A stretch of DNA of 64,000 nucleotides from Camelus dromedarius (taxonomy: Eukaryota): the NCBI RefSeq assembly GCF_036321535.1, contig NC_087436.1, positions 71,674,001-71,738,000 of the forward strand. The letters run 5' to 3'. The position numbers and the translations under genes are program-made. Positions 1 to 64,000 of this stretch are shown piece after piece (position 1 is the first letter of the stretch; each line of letters opens with the position of its first letter). The notes under the pieces were generated by a model that was not told where the DNA came from, ran no database searches, and saw only the letters and a list, made by a program, of their open reading frames with translations.

Positions 1-879
1 AAGCAACTTCCTTATCATTGTACTTCCCCAACAGAAAGAATTCTCAAATCCCTACTTTATAAGAAGGAGTTCTTCCTCTGCCTGGAGAGAAGAAAGCTAC
101 AATTCAGCAGATACAATTGCAGCACTTTTTGAAGAGAAAGGGCTGCCCAAATCCAACGAAAGCTGTATGACAGTGGTTATTCATATCCCTTGTGTGTGCA
201 AGCTTGCTTCACGAGGGAAAGAACTACGTCTTCTTTATTCCTGTATCTTTGATGTACACATGGTTGGGTCTCATCAAATAGTTGTTGAGTGAATGGATGG
301 TTCAAAAACAAAAGAAGCAACCACTGCTCTCTAGCTTTAGGGTAGGACTACAGCTGAGTGCTGAGTACCTATTTCTTTTCATTCTAAGCACACATATTTA
401 CTTATACTGTCTTTTTTTTTTTTTTTCATTATTACACCCCATAAATGTTTCTTGAATTTTTTTCTAAATTTCTTACTTTTGTCTTTTGCATAACTTAATT
501 CTTTTATCTTTTCACTCATTCAACAAATACTTGTTCATCCTGAGCTGAACTTCCCACTTCAGGGAAGAAAAACAAAAGAGCAAATGCCTTGGAAAGAGAC
601 GTGGGTCTATACTTAACTCCGCCAATCTTTGGAAGTGTCCTCAAGCAAGCTCCCTGACTTCTCCCCACCTCAGCAATTAAGTAGGTAATCTACAACCATA
701 CCTATTGCAGTTGACTGTTTGAGGGCTAATTGAGATCATGTATGTATATAATAGGCAACTGATAAGTGTTCATTGTCTTCCATGATTCTATTTCCTACTA
801 AAAGGTGGGAAATTTAATGACCGATGAGCAAATCCAGTTCAAGCTCCCAGAAATTAGAAAAGGCACAGACAATGCTATA

Positions 880-1240
880 TGTCATCAGACTCCACTGTGT
901 TTTCCTCTGTGAACGCAGAAACACTGAAATTCTCAGATCTCCTTTTAGTCAGTGGGTCATTAGAATGTAACAGAAGTGACGACATTCACCACTTCCAGGC
1001 CTAGAGCCTAAAAAGAAATCTTCCAGGCCTGGTCCCCTAACTGAAGTCCAAATGCAGAGAATCCAATGGAGGACTCCAAGACCCTACATGATATAGCAGC
1101 ATGGATAATAAGGAATCTAGGGCCCTAAATTACTGTGTGGACTAAATCCTTCCACCCCCACTGACCTGCAACAAACGACATGTAAACTGTTCAGTTTGGG
1201 AGTTGTTTAATTTTTATGGCAGCTAGCCTAACTTGAATAA
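880..1240 (+). mobile_element. Old MaLR LTR (MLT1J-like)
   Basis: agaagtgac...caccacttccaggcct; 3' end gtttgggagttgttt...gcagctagcctaac. Confidence 0.55.
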
Positions 1241-2992
1241 TTCATCACACAAACCGCCGAACTGAGAACTTAGAAGCAGATGAATAGTTTATCCGTTCTC
1301 TCACTAAATTTCTTGGGAGCTGAGGCTGGGTCTTAACTTCCTGGTACCCTACTCAACACTTAGGACAATGCTCTATATAAATTAGTTGCTTATTATCTAT
1401 GTGTAAATTGAACATTGCCACAAGATAGGACTAAATACACCTATACTTATACTGACACATACATATTTTAAATGAAGTCCACCTTCTACACTCTGGCTAT
1501 TTTAATTTAAAATATAAACCTATTTCCTGAAATCATTTCACTTTAGGGAACAATCAAGATAGGATGACAATTAAAATAGTAAGTAGAATATGCTCCCTGT
1601 TTCCCCATGTCACTTGTAGGAGGAGGGCCAGGGTGGGGAGGAGGAAGTTATAGGAACAAGCAAGTATATAGGTAAGAATCCTAGCTGTGTTTGAATATTA
1701 AGTTCTGAGATATCAAATCCCTAACACCTTCCTGTCCCACTGAGTCCTGGAGGGGTCAAGGGTCATTTTTTCCTTGAATTATAGTCTCCAATCAATTCTG
1801 TAATTGCTACTGTCACTTCCATTCTTTCTTCCATCAGACTTACTTGTACCATTGCTGGCCCACTTTTTAAAACATTCTCATAGCTCACCTTTGATGAATT
1901 TCTCTTTCCATGACCCAGGCATCCATCCCCAAGTGTACAAGTATTTGACAACTAAGAAACAGATTGCTAGTTCAATTTTTATGACCCCTTCCCTGATGGA
2001 ACGTGGGACACATTCCCCTAGAGCTATGATAGAGTATATTTTTAAAATGATATTCTCAAAAACATTTCTCCCCATAACAATCAAACAGTATCTCAAGCCT
2101 TAGGGACAGTTGTCAGCTATCTCCAGATAAATTTCCTACCTAGAGGTGACATTTTCACCAGAAACCAGCAATCAACATCTGTCTTTATTATTTAAATGCC
2201 CTAAACCTGGTGTCTTGGGTACCTGACAACCCCAAAATACTCTCCCCACTATTTTTTAACATAAATATTGTTAAGTACATCGTATATTCAGAAAGCTACA
2301 CACAGCACAACTATCCAATTCAGTGAATTTCTTTGCTGTTGTTAGTTAGTGGGCCAGTTAGTTAGTTTGCTTTTCTCAAGTCTTGGAAACCCCTTCACAA
2401 AAAGGAGTTTTGATGTCACTGATATTCTAACATCTCCGATGTCAGCAGGAAAATTCTCCCCATTCCTCCACTGCCACTCACACATGCTCCCCACACACTT
2501 TTGCTACATGATGAATGAGAGTCAGCATCGGTAATCTATGTCACAAAGGAGCTTTGAAGATTTGATATTTAGTTCACACCCTTGCAAATTTGGATTTTAA
2601 TAAAGTAGCACCTATTTACACAAAAGCATCTCAGGGATGGAATGCACATTGTCACTGTGCACAATACTCTGAAGAAGAGAGATTTGCATGCTTCACTGAA
2701 GTCATACTAATGATGGATTCTAGAAATGGTGAGGAAAGGTGAGGAGTGGAGAAACTGGCCTCACATCAGACCAAGAAATCCTTTCATGTGTCTATCCACA
2801 TTCATCGCCAGCTGTGCTCCCTCTCAACACTGCCTTCAAAAATCAAGAGGTAAAGAAACTGGATTTATAGCTGGACGTAAATGTGCATATAGCCAAATCT
2901 TTCCTGCCTTCTCAAGCATATCCAAAACATGTCCTTAATTAAATGCCATCAAAAAATGGAAATTATTTCAAAAGGTAGCATTCCAATGTTCT

Positions 2993-3326
2993 TTTTTTTT
3001 TTAATTGAAGTACAGTCAGTTACCATGTGTCAATTTCAGGTGTGCAGCACAATGTCCCAGTCATGTATACACATGCATATACTCATTCTCATATTCTTTT
3101 TCATTAAAGGTTATTACAAGATATTGAATATAGTTCCCTGTGCTGTACAGAAGCAGCTTGTATTTTTTTAATCTATTTTTATATATAGTGGCTAATATTT
3201 GCAAATCTCAAACTCCTCAGATTAGCCCCTTCCCATTCCTTTTCCCTGGTAACCATAGATTGTTTACTATGTCTGTGAGTCTGTTTCTGTTTTGTAGATG
3301 AGTTCATAGTGTCCTTTATTTTTCTC
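2993..3326 (-). mobile_element. 5'-truncated lineage-specific L1 3' end
   Basis: Poly(T) then aattgaagtacagtcagttac...; TSD ttc(c/t)aatgttct at 2981-2992 and 3327-3338. Confidence 0.8.
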
Positions 3327-4429
3327 TTCTAATGTTCTAAAAGAAGACAGTTGTGCCCATGTTCAATTCATGGGAAAGCGAAGGTAACGGAAAAAGGAAA
3401 ACACACTCTTAGAATTATTCTTTCATGACACAAAACACATTCCTCTTTTTTAATCTTCCAACTTTGGATTTCATTAAAATATCAGCCTTTCATTTTCCAA
3501 AAGTATCCATGAACTTGGTCTATCTATCCTATCTGTAATCCTAGAACTGTCCATTTATCTTCAGACAGAACTGTAATTCTTATTTAAAGGATGCTATGAA
3601 AATTCCTTTTTATTCCATTCATAACTAAGCAAAATTTCACTCTTCACTTTTTTCCCTCTTGCTCTATATTCCCAAAATTAAGGGGAACATGATAAGAGAG
3701 TCTGAGATAGGCTTTATTTAGATGGCAAGCTATTTTTTTCTAGAATGTTGTTGTTCCTTGTGTCACTTTTTCTCTTTAAATGTTGTCATTAATTTTTCTT
3801 TTTTCTTTTTCTTTTTTGCCCCCAAGTAGTGACTACACTTTAAAAAAAATCTCAATCAGAACCTGACTCTACACATGTATACCATACCCTCTCCATACCA
3901 CCCTACTGCAGCTTCTTTGCAGAGAATAGTTGTGCTGGCATTTCTTAACTCATTCACACTGCTGCTGTAGGGTCTGAAAATATGGGTGATCTGAGCATTT
4001 GGGGCTCTAAATGACTGTCCTCTTCTGACATGAATACGGATATGTCTAAATTATTTAGGTGTCCCTGACATGTTGATTTCACTGCTCTCAGATAGAGTTA
4101 AGTGGAGCCTCTTCTCCCACATATTTATTGTAAATTTTTGTCAAAAAGGAACTGTCTTCTGACACAAGTAATCCTATTTCACCATTATTTAGGTCTAAGG
4201 ATGAAACGTGTCCAGCGAGCCTTGAGTGAGCTAATAAAAGGCCAGATGACAGGAGAGGATGGTAGCGTGCCCTATGGACAAGCAGGGTCTCTGAATCTAT
4301 AAGCCAGAATCAGCACTCTTAAAACAGCTGCTGAATTTAATTCTAGTCTTTTATATTCATGTATACACATATATAAATATCACGTATGTTTCATTAAAAT
4401 GTTACGATTATTAAAAAATTTTACAAAGT

Positions 4430-4670
4430 CCTGAGGATTTTTAGGACAGTGAAACTATTCTGTAAGACACTATAATGGTGGATACATGACATCACACATT
4501 TGTCCAAACCCACAGAAGATATACTACTAAGACTGAGCCCTAATATGAAGTACGGACTTTGGGTGATAATAATACATTAATGTAGGTTCATCAATTTAAC
4601 AAACGTAACTATTCTGGTGCAGGATGTTGGTAGTTAGGGAGTGTGAGTACATGGGGGGTGGGGGTATAAC
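4430..4670 (+). mobile_element. Old L1 (L1MC-like) 3' UTR fragment
   Basis: Characteristic ggacagtgaaactattctgta...atggtggatacatgacat...catttgtccaaaccc. Confidence 0.7.
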
Positions 4671-6252
4671 TATTTTTTTTTTAAAGCTTCTTATCTGGAT
4701 ATTTTCTCATTTAACATTAAATCACGTGAAATAATCACATAATATGGATATGCCTTCTCATTCTTCTCTCCTTCTCTAGTTGACTAAAGGATAATATTGT
4801 AATTGCTTCCAACATCCCTACAACCTCAGACAAATCACTTTCTGGATGTTTCATTTTAAAGAGCTTTTAATTTTTTCCTAGGACAATTCCTACACCTCCC
4901 CCTCCTTCTCACTGCACACAACTTCATTTCATCTGTATTTACTGTTGTCTTGCCTGCCAATCAGAGATGAAAGCAGCTTTTCTAAAACCCACCTGTATTT
5001 TGGGGAACATTTTTTTAACCCTGTATGAATTTTTGAGTCTGAGCTACAGAATTAGATAACACTGGTCCCCCTTCTCTCCAATCTTCTCACACCCACCACC
5101 CAATAATTCTACAAGCTCCTGTCAGAGATACTGTTTAAAGAGCCCATATCCAATCTGATTTCCTGGTCGAAAGCCTGGCCGGCTCCCACGTCCACAATGG
5201 AATGCCACAAACGCCCTTCTCAACCTGACCTGCACTTGACCTCATCTCCTCTCACTGACCCAAGGGATCATGGCACTTTCCCATGTCCATTCATTGCCTC
5301 TGCTGTCCTCCTTCTACTTTCCTGCCTGGAAAAATGTTCATACATCATTGCATTTAAACTTATCTTCTCAGCAAAACCCTCCTTAACCTTCCAAGATAGT
5401 ATCAATTAACACAGTCCTTTTTCTGGTGTATATCACTAACATAAAACTGGTTAATTGTATAATACTTTGGTTAATTATTCATGCAGCTGCCTTTCCACTG
5501 GACTGTAAGAAACTTGGGGCTCAAATGACCTTGGTCATCTTTGTGAGTGGCTGGCACCAAGAAGGTGTCCTGTGAAGTCCAAGATTGTTTGGTGAATGCA
5601 TTAATGTAATCAATAGCCATGAATTGTGCATCTGACCAAAGAGAACAGCCAGAATTCTCAAATCTCACCCATGAGAGGAAGCAACAAAAGTTTTTCCTTA
5701 TTTCCATCTGGCTGACTAGAGTATATACATTTTACTTCTATTATAGTCTTTCAATAGACATAGTGTTACCTTTCTCTCCTCTTTAATTTAGTTTAGAATA
5801 GCAAATTTCCCTCCTTTTCTATGAAAATGGCAATGTAAATTTAAGTAATGGTTATTCACAAAGAATCATCCATCCATTCACTTTCTCAAATATATTTTGC
5901 ATCTTCCATAGGGCATAAATGAAGTTCTTTTTACCCATGGATTTTATCTTGGAGACAGAGAACAAGACTATTTATATCAAGCTCACAGGTAGAGCACAAA
6001 ATGTCTCTGAAAATTCAAACTCTTAGGAAAATTTTGACATCAGCAAGATATAACTCTCATGGATGCCACAAGAAGCAGCTTCTTCAGCACTCACTGAATA
6101 ATGCTTTCCTCCAGCAGCCTAAAGCCTAAACCAGACTAATGGATTTCAGGAAAGAGTTGTGGTTTCAGAAAATGGGAAAATATGATGAGCTACCGTTGAA
6201 GGCTACCCACCACTGTTTCCACCAGTACCACTCACCCCTCATTTATCCGCTG

Positions 6253-6292
6253 TCTCTCTCTCTCTCATAAACACACACACACACACACACAC
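6253..6292. repeat. Compound (CT)n/(AC)11 microsatellite
   Basis: Direct reading. Confidence 0.85.
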
Positions 6293-8040
6293 GTCCCCAC
6301 AACTCCCCTTTTGAGCTAGGCTGTTGTCAGAGGCATATATAGATGTACATTACTCTTATGGTAGTTTTCCTCACAGAAACCAGGTTAAGTCAGGTCAGTC
6401 AGGTTCCAAAGATTTTCCTGACTTACAGAAACCCTAGTTTCCAGAAACCCAGGTGGAAATGACATCAGGTTGAAACATATGTCAGAGTTTGATGGGAAAC
6501 TCATTGGGCTGGAAGTCACTGGACCTGAATTCTTGTGCTGATTCTACCATGGTGATCTTAAACAAATCTCTTTACGTTTAATGGTCTAAGTTCATTCATT
6601 TGCCATAAGATAAAACTGTCTCGTCAGTATTTTTTATACTGGGCATGTGCTAGGTGCTACACAAAGGTGAAGGATAAACAGGAACCATTGTACTTAATGG
6701 TAGGTAATTTTAAAACAGTACTTTTATGAACAAATAAGTAGATTTATTTTCAAAGCTTCAATTTCAAAGATGTGGGATTTTTTTTTAAGATAAAATAGTA
6801 GACTTCAAAGACACATTATGCTCATTCTGAGTGGAACTTTCTCTATACCTCCAGACACCTGGTGAACAGGCTCTATTTCCTCTGCATTAGAAATCTCTTA
6901 TTGAAAAATGATGGAAAATACTGATGAATACTCTTCAAAGTCCCTTCTGTAACTTTTCATCCTATGATTCTGTGTATTAAATGGCAAATGACCAGTTTGC
7001 CAGTTTGATTTATACCCTAGCTATTGCTCACTACTGAAATACAATGCTTTGCAAAGAAAGGAGTTAAAATTCCAGATTAAGATATATTGCAATCCTGTCA
7101 AATGTCCATTCTTTGTCGTAGGGGAAGGAGAAAGTAGAATTATTAGAGAAGATTCTAGTGAGTGTGCACCTGATTCTCTGCAGATGAGGGATGGAAAGCA
7201 AGAGTGAGAAGTAAAGGAAATATGTAGAACTTGCCTGTAAATGGAGCTGGGACAAAATGGAACTGTCCCAAAGAGAAGGAGCAGAGATACGCTTCTGTGA
7301 GGTAGAAAAAGCAATTTCTCCCTACAGGAATGTTAAAAAAATTGGACTGCAGTAAATACAGTTTAGGTAGCTTAACTACTTTGGTTCTGGACATCTCTGA
7401 GAAGTAAAGGTCATGAAAGGTTAAACTGTACCATTCCCTCTCTCCACACTTCACATGCACAGATTAAACACAAATCTTGTGAATCTTGATGTAACAGACC
7501 TAGTTTTCACGTCATTACTTCATGTTGAATATGAGGATTTTGAATATTGTAACTAACTATAATATTTCCAGTCGACTCTAAAATGGCCCTTGAAACCAAG
7601 AATGCAAATGTCCATAGATAAATGTAGTAAATTCAGATATTTTATCCTGACAATATCCATCAGCTAGGAATACTATACCTCATTGCCATTCATCAGAACT
7701 TTAATAAAATTGGAACTTATCAGAAGAAACATGTCTAAATCAAGATCCACAAAATAAACATCAAATGTACTCTTGGGAAGACACATTCATGGGAAAATAT
7801 TTTCTTGTACTTTAATTTTTGCTAAGGTTGTGGTAACAGGATGTGTGTCATAAATACTAAATAAGGACTCAATTTAAAGACTATACTTACGTAAAGGAAC
7901 ACTACTGTAGGTCAAAATCTTTACAGGCACAACTGCAGTTCAGTTGTGTGTGCATCTGGCAACGTGGTCATTTGATTATATTAAGAAAAGTGTGTGAAAA
8001 ATGATACAGAACAGATTACCCATGATTTATGAAAAGAAGG

Positions 8041-8110
8041 ATTGAAACATCGTGCTGTACACCAGAAATTGACACAACATTGTAAACTGACTATAACTCA
8101 ATAAAAAAAA
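8041..8110 (+). mobile_element. Extreme 3' tail of lineage-specific L1
   Basis: gctgtacaccagaaattgacacaacattgtaaactgactataactcaataaaaaa; same family as 2993-3326 and 60025-60094. Confidence 0.75.
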
Positions 8111-9145
8111 GGAATCATTATCTGCTACCAAATTTACTAGCTCAGCATATTCTGTGTGTCTTATTGATTCACGTATTTATTAACATAAAGATGAAAAAGA
8201 GAAAGATGTAGGATGATCATTTTTTTTATGGCAGAGACAGATGTTGTAAAATAGCCAGCAAAATAATTAGAAGAGATAAATTCACTACAAACTTCTATTT
8301 TGTGCACATAGTTCTAATGCATCTGGAGAAGAAAAAAACATTTCAAAGTCTTGGCTGTAGTGTTTTCTGTGGAGAACAATAAAGTTCTGAAACCTTCACT
8401 GGGCTCTCCAAACAATTCAGTGTGTTGCCTTTGATCTTCAAAGGCCCAACATCATCTGGATTCAGGTCTCCATAGAAACTGCCTTTATGTACCAGGATGC
8501 CTGTTTCAGCTGGCCAAAGGACAGCTGCCAACAGGCCGTAGGTGTAAATAACAAAGGCTGGAAGCAACCCATTTTCCATGGAGAAATTCCACCTTTGGAA
8601 TTCATTTTTTCAGTTGGTTTCACCAAATTCAGGAATATTGGCCTTCAGGCCATAGAATAAAGCCCAATTACCCGATACTTATGGGACTATTTAGTTGTAA
8701 AATAAACATAAAGTCACAACATTATTAAGATGGAATAAGTATCTTGGATTAAATTCTCAGATTCTTTGACTTCCTCTGAATTGCTCCAAGCATGCCAATG
8801 TGTGTCGAAACTATAATTAAGTCCTCCCACTTCTCCATGAAAAAATACAAGTCTGCCTAAATAATAAAAGTTTCTTTGAAAATGCAAGGGGTTTTAAAAA
8901 ATTGGCAATGAGTTATTTAAAAGAAAAAAAAAGCCCTGAGAACTAGAACATTTATGTGTATTACCTGTCTGGAGAGCTCAAGTAAGAACACAGATATTTT
9001 CATCAAATGCATTGGTTTATGGAGATTCCCAGGGAAAGATCAACTCCCTTCTTCAACCCACAGAAGCAGAGCCTACAGTTCAGACTCAGAACAGCCCATC
9101 ATCCTTAGGAAACAGATATTTAGCCATGACCAAGTCTCAACTCAA

Positions 9146-9239
9146 GGGGGAGGGTGTAGCTCAGGGGTAGAAGCGTATGCCTAGCATGCATTAGGTCCTG
9201 GGTTCAATCCCCAGTACCTCCATTAAATAGAGAAAAAAA
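9146..9239 (+). mobile_element. tRNA-derived SINE (camelid Vic-1-like)
   Basis: GGGGAGGGTGTAGCTCAG...GGTTCAATCCCCAGTACCTCC (A and B boxes), A tail, 13-bp TSD aagtctcaactca at 9132-9144 and 9240-9252. Confidence 0.9.
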
Positions 9240-9578
9240 AAGTCTCAACTCAGATGTCACCTCCTCAGAGGCCTTCTATATGTACTCCAGTTAAGGTAGG
9301 ACCTACTTCAGTATTACTCTCTTTGCTTCTTCATACAGAACTGGCAGAAGAAAGAATCCGAAAACTTGAAAACAGGTCAATTGAGATTATCCAGACCAAG
9401 AAACAGAAAGAAAAATAAATGAAGAAAATTAACAGAGCCTCAGATACCTGTGGAAAACCATCAAGCTATCAATGTATGCACAATGGAAGTCACAGGAGAG
9501 AATAAAGAGAAAGGGGAAGAAAAAACATAAATAAATAGTGGTTAGTAACTTCTCAAATTTGATTTAAAAATTAATCTA

Positions 9579-10879
9579 ACAGTCAACTAATATTTGACAA
9601 GGAAGCCAAAGAATACTCATATGAGGAAAGGATAGTTTCTTCAATAAATGTTGGAAAAACTGGATAACCACATACAAAAATATAAAATTGGACCCCTATC
9701 TTATACCTCTCTCCAAAATTTATTCAAAATGGATTTAAAATATAAATGTAAGACCTGAAACTGTAAAACTCCTAGAAGAAAACATAGAAAAAAAGCTCCT
9801 TGACAATGCTCTTAGCAATGATATTTTTGGATATGACACAAAACCCACAAGTAACAAAAGGAAAATTAAACAAGCAGAATGACGTCATACTAAAATTTTT
9901 TGCACAGCAAAAGAAACAACCAACAAAATGAAAAGGTAATGTATGGAATGGGAGAAAATATTTGCAGGTCATGTATCAGATAAGAGGTTACTATCAAAAA
10001 CATATAAAGAATTTATACAAATAACAAAAGCAATCCAATTAAAAAATGAGTAGAGAAACTGAACAGACATTTTCCCAAAGAACAAATACAAATGACCAAA
10101 GGTAACTATAAAGAGCTTACTATCAGTAATCACCAGGGAAATGCATGTCAAAACCATAGTAAAATATCACCTCACACCTGTTAGAATGGTTATTATAAAA
10201 AAAAACAAGAGATAAATATTCTTGAGGATGTGGAGGAAAGGGAACCTTCATGCACTGTTGATGGGAAGGTAAATTGGCAAGACACTATGGAAAACAGTAT
10301 GGAGGTTCCTCAAAAAATTTAAAAAAAAAACTACCATATGATCTAGCAATTCTTCTGCTGGGTATATATCCAAAGGAAACTAAAACCGGATCTGAAAGAG
10401 GTACATGAACCCTCATGTTCACTGAAGCATTATTTACAATAGCCAAGATATGGAAACAACCAAAGTGTCTGTCAATAGATAAATGGTTAAAGAAGATGTA
10501 TATAAGCAATGAAATATTACTCAGCCAAGAAAAAGAACAAAATCCTGATATTTGCAACAACATGGATGGTCCTTGAGGACACTAGATAAATGAAATAAGT
10601 CAGGAAGAGAAAGACAAAGAATATATGATGTCACTTATACATGGATAGGACTTACCTATATTGTATCATAATTAAAACATAATACTGTACTACATACTTG
10701 AAAGTTACTAAAAGAATAGATCTTAAATTTTGTCACAGAAAAGAAATGATAATTATGTGATGTGACAGAGGTTTTAGCTAATGCTACTATGGTAATCACA
10801 CTGTAATATATAAATTTATCAAATCAACACTTTGTACATCTTAAAGTTACAAAATGTTATATTCAATAAAGTTAAGGGA
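9579..10879 (+). mobile_element. 5'-truncated L1 (ORF2 C-terminus plus 3' UTR, L1MA-like) nested in an older L1 ORF1 fragment (about 9335-9565 and 10893-10930)
   Basis: Decayed ORF2 sequence (ttcaataaatg...ggaaaaactggata; cacctcacacctgttagaatgg); 13-bp TSD aaaaattaatcta at 9566-9578 and 10880-10892. Confidence 0.88.
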
Positions 10880-11788
10880 AAAAATTAATCTATATACTCA
10901 AGAAGCTCAAGAATTCCAAGTAAACTCAAAGATCAAGTACTTTATTCACTGCTGCATTTTCAGACCCCAAAATTTGGCCTCATACATAGAAGGCTCTCAG
11001 CAAATATTTGTTGAGTCAATCAATAAATTATTCCTTATTTCACAAATGTAAAGCCTCAAGCACAGAGAAGCAAAGTAATTTTCCCAAAGTCAAACAGTTA
11101 GTAAATGATAGTCTGATTTTAAATCCAGGCAGTCTGACAGCAGAGTCCTCAATCTTAACCTCGTGCTAGTCTACGTCACATACCAACCATTGCAAAATGG
11201 CTTTTTTGTGTGTAAAATTCATGTTGCATAATTAGCCACATCCTGCTGCCTCTCTCTGCTTCCAACTGAAGAACTCAATTCTCAGATCTTCAAGGACAGC
11301 AAGGATAGTGGAGAGAAAATAGGCTTTAATGTCATACAGACTTCGGTTTGGATCTCTAGTTGGGCTCTATCTGAGGCTTGTCATCTTGGATAGGTAATTT
11401 TATGTGCTTCCCAATTTTCATATCTTGGTAGGCATAAAGAATTGTATTTCTGCAGCACACTAGGGCAAGGTAGCACTTGGTCAAAGGTGACTGGCTTGGA
11501 AATCCAGGTGCCTCATGTTCTTCCTACCCACCTCCAGGGCTAGGAGGGTCATATCTGGGCATACCTACAATTGATTTGCACACACAGCCCTTGAGATGCT
11601 CTAATTTACCCAGTTTCCTTATCTTTAAAAATGGGGCACCAGCTCATAAAGTGGGGAAGATTATGTCCACTACACAGAGCACTTGTGAACTTAAATAAAA
11701 CATCACAGACAAAATGCTTGTTTATTGACTGTCACAATGTAGGTGCTTGCTTGATGGTGGTTATCATTATGGTTACCCCAATTAGTAT

Positions 11789-12190
11789 TGTTAAAAAAAG
11801 AAATAACAGGTCCAAAATGGAGTCACTTATACTAAGCCCCACAACAGCAAACCAAGACTTAACTGCAGTTTCAACCTCTCCCTGGAATGTGAACTTTACC
11901 CAGTCAATATGGAATTACCTGATCAGCACTAGTGAGATAATCGGCAGGACAGACCCTACCTTCCCACAAAGGAAGATGATCTTTCCTGGAAAAAAAAAAA
12001 CAAAAAAACAAAAAACCTTTCTTTTGTTTATGACTTCATTGTCCTACCCTCCTTCTGCCTTTAAAAACCTTCCCTTTGGAACAGTTCCTCAGAGCTCCTT
12101 TCTCTTTGCTAGATGGGATGTTGCCTGATTCATGAATCACTAAATAAAGCCGATTTGATCTAAAATTACCCAGCTGATTTTTTTTTAACA
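11789..12190 (+). mobile_element. Solo LTR (ERV1-like)
   Basis: TGTTAAAAAA...TTTTTTAACA terminal inverted ends, aaaatggagtc motif, AATAAA about 45 nt from the 3' end. Confidence 0.8.
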
Positions 12191-12429
12191 GCACTGACAT
12201 CAATGGCAGCATTTGTTTACATTTCCCATGGGTTGTCTGTACCCAAGGAGCAGCTTGGGCCAGATTCCACCATGCATATTGGTTTCTCTGCTTCCTAAAA
12301 CAATGAATTTGCGGATTACTTTCAGTTTATTAATTCTGACTTCCTGCTCACTCACTGACAAAGCATCTAACTGTGCACTGAGGGAGATTCTAGGGAGTAT
12401 GATCATATAATCTCAAGACAGGAAAAGAT

Positions 12430-12720
12430 TATTACCCTGCTGAAGTACTCTCCTCAATGGCCTCAATCCCATCTGAAACATTCACTGAATGAACACTCAA
12501 TCAATCCTCAGATACCTCCAATAATGGGAGTATAACTATCCAAAGAAGCCCATTCCAGCTTGGGACAAGATTTACAAAATTTCTTTACGTTAAGTCCAAA
12601 TCCAACTTCCTACAGCTTCTGCCCATGGATCATTTTTCAATTTGGAACCACTTGGGGAAGATCCCGTATCTGTCAAATAGACCTCATCTTGAAAGATCAC
12701 ATTCTAAGACTCAGACATAC
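12430..12720. mobile_element. CR1/L3 relic
   Basis: agcccattccagcttgggaca...ttctttacgttaagtccaaatc resembles the L3 3' region. Confidence 0.45.
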
Positions 12721-13099
12721 CTGGGATTGTCTAGTGAGAGGGAACCTGGGTCCAGTCTAGGCTACTATTTGTAGGAGGAACTGGAGAGCTTCCTAGAAAA
12801 GTCATTTGTCCTAATAAAACACAAGCTGTGGAACAAGTAGCAGATAGGAGCCACAGTATACAAACACAGGTGAGCAAGCAAACTACTTCTTTTCTGTAAT
12901 AACTTAATTTCCGACTAATAAACTACCCTACCTCACATCACATGTTTGTTCACAGACAATGAGAGAAGAGCAAATGAGTAGAGCTCCAAGTCCATCTCTC
13001 AGACTGCCTTCCAACCCTGCCCCTATGGTCTCAAACTTAAGTCCCAGGGACAAGAGAGGCTTTACAACGAAAAGAGAGAGAGAAATTTTTCCATCAACA

Positions 13100-15230
13100 C
13101 AGATAATTACTACCTACAAGTCGGTGCTGATAAATTATAAAATCTCAATGAGATAAAAGGTTGAGAGGGAAAATATAGATAATTAAAACGAATTCAAGAA
13201 AAATATCAAACATGAAAAAACCGATAAGCTTGGAAGAAACTGGAAGTTATCAACTAATTATCTGTAATAAAGGATTTTAGGACCAGGCAATTTTATTAGT
13301 AGGTAATTCAGTTCATTTTATTAAGCTAGTATAACCAAAATAGCAGAGGTGACCAAAGAGAGTCTAAAATACAAAACCTATAAATCTCACTTATGTGGAT
13401 TTGAAAGGTCAAAATAAGATAAGAGCAAAGTAAATTAATCAGCAGACTGGAGCGAACAGTTACCATAATCAAATAGCATTGATTTCAGGAGTCCAACAAT
13501 TGTTTAATCCTAGAAGAATCTATAAATCTTTCTTTAAATCTGTAAGTCAAAGGACAAAAATCATAGTCATCTCAAAAGATCTAAAAAGGAATTTGAATAT
13601 CAATAACCCATTATTAAGGAAAAAGAAAAGAAATTTTAAAAGCTAGAACTAGAAGGAACTTCTTTTAGTATGCAAATAAGGGAGTATTCTTAAATAATGA
13701 CATTGCAGGCAACATATCTCTAGAGTCATTTCTATCAATAATGAATAAACAAAGATACCCAACATCACTCTTAATCTGGCAGAGATATGTAAATGAAGAG
13801 GACAATCTGTCATTACATTGGAAGACAAAGTGTTTACACATTGTATAAAATGGTTTATACAAAAGTGGTATAGACTTAATTGAAAATCTCAAATTTTGTA
13901 CTCAGATGTAAAATATACAAATATCCATATTTTCTTATATACCAGAAAACATGTTAGAAAAATACACTAGATACACAGACATATATTTAGTGGAATACAC
14001 ATACTCCACTGACAATAGCATTCAACATACATAAAATACCCAGAAATAACCTAAACATATGTGAGAAACCTATGTAAAAAATGACATAATTTTACTATAA
14101 AATGTGAAGAAGGAGGGAGGAAAAACAGCAAACGTGATGAGACCCATATTTTTTTGATGGAAAGATGGAACTTTGAAAATATATCAATTCTTTCTCAAAT
14201 TAATTTATAATTTTTCCATAATTTTAATTTTAAAACATCTGACTAAAATCCAAAGTGTTTCCCAGGGAGTACAGGGACCCACATAATCTGACCCCTGATT
14301 AAATCTCTGATTTCATACCCTCCACCCCTCCCGCCTTCCAACCACACAGCCTTCTTCCTGCTCCTCCAGACCTGTGTTCCCTCTGCCCATGGCTACTCCT
14401 TTCTACTCACTTTCACTTTATGCAAATGCAGTCTCCTCAGAAAGACCTTTCTCAGACAACGTTATCTAATACCATCCACACCCTGTTCTTTTTCCTTTGC
14501 CACACCTATCACCACCTAACTTTGTGTTGTATATCCATTCCTGTCTGTTGTTTGTCTCCTCTAAAAGACTGTGAATCCAAGAGCGCAGTGATTGTCTGTC
14601 TTGTACATAATTACATCCTATTTCTGACCACTTAGAATGCCTGGCAGAGTGAAGGACTCTATAAAGATTTATTGAATGGAATAATGAGAAATCCCAACTG
14701 AATAAAATTATTCTAAATTTAATCTGGAATTGTGAATAGAAAAGATTACATAATAATGTTTTAATTCAGCAATAAAGGAACCTTGCTTTACCAAATATTA
14801 ACATTTATTTTAAAATCAAAGTAATTTCTCAAAAAGGTAATTAAGTCAATGTTGCATTGGGAAAGGGACAAGCAGATCAATAAAACAAAACAGAGAAACC
14901 CCAAATAACCGAAGTTCATAAAAGAACCTAATGTATTATGGAGGTAATCTCACAAAACAATGAATAAAAATAAATTATTCAATAAAGGGTGTAAAATTGA
15001 CCAGATCAACCTTTGGAAGAAAAAAAGAAGCTATTCCATAAAATCTAATAAACTTCATATTTTTAAAATAGTTTTAAAATAAAACAAAAGGAAAATACAT
15101 GTGAATATTTTGCTGATATTTGAGTGTGAACGATACCTGCTAGGAAATCACAAAAGCACATGAAAAGATTTGAATACATAAAATTTTAAAATTTACACAC
15201 ATCAAAAAGAGCCAAAATTAAAAGTTTCAG
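13100..15230 (+). mobile_element. Highly decayed L1M ORF2 fragments interrupted by an L2 fragment (about 14260-14690)
   Basis: A-rich ORF2-like motifs (gtcatctcaaaagat...aaaaaggaatttga; aaattattcaataaag) and an L2-like 3' end. Confidence 0.55.
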
Positions 15231-16659
15231 GATCCTAGGAAAAAAGCAACCAGGGAAAAGCATGGACTTTTCCCTCTTCAGTCAGGTTGGTGCCCAGGCC
15301 ATTACCATTTGGATGTTTCACGGAGAGATGGTTGTTTTTTGTGGACACAGACTTTTGCAAAATAAATTATTTAAGTTACACAGTAATGCATCTGTTACAT
15401 AAGAACAAAAAGTTTTACACAGACACACACACATATACATATATACACACACCCTCAACAGACATAGAGAAAAATATTTCTGTATTTGAAAACTTCTTGT
15501 GAAGGTCTCAGATTTATTTTGTAATTGGAAACAAATTAAAAAGATGGCTTTTTGTTAAAAAGGGGTACACAAGAGGCACTAAGCACAAAAATACCTATTT
15601 CTCTAACGCTTCTGTAAGGTGTTACAACACACGGTTACACTGCACTGAGTTACGCTACATATCACAGCACAAGTGAGGATTAACAACTCCCCTCTCCCTT
15701 CAGATACCTTTGCAGCACAGAGGCCTGGGCAGGAAGGCTGAAGGGGCTGCGTCTTGGGAAGGAGCCAGAGGGAAGGCCAGCTTTGCTGGGCAGCCCTGGT
15801 GGTGTCACAGAACTGGCATGAACCACCCATGCTGTAGGCACTCCAGATGTATTTGGTGGCAGCAGCAACAATGTCACTGCAGGAGGGAAGAGAGAGCATG
15901 GACTACTGACAGCTGCTCTGACTGATAGACCAGCACATGGAAGAAAACCTAGCGGACTTGCAGACCTAGTTTGGAAGAATCTGGGGGAGCTGACATTCTC
16001 ACAAAATGAGTGAGGACGGAGCTGGAAAACATGCCATTGTCATGGAGACCACATTTTCACCCCTGCACCTCTGTGGCCTGGGGAGAAAGCCTAATTCAAC
16101 TGCTTTAACTCCAGGAGTTCTTAACCTGGTGGAGGAAAGAAAGCAACAGTTGAGAATTTAATGGTGTTATAAAAGACAAAACTAAGTGGAGAATTTGGAA
16201 CTGACACCCAAATACTGTGAGAGTTTAGAAGAAAGTTCTCTGAAAACCAAAGGGCCAGAAAACATTTCATCAAGGAGAAAGGGATTTTAGTTTTGGCTGT
16301 AAAGAGTAGGTTGGCACTTAATAAGATGAGAAAACTGGAGATGGGAGGCAGAGCGCATTCTAGCGGCATGTTCATCCTGCAGCATCATCTTCATGGAAGG
16401 CTCTAGAAAGTTTATTCTAAGAAGCAATAGTAAAGATAACTAAAGCTCAGCACTTCACATATAGTCAAACCCCATAAAAGGACAATTTATTTTCCATGGA
16501 ATCTTATTAGAGCATCAGAAGTCGATACATTAAATATTTACCTACTGAACTTATTCTGAAGAAGAAAGGATGGACAGAGAGAAAAGCCATAATTACAGAA
16601 AAACCTATGGTGCTGTAATTTTACTGGAGGCAGAACCACTACAATCTGACAGTGTTGAA

Positions 16660-16675
16660 CGCCCCCTGGTGGTCA
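16660..16675 (-). promoter_or_regulatory. CTCF core motif
   Basis: Minus strand reads TGACCACCAGGGGGCG, a near-perfect match to CCASYAGRKGGCRS, with the CpG retained in otherwise CpG-poor DNA. Confidence 0.7.
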
Positions 16676-18653
16676 CATAGTGAAAATTGGTTGCTGGAGA
16701 TATTCATCCATTTTTCTAAATTGGAAGTGATTCCAAAGGATGAAATGGCATTGACCTGATTCTCCTATCCGTCCCCCTTCATTAATCTGTACACAAATGC
16801 AGCTCATCGCGATTTATTTCCTCTACCAACTCTATTGCATGGTGCTTCTAAAAGGCCCCTCCTCTGACCACAGCTATAGTAAAATGAAGAACTAGGGAGA
16901 ATTTGTAGACGGATACAATAATACGGTTAATTCCAATGGCAGGAAAATACTGTTCTTCATTTCTAAAGAAAATACCAAACATCGTGAAAATCAGTGGTGT
17001 GGAAAACTTGGACATTTACTATTATTCATACAGATTTCACTCTTTGCTGTGGAACAAACCAAGATTACACAAGTATGCAAAATCCCTAGCAAAATGCCTG
17101 TCATAGAGCAAGGGCTCAGTAAATATTATTTTTTTCCTTTAATAAATAATGATAAATATCTAAAAAGGGCTCAGAAACAAAATGGACCCCCCACACACAC
17201 ACACAAACTGGTATCTATGAGAGGTGATGGATATGTTAATTATTTTGCCTGTGGTCATCACTTCACATTGCATACATACCTCAAATCTTCATGTTGTTCA
17301 CCTCAAATACATGCAATTTAATTTTTTAATTACAAAGCTGGGGAAAATTAATAAAAACAAAACACAGAACAAAGGAAAAAGAGAAACGATAGGTTTGACA
17401 GAAAATTCAAGTGCCATAATGACACAGAACTGAAAATTTCATTATGGGATCTATTTTCTGCCTGCCATATACTGCTGCTGCTTTGCACTTGTGTGTGTCC
17501 TTCACTCAGCAACAGCTGAAAAGAGAAGAGTGGGAGAAAATTATCCACCTTCCCACCTCTTGAAATAAGGAAAACTCAATTCTCTGCCACTCACTGGACA
17601 TACGAGATTAAACATATTACTTATTTATTTGGGCCTCAGTTTCTCCATTTGAAAACATGAAGAGATTGTCATAGATGGGTTCTCTAAAGCAGCTCTTGGA
17701 CCACTAACAAATGAAGAGTTCATTTGTCCTTGGTGAAGTGAACAATGCAGAGTCTTACATGAAAGTAAATTATTAAATTAAAAGATTGCCAAAGATTCTG
17801 AGATCAAATCTTCTTACCCACATGGTGTTAAAATGTCCCTCCTTTTATGAAGCAGTGGTGACATGATTTTAGGGGTGGCTTTAAATGTCCTTACTAAGTA
17901 AAACATTGCCAACCCTAAACTGATCCTCAAATTTTGGATCTATGAAATCACTGGAAATCCAATGAAATTTGTTTTTTCTGAAAGAGTGTGTAAGGCAGAA
18001 AGACGGTTAAGTTTGGAGACTGGTTGACTTGGGCTTCAACCCAGTCTCTGTTAATTACAGATTATGTGACCCAAGATTTGATTAGACTCTCTGCGCTTGA
18101 AAAAGTTATTGATCTTGAAAACCAAAGAGCTGAAAACTCAGTTCCTTGCTGACTTCTAAAGGTCTAAAGGTCTAGACTAAATCATGGACATTGACCTTAG
18201 TTACACATGATATCAACTGGGAAAAAAAACACTTGAATGATTAAATTAACCTTGACAAGCGGTAGAAAACGGTGGAGATTCTATACACTCCAGGGCTAAA
18301 ATACAAAGAAAGAGAAAAAGACTGTGCATAAACGTCACAGACAAAGATTAGAATTCTAAGAGAATGCCTTCTGTATATGCTTATTCACAACTATTATATA
18401 CTAATATACACATGGAAGAGTCACTTCATCATTCCTAAAAACATCATTCCTAAAAACATGAGATCTTAAAATTCCAGATTTTCTTCTTGAATTTCATACT
18501 TTTATTGATATCAATTTTATGAACTCTCTTTCTCAAAAGGGAGAAAACAAAGGGAATTGGGGAAATGAGAACTGAATAATCACATAGGGGTCCCAGTCTT
18601 CCTTTTGGTCTTTAAGACTGCCTCCCCAAAGAATCTGGGGAATGGACAACACC

Positions 18654-18654
<1 letters not shown>

Positions 18655-18710
<56 letters not shown>
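18655..18710. repeat. (AC)28 microsatellite
   Basis: Direct reading. Confidence 0.97.
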
Positions 18711-18716
<6 letters not shown>

Positions 18717-20349
18717 CACAAAAACCCCTTCTCCCCTACAGTGTTCTTCCTTTGCCTCTGCCATACAAAGCTGCTGAATCCAAATATAGGTCACAGGCAC
18801 CATCTAGAGGCGTTAATCCTAAATTTGACTCTCATTTCTGTGAACTGATACAAGTCAGTTCAAAATTCAGGTGAGCACTCCCTCTAGGTACAGACTTGAA
18901 AATTAGTTAATCAAGTAAAATGTGCCCATCTCTAAATGCTGTCAGGGGAAGTAAGACCAAATGAAAAAATGTGTAATTATACACACCCCGTCAAATTGTT
19001 AGACTTATCAGTCTCACCATCTCATTCGTTAACACCTTTGTGGTTTCATTTGCTGCCTGTTTCACAAGAAAGATGTAAAACACAAAGGCCACAATTCTAC
19101 CTTTAGGGGTCAGGAGACGATGAAACCGGAACTACAATAATTCCACACAAGCCTCAACTCAAGAAATAACATGCCCTTTTAACAATGAAAATGTGTCTGC
19201 AATAAATGATATTAGATCCTCCGGTTACTGTTGCTACTAGGGACAACGTACATTTCCAGAAAGTTCAGCCTTCGTGTACCGGCTTTATCTCAACAGCAAT
19301 AACAAAATATCGGGGTGATGTTTTTAATCTGCACATTTTTCTATGTAACACTAGCTGGAATACATACACAGAACCCCTGAGATTCAACGGCTTATCTACA
19401 CCCAAGGTATCATAAATCATCATGCAAAGTTAGGGGACAGTTGAAAATAATGAGGAGCTAGGAGCTTCGTGTGCATAATTGAGTCCACAACTCAGGACTG
19501 GGTTTGATAAATACCTTGAACTCTCAGGATATCAGCAACCCAATTTAGAAGGCAGCTCAGCTTGGCAGAAATTATGCTGATTAGAGACACTGGAGTCCCA
19601 GGTTCCAGCACCTGTATCACTATCTAGCGTTGAGATCTAGGGCTATTCATTTGACTTCTCAGTTTTCCCATATGTGAAATAAATAGGCTTGTTTCTTGTG
19701 AATTATAAAGCTCTACAAGCATAAAAATATTCATTAAAATTTGAAAGTCCTAGGTGTAATAAAGCCTATCAAAATACCTGCCCTTTATTAGCATTGATAC
19801 TTTGTTTCTATACACCACTAGTGGGCAGTGTTGGGCTATTTGGCTAAGACACAGCCTGCAGGGTGGGCAATGAGATTCCTCTGGCACTGAATAATTGCCC
19901 CTGCAACTCTTCTCACAACTGGCTCAGCCCAAGTGCCCATTGCTACCATCCCAGTCTCACCTGTGCTGTAAGACACATCAACCAGGTAGATCAATAAAAT
20001 TTTAAAGAATAAAAAGCTCAACATTAGATTGTTTTTATTTCTCATTATAAGTTAATCATTAGCCCCCACTCTAATAGTTTTAGTTCAACCTTTAATCACT
20101 TCAGTTATATTAATTCATTAAAACTATAATTTTTCAAGAAAGACTTAAGATCTTATTTAATGAAAAAAATTATACAGGTTCTCGCTTTATCCAAATGTTT
20201 ATGAAAAGATGTAACAACACTTTTCATGATGACAAAATTAATGTTTCACTGTTTTTAGCTTCAAAAATTGTTCAGAAAAATCACAAATACTGTTTATCAC
20301 TATTTACAATTTGTGGCTTATTCTTTGTATAAGGATTTAATTTTTGCTT

Positions 20350-23110
20350 TTATAATTTATCTTTTATTGAGGTATAGTTGACTTACAATATGTAAGTTTC
20401 AGGTGTACAACATAGTTGATTCACAATTTTCAGATTATACTCTATGTATACTTATTATAAAATACTGGCTATATTCCCTGTGCTGTACAATATAGCCTTG
20501 TAGCTTATTTATTTTATACATAGTAGTTGTACCTCTTAATTCCCTACCCCTATTTTGCTACTCTCCCTTCCCTCTCCCCACTAGTAACCACTAGTTTGTT
20601 CTCTACATCTGTGAGTCTGTTTCTGTTTTGTTGTATTCACTAGTTTATCTTTTGGATTCCACATATAAGTGATAACATACAGGATTTCTCTTTCTGTTTG
20701 ACTCATTTCACTAAGCATAATATCCTCCAAGTCCATCCATGTTGTTGCAAATGGCAAATTTTCATTCTTTTTTATAGCTAAGTAGCATTCCACTGTATAT
20801 ATATACATCTTTATTCATTAATGTGTTGATGGACACTTAGGTTGCTTGCGTATCTTGGCTACGGTAAATAATACTGCTATGAACATTGGGTTGCACGTAT
20901 CTTTTCAAATTAGTGTTATAGTTTTCTCCAAATATATAGCCAGGAGTGGAACTGCTGGATTACACGGTAGTTCTATTTTTAATCTTTTGAGTAAACTTCA
21001 TACTGTTTCCATAGTGGCTGCACCAATTTACATTCCCACAGTATACAAGGGTTCCCTTATCTCCACATCCTCAGCAACATTTATTATTTGTGGCCTTTTT
21101 GATGACAGCCATTCTGACAGGTTCAAGGTGATATCTCGTTGTTTTGATTTGCATTTCCCTGATGATTAGCAACACAGCATCTTTTCATGTGCCTACTCGC
21201 AATTTGCATGTCTTCTTTGGAAAGCTGTCTATTCAGGTGTCTGCCCATTTTTAAATTAGGTTGTGTGGTTTTATTTTTTAGATGTCGAGTTGTATGACCT
21301 ATTTATATATTTTGGATATTAACCCTTTGTTGGTCATATCATTTGCAAATATTTTCTCCCATTCAGTAGGTTATCTTTAGATCTTGCCAATGGTTTCCTT
21401 TGCTGTGAAAAGGCTTTTAAGTTTAATTAGCTCATATTTGTTTATTTTTTTGTTTTGTTTCCTTTGACTTAGGAGACAGATCCAAAAAAATATTGTTACA
21501 ATATATGTCAAAGAGTGTTCTGCCTATGTCTTCTCCTAGGAGTCTTATGGTTTCCAGCCTTACATTTAGGTCTTTAATCCATTTTGAGTTTATTTTTGTA
21601 AATGGTGTGAGAAAATGTTCTAATTTCATTCTTTTACATGAAGATTATTTCCAGTTTTCACAACACCACTTACTGAAGAGACTGTCTTTTCTCCATTGTA
21701 TATTTTTTCTCCTTTTGTCATAGAGTAACTGACAGAGTAACTGTCATAGACTAGCACATAAGTGTGTGGGTTTATTTCTGGGCTTTCTAGTTCTGTTCCA
21801 CTGATTGGTCTGTTTTTGTGCCAGTATTAAACTGTTTTGAACACTGTAGTTTTGTAGTATAGTCTGAAGTCAGGAAGCATGATTACTGCATGATTCCTTC
21901 AGCTCTGTTTTTTTTTTTGTTCAGCTCTGTTCAAGATTGTTTTGGCTATTCAGGGTCTTTTGTGTTTCCACACAAATTTTTAAATTATCTGTTCTAGTTC
22001 TGTGAAAAATGCCACTGGTATTTTGACAGGGATTGCACTGAATCTGCAGGTTGCCTTCGGTAGAATGGCCATTGTAACAAACTAATTTTTCCAAACCATG
22101 AACACAGTATATCTTTTTATCTGTTTGTGTCATCTTCAGTTTCTTTCACCATAATCTTAACATTTTCTGAGCATAGGTCTTTTACCTCCTAGGTAGGTTT
22201 ATTCCTAGGTATTTTATTAATCTTTTTGATGCAACTGTAAATGGGATTATTTCCATAATTTCTTTGACAGTGTGTAGCTAGTATATAGAAATGCAACAGA
22301 TTTCTGTGTATTAATTTTGTATCCTGCAACTTTACCAAACTAATTAATGAGCTCAAGTAATTTTTTGGTAGTGTCTTCAGGATTTTCTATGTCATCTGCA
22401 AACAATGACAGTTTTACTCTTTTTCAGTTTAGATTCCAGTCTGTTATACCTAGGACTTCCAATAATATGTTGATTAAAAGCAGTGAAAGCAGGCATCCTT
22501 ATCTTGTTTCTGTTCTTAGAGGAAATGTTTCCAGTTTTTCACCACTAAGTATGATGCTGGCTGAAGGCTTATCATACATGGCCTTTATCATGTTGAGGTA
22601 TGTTTACTTTATATCCATTTTCTAGAGAGTCTTTATCATAAATAGATGTTGAATTTTGTCAAAAAGCCTCTTCTGCATCTATTGAGATGGTTTTTTGTTA
22701 TTTTATTCTTTATTAACATTGCATATCACATTGAATTGATTTATAGATCCTGAACCATCCTTGTATACCTGGGGTAAACCCACTTGATCATGGTGTATGA
22801 TCCTTTTAATGTATTGTTGGATTTTGTTTGCTAATACTTTGTTCATCAATGATAGTGTTCCATAATTTTTTTTTTTTTTTTTTTGGTGATACCTTCTTCT
22901 GGTTTTGGTATCAGTGATGCTGTCTTCATAGGATGAGTTGAGAAGTATTCCTTCCTCTGCAATTTTTTTTTTTTTTTTGCAATTTTTTATAATAGCTTAA
23001 GAAGGTGTTAACTCTTCTCTAAATGTTTGGTAGACTTCACCTGTAAAGCCACCTGGTCCAGGACTTTTGTTTGTTGGGAGTTTTAAAAAAATTACTTATT
23101 TAATTTCATT
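20350..23110 (-). mobile_element. About 2.8-kb 5'-truncated L1 (ORF2 3' half plus 3' UTR)
   Basis: Minus-strand ORF fragments are L1 ORF2: MKLEHFLTPFTKINSKWIKDLNVR, and AIKKNENLPFATTWMDLEDIMLSE; many frameshifts and stops. Confidence 0.95.
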
Positions 23111-23505
23111 CAAAAGAATCTATACATATTATTCAATAATTTGCTTTTCCCCCATTAGTTACATCATGAATATCCATATCATTAATTATCTTCCCCATCA
23201 TCTTCATTAATGTCTACAGTATTACATCACGGGCATAGGAAAAAACTCCATCAATTGCCTTTTTGGAAACTTAAGGTTATTTCTGATTTCACAACACTGA
23301 AATGAATATCCTTATTGATAAATCTCTATACTCTTTTTTGATATCTGGACATAACCTAAGGTTTAAAAAACTAGGCAACAATTATAGATGTTTCAATGTT
23401 CAGAAGTCTTCATTTGTTTCAAAGACTGTTTTAAGTAGATTCCTGGGTATCTGAAGAAGCCTTAGGTAACTGTTTTCTAATCTTGACTTTCACCAACTCA
23501 GAACC

Positions 23506-23850
23506 TGTTTTAGTCCATTTGAGATGCTATAATAGAATACATAGATGGGATGACTTAAACAATAAATATTTATTTTTCATAGTTCTGAAGGTTGGGAAGT
23601 CCAAGATCAGAAGATTCAGTGTCTGGTGAGCCCCATTTCTGGTTCATAGATGGCCGTCTCCTTGCTATATCCTCATACAAAAAAAGAGGGCAAGGGAGCC
23701 CTCTAGGGTCTTTGTAAGGTACTAATTCCATTTACAAAGCTCTACACTCCTAACCTACTTACCTCCCAAACACCCCACTCCAAATAATATATTAGGCATA
23801 AGGTTTCAACCTAAAAACTTGTGGGGGACACAAATATTCAGCCCATAATA
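23506..23850 (-). mobile_element. MaLR solo LTR (MLT1A-like)
   Basis: tgttttagtcc...gctataatagaatac...gggaagtccaagatcag...gggggacacaaatattcagcccataa. Confidence 0.85.
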
Positions 23851-24639
23851 GATGCTTTGGTTTCAGTTACTGTAAAAGAATCAAAGTAAACGTCTTGGAT
23901 CCATGTATCCCCATTCACTATTCCCATATAAATTTAGTTAATACTTCTCCCTAGCCACCAGCCTCCTTCCTTCCATTTCTCATTTTAGGATTCAGGAGAA
24001 ATGTGCATTCAAATTCAGGCTAAATTACTTATTACTATGTACTATGCATCCTTGAGCCTGAGATTTAATCTCTTTAAACCTAATGCCTTCATTTGTCAAC
24101 TGGGAATTATAACAGCCTCTAATTTACCAGGTTCTTGCAAACAGTAAATAAGCTAAAGCATGAAAAGCACTCAGGCCAGGACCTGACATAAATACTGTGC
24201 AGTAGATGATAGATATTATTGTCACTATTTTGTTCATTCTAGAATTTATCAAGCATCTGTCATGTTCTAGGCCTAAGGGGTAAAACCCTACACCTGGAAC
24301 TCTTTCTGCCCTCACACTGGGTACATGCTAATGAGGATACACATCCAAGTTACAATACAGTGTAGTAAGTGCCATGTAGAATTTGGAAAGAGCTATGGAT
24401 ACAAAGAGGAGGACCACTCAGCACAGATATGAAGCAGGGGAAAGTTCCCAGAGGAAATGACACTTCAGCTGCAGATGGTTGACGGGAAGCAGTGTTGCTA
24501 GGCACGTGAGAAAGCCTAGAGGGATAAAGATCAGCAATAGAATGACTGCATAAATTAAAGCTGAGTGTTTCAGAGTTACCATGTTGAAGACTCTGAACTC
24601 TATTTTTAAAAACAATGATTAGCAAAGGGTTCTAGGCAG

Positions 24640-25350
24640 GAAATACTATTTCCTTTTGAAAAAAGTCTACAGCTACCGAATGAAGAATAGATTGGATAGG
24701 CAAGATTACAGGTAGAGAGCAGTTAGGAAGATGTGGAGATTCAAGTGAGATGATTGTGGCTTATAGGTACCAGCAATGGAGACTTAGAGAAGCAAAAGAT
24801 TTTTATTATAGTATGAGAAAAGAAAGGAAGGTTAAAGGAGAGGGTGAATTCAGGATATTTATTTCTCTGACCTGGACAACTTGGTTGGTAGAGAATATAA
24901 AAAAAAGGACCAGGTTTGGTTAGGGGGTGATAATGAGATGAACTTTGGATATACTGAATTTAGTGCCTGCAGACAGCCAAACGGAGCTGTCCAGTAGTCA
25001 GGCAGCTGTATTAGTCTGAAGCTCTACATAGCCGAAGAATTGGAGGTGCAGACTTTGAATACTCAGTGCAGAAATGGTACTGAAGCCACAGGAACCAATG
25101 AGATCACCCAAGAGGAGGCAGTAGAATGAGAAGGTAAGGCCTAGAAAAAGCTCTAATGATCAAGACTTGAGAGGAACAGGAGGCCACAAAGGAAATACTG
25201 GAAATAGAAAGACTCATAGTGGGCTTTGTTTTGGAAATAGAAGAAAAATGTGGTTAAGCATACTAAATGCTGCCCAGCGGTTGAAATCAAGAAGCCAAGC
25301 AAAATCAGGATTGAAAAAGGTTTCAAGATGGCTGTGTTTACTGCAGGGTC
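24640..25350 (-). mobile_element. L2 fragment
   Basis: Purine-rich L2-like motifs (gaactttggatatactgaattt; atgagatcacccaagag). Confidence 0.55.
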
Positions 25351-28300
25351 ACTGCAGTGGCACAGTGTCTGAAGAGAAAGAAGGACTCCAGGTAGCAGAC
25401 TGGGGATGCCTGACTGACTCCTCTTCTCACAGCTCTGGAAATTACAAAAAAAAAAAAAAAAGAGAGAGAGATATTTAAAAAAAATCTATAGCAGCCATGA
25501 AAAACTAGGAAGAGAATCATCAATGGGCTAGAAATGATGAGGAAAACATACTCGGGGAAGGAGTTATATGAAAAGTGGGAGTAGTTCTGAGGCTTCAGTT
25601 CGAAGTTCGAAGCTTGGGGATTTGGTGATTATGAAGATAGACAGGAGAAGGCAACCCCTTCTAGGTTGTTTTTAGAGCCACTCAACCACTTGGTCGGGCT
25701 TATGCCAAACAACAGCCAGCAGAGTCATCTATCACCCATAAGAAAAATGATGGTAAGTCCTTGGGTTAGGGAGGCAAAACAGTGTCCTGAGTGGCCAGCT
25801 ACACTCAAGAGGAACAAGGAGCACTCCCCACAGAAGACCTGTCACTGTCACCCTCTGCCTTGCAGTCCATCCTTTCCTCACAATTACTGGAGGTGGCTAC
25901 AATAACAGATGCTAGCAGAGAAAGTTAAGTCAAAGACAAAAACACAACCAAGAATGACCCAGCAGTTAAGCAAAATCACACCCTAAAATAGAAGTACTGA
26001 TCTAAATATGCAGAACCACCTCCTAAGGAAATAAAATAAAGACAACAAACTGAAAGTTGTTTTAAGAGGATTATAATTGATATCTTCAGAAGCTTTAAAC
26101 AGAAAGACACCAGATTCATGTAGCAAACATAGGCTTTTGTGAAAAAAGAATTGACTAGAATGAGAATACTGCAACTGCAATGAAACTAAGGAGATACACT
26201 GAGTAGACACAACTGAAGAACAGACACAGATGAACTAGTTACTGAACTAGAGCACAGTGCAAAAGGTCAAAGTGATGGCGAGTGGGAGGGAGTGAAGAAT
26301 GAAGGAGAGAAGACAGGTAGTACACTCAACTTAAAAACAAAATGGCCACAAATGGGAGAAGAGAGATGGGAGCCTGATAACTTGATAACTTCAATTCTGA
26401 GGTACCTCCCAGGCAGGAAAAGCAGTACCAACAGGGAGTCAGTGCAGCCCCGGAAGGAAAATGCTCTCAGTGTTCACCTCAAATGTGGCCACGGACCCAA
26501 CAAACTGAAACTGCATTACTTCCCAGCCAGGGAGCCCCAGGATATGCGTGTGCTATGAACCTGCAACCACAGAGTGCTTTCCCTTCTTCCTTGTCCCAAG
26601 TGGGGAACTTTTATTGTGATTCTCCTTTCTCCCTCTTCCACTATTTATTACTAGATACTTACATTTCTTACCATGAACCTAACTCAGAGGGATACAAATC
26701 ACTCCAAGTCCCTGGATCTAAAAGCAAATGCAGAGAACTTGGAATTTGGAATTTGAGCTGTATTCTGTTAAGGAGAAATAGTTACATTATGTTTTAAGTT
26801 ATATATTTACATCAATTATATATCTATAGATATAATTTAAATGTAATGCTTGGATTACATTAAAATTAGTATTGTATTAATTCTATATAATTACATATTA
26901 AATAAAATTAATTATAATATATTATATACTAAATTATATATACATATGCTGCTGAGCAGCTAAGGAGCTGGATGGAGAAGTCCTGTGTCCTCTGAAAATC
27001 CATTCCTTCCCAACATGCCATTCACATGGTTTAGGTTGGAGTTACCCCAACTCTGGTTCTGGGAGTGGTAAACATAACCCATATCTGGCCAAACCATATA
27101 CTACACCCACACAAGTCAATCAAGGTCTTGCCTAGAACATTTTCTAGAAGTATAGGAAGCACTAACTGAAGCAGTATTGTGAGCCTAGAGCTACCAGTGG
27201 CCATAGCTGCCACTTGAGCTTCAAGAATCAGGCCAACCCAAAGGAAAGCGAAGTTGAAAGAAACAGAAGATACTGTTTAGGCTTCTAGGACCACCTATGC
27301 CTAAAACCTACATTACCTACAGACTTCGTGGTTATATAAATAAATATATTCTCTTTTTGATAACATCAGATTGAATTACAGTACCACCTACTGTGATCAA
27401 AAGAGGCCATAATTAAACTATGTAATGAAAAAGCAACCCATAAATCAGGGTTTAGATATTCTCCACCACTGAATGGGATATAAAATATACTAAAGAGGAA
27501 TAACACTGGCAATATGAAGCCCTCTACCTTTTAGGGGGTATCCTAGAAAAAAGCTTTCATTAGAGAAAATTACTGACTTAAAGCACCATATTAGTGAAGT
27601 ACTGTCAGAGTGTCTGGATTTTGTCTGCAAAACATGCTTGTCTTTTGATATATAGTAAAAATAGTGTAAGAGAAAAAAAAAAAAACAATAGTATATGAGA
27701 CCCTGAAAGGACTGAGAACCTTCCACTGGGTCCTGCAACTGTTTCTTTCTTCTCTCTCCTACACATGACCTCAGCCCCTTACTGTTCTCCACTCTTCTTG
27801 ATAAAATCCAAATTGCCCAAACCATAGCTACTAAACTGCACAAGCTATTCCTCCGTCTTAGAACACTTTTTTTCTTGAAGACCTCTGCCTCAGACAGAGG
27901 CCACTCTGCACATAGTATCTGAATATATCTGGAAATTAAAAAAAAAAAAAGGAAAAGACTTTGTAGACAAGTAAATAGTAGTCTTATGGGAAGCAAAGAA
28001 AATTAAGATAAAACATAGGTAAGTTCCAGCTCAGATAAAAAAAGTTAATCCTGTTTTGGGGAACAAAATACCAGGTCTCTGGGACCCCCAACTCTCTCTT
28101 AGCAGCTGGTCTAGAGAAAGGGCCTGGGAATGTAAAGTCCTTGGACTTAATGGCGTACCTGGACAATCTCACTATATTTGATGAGTCTTTAGAAGAATGA
28201 GAGAAGAGACTTCAAAGTGGCACACCATCTCAAAGAGGCAAATTTTAAATCTTCCCATGGTAGTCATCAACCGTACTGTACCTACTGATCCCTGTTAAGT

Positions 28301-28429
28301 ACGCGGGGCACGTGCCCTCTCAGCCAAAGGCAAGCACAGTCCCTGGGAAGATGTGCTCAAACACTGGCCCTGTCCCACCCACCCTGGAGAACTAGAGATG
28401 CTATACCTGGGAGTTACAAGTGGGCTGAG

Positions 28430-28432
<3 letters not shown>

Positions 28433-28468
<36 letters not shown>
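28433..28468. repeat. (TG)18 microsatellite
   Basis: Direct reading. Confidence 0.97.
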
Positions 28469-28471
<3 letters not shown>

Positions 28472-28681
28472 AAGGACTTCTATTTCCAATTCCTCTCAAT
28501 ATTCTGACTTGAGGTTACCCTTTCACTAGGTAACCACCACCTTGTTTTCACTCTCCTCTGATGATCCCTGCAGCCTTGGGTACTGGAAGAGGAGTGGAGC
28601 CACTGGAGGAAGAAGCCTGCAGGCAAGCATTGTGTGTTAGTGGACTGACTACTCAGTGTCACTGTACTGACATTTGACCTA

Positions 28682-29132
28682 TGTGAACAAAAAATACTGC
28701 AAACCTTATCAGTAAACAAAGAATGCTGAAGCCATCAAGTCATCAGTGGCTGCCACCACCCCCCAGTGAAGACAAGCCTGCAGCCCAGCCTCTGCAGCCA
28801 CTCACAATGGTGCACTCTGAAGGGACTCAGAATAAGAAAGGACAGGACACTGGCCCTAGATAGCTAGGTGCTTGTCAAAGGAATGAATTCAATGAGCCCA
28901 AATGTTTGCTTCCTTCCATAAGTAGAAAAGCATTCAATTCTTTAACTTGAGATTCCTGGCTTTCTTTAGATAACAAGTAATCTTTTATTGTTCCAACTAC
29001 CTGGTCTTTGTTGTAAAGCTCCTATATATCCTAGCTCCTCCCCTACCTCTTCGGAGCCATCTGAGAGGCTGTCCTCCCACCAAATAAAACATAATTCTCA
29101 ACTTTTAGGCTGCGCATTTATTTCAGTCAACC
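28682..29132 (+). mobile_element. Solo LTR (ERV1-like)
   Basis: TG start, TATA-like ctatatatc, AATAAA, tttcagtcaac end; 4-bp TSD ccta at 28678-28681 and 29133-29136. Confidence 0.82.
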
Positions 29133-29553
29133 CCTACATATGACACACATCTGTGTGGAATACTAAACTCTGCCACATATACACTTATTAAACAAAAAAA
29201 GTATTAGCAAGTAGACACACACAGTTCAGCTCTGTGCTCGTAACTCAATGAAATCCCAGCCCCTGTACTTTATTTAGGTGAACTTATGACATCTGACATG
29301 AAATCTTACAGGCAGGGTTCTGTTACCCTAGGAAGGAATCAGAACTGTTCACAGATTAAGCCTTAGGACCAGCCATCCCGAGGATGCAGGCTACAGAATT
29401 CATCCGATTCTTCTCTCTTATTCATTCAAATGTAGGCATGTCTCTAAACTACCCCAACTAACCCAAGTGCTAATTTGACTAATTGGAACCCATTTCAAAT
29501 ATTTACTGTGGTGATTAAAGTTACTAATTTCAACAAATAAAACCTCGTGACAC

Positions 29554-30990
29554 TGTAATGTAATAAGAAATATGTATTTGGTCTCCATCCATTGCTCCTA
29601 AAATACTTGTAATTTCCTAAAAGAGCGATGGATGGATTTTTCTTATACTATTTGGTGTTTTGTGCTCTTGAAACAGTTCCTAAAGGAGCTGTATGAATTC
29701 TGTTATTCATAACAAGGCCCTTTCAACCACACCTGAAAGCCCCTCCTGGATAATCACAGGATGGAGGCTGGATACCAGGGGAACCAACCACAAGATTAGA
29801 GGGTTGAAACTTTCAGTCCCACACCTTGACCTCTCAGGAGGGGAGAGGGGCTGAAGACTGAATTCAATCACCAACAACCAGTAATGTCATCAGTTGTGCC
29901 TACATAAGGAAGCCTCCAAACAGCATGAGAGCTCTGTGTACCCTGCCCACCCTGCCCACTGACCCATGAATTCCTTCTATTTGGCTGAGTTGCATCTTTT
30001 ATAATAAATGGATAATAGTAAAATGCTTTTGAGTTTTGTGAGCTGTTCTAGCAAATTATTGAACTTAAGGAGGGAGCTATGGGAACCCTCCATTAGCAAC
30101 CAAGTACAGCAGAAGTTGTGGGTTAATACATGAGACTGGTATCTGAAGTGGAGGGAAAGGGCAGTCTTGTGAGGCTAAGTCCTGTGTGATCTGCACTGAC
30201 TCTGTGAGCAGACAGGGTAGGGGGTGAACCAGGCATCACTTTCTTAACATAAGAAAAGCCATTTTTGGCCTAAGCCATTTTGTGATCTAAGCCAGGCTAC
30301 AATGCTTGCTCTTGAACAGGTCTCATTAATTAATGATTTTAATGGAAGGGAGAGAATGCAGGAACAAAGGAAAAAGCAGTCAAGAAACAATAGTTCAGCA
30401 ATAAAACTGAGTCCTAGTTCCTCTTCAAAGGATATACATTAACAATGTGACACGTATCTCTGAGTTCTGCAGGAACTAAGGCCCCCATCCAGGTGGAGGA
30501 TGGTAACTATGCTGAGACCACAAATAGATCAGAACCTAAGAAATAATGATGTTGACCTTTTCTGACCCTTGTGACTTCAATCAACTAAAGCTTAGACTCT
30601 ACCAACATCTGCCCCAATTCTATGCTGAATTCTCCTTTGCCCAACCCCCTGTGTGAATATGCACGTACCCCTAGCTTAAAATTTCCCAATTTTGCAGTTC
30701 AGGGAGACACTGCTTTGGGAAAATCCCCAGTGTTCTCCTTACTCACTGCCAGTAATAAATCCTTCCTTCTCCTGATGTTTGGCATATGTCTTTTGTCTGG
30801 ACACTCACCAAGGGGCAAATCCAGTTTTCAGGTAACCTCAGGTAGTGTCAGAACTGAACTGAATTGTAGGACACTCGTTTGGTGCCCACAGAAAATTGGA
30901 GAACTGCTTGGTATGGGGAAAAACACACACACATTTGGTGGCCAGCAGGATTCTGTGGATAGTGTAGAGAGGAAACAGAATTTTTCTTCA
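29554..30990 (+). mobile_element. MER21-like LTR split by a nested younger LTR
   Basis: MER21-type motifs (ggttgaaactttcagtccc...ggagggagaggggctg); gatctgcactgactc resumes as aggtagtgtcagaactgaactgaattgtaggacac after the insert. Confidence 0.8.
30203..30836 (+). mobile_element. Solo LTR nested in the MER21-like LTR
   Basis: Starts tgtgagcag, contains AATAAA, ends ccagttttcaggtaac; interrupts contiguous MER21-like sequence. Confidence 0.75.
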
Positions 30991-31053
30991 GCTGTAATTT
31001 TTCTTTTTTCAAACCCATTTTGCTGTGATGAGATATTCCACTTTAAACTTTCT

Positions 31054-31196
31054 TTTTTTTTAATTGCTTTTTTTTTTGAGGGGGGAGGTAATTAGGTTTA
31101 TTCATTTATTTATTTTTAGAGGAGGTACTGGGGATTGAACCCAGGACCTCATGCATGCTAAGCATGCACTCTGCTACTTGAGCTGTATCCTCCCCA
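31054..31196 (-). mobile_element. tRNA-derived SINE (Vic-1-like)
   Basis: Reverse-complement SINE body with T-rich tail; TSD cactttaaa(c/t)tttct at 31039-31053 and 31200-31214. Confidence 0.9.
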
Positions 31197-31544
31197 CCTC
31201 ACTTTAAATTTTCTAATTTTTCTGACCATTGCTTTCCTGTGACTTGGGAATATTGTGATATCTGGTAATGCCGACATAGGTTGTATTCTTTTAGCGCAGT
31301 GATAATGTCATTGCATAATATATACAATGTTTTGCCATCTAATTCAGTAACAAAACCCACGCTTTACTGTGCCTTAAAAGCGTGACATCTGAAATTCACT
31401 TTTCTTATTTTGACTGGATATGAACTAGTAATAAAAAATTAATAAAATGTGGCCAAAGGACAGTACACATGGCACTTGAAACACTATCAAGTTATAACTG
31501 CACCACTGAGATGTGTACTGTGCTGAGCAGTGTGAGCACTTTAA

Positions 31545-31810
31545 CAGAAGAGCTCTGTCACAACCACGCAGCTCTGCAGTTGAAGCATGAATGTCATACA
31601 CAAGATGTAAACAAACATGGCTGTGTTCCAATAAACTGTTATTTATGGATGCCGAAATGTGAACTTCATATAATTGATATGTGTCAAAAAATGTTATACT
31701 TTTTATTTTTTCCAATCATTTAAGAAGGTAAAAACTATCCTTGGCTTTCAAGCTGTACAAAAAAGGGTAAGTGAACTGTATCTGTGGCTTAAATTGAGGA
31801 CCCAGATTTA
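31545..31810. mobile_element. hAT-Charlie MER58B-like DNA transposon relic
   Basis: catggctgtgttccaataaac...tatttatggatgccgaaatgtgaacttcatataatt. Confidence 0.75.
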
Positions 31811-31852
31811 AACCATCATATGCATAAAAACCCGTGTGGCACAGGCTGAAGC

Positions 31853-32668
31853 ACATTGGTTCTCATTATTCATGGTAGGTTTGCTCTATAAAGGCACTGG
31901 GAACACCGACCCATCACTCCTAGAGGAAATTCAGAGTTAGGTTCCTACAAGCCTTTGGTCACAATACCAATTTCAGTAACCAATCAAGATGTAACCATGT
32001 CGGTGGGGAGGGTATAGCTCAGTGGTAGAGTGCATGCTTAGCATGCATGAGGTCCTGGGTTCAATCCCCAGTACCTCCATTGAAAGTAAATAAAAACCTA
32101 ATTATTGCCCCCTCAAAAACAACCAAAAAAAAAAAAATTAAAAAAAATAAAGAGGCAGACATAATACAGTTTAATTATTGAAAAAAAAAAAAGAGAGAGA
32201 CATAACCACGTCCTATATGTTTGTGTTTAAAGACATCTTATTTAGTATGTATTTTGATTCATTAACATTGAACCCCTGGCCAACAGCACTGTAGTTCACA
32301 CTTGCATGAAGCTTACCTCACACACATACTTCCTCTGTGAGGACATCACAGACTTCTTCCACTTAGTGCTCAGAGGCCATCTTAAAAAACTATAAAAATG
32401 AGAAAAACATGGCACTAAACAGACCACAAGAAGGACACATAAACACAATGTCCTTACAGTATGAGAGCTGAAACAAAAAGGCAGCGTCACTTTGTTTGAT
32501 CCCTGCTGGGAATGTGTACACTGGGTGGGCTCAAACTTTTTTCTGCTCTGAGTTTGAAGGCACAAGTCTGCTAATAACTGCAAAAGCATTGTGAGCATCT
32601 TACAAATAAATTTTAGTGAGTAGGTGACTTCATAAATATTAAACTACGCATAATGAGGACCAGCTGTA
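31853..32668. mobile_element. TcMar-Tigger MER82-like DNA transposon relic
   Basis: Degenerate terminal inverted repeats (ggttctcattatt / ataatgaggacc) and MER82-type internal motifs; split by a SINE. Confidence 0.75.
32005..32197 (+). mobile_element. tRNA-derived SINE (Vic-1-like) with extended bipartite tail, inserted in MER82
   Basis: Near-consensus SINE body; TSD agatgtaaccatgtc (31987-32001) and agacataaccacgtc (32198-32212). Confidence 0.9.
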
Positions 32669-33810
32669 TTTTAAAGTGAAATAAGACCTTATCACATACA
32701 TAGGTGCGAGTTAAAGATGAGGGAGAAGATATCTCATTTCAAAATCTCTACTTGGTTCTAACAGTAATTTTGAATGTAAACTTGCAGTTTTTATTTGGAT
32801 CCCAAAATGAAACATTTGTATTTGAAAATTTATATAAGCAAAACCGAAGATTCTGTAATAAAACTTCACAAAAAGACACGATACATTTTGAATAGTATGG
32901 AATAAGCTGTTAACTCTCTCATAAATATAGAATTCATATTTTTAATACTCCTTACCCTCAGAAGCATCCATCACTCACAGAGGATACAGGAGGCTTGAGG
33001 TTATAATTAGAAGAAAGTCCTCAAATTATTAGTTGTACTACCCTTGGAACACACAGAAATGCAGCTGCAATGAAATGGATACCGTTAGATATGTTTCATA
33101 TTTCAGTTTTAAGTTTCCCTGAAGAGCTACAATTTAGCCATAAGACAAAAACCAAAGCTAAATTAAATATAATGCTGCTTTATCAACGAAGGACAAATAA
33201 ATGTAACTGGCTTATCAGGGATCCAAAGGAAGGGAAGCATTCCTCGTGAAATTTTCTCAAAATGGAAAAGACAGAAATTAGGCATTTTCCCTAGAGGCTT
33301 CTTTTTCATGAAATTCTTGGCCCTCTGGAGTCTAGCAGAGACCTTCAAGGATAGCATTTTCTTTTTTGTTGCCTTAGATAGAATAAATGAATAAGAGTGG
33401 CTGCTTTCTTGAAGCACTTTAAGGACTTTCAACCATGCTTTTGTTCCCAAACACCCGAAAGTATTTTATAGTACAAAATCAGCAGCACAGGCCTAGGCAA
33501 TTAAAGGTAAGGCTATCTTAGAAAACTTACCTAAAAACTTGGCAGTCAAGAAGACAGTCGGTGGTAGAATACAAGGCAACAGGGCTTGTTACCTATTCCT
33601 TTGGGACAGTTATATCAGCACCTCCCTCATGTTCAAGTTACAGCAAAGCAAAAAGTTCCTGTTCTAAGAACTAGGAGAGGTTTCTGTGTGAAAGTGCTTT
33701 CTTGGTTTTTTGTTATTGTTGTTGTTTTTCCTTTTCTTGTGGTATCTGCAGGCCTTATCATTTCTATGGATGGGAATCAACCAGGATCAAAATGTTTTTG
33801 TATACAGCTC

Positions 33811-34210
33811 TGTTGACAAAAAATTAATCAATGGTCTATCTAAGAGAAAAATGGAAAATTTTATTCAAGTCAACCTGATAATTATAATCTGGGAGACAGT
33901 CTTTCCGAAAGCTCTTGATTACTATCCTGCCATTAGAGGTCAAAGCAGTTATATGTTTTTGAGACAAAGGATTATGTCAAATGACTTATTACTGATAGTT
34001 TACACAGTTCAGACGTATAGGTACCAAGTGAGTCATGGGTTATCCTGTCCCTTCACAAGATTAAGGAGGAAGGCTACCCGCTAAAGAGTTGTGTTCCTTG
34101 ATGAGATTAAGGAATGTTATCTCCTAAGGAGGTGAGGCCCAAAGGAGCAAAAACAACTTGTATGTTTAAATCTTCCTCATCTTGTCATAATTATGAATTT
34201 ACTTTCATCA
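33811..34210 (-). mobile_element. Solo LTR (ERV1-like)
   Basis: tgttgacaaaaa...ttttatt (reverse poly(A) signal)...tttcatca termini. Confidence 0.65.
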
Positions 34211-35299
34211 ATTCTTAATCAAGATTGTGGAAGGTCTTAGGTGAAACAGACATGGAGGTTAGGCTTTCTGATGTAGGGGTAGAGAATTGTGGGGAAGACC
34301 CTCTTCTTCGGGACAAATTTTTTTCTCAGGGGCAACCCCTAAACCTATGCTTTAAAGGAAAAATTTGAAAGAGATATATCTCATAATATCTCCAACTAAT
34401 TTATTCAGTAGTATCTTCCTCTTGGTGCATAAGCAGCATGAAGAATTTATTACAGCAACCACGGAAAACTAACATACCAGTAAACATCACTATACATTTT
34501 ACTTCACAGTAAGAGGTATAGAGCAGCAATACAATTACCAAATAAAGTTCTAAGATTTCTAATAGTCCTTTTTGCTTTTAGACTGTATTCCACAAATGAC
34601 TGCAGTCAAGGTAGTACTTTCAAGAGCCATGGAATTAACTGCTCCCTCTCTGTAGCTGTGTTAGTCCTTACCTAATGAAGTTTGGTTCAGTTGTTTGTTT
34701 GTTGGGATTCCAGCAGCTGACAGTTCGAAGCTCTTAAAGGCTGTGGCCTTCCGGGGCTAGGAGAGAGAAGGGTCTACTGTACTTAGAGATGATGAAAAAG
34801 GCTCAAATAGTTCTGTCTCCAGAATTCTGCACAACAATCTTACTTCACGTTTATGTGATCTACTACATTCTCCAATGACTGAATACACAGTATAAGCACA
34901 AGGTTCACATGCACGCTCTGTAACTGAATAAGCTGACTGACTCTCCACCTATTTAATTTCTGGTAATAGTGAAACTAATGTACTTTCATGTATTTAGCAA
35001 TTATTTTTAAATTTAATTTTTAAATTGTTATAAGTACTATCCTGATCTTTCAAGCTTTTAAAATGTATTTTGCTCCCTTTACCAAGCTATGAACTTACGA
35101 ATTTTGTAATATATAAGATCCTCAGACCAACTTAAGATTATGTATTATCATACCAAGGTGTACAGGTTTAAAAGAGTCTTCCAGTTAGCATTACCCTAAC
35201 CCTAGCACCAGCTTTTCACTTTCTTAAAGGGTTATCAGAGAGACCTGGTTCCTTCATGTTCCATATGATTAGCTTAAGATTTTCTACTTTGGGCTCCAG

Positions 35300-35976
35300 C
35301 AATACTTAGTGCTATCTTTATTCCAGACTTCTTAAATTATAGAAAAAGGAATGAACACTTTCTGCATTCTTTCAGAGCAGGGTTGGGAAGCAATACCACC
35401 GACCATATTACTTTCTTATACGCATGGACTACTCTATTGCACGTTTCTCAAGTCCATTTTTTAAAAAATCACACATTAACTCATCATCAACGTATGTTCC
35501 ATTAAGATAGTATTTATTAACTAGGAATTACCAGAAGGCCTTCAGGGGGTCAATAAAGGTCTCCATGATGCGAGTTCCAGGACTTTTCTCAAGAGAAAAC
35601 CATGGCTTTATCAAATACTCAAGCAGGTATATGATCTTCCACACCTCCAAAATTTTAAGAATCACCTCATTGGATGCTCTTATTTTGTAAAACTTTTCTA
35701 GTCTTGTTCTCCAAGGTTCTGGCACCTCTAATAAGTTGTAATTTTATAAACAGGGCCCAACACTTTGATTCCCCTCTTATATTCTTAGTATATAATTAAA
35801 CATACATTTTTAGCACTTAAAAGATTTTAAGTGTCCAAATATATCTTAATCCACAGTACTTCACAGGGCTCATGATTTTAAACAAAAGCAAATTAAATCA
35901 TATCTGAATTTCTCGATGTTCTAAATACATTAAGAATGAATACACTGTCATTGTTCCAAAATTACTAGAAAGTATG
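35300..35976 (-). other. COX18: Probable COX18 3' UTR (3' end uncertain)
   Basis: Follows the stop codon; minus-strand AATAAA at 35513-35518 and 35317-35322. Confidence 0.6.
35513..35518 (-). terminator. Candidate COX18 polyadenylation signal AATAAA
   Basis: Plus-strand tttatt about 460 nt downstream of the stop codon; lies inside one arm of the inverted repeat. Confidence 0.5.
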
Positions 35977-36150
35977 TCATTTTCTTGAACTGAACTTGGC
36001 ATGCAAGGCAGCAAAGAGGTCCTTATAAGGAGTGTGTGAATCTGACTTGGTTAACGGTATTCGGCAAAGTTGGCGAAATCGAGGGGAACGCAGCAGCAAG
36101 TTCTGTGAAAGGCCCATGAAGCTGGAGCATAACCAGTACAGAGCAATCGA
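35977..36150 (-). CDS. COX18: COX18 coding exon 6 (terminal), 174 nt including TGA
   Basis: Acceptor CCACAG|TCG; encodes SIALYWLCSSFMGLSQNLLLRSPRFRQLCRIPLTKSDSHTPYKDLFAALHAKFSSRK*. The six exons join into an open 1014-nt frame (337 aa), or 1011 nt (336 aa) with the short exon 4. Confidence 0.96.
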   Translation of the reverse strand, partial: SIALYWLCSSFMGLSQNLLLRSPRFRQLCRIPLTKSDSHTPYKDLFAALHAKFSSRK

Positions 36151-37119
36151 CTGTGGAGAGAAGAAAGGACATGAATGTTAGCATCTCTCCATTCTCCAAG
36201 GACATCAAGTCTAGAGACAGGCAGGCAATAAAAAAGAAAATTGCAATCTCTGTAAACAAAAGTACACCAGGACAGAACAAGACCTTCAGTGGCTACTAGA
36301 TACCTGTGACAGATCTAATAGATAGGTAAGAAAGCTGAAAGGAAGACCAAAAACCAAAAGAAACCAAATGAGAGTATTCATGACAGAAATGAATAACGGA
36401 GAAGAGCTCCCAGGCAGAGGCTCAAGAGAGATCTCACCTCTCTTCTTTGGCAATTAAGTATACTTCTCCCTCACCAAGAGTTCTGACAAGCTGCTATATT
36501 GCAGGGAGGCTACAGGGGGCACGGCCATTTATGATGGCAAACCTAGCCTCCCTAGACCTCATTTTCCCTCATACAGTCATGTATCTTGCAAATTTTCCCA
36601 GTAACCAGTTTTTTAGTATAGTCAGGAATGCATTACCTTTGCCATTTCCTGAGACAAACAGTCTCAGCATTATCTTCAGTCTTCTTTTTAACTACCAGAC
36701 TGATTTATTTAGGTCAAAGACCAAGTCCTGCAGCCTCTTAAAACATTCCCATTCATACATCTTTCCCAAACTTTTCTTTGGCATCAGAAGGTAATCAGGC
36801 TGTTGGAGAACCAGTATCACATACAATTGAACAGCTGCTCAAACTCAGAACTTGATGTTTGAGGACAGCTCATGAAATTTTTGGCACAAACAGCATACTG
36901 GTGCTCCCTGGAAACCAGTGAACTCTTTAAAGGTCCTAAATGTGACAATTAAAAAGAAATGTGATCATTTCCCCTTGATTTTACACTGCAGACTTGAAGC
37001 TAGGCTCTTTTCCTTGGTTATATTATTTGATCACAATTTTTTTTAATGGAATAAAACTGATTTTGATATGGGAAAAAAAATAAAGAAATAAAGGTAATCA
37101 GGTCCCACAGGAAAGACCA

Positions 37120-37530
37120 AGTGGTGGTTGAGTCCAGGTTCTAGAGTCAAACTGCCCGAGTTTGAAATCTATTTATTTAACTTTGGGAAAGTTATTTTTC
37201 TTGTTTCAGTTTCATCTTCTATAAAATAGGGACAAAAAAAAAAAAAAAAAAAAAAGTCCTGAAACTCACATCATGGAGGACTTTAATGACCCTCCCCGAA
37301 GGCCTTCTGGTAATTCCTACTTAATAAATATTATCCTAATGGAGTATACATTGATGATGAGTTAAAGTGTGATTTTTTAAAAAACAGACTTGAGATACAT
37401 GTAATAGAGTAGTCCATGCGTGTAAGAAAGTACCTAATATGGTACTTACTTCAAAGGGATGCTGTGAGGAATAAAAGAGAAAATTCACGTATAGCGGTAG
37501 GCATGGTATGCGGCCCATATTAAGCACTTG
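37120..37530 (+). mobile_element. MIR interrupted by the inverted COX18 3' UTR copy
   Basis: MIR core tcagtttcatcttctataaaataggga (ending about 37232) resumes as gtacttacttcaaagggatgctgtgagga (about 37442). Confidence 0.8.
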
Positions 37531-37584
37531 CATTTGTTCGAGAACAGGTTTTTCAGGGCAGAAAGCAAAGCATATTCAAAAGCA

Positions 37585-37830
37585 GATTAGCATAATAGTT
37601 AAGAGCAAGTGTCAAACTGCCTGGATGTGTGTTAAGACTCTTCCACTTAACAGATCAGTGACCCTGGATGAGCTACTTAACCTCTCTGTGCCTTGGTTCC
37701 CTCATCACTAAAGTGGAGATTATAATAGCACCTACTTCACTACATTGCTGGGAGAAATATATGCACTAATATATGTAAATGATTTAAATCACTGCCTGGC
37801 ACAATGTTAATGCTGAACAAATATTAGCTA
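37585..37830 (+). mobile_element. MIR
   Basis: gtgaccctggatgagctacttaacctctctgtgccttggttccctcatc...gcacctacttca. Confidence 0.8.
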
Positions 37831-39370
37831 TCATCATCATCTTATTCACAAAGTGGACAGTACTGAGCCCAGCGACGTCAGACTACAAACTGCCTACAAA
37901 ACATCATTCTTCTTCCTTAGTAATAAAACCCTAATTTTCAGAGGATATACTGTCACCTGGGAAAAAAAAAAAGCAAAAAAAAGCTGTACTTTCCAGCTTC
38001 TTTTGCAGTTAGGTATGGCCACATATTTAAGATGTAAGCACAAGTGTTTGGTGGGACATCTGGCAAGGGTCCTGAGAGGGGCTGACTATACTTGAAGCAC
38101 CGTTTTACTATTCTTACAAGATAACAAGCTTCAACAGCAATCATGACTATTCTGTGGCCTTCAAGGCAGAAATTACAGGCTGTGGATTATGCAACATTAA
38201 GAGAGAAGCAGGCTGTGTCTCTCCTGTCTTCACAGGGATGTCACATCAGCTCTACACTAAACTGTCTAATTCTGAATTTCCTATATTTGAAAGAATGAAC
38301 TTTTGGGTATTGAAGACACTGTTTTTTTAGATCTCTGTTACTCACTTTGAACTCAATCTCTCACTAAAACGTGACTGCTCCTATTATATTTGATCTGGAG
38401 GTTTTCTCAATGATAACTGGTATTATTTCCCTTAGAAATGTAGTAAATTTGTATTGCTCTGCTTTAACCAGAGTATTTTACAACAACATTATTATTACGT
38501 GAAAAGTACTATAATAGGCACTTATTATTTCACTAATTCTCAGACATTATGGTGTTTATTTTAGAAATGAGAAAACGTATTTATTTTACACAAGTTTAAT
38601 GACAGTATTATGTCTAAGTGATAGCTTAAAAACATTTAACATTTAATTGACATTTGTGAGGCTGAAAACACACTATTTCAGATTCCTGAGACAAGTCATA
38701 TGAAGTACTTTCATACAAGCTGATGTAACTCTAACTACCAGCAACAAATGACGACTACTTTATGGTCTATGTGTTGGCTCTGAGCAAAGACAGATATACC
38801 TGATACAGCTTTAGCCATCTCAGCACTGAAGTATCCACGGAAAATAAGTAAAAGGCTAAAAATACGAAATAACTGCAAACATAACATTTCTTTTTCTATT
38901 TCTATAAAAGTTTAATTACGTACAAATGGAGACAAGTATACTTGTTTCATAAAGTTGTTATGAGCTTAAATAATATTACATATGAAACCATATGGACCTA
39001 GCACAAAGTTTTGTTTCTTTTCTAAGTGCTAACTTCCTTGGCCCAGACTATGAAGACAGAAAGAACTCAATATATCAATTAATCAAACAGAGAAATACTA
39101 TGTTCATAGTACTGTGCAAGGTATTTTGCAAGATTGAAAAAAAAAAAAAGAAAAATGGAAAAAAGGAGTTTGATTTAGAAGAATTAAGACATATTCATAT
39201 AAAGAAAGTTTAACCAATCCCAAGAAATATTCAGACATCACTTGGTGATAGGGACAGTAGAAACCAGTAAGGGGTTGAGTGGTCAGAGGAAGCTCAATAG
39301 AAGAGGCAGAATACAGTCAGAGAAGGTTTATATTTAGCACATGCTTCACACAATGCTGGTGCTTACTCAC

Positions 39371-39478
39371 TGAAGGTACTGTGGCTGCAATTGGAATCAT
39401 CAACACTGATACCGCCCGAACAAAGTATGTAATATATGTCTGAAAACGAGACATTCCAATTTTCTGCAGAGCAAACAT
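39371..39478 (-). CDS. COX18: COX18 coding exon 5, 108 nt
   Basis: Acceptor CAG|ATG; encodes MFALQKIGMSRFQTYITYFVRAVSVLMIPIAATVPS; donor TCA|GTGAGT. Confidence 0.96.
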
Positions 39479-39969
39479 CTGAAGGGGTAGAATATATACA
39501 CATGATTATTAAAATGCACATTAAATTAGACATGCTTTAAAATACAAATGGATTTTTGACTGCCCTCTACCTATACTTTAATAAAAGCAAAAAATAATTA
39601 AAAACAAAACTGATAAATTTATTGGTTGATAATCTATTTAAAAACTTAATCATGTAGAATTCTTAAATGGAGCTTTAATTAATAGCAATAAAGAGATTGA
39701 ACTATATTAAAAAGAATCACAGCATAATTTTTATAAGTCAATGTTTTTAAAAGATTGTCAGTAAACCTTAAGTCTCTTTGAGATAAGTCTTATGTATGAA
39801 TCATTAACCTTGGCTTTTAGCACCTAAATACAAGGCCTGGCATAAAGAAAGAACTTGACAGCCATCTCAAAGGTTTGTGATCTGGCTACACAGACTTTGG
39901 AAAGGACCAAGGCTAGGAAAAGCAGTTATGGTTTACTTAATTTACGAGGTAAATTACTTATTTACAAGG

Positions 39970-40220
39970 CAGCACAACTCAATGATTATGAACACAGACT
40001 GTACACCCAAACTATCTTGGTTCATGAGGCAGCCCTGCATTTAGTGGTTATGTGTTTTTGTGCAAGTTACTTAAACTTTCTGCTCCTCACTTTCACCACT
40101 TTAAAGTGGGGGTAATAAAAGTACCGACATCACAGCATTACTGTTAAGAATTAAATGAGTTAATTCAAATAAATTCTGTACAGCTGTGCCTGGCACATGG
40201 TGAATGCTAAGTAAGAATAG
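39970..40220 (+). mobile_element. MIR
   Basis: gcaagttacttaaactttctgctcctcactttc...aattaaatgagttaat...gtgcctggcacatgg. Confidence 0.75.
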
Positions 40221-40673
40221 ATTTTTATTAAACTTATCTAAGCTGGGTTGTTAGATGGAATAAAGTAAAGACTAGAGGATTGACATTAATTCACTGTGAC
40301 CTGTTACCACTTCCTTCTTTCTAAGAAATATTCACTAAGTACCAACCACGTTCACAGAACTGTGCTGGTGCTCTTAGGGTAACACACCTAGGCTACACAT
40401 AAAAAACTTTACCCAAGGCCTTAAGAGTATCATCTTCATTTTCCTCGCCTGAAAGAAATAAGTGTATTAGATTTCCCAAAGAGAGATCAGTAGATATGAG
40501 GTCTGCGAAAGCTCAACTGAGATAGATCTTTCCTAAGATTTCTTCTAGTTCAGAGTCTATATTCTACTCAGTCTGAGAACAGTTCTTTATGGGATTAAAG
40601 GCATGCTTTCCCTAAACTGCTAAGTAAAGTAGCACAGGATAATGGTTAAAACATGGCTGGGATGTCATATTTT

Positions 40674-40825
40674 TCTTTTTTTTTTAATTATTATTTATTA
40701 TTTTTTTTAATTTTGGGGAAAGTAATTAGGTTTATTTATTTATTTTTAATGGAGGAACAGGTGACTGAACTCAGGACCTCATGCATGCTAAGCATGCACT
40801 CTACCAATGAGCTATACCCTCCCCC
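40674..40825 (-). mobile_element. tRNA-derived SINE (Vic-1-like), COX18 intron 4
   Basis: SINE body; 16-bp TSD tgggatgtcatatttt at 40658-40673 and 40827-40842. Confidence 0.9.
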
Positions 40826-41329
40826 TTGGGATGTCATATTTTATACGTATGTTTCTCCACTCCATCTTATGAAGAAGTTCTATGACTCTTCTAAGGTCAT
40901 ATAACTAAGGGCAGTCAGGTACTAACTAATACAAATCGACATATTAAACACATACACGAAACACCAATATCTTGTGGAAATAAAACCAGATTGATCAGGT
41001 TGATTAGGCATCTTAATTGCTGTCTTTACTAAAAAGCAAATCACAAAAACGTATGCATTAGAATCATTTAATTTTAAAGCTGAAAGAGATTTTGGAAGCG
41101 CCTCTAATTCAGCTCTCCTATTTTAATTACAAAAGAATAATACAGAGAAGTTAAGGAACCAGCCTGAGACACAGTTTATCGTCAATAGCTGATCTGTGAC
41201 CAAAACCAAGGAATCTCAATTCTAGCCCAGAGCTATCACCACCAGCTCAAATTCGTTTGAAGTCAGAACAGCAACAACAAAAATCCCAATGACTTAAATG
41301 GCAAGCAAATCTCATTTAAAACCACTGAC

Positions 41330-41454
41330 CTCCACTATTAATAAATTGATGACACCCACGGAGACAGGCAGAATCCAAGTGGAATCCAGGGCAGTGAGGT
41401 CAGGAAACCACAGGACCCCACCAGTAGCTAACTGCTCCTGAACAGAAAAACCTG
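41330..41454 (-). CDS. COX18: COX18 coding exon 4, 125 nt (122 nt if the second AG of the CAGCAG acceptor is used, starting at 41451)
   Basis: Acceptor TTTCAG|CAG|GT; encodes (A)GFSVQEQLATGGVLWFPDLTALDSTWILPVSVGVINLLIVE with the OXA1-family LWFPDLT motif; donor GAG|GTCAGT. Confidence 0.96.
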
Positions 41455-42193
41455 CTGAAACATTTTTATACATAAAACAAAGGAATTTCTAAAAATAGCA
41501 GAGGAAAATAATTCTAAGAAGGTGTCCCTCACCCTGAAGACTTGCATTTTTTATTCAGGTTATTTTCATTCTATAACATAAATTAGTCTTTCCTGTTCAG
41601 AGAAAGAGGCAAGAGATTCACAGACAATAGAGATATGAAGCAGTAATCTTTTCAGACTTAAATTTAAAAAATTATTTGTCCATAGGCTGCTTTCTTTCAA
41701 ATCTACTGATTACTTTCTGGTTAGCAATGCCTTTAAATGAAAGTAAAAAAACAAACACTTTAGTTTATAACCTTTCTTAATTAAAGTTTACATTTACAAC
41801 TGTGAAATATTTTCTGGTCTCTTAAACTTAGAAAAAATTCTTGGCCAGGAAACTGAATTATGGAATTACAACACTAATTTTATTATGATCTCCAAGAAGT
41901 CGCACTAGTGATGTCCTTCCTAGATTCATTTGTTTTCTCAACACAGCTAGTTTGCTTACACTTAATGTTTTAAATTCCATACCCTTGTAAGGGAGATAAT
42001 AAAGAATATATTCTAATTATCATAAGTATAGGTGTTTTTAATTTTTTTGCTTGGTTTTTTGTTCTTCTCTTTAGAGTACAAAGACAATGTACTTATATAC
42101 AAACTGCACTTATATGTACAGTGTACTTATGTACAAAGACAATGTACTTAGAGTACAAAGAACTTATTTGGGGAAACAGATTTCAATAACTAC

Positions 42194-42357
42194 CTTCTGA
42201 ATGTGCTGCCCCTGTGCTAAAATTCCGGAGAGCAACAGACATGAAGATCCACATTGGAATCTGGATCCAGACCAATACAGTGGCTTTGAAAGGGTGGCAG
42301 TTATCCCGAATATACAGCTCTGAAACAAGCCTCCGCAGAATCTTTAGATAAGTAAGC
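42194..42357 (-). CDS. COX18: COX18 coding exon 3, 164 nt
   Basis: Acceptor TAG|G; encodes LTYLKILRRLVSELYIRDNCHPFKATVLVWIQIPMWIFMSVALRNFSTGAAHSE; donor G|GTAGTT. Confidence 0.97.
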
Positions 42358-44414
42358 CTAGATTGAGGGAAGAGGGAAAAAGAAAAAGGAGAAAACATCG
42401 TTTGACTACTAGCAGTGCTTCATCCCCACAGTGCAAACACACACACACTCTGGTTACTGGCTAAGGGATTTATGGAGGATTTTGGGTGTATGAAGGGACT
42501 GCCTAAACAAAACGCAAATAAAGTCCTTTACTCCAAGTTCTTTCACAATTTACACAAATCACAGAATGATTCAATAAATCTGACACTGTCAAACTACAGG
42601 CTGTGTTTCTGGCGGTCCTTGGCAAATTAGGCTTTAACCAGGGAAATTTCACTACTGACATAGTATGACCACAACTTCAATCAGAAATTCTAAAGGTGAA
42701 AAGCACATTTTACTCAAATACCTCCACTCCAGCCAAGCTCAATCACTTAACTCCTGAACATATCTTAGGTAGCAATGTGGTTTTGTACTGTGTATGCTCT
42801 TGGCCTGTCAAAATGGTCTCCATCCTTCAGTCAACTCTTTCATAAAGATTTTCTTACTATTTCTCTGTTTACCATATTAGTTATTCCAGTTCTTGTCTTA
42901 AGTTCCACTTTCTGGACCATAGTCTCCTCAAAGGTCAAGTATCGGGTCTTAATCTTTAAATCACTTGTAGCATGTTTTATACAAGGTAGACGTTCAATAG
43001 GTTTGCTGAATTTAATCAAATTATAATCTACTGAATTAAGACAGTACATAGAGACATTCTAGGCTCTTTGAAATTTAGCCTTTGCCTACTCTTGCAACTT
43101 TATCTCCTGTTACTTTCTGTAGACATCTGTATATTCTAGTCCCTGAATGACCTGGGTCATCCAACAAATCAGACTTCCACACCAGCATGCCTTTGGAAGT
43201 TATTATATCATCTGTGTGGACAGCCCACTTTCCTGACCTGACAAATGTCACCTGACATTTACAAATAGCCTTCAAAACCCAATTCCATTGAAAATGCAGG
43301 AAACCCTCAGAAAGGTTTCCTGCATTAGAAAGCCACTCTGCTGTGTAAGGATGTGTCTGGACAATCATCCTGCCAGTGCTGCATAAGCAAGGTGCCACAG
43401 TCTTGTTGAGGCTGCATTTATAACCCACGTGAGCAGCTACTAATCTGCTCTTTTGGACTAAAGCTGTAGTCCTCGGATTTCCCTGCTCAGTAAACCATTA
43501 AAACTATAGGTTTACCAACTTTTTCTTTTATCAAGTAAAGACATTAAGCTATAAGAATATATTTTCTAAAATACCAGGTCTTTTTAACACTATATAAGGA
43601 GGGACATAATTTCATACTGAAGATAGTTGGCAAATTTACACCATATACAGATAAAATATATGGATAATTTAGTAATCATATTTAAAAAGCCCTTATTTTT
43701 CTCATTGCTGTTAACTGGTTAACACTTTGTTACACTCTAGTAAGGATCGGGATTTAGAAAACTAAGCAGTAATAGCTTAGGCTGACTAAAGCAGGGGGCC
43801 TTCGAAGTTCCTAGTGGATGACTGTAGGCATAGAACTGAAGCATGGTTAAGCCCCTTTGGGCAAAGGCTTTCTAAGAGAAAAGGCAGATAGCTACACAGA
43901 GTAACCACAGCAGATTGACAATACCTTGTCTATCCAGTCGCTTTTACTAGGGCATTCATATTTTCTACCTCCCCATTCCTGTGGGCTACAGTCCGCTGAA
44001 TCTTGTCAAAAAGGTCAAGTTTGCAAATAACCTGTAACATTATTGATTAAAATCTCAACAGACTGGCACAGTATCTTCATCCCTGACTTTCCATGATGAC
44101 CCAACTCTGTACATAAATCTTTTGTACAGTACTTAATTCAGTCATTATTTGATTACACGGCTGTCTTTTTCAATAGCCTGAGGTCCCTTAAGAACAAGGA
44201 ACTTTCTCTTCTTATCTTTGTTTCTCCATTTCTTTCCTTTCAGTCCGGTATATAAAACTATCATGCCACATAAACTTATTAGAAAGAACTACTTTGCTGC
44301 TAAAGCTACAGAATACACAAATCTATAATAAATATCATGTATACATTTTGTGTCTATATATATACACAAATATATACATATATTCATGGTTTTATATGCA
44401 TAAAATTAGCTTAC

Positions 44415-44515
44415 CTGGCAACTCTTTTGGACCACCCCAACTGATTTGCGCGAACTGCAACTTCTTGGTTAAGATGCCTTGCAATGTTTTTTATTTCTGG
44501 CTGCAAATTTTCCAC
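44415..44515 (-). CDS. COX18: COX18 coding exon 2, 101 nt
   Basis: Acceptor TAG|GTG; encodes VENLQPEIKNIARHLNQEVAVRANQLGWSKRVAR; donor AG|GTAAGC; phases fit exons 1 and 3. Confidence 0.97.
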
Positions 44516-44679
44516 CTAGCTAAAGAAAAAATACACTTTGTTATGGGCACACAAAAGACCTTCATTCATAACCATTTATGATTTTTCTTTCTAGTTCCTC
44601 AAGCTCATTTAAAAATGTGGTTCACTGGTCATGTCAAGAAACCTTAAGTCTGAGTATATGACACTAATTTAAGATATCC

Positions 44680-44826
44680 TCAGCTGTAACCAGATTCAAA
44701 TTCCAGCGTGTACACTTAGCTGTGTGATCTTGGGCAAATTATTTAACTTCTAAAGTCCTGTCCCCTTACATACATAATGTATAACAGCACCTACTTCATA
44801 GGGTTATTTTAAGGATTAAATGAGAA
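44680..44826 (+). mobile_element. MIR
   Basis: agctgtgtgatcttgggcaaattatttaac...gcacctacttcatagggtt...aggattaaatgag. Confidence 0.8.
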
Positions 44827-45039
44827 CTGCCTTCTGCACTTTAATGTTTCAATCCCTGGATTTCCCAGTAATGTAAACCAAGGAAACAGAAGTCAATTAA
44901 TAGTATTTAACACGCTCTGTGGCAGCCACACAAAATTTGCATTTATTTCCTGTCCTGTGTTAATTCTTTTGTAAAGTAGCTCATTGCCGTATTGGTGCTG
45001 ATTAACACGCAGCTCTCCGGAAGCTATCTGGGGATCTTA

Positions 45040-45770
45040 AGCCTCACCTTGGCCAGGATGTAGTGCTGGTAGGCGGCCAGGGGCAGCGTGACGGCGCCGC
45101 GCAGGGCCATGGTGGTGAGGAGAATGCTGCCCCACCAGGGCAGGCCCGTGGCGGTGTGCGCGCAGAGCAGCAGCGCCTCCGCGCCCTGTACCGGAGCCGA
45201 CGTAGCCAGGGCCTCGTACCAGCCTCCCGCGCCACCCGGGGCAACTGCAGAGACTGACGAGGCTGCCCACACTGGCAGAGCGGAGCGCCTCATGCCGCCC
45301 GTTAGGACGGGCGCGAGCTGCGGGCCCAGGGCCCCGAGCCGCAGGGCAGGCAGCGGCCGCAGCCACCGAAGGCTGAGCCGGCACAGCATGTCTGCCACCA
45401 CCAAGGAGCCGGACACACGGACCTCCCGACGGCGTAGTATCGCGCAGCCGAGACTATTCCTCGCATGCGCCGGCGACCCCGCGCATAAAGTAGGCGTGGG
45501 CGCGCCGGCAGCCACAATTGACCTTCCTAGTCAAGCCGGTGACGTCTTGCGTCGCGCTGGAGATGACGCAGAAGGTAGCGAAGTCCCGCCTTTCCCACGC
45601 GGCACTGACCAGGCCTACCGTGCACACACGGTACTTTGGCGCTGCTGGCATGGAGCTCCTCAGAGGCCAAAAAGAATTTCAGAATCGGGGGCGGGGCTTG
45701 TTGCCCTGAGCAGGGCGGGGCGTTCCCTAGGAAGTTCTCGCCTAAGAGAGCCGGTCTTCTGCGTATGCCT
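45040..45770. promoter_or_regulatory. CpG island / TATA-less COX18 promoter with NRF-1-like, CRE-like and GC-box motifs
   Basis: Only CpG-dense, GC-rich segment of the window. TCGCATGCGC at 45461-45470 (NRF-1-like), TGACGTC at 45540-45546 (CRE-like), GGGGCGGGGC at 45688-45697 and GGGCGGGGC at 45713-45721 (Sp/KLF). Confidence 0.85.
45048..45389 (-). CDS. COX18: COX18 coding exon 1 (mitochondrial presequence and first hydrophobic segment), 342 nt
   Basis: ATG at 45389 gives MLCRLSLRWLRPLPAL...TGLPWWGSILLTTMALRGAVTLPLAAYQHYILAK, which contains the OXA1/COX18 GLPWW motif. Donor AAG|GTGAGG at 45048/45047. Lies in a CpG island. Confidence 0.97.
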
Positions 45771-48700
45771 TTACATTTTTTTCACTTAAGCTAATCGTGT
45801 CACAGGTTAAGCTTTGTGGATGTGTTTTGTGTATGTGTGATCAGAGGGTAGTCCCCCAGCTCTTTATGTGCTCCCGATTGCTTTCTCTAGAGGTTGAGAT
45901 AGTTTATGGTATACAGGAGTCAACACATTGCTGAAATGCCAGTTTGGAGAGAGGCATGTGTTTCTGGCCCACCCCGTTTTAATCAGCACTAGACATAGTT
46001 TAGTCTGTGGTGTGAAGATTTAGTTGGCTCATCCGTTTTAATAGTCATTTTCAGACCCAAGTTCAGTGTTTTAGCTTTCGTTATAAAGAGCAGCAAACTC
46101 TTATATTAAGGGTCAAGTACCATCTCCTGAATTAAGTGGAATTATCACTGGCAGCGCGGTGAATTCCTTACTGGGGCATAACATTTATCCTATATGAGCT
46201 TTCAAGAGCCTGAGCAGCAACATGAGGAGTCTGCCGGTTGAAAGGAATAGGCCAAATGTACGTAAGACTAGTTTTTAGTTTTGAGTTCCTGAACAGCAAG
46301 CACACTGGAATGACACAAAGGAGTTTCCTCAGAGAAGGCTCACCCCTAGACCTAGAGGCCAGATTGTGTCGTGAGGAATAAAATGTTTATTGAGACGTGA
46401 GCTCTGACCAATGTTGGGGTTACACCAAACTTAGCTACTGTTGTTGCTTCATTATGCACTTACCCGAGGGTACCAGATACTCTTTTCTCTGGATTCTGGA
46501 CGTCATCCTCCTTCAAATTGACTGATAAATTCATATATGAATTTTTAAATGTTAACACACACATCCCAATATATGCTATATAATTTCCTTTTTAAAAGCC
46601 TATCTCCCTATTCATTCGTCAAGTTAAAAAAAAGGCAACCGGTTGCTACTGACTACTGATTTTAGGTGGAAGTATCCTTGCCTAAAGATTGTGGGAGTTA
46701 AGCAGCAACTTCTATGCAGCTGCATTCCTCTCCTTCCAGGGAACTGATGACATTTAGGAGTTGGCCCTTCCACAGTGGCACTTAAGCCGAGGGACTCTGA
46801 CTTTCTAATATCCAGGAGAAAAGTTGATTAAAGAAAAAAGATCCTAAAATGAAAAATCTTCATGCATGCACAGTTCATATAATTTAAATTAAGAGTTTTC
46901 AAGCTACTCCTCAAATTCCTTCTGTGAAGCGTATCAGGGGTTGGGGCTGGGACGTCTTCAATCAGTGTAGGCCCACCTTTTCTGCTACATATTGGAGTCA
47001 CAAATTACATTCTTTTAAAAATGTTCCACTGTTACAAATTTTTTTGATCTAAGTAAAATTTATGCATATTTAACCTGCTAATTTCATACATATAAACATG
47101 TATTCTTAAATTTGGATAATGGGAATGATCAGAATTTGCTGTCTATTTGGTAGAGAATGTTGGGAGAACTATTTGTCAATGATAAAATCCAATGCAAAAG
47201 TGAAGTGTTAGCACTCATGTGTATCTATGTACTGGTAACAAACATTGTAACACCTGGTATCTTTTGAGTTGCAGAATACAGTACAAAATGACCATACAAA
47301 TACTGGGCAAACCAACCAACTGAAATCATATCAACCGTAATACTTTTCAAATGGACACATTAAACATTTTTTAAAAGTTCAGTATGACTAGCCTATTCTT
47401 TTTTATTATTACTACATCACACAGCTAACTTTTTTCTTAACTTTACTTAAGCTCCTTAAAAACAGAGACTATATTTCATTTACTTTCTGCAGTTCCTGAA
47501 ATTCTTATCCATTACAGTGCTGAACACAGGAATGGAGGTCAAAATGTGAATATATGCTATTAAACATATAGACTGTATATATGTACAGTCGTTTTAATTT
47601 CTTATTTCCTAAATATGCCTTCTGAAATGTTTGACTAAAGAACTTTTAAAGGATATTTTCACAAGCAATTGTTAAAGTGATCCCTTGGAATCAGATTTAA
47701 TTTCTCTTTTTCCAATTTCTTTAATGCATTACTTTTCAAAACCAAAGCTATCTAATGTAGAATTAGCTTTTCTTCTTATTAATATCCCTTCGTATCATCT
47801 TATTGATTCTTAAGTATTGAGCATGCAAAATTGTTTACCTTTCAAAAGTGTGAATTCATTTAAAGGTAGAAGTCTAATATGAAACTTTTTATAACATGTC
47901 TAATAGTCCTATATTCCAGTTGTTACAGAAAGAAATTCTTATTTATGTCAAAGCCACTGTGGCACACTTTTCTCTATATTCACTCATCCAAAATACAAGT
48001 GATGGTATTTTTGCAATCAAGGTGTATTACACAGTAGATATATTAAAGAATTAATGACACTCTCATCCTAAATTCCAGTCATCTGGAATTAATACCAGTT
48101 AACTAACAAAACCTGTTAATTGAGTGTTGTGACTTATTTAAGGAAGTATTTATCAATGGGATGTATACTGCCAGAGATTCAGGAGTATCCAGAATTTACC
48201 AAATATAATGTAAGTATACCAAACATTAATACTAAAAGACATCTGAATAGATTCATTTATCTACAGTAAAAATACATTGAGTAATGGAATACTGAATCTC
48301 TGTATTAGTGATGAAAAACAGTGAATTGGGTTTTCCTTTGATATTTTAATCATTTTGAAATAATCCTGATTTTAAAATTTGATATTTGAAAGTTTTGGCA
48401 TTCTTCAAATGTTCTGTTCTGTAATTTCAGAACTGTGTGTATGAGAGTGTTTCTGAAAAACATCTAAGTGAAAATACGCTGAATAAATCAGAAGATCTGA
48501 AGAGGTTTTGTGATTTTGAGTTTCCCTGTTTAACACTTCGGATTGTTTTATAAATAAAGTGAATAATATGAATAAATGTGTATTTAGGTCATTTGAATCA
48601 AAAGAAAGATGGAATAATATTTTCATGAAAAACAAGACAGGAAGTTAGTAAACTATTTACCTCCTTTTCTTCCCTGAGAGGAAAAATGACTAAGTATAGT

Positions 48701-49084
48701 ACTTTACCAAAAAATTAATTTTCAATTACTAATAAAATGATTTAACTTTTGGTAACAGGAAACAGAAGGGAAAATATCTTTCACATGAATACTAAAATCA
48801 CCTTTTGTGAATATATTGATACATGTTGAAATATATGTTGAAAAAGCATGAAATAGGGATTCTGTTGGCACTAGTAAACAAAATCATCTCGAAAATGGAA
48901 TGGTTGGTATGAACAGATTACACAATAATTGGGATATTAACTATTTGGAGATTTAAGGTATGAACTAACCTAACTGTTATTTCCAAGAGTTAAGTTACTT
49001 CTTAAAAGAGTAAGTGAAAAGAAATACATTATGTAATCTGCAATTACACATACCACATACTTTCAAAAGTGGGGGGAAAGACCT

Positions 49085-51316
49085 GCGTGGTCTCAAAAGA
49101 TTGTTTTTTTATTGTTCAAATAAAAATGCACTGCACTACATATGAAATATAAACAATGTATTTGAAAAAAATGTTCCTAGTACAGACTTCTAAAACCATG
49201 GTATTTTATTTAACAAGTCTGATTCCCAAAACTAAATAAGGAGCATTCCATTCAATATCCCTCTGTCATATGGTTTTTAAGTAAAAAAAATAAGTTTTTT
49301 TCTCTTCACTTTTAGTAAGAAATCCCATCCTAAGAAATTCAGTTTTGTGAGTCAACACAACTCATATGTTGCGATAAATACTAGGTATATCTGTTATTTA
49401 GCAGGATTATTTTAACTAGAAAATAGCCCTAGTAAACACAGGAGAGAAATTAAGCAAAAAATTATATGATATGGTAAAAGTCATACACAAAACACTCTGT
49501 TAAATATCATTATACCCCCTTTCTTAGTAAAGTGCTGTAATTTTATGTCATAGCCGTATTTATTTGTAGGATATCATTTAGCTTTTCCTTTAAATTTGGT
49601 CATATCAATCATAGATAGGTAGAAAACCAAATTTATGTACTTTAAGACCACTTCCTAAATTAAAAGCTATAAATGTGTTGTTTACAAACTTCTAGATATG
49701 TTCGAGAAATCTTCTTTTTACTTTTTACTTAGGTTACCAGAGTAAAGAAAGCATTTCATTTATTTTACAGCTAAGGAACCATATTTAATATTGTCATCTG
49801 ATCTATCTGAATTTTAGTTGATGTCTGTTTCAACAGTGTGGAATTTATGTCTAATTTAAAAAAAAGATAGGTTGATATATACATTACTTAACTTTTATGC
49901 TTACTTTCTTTTACATTTCAGCCATATAATTTATTTTCCACAGGAGACAGGGTAGGACACATATTCTTCTTGGATACATTACTGTTTATTGTTTCAAGTG
50001 AACTGAATATATAAATCCCACTGAGTAATTTAGTGTGGCCCTATGTCTTATATAAACAAGTTAAATGGAGACTTCACTTTGTAATCTGTGTATTCATGTC
50101 TACCATAAATTGTCTTAATGACAAATACAAAATTTTATTACTTGCCCCAAGTTAGCTGTTGATCCTTTTCACTGATAACATACAAGTGTAGAGGTTGAGA
50201 AGCCTTTAAAATTGGAAAAAAAAACAAAACAAAACTTCCCATTAAATTACTGAAAATTGGAATTTTTATGTTGACTCCTGATGACTCAAAAGCCAAAGTT
50301 AAGAATCAATGTTATCCAATAGTACACTGAGTTGTTTAATAAACAGTATATTAAGAGTTTGTATATGCTGACTGGGAACAATAGTGGCTTTTTAAATTCT
50401 CAGAAAGACTGAATTGTTTTTATGGTCAGAAGAAACCACAGGTGATGATGAAGGTTTTCCATCTCTCTGTAGCAGCCATTAGAGTAAAAATCTTTACAGC
50501 ATTATTTCACGATCAGCAAGAAAATTTTACTGGTATTAGTGGTAAGGGTGAGGAGAGAAAAAAGAGTGAAGAGAGAAGTGTGTATTAGTTTTAAAGGTGT
50601 GACAAGGTAATAAAAGAGACATGAAAAAGTGATAAATTTCTTATTCTATATGTGCCTTGCTGCAGACAAACTCAAAAGAGAGCAACATGGTATTTTAAAA
50701 GCCAACGTCGGGAAACATTCACTAATAATGCCCATTGCTTTACTGTATACTTAAATTACACAAGCAGAAAAGTTATACTTATTAATAGTTTAATGTATGA
50801 AGGAAACATCCAGATTTCTGAATATGAAGGTACATATCTCACATTAATTTAAGTCTACATAAAGTAGAGCCTCTATACTGACATATTGAAATTTACTTTC
50901 TGCTTAGCCTTTTCTGTTATGTAAACAATTGTACATTTATTTGCCATTCTAAAACTTCAGGATCAAGTTTACATAATTTTGCTAAATTTCCGTGTTTGCT
51001 CAGAAGCAGTTTACAGTACTAAAACCAACCAGCCAAAGAACAGCTTCAACAGAAAGTTATGTCCAAAGGGGAAGAGGGAAAGAAAAAAAGAAAAATGATA
51101 AGAAAAATGCTAACTAAGGTAAAACAGATGATGGTGGGGAATGGGCAGTCACAAATGTTCACAGAAAATAGGTCAGTTAGTAAGTTCTTCTGCAAAAAGC
51201 CTACACACTTCAGTCAAGCACATCAGTAGAATGATTTGGGAGCATAAATTTTTTTTCGGCCACTTGTGATTTCCTCTGAATGAAAAGGAATCTGCAGGCT
51301 AACAAGCTGATCCTCA
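49085..51316 (-). other. ANKRD17: ANKRD17 3' UTR with several candidate poly(A) signals (distal end uncertain)
   Basis: AT-rich tract after the stop with no recognisable interspersed repeats. Minus-strand AATAAA at 50936-50941, 50134-50139, 49985-49990, 49759-49764, 49205-49210 and 49108-49113; the last is followed by GU-rich sequence. Confidence 0.65.
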
Positions 51317-51376
51317 TCAGCCAAGCTGGTTCATATGCACACTGTTCATGTGAGGTGCCCAGGGTCCAGTCCACAC
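51317..51376 (-). CDS. ANKRD17: ANKRD17 last coding exon
   Basis: Acceptor ATAG|GTG; encodes VWTGPWAPHMNSVHMNQLG*, the recognisable ANKRD17 C-terminus, with a tandem TGATGA stop. Confidence 0.95.
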   Translation of the reverse strand: MWTGPWAPHMNSVHMNQLG

Positions 51377-52092
51377 CTATGAATATAGAGCATGCATTTT
51401 ATTAATACATATTTAACATATATTTGATTAAAACAAAACTCTTAAACACTAAGGAAGTCTCCTAATATTTATGAACTAAAACAGCTAAGTCTCAGTCAAT
51501 TTGCAGCATACTGGGAGATAATGAAGAAAAACAGCAAGAAACCACTTTTATCTGTTGTTTTCTTGCCTCTCCTTTTATCCCTCAAACAGGATCTGATTTA
51601 TCAGTATTTTTTAAGGACCATTATCTGAGTACATACAGGTTGCTGATTGTGGGAGGAAAATGAATCAGAGATACTAAACATATACCACAATAAGCTAAAA
51701 TATACAACCATTTCTGTGCATTTTCACAGTTATATACTGTTTTGGCACTTAAAATACTTTTAATAAATAACCTCTAGATGGCCCTTTTCACACTAGTAAA
51801 TTTTGATACATAAAATTACATTACAATACTCTGCAACTTAAAATCTTTTACTTACCATCTGCTACCCAATGGAATATGTTATATAACGTCTTTCATAATT
51901 TTAGCCCCAAACCACTACCTTTGGTACCATTTTTCACATCCCTCTGCTATATTTCAGCTATATTAAATTTTCCACAGTTTCCTCAACTGCCCATATTCGC
52001 CATTCTCTCTCACTACCATGATTTATCTGTGTCCTATTTGTACTGGCATCCCATAAACACTAAGTAAATGTTCACTGAATGATCAGCCTTAC

Positions 52093-52257
52093 CGTTTGAG
52101 GGCCATTATTCTCTGTGGAGCTTGAAACCATCTTTATCAGGGAGTTCCAAGAGGGGTCCGCAGCATGAGGGCCATTAAATATGGGTCCTCCAGCACCATC
52201 AGGAATAGGTGCTACTGGAGGAATCATTGCATTCCCATACACAGAAAAAGGCATACC
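52093..52257 (-). CDS. ANKRD17: ANKRD17 penultimate exon, 165 nt
   Basis: Acceptor TTTTTTAAG|GGT; encodes GMPFSVYGNAMIPPVAPIPDGAGGPIFNGPHAADPSWNSLIKMVSSSTENNGPQT; donor ACG|GTAAGG. Confidence 0.95.
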
Positions 52258-52656
52258 CTTAAAAAAGGAGAAAACAAAGATTATGCATGTTCAAGTCACT
52301 GGTTACTTTTCCCAGTATGATCACCAGCCTCAAAATTGATATTTGAAACTTCACCTCATTCTGTTATCTGTGATATAAAAATTATTTTCCATTATATGAT
52401 TTCTTCTAGCATTAGATAGAAGATACTATAAGCCTACTATATAAAAAATATTTTGTTAAAAAACATTTCTCTAAACCACTGGGACAAAATCAAGATTTAT
52501 AAATATTTATATTTTAGCCAGCCTTTGACCTATCATTCCAACCCAAAGCTCCAGCATCATTTCACAAATGCTTATGGGAAAGTGGGAAGTTAAATAAGGC
52601 TAATAGTAAGGAAAACATCTAGAAATAATACAAATGCTTATTTAAATCACCATTAC

Positions 52657-52835
52657 CCCAACTTTAGGAAAGTCCATGTATCCTGCAGGAACATGCTGAT
52701 GGAATGTACCAGAAGGAGTTACAATTCCTGTGCTCTCTCGCTCCATTGCTTGATGCTGTGAAAACACTCCTGGATCAGACATTGGCCTGTGAATCATAGG
52801 ATTTCCCATCCCAGGGTTACACCAGTCTACTTTGT
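52657..52835 (-). CDS. ANKRD17: ANKRD17 coding exon, 179 nt
   Basis: Acceptor CAG|AC; encodes KVDWCNPGMGNPMIHRPMSDPGVFSQHQAMERESTGIVTPSGTFHQHVPAGYMDFPKVG; donor GGG|GTAATG. Confidence 0.95.
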
Positions 52836-53297
52836 CTGAGGGAAAACAAAGAGGCAGAAAAAAATAATTGGTGATATTTAAAATCAGAAAAAAGCAAAAA
52901 ACCCCAAACAAACATATACACGTATATTTCTAATATTTTCCACACTGAATTGTGAATTCCTTCAGAATGACCTACTCTTACATATTTACTGCAGTATTTC
53001 CATGTTTGTAGATAGTGATATTATAGCCTAATAAAGTAACTTAAACACTTTGTGTTAGAAAACAAAAAAAAAAAAGCTAAGATAAGATGAAAGCTAAAGA
53101 GCCCTAAAGGAAATATTAACATCTCCTTAACATAATAAAATAAAGTAAAATGTTTCAAAACTTAAATAAATTGATTAGTCAAAACAAAGTGATATGAATA
53201 CAGGTTTTTTAAAACAATGCCTATGATAGTTACATACTGCTTAAAATATTTTAAATGCATAAACTTAATTTCCAGTAAGCAGAATAGCATATCATAC

Positions 53298-53546
53298 CTT
53301 GATTGCCACCAATTCCTTCAAAGGACCAGATGCCACTATGCCCTACTGATGTGGACAAATTACTCCCAATAACAGATGGAGCTGAAGTTCCAGTTTGCCT
53401 GATACGAGCAGAACGTTCTGTCCCAATAGGGACTGGAACTTTTCTGTCCTGAGAGACGTTGTTGGGCTTTTCTGACCCTAAAGGTACTGATGAGGGGGCA
53501 GGAGAAGGTGCACGAACTCCAGAAGATACTGACTGTGTGGGAGAAT
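53298..53546 (-). CDS. ANKRD17: ANKRD17 coding exon, 249 nt (phase 1-1)
   Basis: Acceptor TAG|AT; encodes SPTQSVSSGVRAPSPAPSSVPLGSEKPNNVSQDRKVPVPIGTERSARIRQTGTSAPSVIGSNLSTSVGHSGIWSFEGIGGNQ, including the MASK-family PIGTER motif; donor G|GTATGA. Confidence 0.95.
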
Positions 53547-54500
53547 CTAGAGAAGATATTTTGAAATAAAATAAATATCATCTGTAGGGCTTGAAATTTT
53601 GAAAAACAAAATCTTAAATTCTGAAGACACTTAAACACGCATTCTTTGATGAAAAATGAAATATGAAAATAATGCTTAAATAATAAATTACGTATATTAA
53701 AATTTGGTTAAAGTTCTATGACATCACAGTTATTTTTTAATTTAGCTCACAATTTTCCCATTTAGTTTCATGATAGTAGAATGTGAAGATGTGAATGCTA
53801 CAACTACACACTAATTAATATTTAAATAAATTTACTCCTTGACAGTGAACAAAATATAACACCAGAGCAATGAGAAGACAAAGGTTAAGTTAAAAAAACA
53901 AACAATAACAACAACAACAAAATGGAGGTTGGAAAAAATCACTGCTTGTATTGGCAATTCTCAAGCTGTTTTCCTTGGGAACATTTGTCCCTTGGTATGT
54001 TACAATTAAAAAAAACAAAGACATTCAGGTACCTAACAAACTCAGAAAATCTAGCTTAAAAAAAAATGTTTCTTTAAATCAGGACTTTACAAAACTTTAA
54101 TATGCTGATAAAACACCAATAGAAGACTATACTTCATATCCCAACTGTTTTATTTTATCTTGTGGATATTCCACAAAACACACTTTTAGAAATGGCAATT
54201 TAAGCATTACTTACAAAACAAGGCTAGTTCTTAATACAGGCAATTTGGAGTACTCATTAGTGATTTAATCTCTTTATACATTATAGAGAAGAAGAAAAAC
54301 AAAAACAACCAACCATAACTATTTCTTGTGAAAACCTTAAATATCAAGCACATTTAAATTTAAATAGTTTAAATTCTGGAGGAGTTTGAATCTTAAAAGT
54401 CAGAACAGTTACCTTCATAGCTAAAATTTATTCATAACTGTCTGACTGTATGCCCTAGTGACGATCATTTAATGATATTTTTTCATTTAACTATCTTTAC

Positions 54501-54640
54501 TATTATTTTTAATTTTTTTTTTTTTTGCAGGGGGAGGTAATCAGGTTTACTTACTTATTTTTTGATGGAGGTACTGGGGACTGAACCCAGCACCTTGTGC
54601 TTGCTAGGCATGCATTACCACACAGCTATACCCTCCCTCC
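54501..54640 (-). mobile_element. tRNA-derived SINE (Vic-1-like), ANKRD17 intron
   Basis: SINE body; 14-bp TSD ttaactatctttac at 54487-54500 and 54641-54654. Confidence 0.9.
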
Positions 54641-57600
54641 TTAACTATCTTTACATTTAAGTTTTCTATATGTATGTGTATGTGGGTAAATATGTGTGTG
54701 TGTGTCTGTTTCTATCCAAAGGGACTCAAGTAGCTAATAAATTTACAAAATCAATCTATCTATCTGTACACATATAAGAATAGTACTTCCATTTCCTCAG
54801 ATACGTTTCAAGGAATTTGGAAGAAAAAGAAAAATTCAGTAATATTAATGACCTGAATATGTTTCAAAAAATACTTCTCAGATATACTTTAAAATCATAG
54901 AATTGGAAAGTACTGTGGAGATCAATTCCATCTTACTAGTGTTTGTAGAGGTCTATTTTGGTTAAATTGATAGTACCACCACTCAATGAGAGGTAGTGAC
55001 TATTAACTTAAAAGGAATGAATCCTAAAGTACCCTATAAATTATAATTTATTATATGGATTTTGACTTTATTGGGGAATAAAAACATGAAACATACAGAC
55101 TTGTTATCTGTAAAAGTAAACCAAGAAAACTATTACCCTCTAATGGAAAATTAAAATGTATCTCCTGTGGTCATGGATACATTAGCATTACTTTACAGCA
55201 TTTACTTTTAACAAATCATAAGAAAATGGAGAAGCCACATAGATGTATTTAAAGCAACTAGAAGTATTTTAAAATTCACCTTAAAATTACACTGGTATAA
55301 GAGGGAATTCTAGGATGATGGAAGTAGCAGTAGCAAAGGTTTTGATTCTTCCCAAATCCTCCCATAAAAACAGTCATTAAGATAGCAAAGCCTAAAATCC
55401 ATGGATAACATTTATAACAAAACTAACAGAAAACATATCCAGGTGAATCCAAAAATACAAGTTGAACAGAGACAAATCACCAACAGCTATAAGACTCATG
55501 TAGTATCAGCATCTATGTGGAAGGAAGCAATTCTCCAGAACTGAAAACAGGAGAATCACAAAATAGTCACGGGCTTTCAGAGGAAATCAGGGCAGGCCAA
55601 TCTGAGAACAGCAGGTGAAAGTGGGAGAGCTCTGCCTATGCGCGGGTGATTGCAGGGGATTCACAGTAAGGTCTGAGGAAGCTGGAGCAACAAGGGCCCT
55701 ATGACTTCTTACAGGTACCTGCTGAAGCCCCTTGCCAGGATAAAGCCCTACACTGATCAGAAACTTCTGGGAACAGACTCCAAACTGAACAGGAAAGAGA
55801 CAACAAAAGCAAAGCAAAGCGAAGATCCAGTCAAGAGTAGTGCAGAGGTGGGTGGGTAGGCTGGATAGATGAGTAAGGACAACAAAGCAAGGAGATTTAA
55901 CAAAGTAGAAGACCATATTTTTGCACATTTCCCAATAAGAGGAAATTCTAGAGTCCTTAAAGTAGGAAAAATGTCTTAATCAATTTATTCCTTCTAAAAG
56001 TTCAGGAAGACTCAGTTCATTTAAAAATGTAAAACAGAACAGAACTGCAGTTGAATTGTATACAAAGAACTAAAAGAGATATGAACCCACAAAATCTGGT
56101 AGATAACAAAAGCATCCCAGAAAGAAAGCTATATTCTAATATTCTAAAGGCACATCAGAAAAAGACTATAATCTAAAATCCCAAAGTGAGCTGAAAGAAA
56201 TAAAAGAAAGATTTGAAAGGACAGCATAATTCAGAATTAGTAAAACTGGAAACAAGACAACAAAACTCAGGAAAGTATTAGAAATGAAATAATATTCCAG
56301 AAAAGACTAAATTGAACTGCAGGGAACACAAAAAGTTGTAAACACAAAGGATAAACAAAGTTCTGTTTTTTGTTTTTTAAACTACATACTGAAAGGGCAC
56401 AATTATATACCTGAGAGAAGCCAATCCAGAAAACTAACATGAAGACACAATCAGTCAAAGTTGGCAGGCAAGAAGGAAGCAAGGATGGAAGGCTGCTTAA
56501 GCAGGAAGGACTGATGGAAGGAAGGACAAATGAATCCTACCTTCCCTCAGAGTCATCCTTGGGAGCTCTCCCTAACCTCTGTGTTAGAGCTAGTTTCTCT
56601 TTCCTATCCTGTAGCCTTCAAAAAACAAAACCAAAGCAAAATAACAGGAACCCTCCATATTTTGTTCAAATGTAGAAAATAAGTAGGCTTGCCTGCTGAC
56701 TCATCTCATTTAAGGGATTTCACAGATTCTGCCACCTCACTAGCCATAGTTTTTGTTTTTAATCAGATGACTGTTTTCTGCTTTTTCCCTGATGGCTTTA
56801 CTGGACTTACTGCCAAGCATCTGACTGAAGAATGATCTACTTCAGGCAAGCCAACTATCTGTGACTGACATGACTGTACTTGAACATATGAACTGAGCCA
56901 ATCATATTTCTCATACAGGAAGGTGCAATTGGTAAACAGAGAAAAACTTGTTTAATCAACTATGAATTTAATCTTTGAGGACCATATACAAGATGAGATT
57001 ATGAAGAAGCCTAGGTGTAAAGAGAGTAAATAGAGGAGACTCACAAGAAAACAAATCATGAGTGAGAGACCATAAGTCCTCTAACTAAAGTGATGGAAAA
57101 TAGGAGTCACAAATTCTGGATAGTTCTGAAGATGGCCCTATATACCCTTAAACACCATTTTCCTGGAGATTCGTTGGGTAGGTCTATATTCCTTGCAATG
57201 AAAAGAGCCTGATTATTCTACTTTCTTTTCTCACCTCTAATCATAATAATTTCTTTAATTGGAAAAAAAAAACAAGCAAAATCTAATCCAGAGTCATATT
57301 ATTTTAAAATATGCCAACTTATATTATTAGAGAAAAAATAGGTTTTAGAAGTGTTGTGAGATCCTATATAATCTAAGGAATCTGTCTTTAGAAGAAGAAT
57401 ACAAAATTAGGTATAGAACCTTGGCAGAGGCCCTTACAAATGAGGTATCCTGAATCTTAAGCTTCAGTAAATCCACTTCAGTTTTGAAATGACAACAGGG
57501 TCCTGAATTCAAATTGAAAGAGCAGTGTGACTTACAAATGGAAAAAGTGCTCCTGCAGGAAAATCACACTGTACTTTCTTCATGCTTCAGTTCAGTGTTG

Positions 57601-58549
57601 ATTAAACCACAGTAGATAATGAGATAAATGTGGCTGGTCATGACTAACACAAAAAAATTTTTTAAGGTAAAAAAAAATAGAAAATACCAGCATGTTATAT
57701 ATACTGTGAGGATAAATATTGTTTTGTAAATATATTTCAATTACACACACATGTTCATGTATACTGGGTCACAATGTAAAATTAGTTTTTTCCTTTCAAA
57801 ATTGTAATGCTTTTTTACTGCTTTTTGACCCGACAAAAGCTTTATAAGACTGAATGTCAAAATGGCTCACTGACTAAAGTTGCCAAGGACTGAAGCTCAT
57901 AGACCAGAGACAGTGATCAGTAAACAATGCACCGACTGGCTGAGTGTTGATAGGTTAGACCTTAGCAGTTTGAGTGGCATAAAGGCTCAAGTGATCTCTG
58001 CTCAACCTGTATGCAGAAAGTACTTGGGCATCACCAATCTGTTGTTCTGGGGCCTCAGGAAAGGTTCTTTGCTTCCCTTTCTTTCTTTCTTTTTTTCTTT
58101 TTTAAGGAAGGGGCCCATGTCCCCGACATCCCAACTTAGTTTGCCAGAGTCCTAATATCATGTCCTGACATCCTAAAGAGGAGGAGGGAAGAGAGAAGTG
58201 GAATGTATGGAAAAATGTGATAAAACCTATTCAAGTACTAAAACCAGATAAATATATTGTGAAATATAAGTTCACGCTTCTGTGATTAGTCCTACAACAG
58301 CATCCAGAATTGCAACTTTTAAGAAAATACCTAACACTGAAAACAAAATTTTAAAAGACTACCGTAAAGAAAGAAAAATATGAAATTACATTCATGTGAA
58401 CACATTACCTAAAGAAGAGTTGGAAGTCAGACAAAACAAACTAAATGGTCACTAAAAAGAATAAGACTTACATTAGGTAAGGATAATACAAACTAGTTAG
58501 AAATTCAGTATTAAAGGTAAAAATGAGTCTTGCCTGAATCAATCTAATA

Positions 58550-59550
58550 GTTGCAAAATAACTCAAATTATAATTCCTTCTACTTTTATGAGTTGTCATT
58601 ATACTGTAAAGAAGAACATTCTCTCTCTTGCACTTCAAATTTTTAAATTTTATTTATAATTATTATATTCTCATGGATATTTGTTTTATCCAATGTGGTG
58701 ACATTATTCACTTTGATGGTCAAAATACCCTGAATTTGGCCAGTGAGAGCCCCTTCAAGCTGCCTCCTGTGTCCTTACTGACATGTCCCCATCATCTGAG
58801 CACTTAATTACATAATTACTTTCCGACACTATAAGACTTTTGCAGGCTCCCCTTATACTTTCTCTGCACCAGTTCTCAAATCAGCTATTTCCCCAAGGAG
58901 CCCTAGTTTCTTTTAGTGGACTAAAATATTTAACAGATAGTGCACAATGCTACTGAAAACTCACTGCTTCTAAGCCCTTTCAGTAGATAGCACTAGGGGA
59001 AAAAATGGCAATTTTATATGATTCAACCCAGTACATATGTCATTTAAAAATCAAGAGTTAATACTGATCTTCTAATTCCAATCCAGTCAATAGGATTCTT
59101 CCTTGGCTTACTCTACTCTACATTTCTCTCTACATTTCTTACAGTGAGAACCCTGGATCATTTCATCATCAATATACTTATTTATTCATTTGCTCAATCC
59201 CACAATATAATCTATATAATTGTAGAGTTGCTTATCCATAATATTATAAAAAACAAATGTCCTAAACAGAAATGGAGATTTGTCTGAAGTCTGTTTGTCT
59301 TTAGACTGAAGGGCATACAGAGTACTGTGTTCAAGGGTTTTTTGAATTGTTTATTTTTCTTTTGGTAGGTTTACGTTAATAATTTAAAATGTAGACAGGT
59401 TTACCTATTTCTACTTATATTCAATTTTAATGTTTTTTTCTTCATCAAAGTTGATTTTGTTTTAAATTTATAAACATTAACATGGTTACAAAAGTAAAAC
59501 TATTATTTATACTGAGATAAGTGCTACTTCTTCCCCCATTCCCTTACACT
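58550..59550 (-). mobile_element. Old L1M 3' region fragment
   Basis: Motifs ttggccagtgagagccccttcaagctg...; tttccccaaggagccctagtttcttttagtgga. Confidence 0.6.
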
Positions 59551-60024
59551 CTTTATACTCTGCCTGAAAATCTTACGAGGAATAATAACAGTCAAAGTAA
59601 CTCCCCAAAGATTACTTACAAATTACAAAGGGAAATATGACAATTTGACAGTGTAGAACCAAGTGATCAAAGCATCAATAATAGCACAAACTGACATTTT
59701 ATACCTTCTAATGTAATATACTGAGAAGGATGCAACATTGACTAATACTAATATTCCTGTCAAAAACACATAAACTTAATCATGAAGAAATGTCTGAAAA
59801 GCAAACTGAGGCATTTTATCAAACAACTGACCTGTAATCTTAACAAAATCTTTCTTTGAAAGGCTGAGGAAATAGTTCCAGATTGAAACTAAAAAGCTAC
59901 GGGAATTAAATGCAGTCTGTGATACTGATTTGAATCTTGAATGAGAGGAAATAATAAACATATTTATTGGAACAACTGGTGAAATGTGAATACGGACTAT
60001 ACATTAGATAATAATGTAGTAATG

Positions 60025-60094
60025 CAATTGTGCTCTATACTGGAATTTGACACAACATTGTAAAATGATTATAAATCAATAAAAAGTGTTAAAA
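60025..60094 (+). mobile_element. Extreme 3' tail of L1 nested in older L1MC-like sequence (about 59600-60780)
   Basis: tttgacacaacattgtaaaatgattataaatcaataaaaa; 15-bp TSD aataatgtagtaatg at 60010-60024 and 60095-60109. Confidence 0.8.
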
Positions 60095-61648
60095 AATAAT
60101 GTAGTAATGTAAAATTTGCTGTATTTGATGACTGCATTGTAGTTGTGGAAGAGAATGTTCTTATTCTTCCAAAATATTATAATTTGGGAGTATTTAGGGG
60201 AAATCAGCTGGGTATCTGTAACTAACTCTGGTTCAGGATAAAAAACCCTATACACAGACTATACTACACACACACTCACTCACTCACACACAGGGATAGT
60301 GGTGGGGAAAGGGAGGAATGTGGCAACATATTAACTGGTGAATCCAAAAAATATACAAGAGTTCTTTGTGCTATTCTTAAAAGACTTTAGAGAGATAGCC
60401 AACACAACATGTTTACCTTAAGTAGTTCATGGTTCAGAAGGGAAAAAAAAAATCTATAAAAAGTGTTTTAGGACAACCGGGGATACATGACTAGAGACTG
60501 CATTATCAGAGGATATTACTGAATTCATGTTAATATATTAGATATTTAATGATGGTATTGTAGATGTGTAAGAAAATGGTGTTACGTTTAAGCGATGCAA
60601 AATGAAGTTTTTAGATCTGAACTGTCATTTCTGAACCTTACTTTCAAACAGTTCAACAACAAAAAGCAAACAGAAATAAAAGAAAATGGAGTAAAACGTT
60701 TAAAAAATGGTAATTTTAAGTGAAAGGAATATGGATACTTAATGAACTATTCTTTCAACTTTTCTGTAAGTTTGAAATTTTTGGAAACTGTCTAAAACAA
60801 GGTTGTTGGAATGTACCAAAGAAAGCAATGTTAATGGCCTCAATTGCATTCTGTATTAATTAGCAATGTATTACAAAACCTAACCTGTATTGGCTGCATT
60901 GTTAGAAAAACCACAATGCTTTTTCAACAAAAAAATCTAATGAAAATAAAACAAAACCAAAACCAAAGAAATCCCCCAAACCCATGCACCAAACCCCATG
61001 GGCATACGCAACCTATGATACTTTGTGAATTTCATTCAAGAATTTCAAATTATGTATTTCCTAAAGTAATAAAAATTCATATCAATAAATATGTTTTTAT
61101 TATTTAAAAATATTCTCTGCTTCTGAGAATCCATTCTATTTTAGAGATTACCAAAAACTTTCAGGGAACATATTTCAATAGCAATCATGTTAAAATTTTA
61201 ACACTTTTTCTCCCAATTCCTATTTTTTTATGAACATGAAAACCAAAAACTATCCTTATTTTTATATGTAAATAGGTGAATATGAATCACCTATATACAG
61301 GCATTTTAAGGAAGATGTTTATTCCTGTGATGGTTTAGTTTCAGCACAACATACTCAGAAGACACTGATACAGATCTGTTATGTATTTACAGATAAAAAT
61401 TAATTTTAAGAGGAGTCTAAGAAAAAAACTAAGCAGGTAAAATCATTCAAAATTTATAATGTGTTTCAGACTTTTTAATCACTGGCTATTTATAAGATGT
61501 TTACTTCTCTATTCCCAGTTCTTTAGTACATTTCTAAAACTATTAGAAAACAGGACTAATACTTACTGTCATTATCATCATCCTCATTATCATCAAAAAG
61601 AAAAAAAACCACCAGTGATAACAGATAACATATATTGTTCTATTTCAC

Positions 61649-61795
61649 TTTTTTTTTTTTTTTTTAATATTTATGGCCTGGTCTTTTTATTCAGGTGTTT
61701 TTTTGTTTGCTTTTAATGGAGGTACTGGGGATTGAACCCAGGACCTCATGCATGCTAACTAAGCAAGCACTCTACCACTGAGCTATACCCACCCT
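61649..61795 (-). mobile_element. tRNA-derived SINE (Vic-1-like), ANKRD17 intron
   Basis: ggaggtactggggattgaacccaggacctc...gagctataccc is the reverse complement of the SINE; TSD unclear. Confidence 0.88.
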
Positions 61796-63969
61796 GCCCC
61801 ATTTACTCCTCAGACTAATCCAGTGTGGTAAATATTAACAGATAGAAAAAACTGAGGTTCACTGAAATGACTTGTCTAAGATCACCTGTTTATATTAGGA
61901 TTTTGCTGACAAAGGCAGTTTTGGGGATAAATTAACTTGAAAAGTGCCTAAATTCAATAAATTAACTGTTGTTATTTAATATATGGTTATTAGTTATATT
62001 ACAAAAAGGGTTCACTGGTAATTCTCAATGTTTTACTTTTCTTTTAGTTTTTTTCCTTAATTGAAACTTGACCTAAAATCTCTTCAAATCATAGCCCTAA
62101 AGGGAGAGAACCCTAGATTAGGATAAAGTACCAATTTTTAATGCAGAGTGAATTACCTTCCACTCAATATATACCTGTCAATCTTCCTTATAAACCAAAT
62201 AAATAAAACAAATATCCATATTCCCCTAGTATATAGAAATTTGTGTTGTACTGAAATACAGCTTTAAATAACTGAGGCTATAGTTCTTATAATAAGCCAT
62301 AGTTAAGACTAAAATGTCATAATCAGTTACTCCTTAGAGTTATATTTAAGAATTCTATTTAATGGCTTATGTTTAGATAAACCAGGCTAAGTGCCAATGT
62401 AATACTGTATTCATTTTATTTCAATTAACCATGATTCCTAAGAAATTTTTTATTTTAAAATTTGAAAGAAATTTTTATTGTTTAAAAAAATTTTTTAATT
62501 TAAGTATAGTTGATTTACAATATTTTTTAAAATTTTTTATCTCAATGAAAAAAAGAGAGGGAATAAATCTACAACATATAAAATTAGAAAATTATTAAAT
62601 TTCCACTTAAAGTTCCTTGAGAAAGGGCCTTTTTTCTTATTCAAACTCTGCATCTCCACCAGAGCACTTCAATAAAAATTAATTCAACAGATACATAAAT
62701 CAGTCACTACTCTTTTATCCACTTTCTATCTTTCAGAAATATACTATTTTCTCTTGGGCCCTTTCATCTTCTTATATTTGTGTGATTATCATACTCTTAT
62801 TGCTTTGCTCAAAGTTTAATGAAACATCTAGAAGGAAAGGAGATAAACATGAATGCTTGGTTTGCCATCTTGAATTGTAAGTCCGTACAGTGTTATGTCA
62901 CTAAGAAATTTTCCTAAGCTTTTTCAAATATAGGTAAAGTATTCTGAATGAGAACTGCTATAAACTTTTTTTCTTCTTATATTGGTACATTATTTTCATA
63001 CTTCTTATATTATTTCTGGTATGTTTTTATCATAGTCATTTTGAATTCTCTCTTAAGCCATTTCTTTTCATTTAGGGACATCTGTACAAGGATAATTAAC
63101 ATTCTATTACTGTCCTCGTTATTTGACAAACACAAGAAGAACTATACAGCATGTTAATTCACTATAGACCACACCTTACTTCATGCTTTCACTGGCAATG
63201 CACTTTGATTTGTATCTCTCAAATACTTTTTTTTCATTCTTTCATTCAGTTTACCAGGCTCCATTAAGTGGGATCTAACATTGTTAATTAGAAGAAATTT
63301 GGTAGTTAAAAAAATGGATTCTTATTCTTATGAAAATTTCCTCAAGGAGAAAGAAATTTGATGTCTTTATCCCCACTAAATAAATAAATAACCACAAATA
63401 CAAAAACCCAATAGTCTTATTATAGAATTCTTTTAGTATGAGTTGAATCCCTTACTGATAACTTAATTTGAAATTCCCTACTGATCTTCCTTAGTTTAAA
63501 AATCTAATCACTGCTTCAAAGCCTGACTACAGTTAAAAATACAGATCTGATAATGCAAAATCGGTTATACTATTTATATGATGTATGAAATTTAAAGGTA
63601 GACAAAAGGTACATGATATTTATACTACTTTTAAGGCTAGAATCTTTCTTCTTGGTAGTTATACTCTCAAAACTAAAACTAACTGTAAATCAATAGGTGG
63701 CACAACAAAATTTTTTATTTTCAGAAAAGGATCCCTCTTAGAAATAAACTTCAATATAATGTTCTAGGTTTTATAGAACTGAGGCTGATTCCAGTAATTT
63801 AAAAACCTAAAAATTCTATTTAAATTTCTCCTGATTTCAGATTGTCATTAATACAAATTACATTTTTATAGTATTTAAATTATGATAAGATTTAAACTTA
63901 AAAACTCCAAGCTTTGAAAAACTTAAAACCTTCAACTCTTCCTCTGGAATTACAGTGTCTATTACTCAC

Positions 63970-64000
63970 CATTTGATGCTGATGAACATGGAGTCAACAA
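63970..64000 (-). CDS. ANKRD17: ANKRD17 coding exon, partial (3' end only)
   Basis: Encodes LLTPCSSASN plus one G, then donor G|GTGAGT; phase 1 joins the exon starting at 53546 (G+AT = Asp). Confidence 0.85.

Follow-up and report, generated by a model that had tools for sequence, protein, structure and literature searches.

An inverted copy of the COX18 poly(A) region in the last intron of the dromedary gene: probably a tolerated accident

Introduction

A duplex between the last intron and the 3′ UTR of a pre-mRNA can suppress terminal splicing, to judge from SPINK1 Alu_Ins (Masson et al., 10.1101/2020.01.30.926790), in which an Alu in the 3′ UTR pairs with Alus of intron 3 and the amount of normally spliced RNA was reported at 4% of that of a flipped control. 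The locus described here, in the COX18 gene of the dromedary (Camelus dromedarius), resembles SPINK1 in that the arms lie in the intron before the 3′ UTR and in the 3′ region, the last acceptor is bracketed, a long stem is predicted and a block of terminal intron removal has been proposed. The SPINK1 arms are Alus of about 260–270 bp, the UTR insertion is new and pathogenic, and its effect was shown by flipping (10.1101/2020.01.30.926790). In COX18, by contrast, the arms are unique sequence of 190 bp, the insertion is an old one in the intron, one arm is the gene's own poly(A) region, and the effect is predicted.

Long-range RNA pairings near 3′ ends have been described more widely (PMC8052449). 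The Nmnat stem (PMC2724269) and the human PCCRs (PMC8052449) likewise involve intramolecular pairing over a distance, around the acceptor of a terminal exon and close to a poly(A) signal, and the COX18 arms, as this type of structure requires, are predicted to pair stably in the pre-mRNA. As presented in those reports, the known elements are short boxes recognized by their conservation among species, and in Nmnat there is a choice of two acceptors, whereas the COX18 arms are long, are paralogous copies of one another and give no indication that their pairing is conserved. Inverted repeats also flank a splice acceptor within a few kilobases in loop-out skipping between inverted Alus (PMC13019027). 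That study compares skippable and constitutive exons with intronic Alus, and the terms "last exon" and "terminal exon" have 0 occurrences in its available text; unlike those exons, COX18 exon 6 is terminal and could be skipped only with another last exon. In human, 5.1 million duplexes have been predicted, of which about half a million are non-repetitive and 4,597 of those are edited; the edited non-repetitive ones have a median length of 144 bp and loops of about 2000 nt (PMC11838218).

As regards origin, inverted, nearby, microhomology-flanked insertions exist as germline variants (MMB-TI; PMC8421209). The likeness to the COX18 insertion lies in the inverted copy of a nearby template, the apparent short microhomologies at the junctions and the germline origin. 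The differences are that the templates in that study lie within 100 bp, the distance within which MMBSearch calls events, and that its inserts extend up to the read length, whereas the COX18 insert is longer, its template is 1.7 kb away, and its junctions are aged, one of them with an expanded A-run. A literature search, conducted mostly at the level of listings, returned no paper on the inverted element, and none on A-to-I editing in camels or the choice of poly(A) site in COX18.

Results

The host gene and its 3′ end

The window analyzed is a stretch of 64,000 nucleotides of the dromedary genome (contig NC_087436.1, positions 71,674,001 to 71,738,000 of the forward strand), and all coordinates given below without a contig are positions within it. 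The host gene, which we take, as the first-pass annotation did, to be COX18 of the YidC/Oxa1/COX18 family, lies on the minus strand and was assembled by in-silico splicing from six exons with GT-AG ends (45425-45048, 44515-44415, 42357-42194, 41454-41330, 39478-39371, and 36150 onward). The spliced frame encodes 337 residues, with residues 281-337 in exon 6. A spliced stretch of a retrocopy of the gene matched the Pfam family 60KD_IMP (PF02096) with E 9.7e-7 and 29.3 bits, below the cut-off of 35, and the same family was carried by all 30 of the 30 atlas hits (the best, 0.93). None of the four single exons of the host gene that were searched matched Pfam, and a PDB search with exon 3 gave no match. 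At exon 4 there is a tandem NAGNAG acceptor (41451-41456, minus strand), of which the retrocopy uses the first AG.

The retrocopy, on contig C26 (L003:1476-3054; ~6617830-6619410), is a full-length processed pseudogene with the six exons joined, 91–98% identity per exon, single-base gaps relative to the gene in exons 2 and 3, an exact exon 5-6 junction, a non-templated poly(A) tail and an 11-nt target-site duplication. It represents one germline molecule, and as such is silent on the efficiency of processing. The junction with its tail places the cleavage/poly(A) site of the gene at 35487, and the AATAAA at 35513-35518, 26 nt before that site on the minus strand, is therefore a signal that was really used. 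Exon 6 (35487-36150, minus strand) thus consists of 57 codons (36150-35980), a stop codon and the 3′ UTR, and is preceded by intron 5, the last intron (36151-39370, 3220 nt). Another AATAAA is found some 200 nt beyond the first on the downstream side, and longer 3′ isoforms of COX18 are possible given this sequence.

The inverted repeat

Self-BLAST of the window aligned 37252-37443, in intron 5, with 35587-35402, at the 3′ end of the gene, on the minus strand over 192 columns, with 87.0% identity, E 2e-60, 19 mismatches and 2 gap openings, and a separate repeat search of the window also recovered the ungapped core of this pair. The spacer separating the arms is 1665 nt and contains the exon 6 acceptor (36150), the 57 codons and the stop. 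The first-pass annotation, made from the sequence alone, had described reverse-complement arms of about 190 bp with some 19 substitutions and two indels, a spacer of about 1.66 kb holding the acceptor, coding part and stop of exon 6, and an AATAAA at 35513-35518, and all of this was confirmed. Its label of the downstream arm as 3′ UTR was about half right: of the 186 bases, 101 (35487-35587) belong to the mRNA recorded by the retrocopy, being its last 101 nt, and the other 85 (35402-35486) lie beyond the cleavage site.

This pair is the strongest of three inverted pairs in the window (at least 50 bp, no more than 5 kb apart). An inverted repeat of at least 100 bp within 5 kb was found in 0 of 20 background stretches of 10 kb, taken at round coordinates from contigs C1-C6, a piece size that undercounts widely spaced pairs; these stretches yielded one 66-bp multi-copy pair and one 50-bp palindrome. 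The arm pair is far beyond chance expectation.

An assembly artefact was considered and, on the evidence of word shares, rejected. Between 95 and 97% of the sampled words of 35380-37480 were present in 6 of the 24 public runs listed, from 4 studies, where the intronic arm makes up about 10% of the stretch and one of the six runs may be the source of the assembly; since the six runs hold this share of the words and the intronic arm is about one-tenth of them, an assembly error is unlikely. Three RNA-labelled runs of one study held 67–75% of the words, a share in which DNA carry-over is indistinguishable from pre-mRNA; exon 6, at 37% of the stretch, is by itself too little to account for it.

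Two further inverted arrangements were observed in the window. Young multi-copy SINEs at 31053-31198 and 32002-32137, 84% alike, 804 nt apart and with a predicted energy of -212 kcal/mol, are situated past the poly(A) site, some 3.4 kb downstream, and would be relevant only in read-through RNA. A pair of about 1.05 kb (9608-10645 and 20658-21708), 70% alike and 10 kb apart, consists of putative old LINE pieces.

When the 2.3-Gb genome was searched with the sequence of the downstream arm, three candidates were obtained and all three scored, namely the two arms and the C26 retrocopy, while the neighboring old SINE, searched with the same tool, gave 40 scored matches of 104 candidates. All these counts are lower bounds; the search skips very common words and scores only the best candidates. 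The additional genome searches revealed no arm copy beyond these three; in one of them, 10 of 13 matches covered only the A-run described below and a few adjoining bases. A search of Rfam returned one match, with E 0.94, far under its gathering score. That the arms arose as two separate insertions of a multi-copy repeat is hardly credible given matches limited to the arms and the retrocopy, even though a search that omits very common words and scores only the best candidates leaves some room for it. The first-pass impression that the arms were no recognized transposon is borne out, and an inverted transposon pair of the kind formed by inverted Alus was likewise rejected, as neither arm is multi-copy in these searches. 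The repeat is real, well defined and locally unusual, because it is built of unique sequence and coincides precisely with a poly(A) site that was used.

Origin of the intronic arm

The intronic arm (37252-37443) carries the COX18 sense sequence on the plus strand and is therefore antisense in the pre-mRNA. Its flanks belong to an ancient SINE, which presumably is a MIR. MIRs are reported as the main SINE of camelids (PMC8605555). A profile of this SINE, built from 16 aligned segments of 14 genomic loci, matched the left flank (37178-37234, plus strand) at profile positions 48-110 and the right flank (37442-37526, plus strand) at positions 117-201. With the arm cut out in silico, the joined flanks gave one hit to the profile (44.7 bits, E 7.7e-15), and the profile found no significant match in either arm. 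In pairwise comparison the joined flanks scored 65 against a SINE copy at 40000-40300 (shuffles, 42), and 38 against the SINE next door, which is not above the shuffles (maximum 43). The insert thus interrupts a previously continuous site, and since the flanks match consecutive parts of an older SINE split by the arm, the comparison identifies the intronic arm as the derived copy and the downstream arm (35402-35587, minus strand) as its template.

The two junctions are aged and show what may be microhomology, a shared A-run on the left and 2 nt on the right. On the left, the sense copy is preceded on its 5′ side by a run of 22 A residues (37234-37255, plus strand; U22 in the pre-mRNA), at a point at which the A-run of the template is short. 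On the right, template and target share the dinucleotide GT, and about six profile positions of the target were lost. No target-site duplication was found at the junctions. An L1-mediated retrocopy of COX18 mRNA was rejected, because the A-run lies on the 5′ side of the sense copy and the copied segment continues for 85 nt past the cleavage site at 35487, and the target-site duplication is lacking as well. Additionally, a palindrome with a 7-bp stem and a 6-nt loop (37427-37446) covers the right junction and spans a 4-nt difference between the arms; it could be a snap-back scar or a chance feature. Within the intronic arm, an ATTAAA on the minus strand (37282-37287), about 26 nt before the U22 tract, comes from an AATAAA on the other strand of the template and is one of nine hexamers in intron 5.

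Direction of copying, low copy number and lack of a target-site duplication are seen directly, and the event resembles an inverted templated insertion of the MMBIR/TMEJ type. In a single old event, some 190 bp spanning the COX18 poly(A) site would have been copied, in inverted orientation, into a SINE 1.7 kb away, the most likely mechanism being a template switch guided by microhomology in the course of repair or replication, and the A-run probably grew later by slippage at the A-rich junction. A different route, in which a run-through or longer COX18 transcript was the source and its reverse-transcribed copy was captured at a nearby break, leaving the A-run as a remnant, is unlikely. It would account for the A22 run abutting the copy, and the C26 retrocopy indicates that the gene was retrotransposed in the germline. 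However, the A-run is at the 5′ and not the 3′ end of the sense copy, no target-site duplication is present as compared with the 11 nt of the C26 retrocopy, a landing place 1.7 kb from the source suggests a local DNA template, and runs of at least 20 A or T are common (six in 200 kb).

Age of the insertion and evolution of the arms

The arms differ from each other at 19 of 186 sites (corrected distance, 0.110), as compared with 23 of 490 sites between the retrocopy and the gene (corrected distance, 0.048), which is a 2.3-fold distance (P 0.012). Over the 101 bases shared by the three sequences, private changes numbered 9 in the intronic arm, 3 in the UTR and 2 in the retrocopy (9 versus 2, P 0.033). 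The insertion is probably older than the C26 retrocopy, unless the copying was error-prone; errors of this kind could lengthen the intronic branch and exaggerate the age of the insertion. As the arms are about 2.3 times as diverged as the retrocopy and the exon 5-6 junction of the latter is exact, correct splicing of these exons and cleavage appear to have continued after the insertion; by this comparison, the germline made normally spliced and cleaved mRNA at a time when the duplex could form and was more nearly perfect than it is today. If neutral change is assumed to proceed at 1.5-2.5e-9 per site per year, the insertion would be roughly 22–37 million years old. This estimate is younger than the split of camels from other even-toed ungulates, dated at 55–60 million years ago (PMC3514880). 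A search for orthologues among metagenome contigs with the exon 6 peptide gave at least 595 pattern matches, of which one was confirmed, a distant relative with 54% identity (L031), too remote to serve for the intron.

Selection for pairing was looked for in the substitutions. On the pre-mRNA strand, 11 of the 19 arm substitutions break a pair and 8 give G-U, the latter among 14 transitions, of which half are expected to do so by chance (P 0.40); two of the three UTR changes that postdate the retrocopy break a pair. The UTR arm has changed at the same rate as the rest of the UTR (5 of 101 versus 18 of 389 sites, P 0.80); within the arm, the retrocopy differs from the gene at 35504, 35510, 35560, 35571 and 35580. 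No bias toward G-U or toward kept pairs was found among the 19 substitutions, in what is a paralogue comparison of low power. The arms seem to drift apart like neutral DNA, and none of these weak tests points to selection. In the retrocopy, a single sequence, there was no A-to-G change attributable to editing: the one A>G in the arm is also present in the intronic copy, and therefore represents a later change in the gene.

Predicted duplex and its timing

Folding of the pre-mRNA strand, an equilibrium prediction that leaves out proteins and kinetics, gave -265.7 kcal/mol for the two arms. In the full 2.1-kb segment, 180 arm-arm pairs were predicted, with helices of up to 29 bp. The AATAAA hexamer is fully paired in this model, the predicted pairing probability being 1.0 for the hexamer and the cleavage site and 0.95 for the downstream element. 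Transcripts truncated at 35590 had 0 predicted arm-arm pairs; the number rose to 66 at 35520, immediately ahead of the hexamer, to 96 when the cleavage site was reached and to 180 on the run-through transcript. The masking of the poly(A) signal put forward in the first-pass annotation is consistent with this prediction, in which the duplex covers the hexamer, the cleavage site and the downstream element and starts before the hexamer is made; because 66 pairs are predicted before the hexamer is transcribed, masking during transcription is physically possible. The exon 6 acceptor is outside both arms: it follows the end of the intronic arm by 1102 nt, and another 563 nt separate it from the start of the downstream arm.

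Discussion

The inverted repeat of COX18 is probably a chance inverted copy that has been tolerated as an accident, with transient pairing, possible editing, normal processing in most molecules and slow decay. In nascent RNA that still contains intron 5 the arms probably pair briefly, as the folding predicts, and may then be edited by ADAR. In most transcripts intron 5 would already be committed or removed and cleavage would be normal, so the duplex would be tolerated and decay neutrally, as the retrocopy and the substitution pattern suggest. The first-pass annotation had allowed for a neutral relic as the alternative to its main proposal, and it is this alternative that fits better. Several points weigh against it. 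The tests for selection have low power, with 19 changes; the duplex is still predicted to be very strong, in energy, number of pairs and length of helices; the similar layout of SPINK1 left 4% as much normally spliced RNA as was obtained with the flipped control (10.1101/2020.01.30.926790); and the insert is longer and farther from its template than the events called by MMBSearch (PMC8421209).

The duplex might also have a real effect without being selected. A SPINK1-like damper of this kind would delay intron 5 removal or cleavage, give somewhat less mRNA or a more distal poly(A) site together with editing, and would have been compensated in the lineage; we regard it as the foremost alternative, though rather unlikely. 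A large loss of a respiratory-chain assembly factor would be selected against, the acceptor lies outside both arms and is made 563 nt before the downstream arm, and the retrocopy bears no A-to-G change attributable to editing. Most of the non-repetitive human duplexes that have been predicted have no recorded editing either (PMC11838218), yet the length, pairing and loop size of the COX18 duplex are within the range of those that are edited (PMC11838218). The damper is further favored by the predicted growth of pairing along the nascent transcript, from before the hexamer to the run-through form, by the second AATAAA downstream and by the precedent of SPINK1 (10.1101/2020.01.30.926790). A selected kinetic switch, in which splicing of the last intron and the choice of poly(A) site are linked through the duplex and the signal is freed once intron 5 is removed, was the central proposal of the first-pass annotation, and we find it very unlikely. 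The elements at the center of the copied segment, namely the poly(A) signal, the cleavage site and the downstream element, are all paired in the model, and conserved stems acting at terminal exons are known in Nmnat (PMC2724269) and FGFR1OP2 (PMC8052449). However, there is no bias toward kept pairs, the UTR arm has not been slowed, and the arms are about 10% diverged, as compared with Nmnat boxes described as almost invariant across Drosophila species (PMC2724269). Normal splicing and cleavage after the insertion also speak against the switch, as does the lack of a second last exon among the features identified; for the same reason the suggested looping-out of exon 6 did not hold up, no alternative downstream last exon having been identified as its destination.

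The insertion could act through its U22 tract rather than through pairing. The tract, followed by UAG, forms a candidate acceptor for a cryptic last exon (37172-37218, minus strand) with first base 37218, eight codons, a stop and an AATAAA at 37172-37177; this short alternative exon, defined from sequence only, would yield a protein without the 57 residues of exon 6. The site has 18 pyrimidines out of 20 and an AG-free zone of 38 nt, and by a crude score it ranks second among 107 YAG sites of intron 5, tied with the real exon 6 acceptor. It is nevertheless one of five such acceptor-like sites in the intron, where its hexamer is one of nine, and a function of this kind is highly improbable. The boldest reading, which we hold to be quite unlikely, is a built-in checkpoint, in which a 180-bp duplex would hide the poly(A) signal for as long as intron 5 is present and cleavage would be held back until its splicing. 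Slow splicing would then lead to the distal site, to editing or to the cryptic short last exon provided by the same insertion.

If such a checkpoint were true, COX18 would offer a lineage-specific, transposon-free origin of a coupling between splicing and polyadenylation, with the retrocopy as a dated witness. If the duplex is active in any form, the locus would allow the competition between splicing and RNA structure at a poly(A) signal to be tested cleanly in a natural setting, because one of the arms is intron DNA that is dispensable, and its deletion or inversion would leave the mRNA unaltered. If the tolerated accident is the right reading, as seems probable, a potential duplex of 180 bp over an active poly(A) site would have been tolerable for millions of years, and this would temper the lesson of SPINK1 that such a layout silences a gene.
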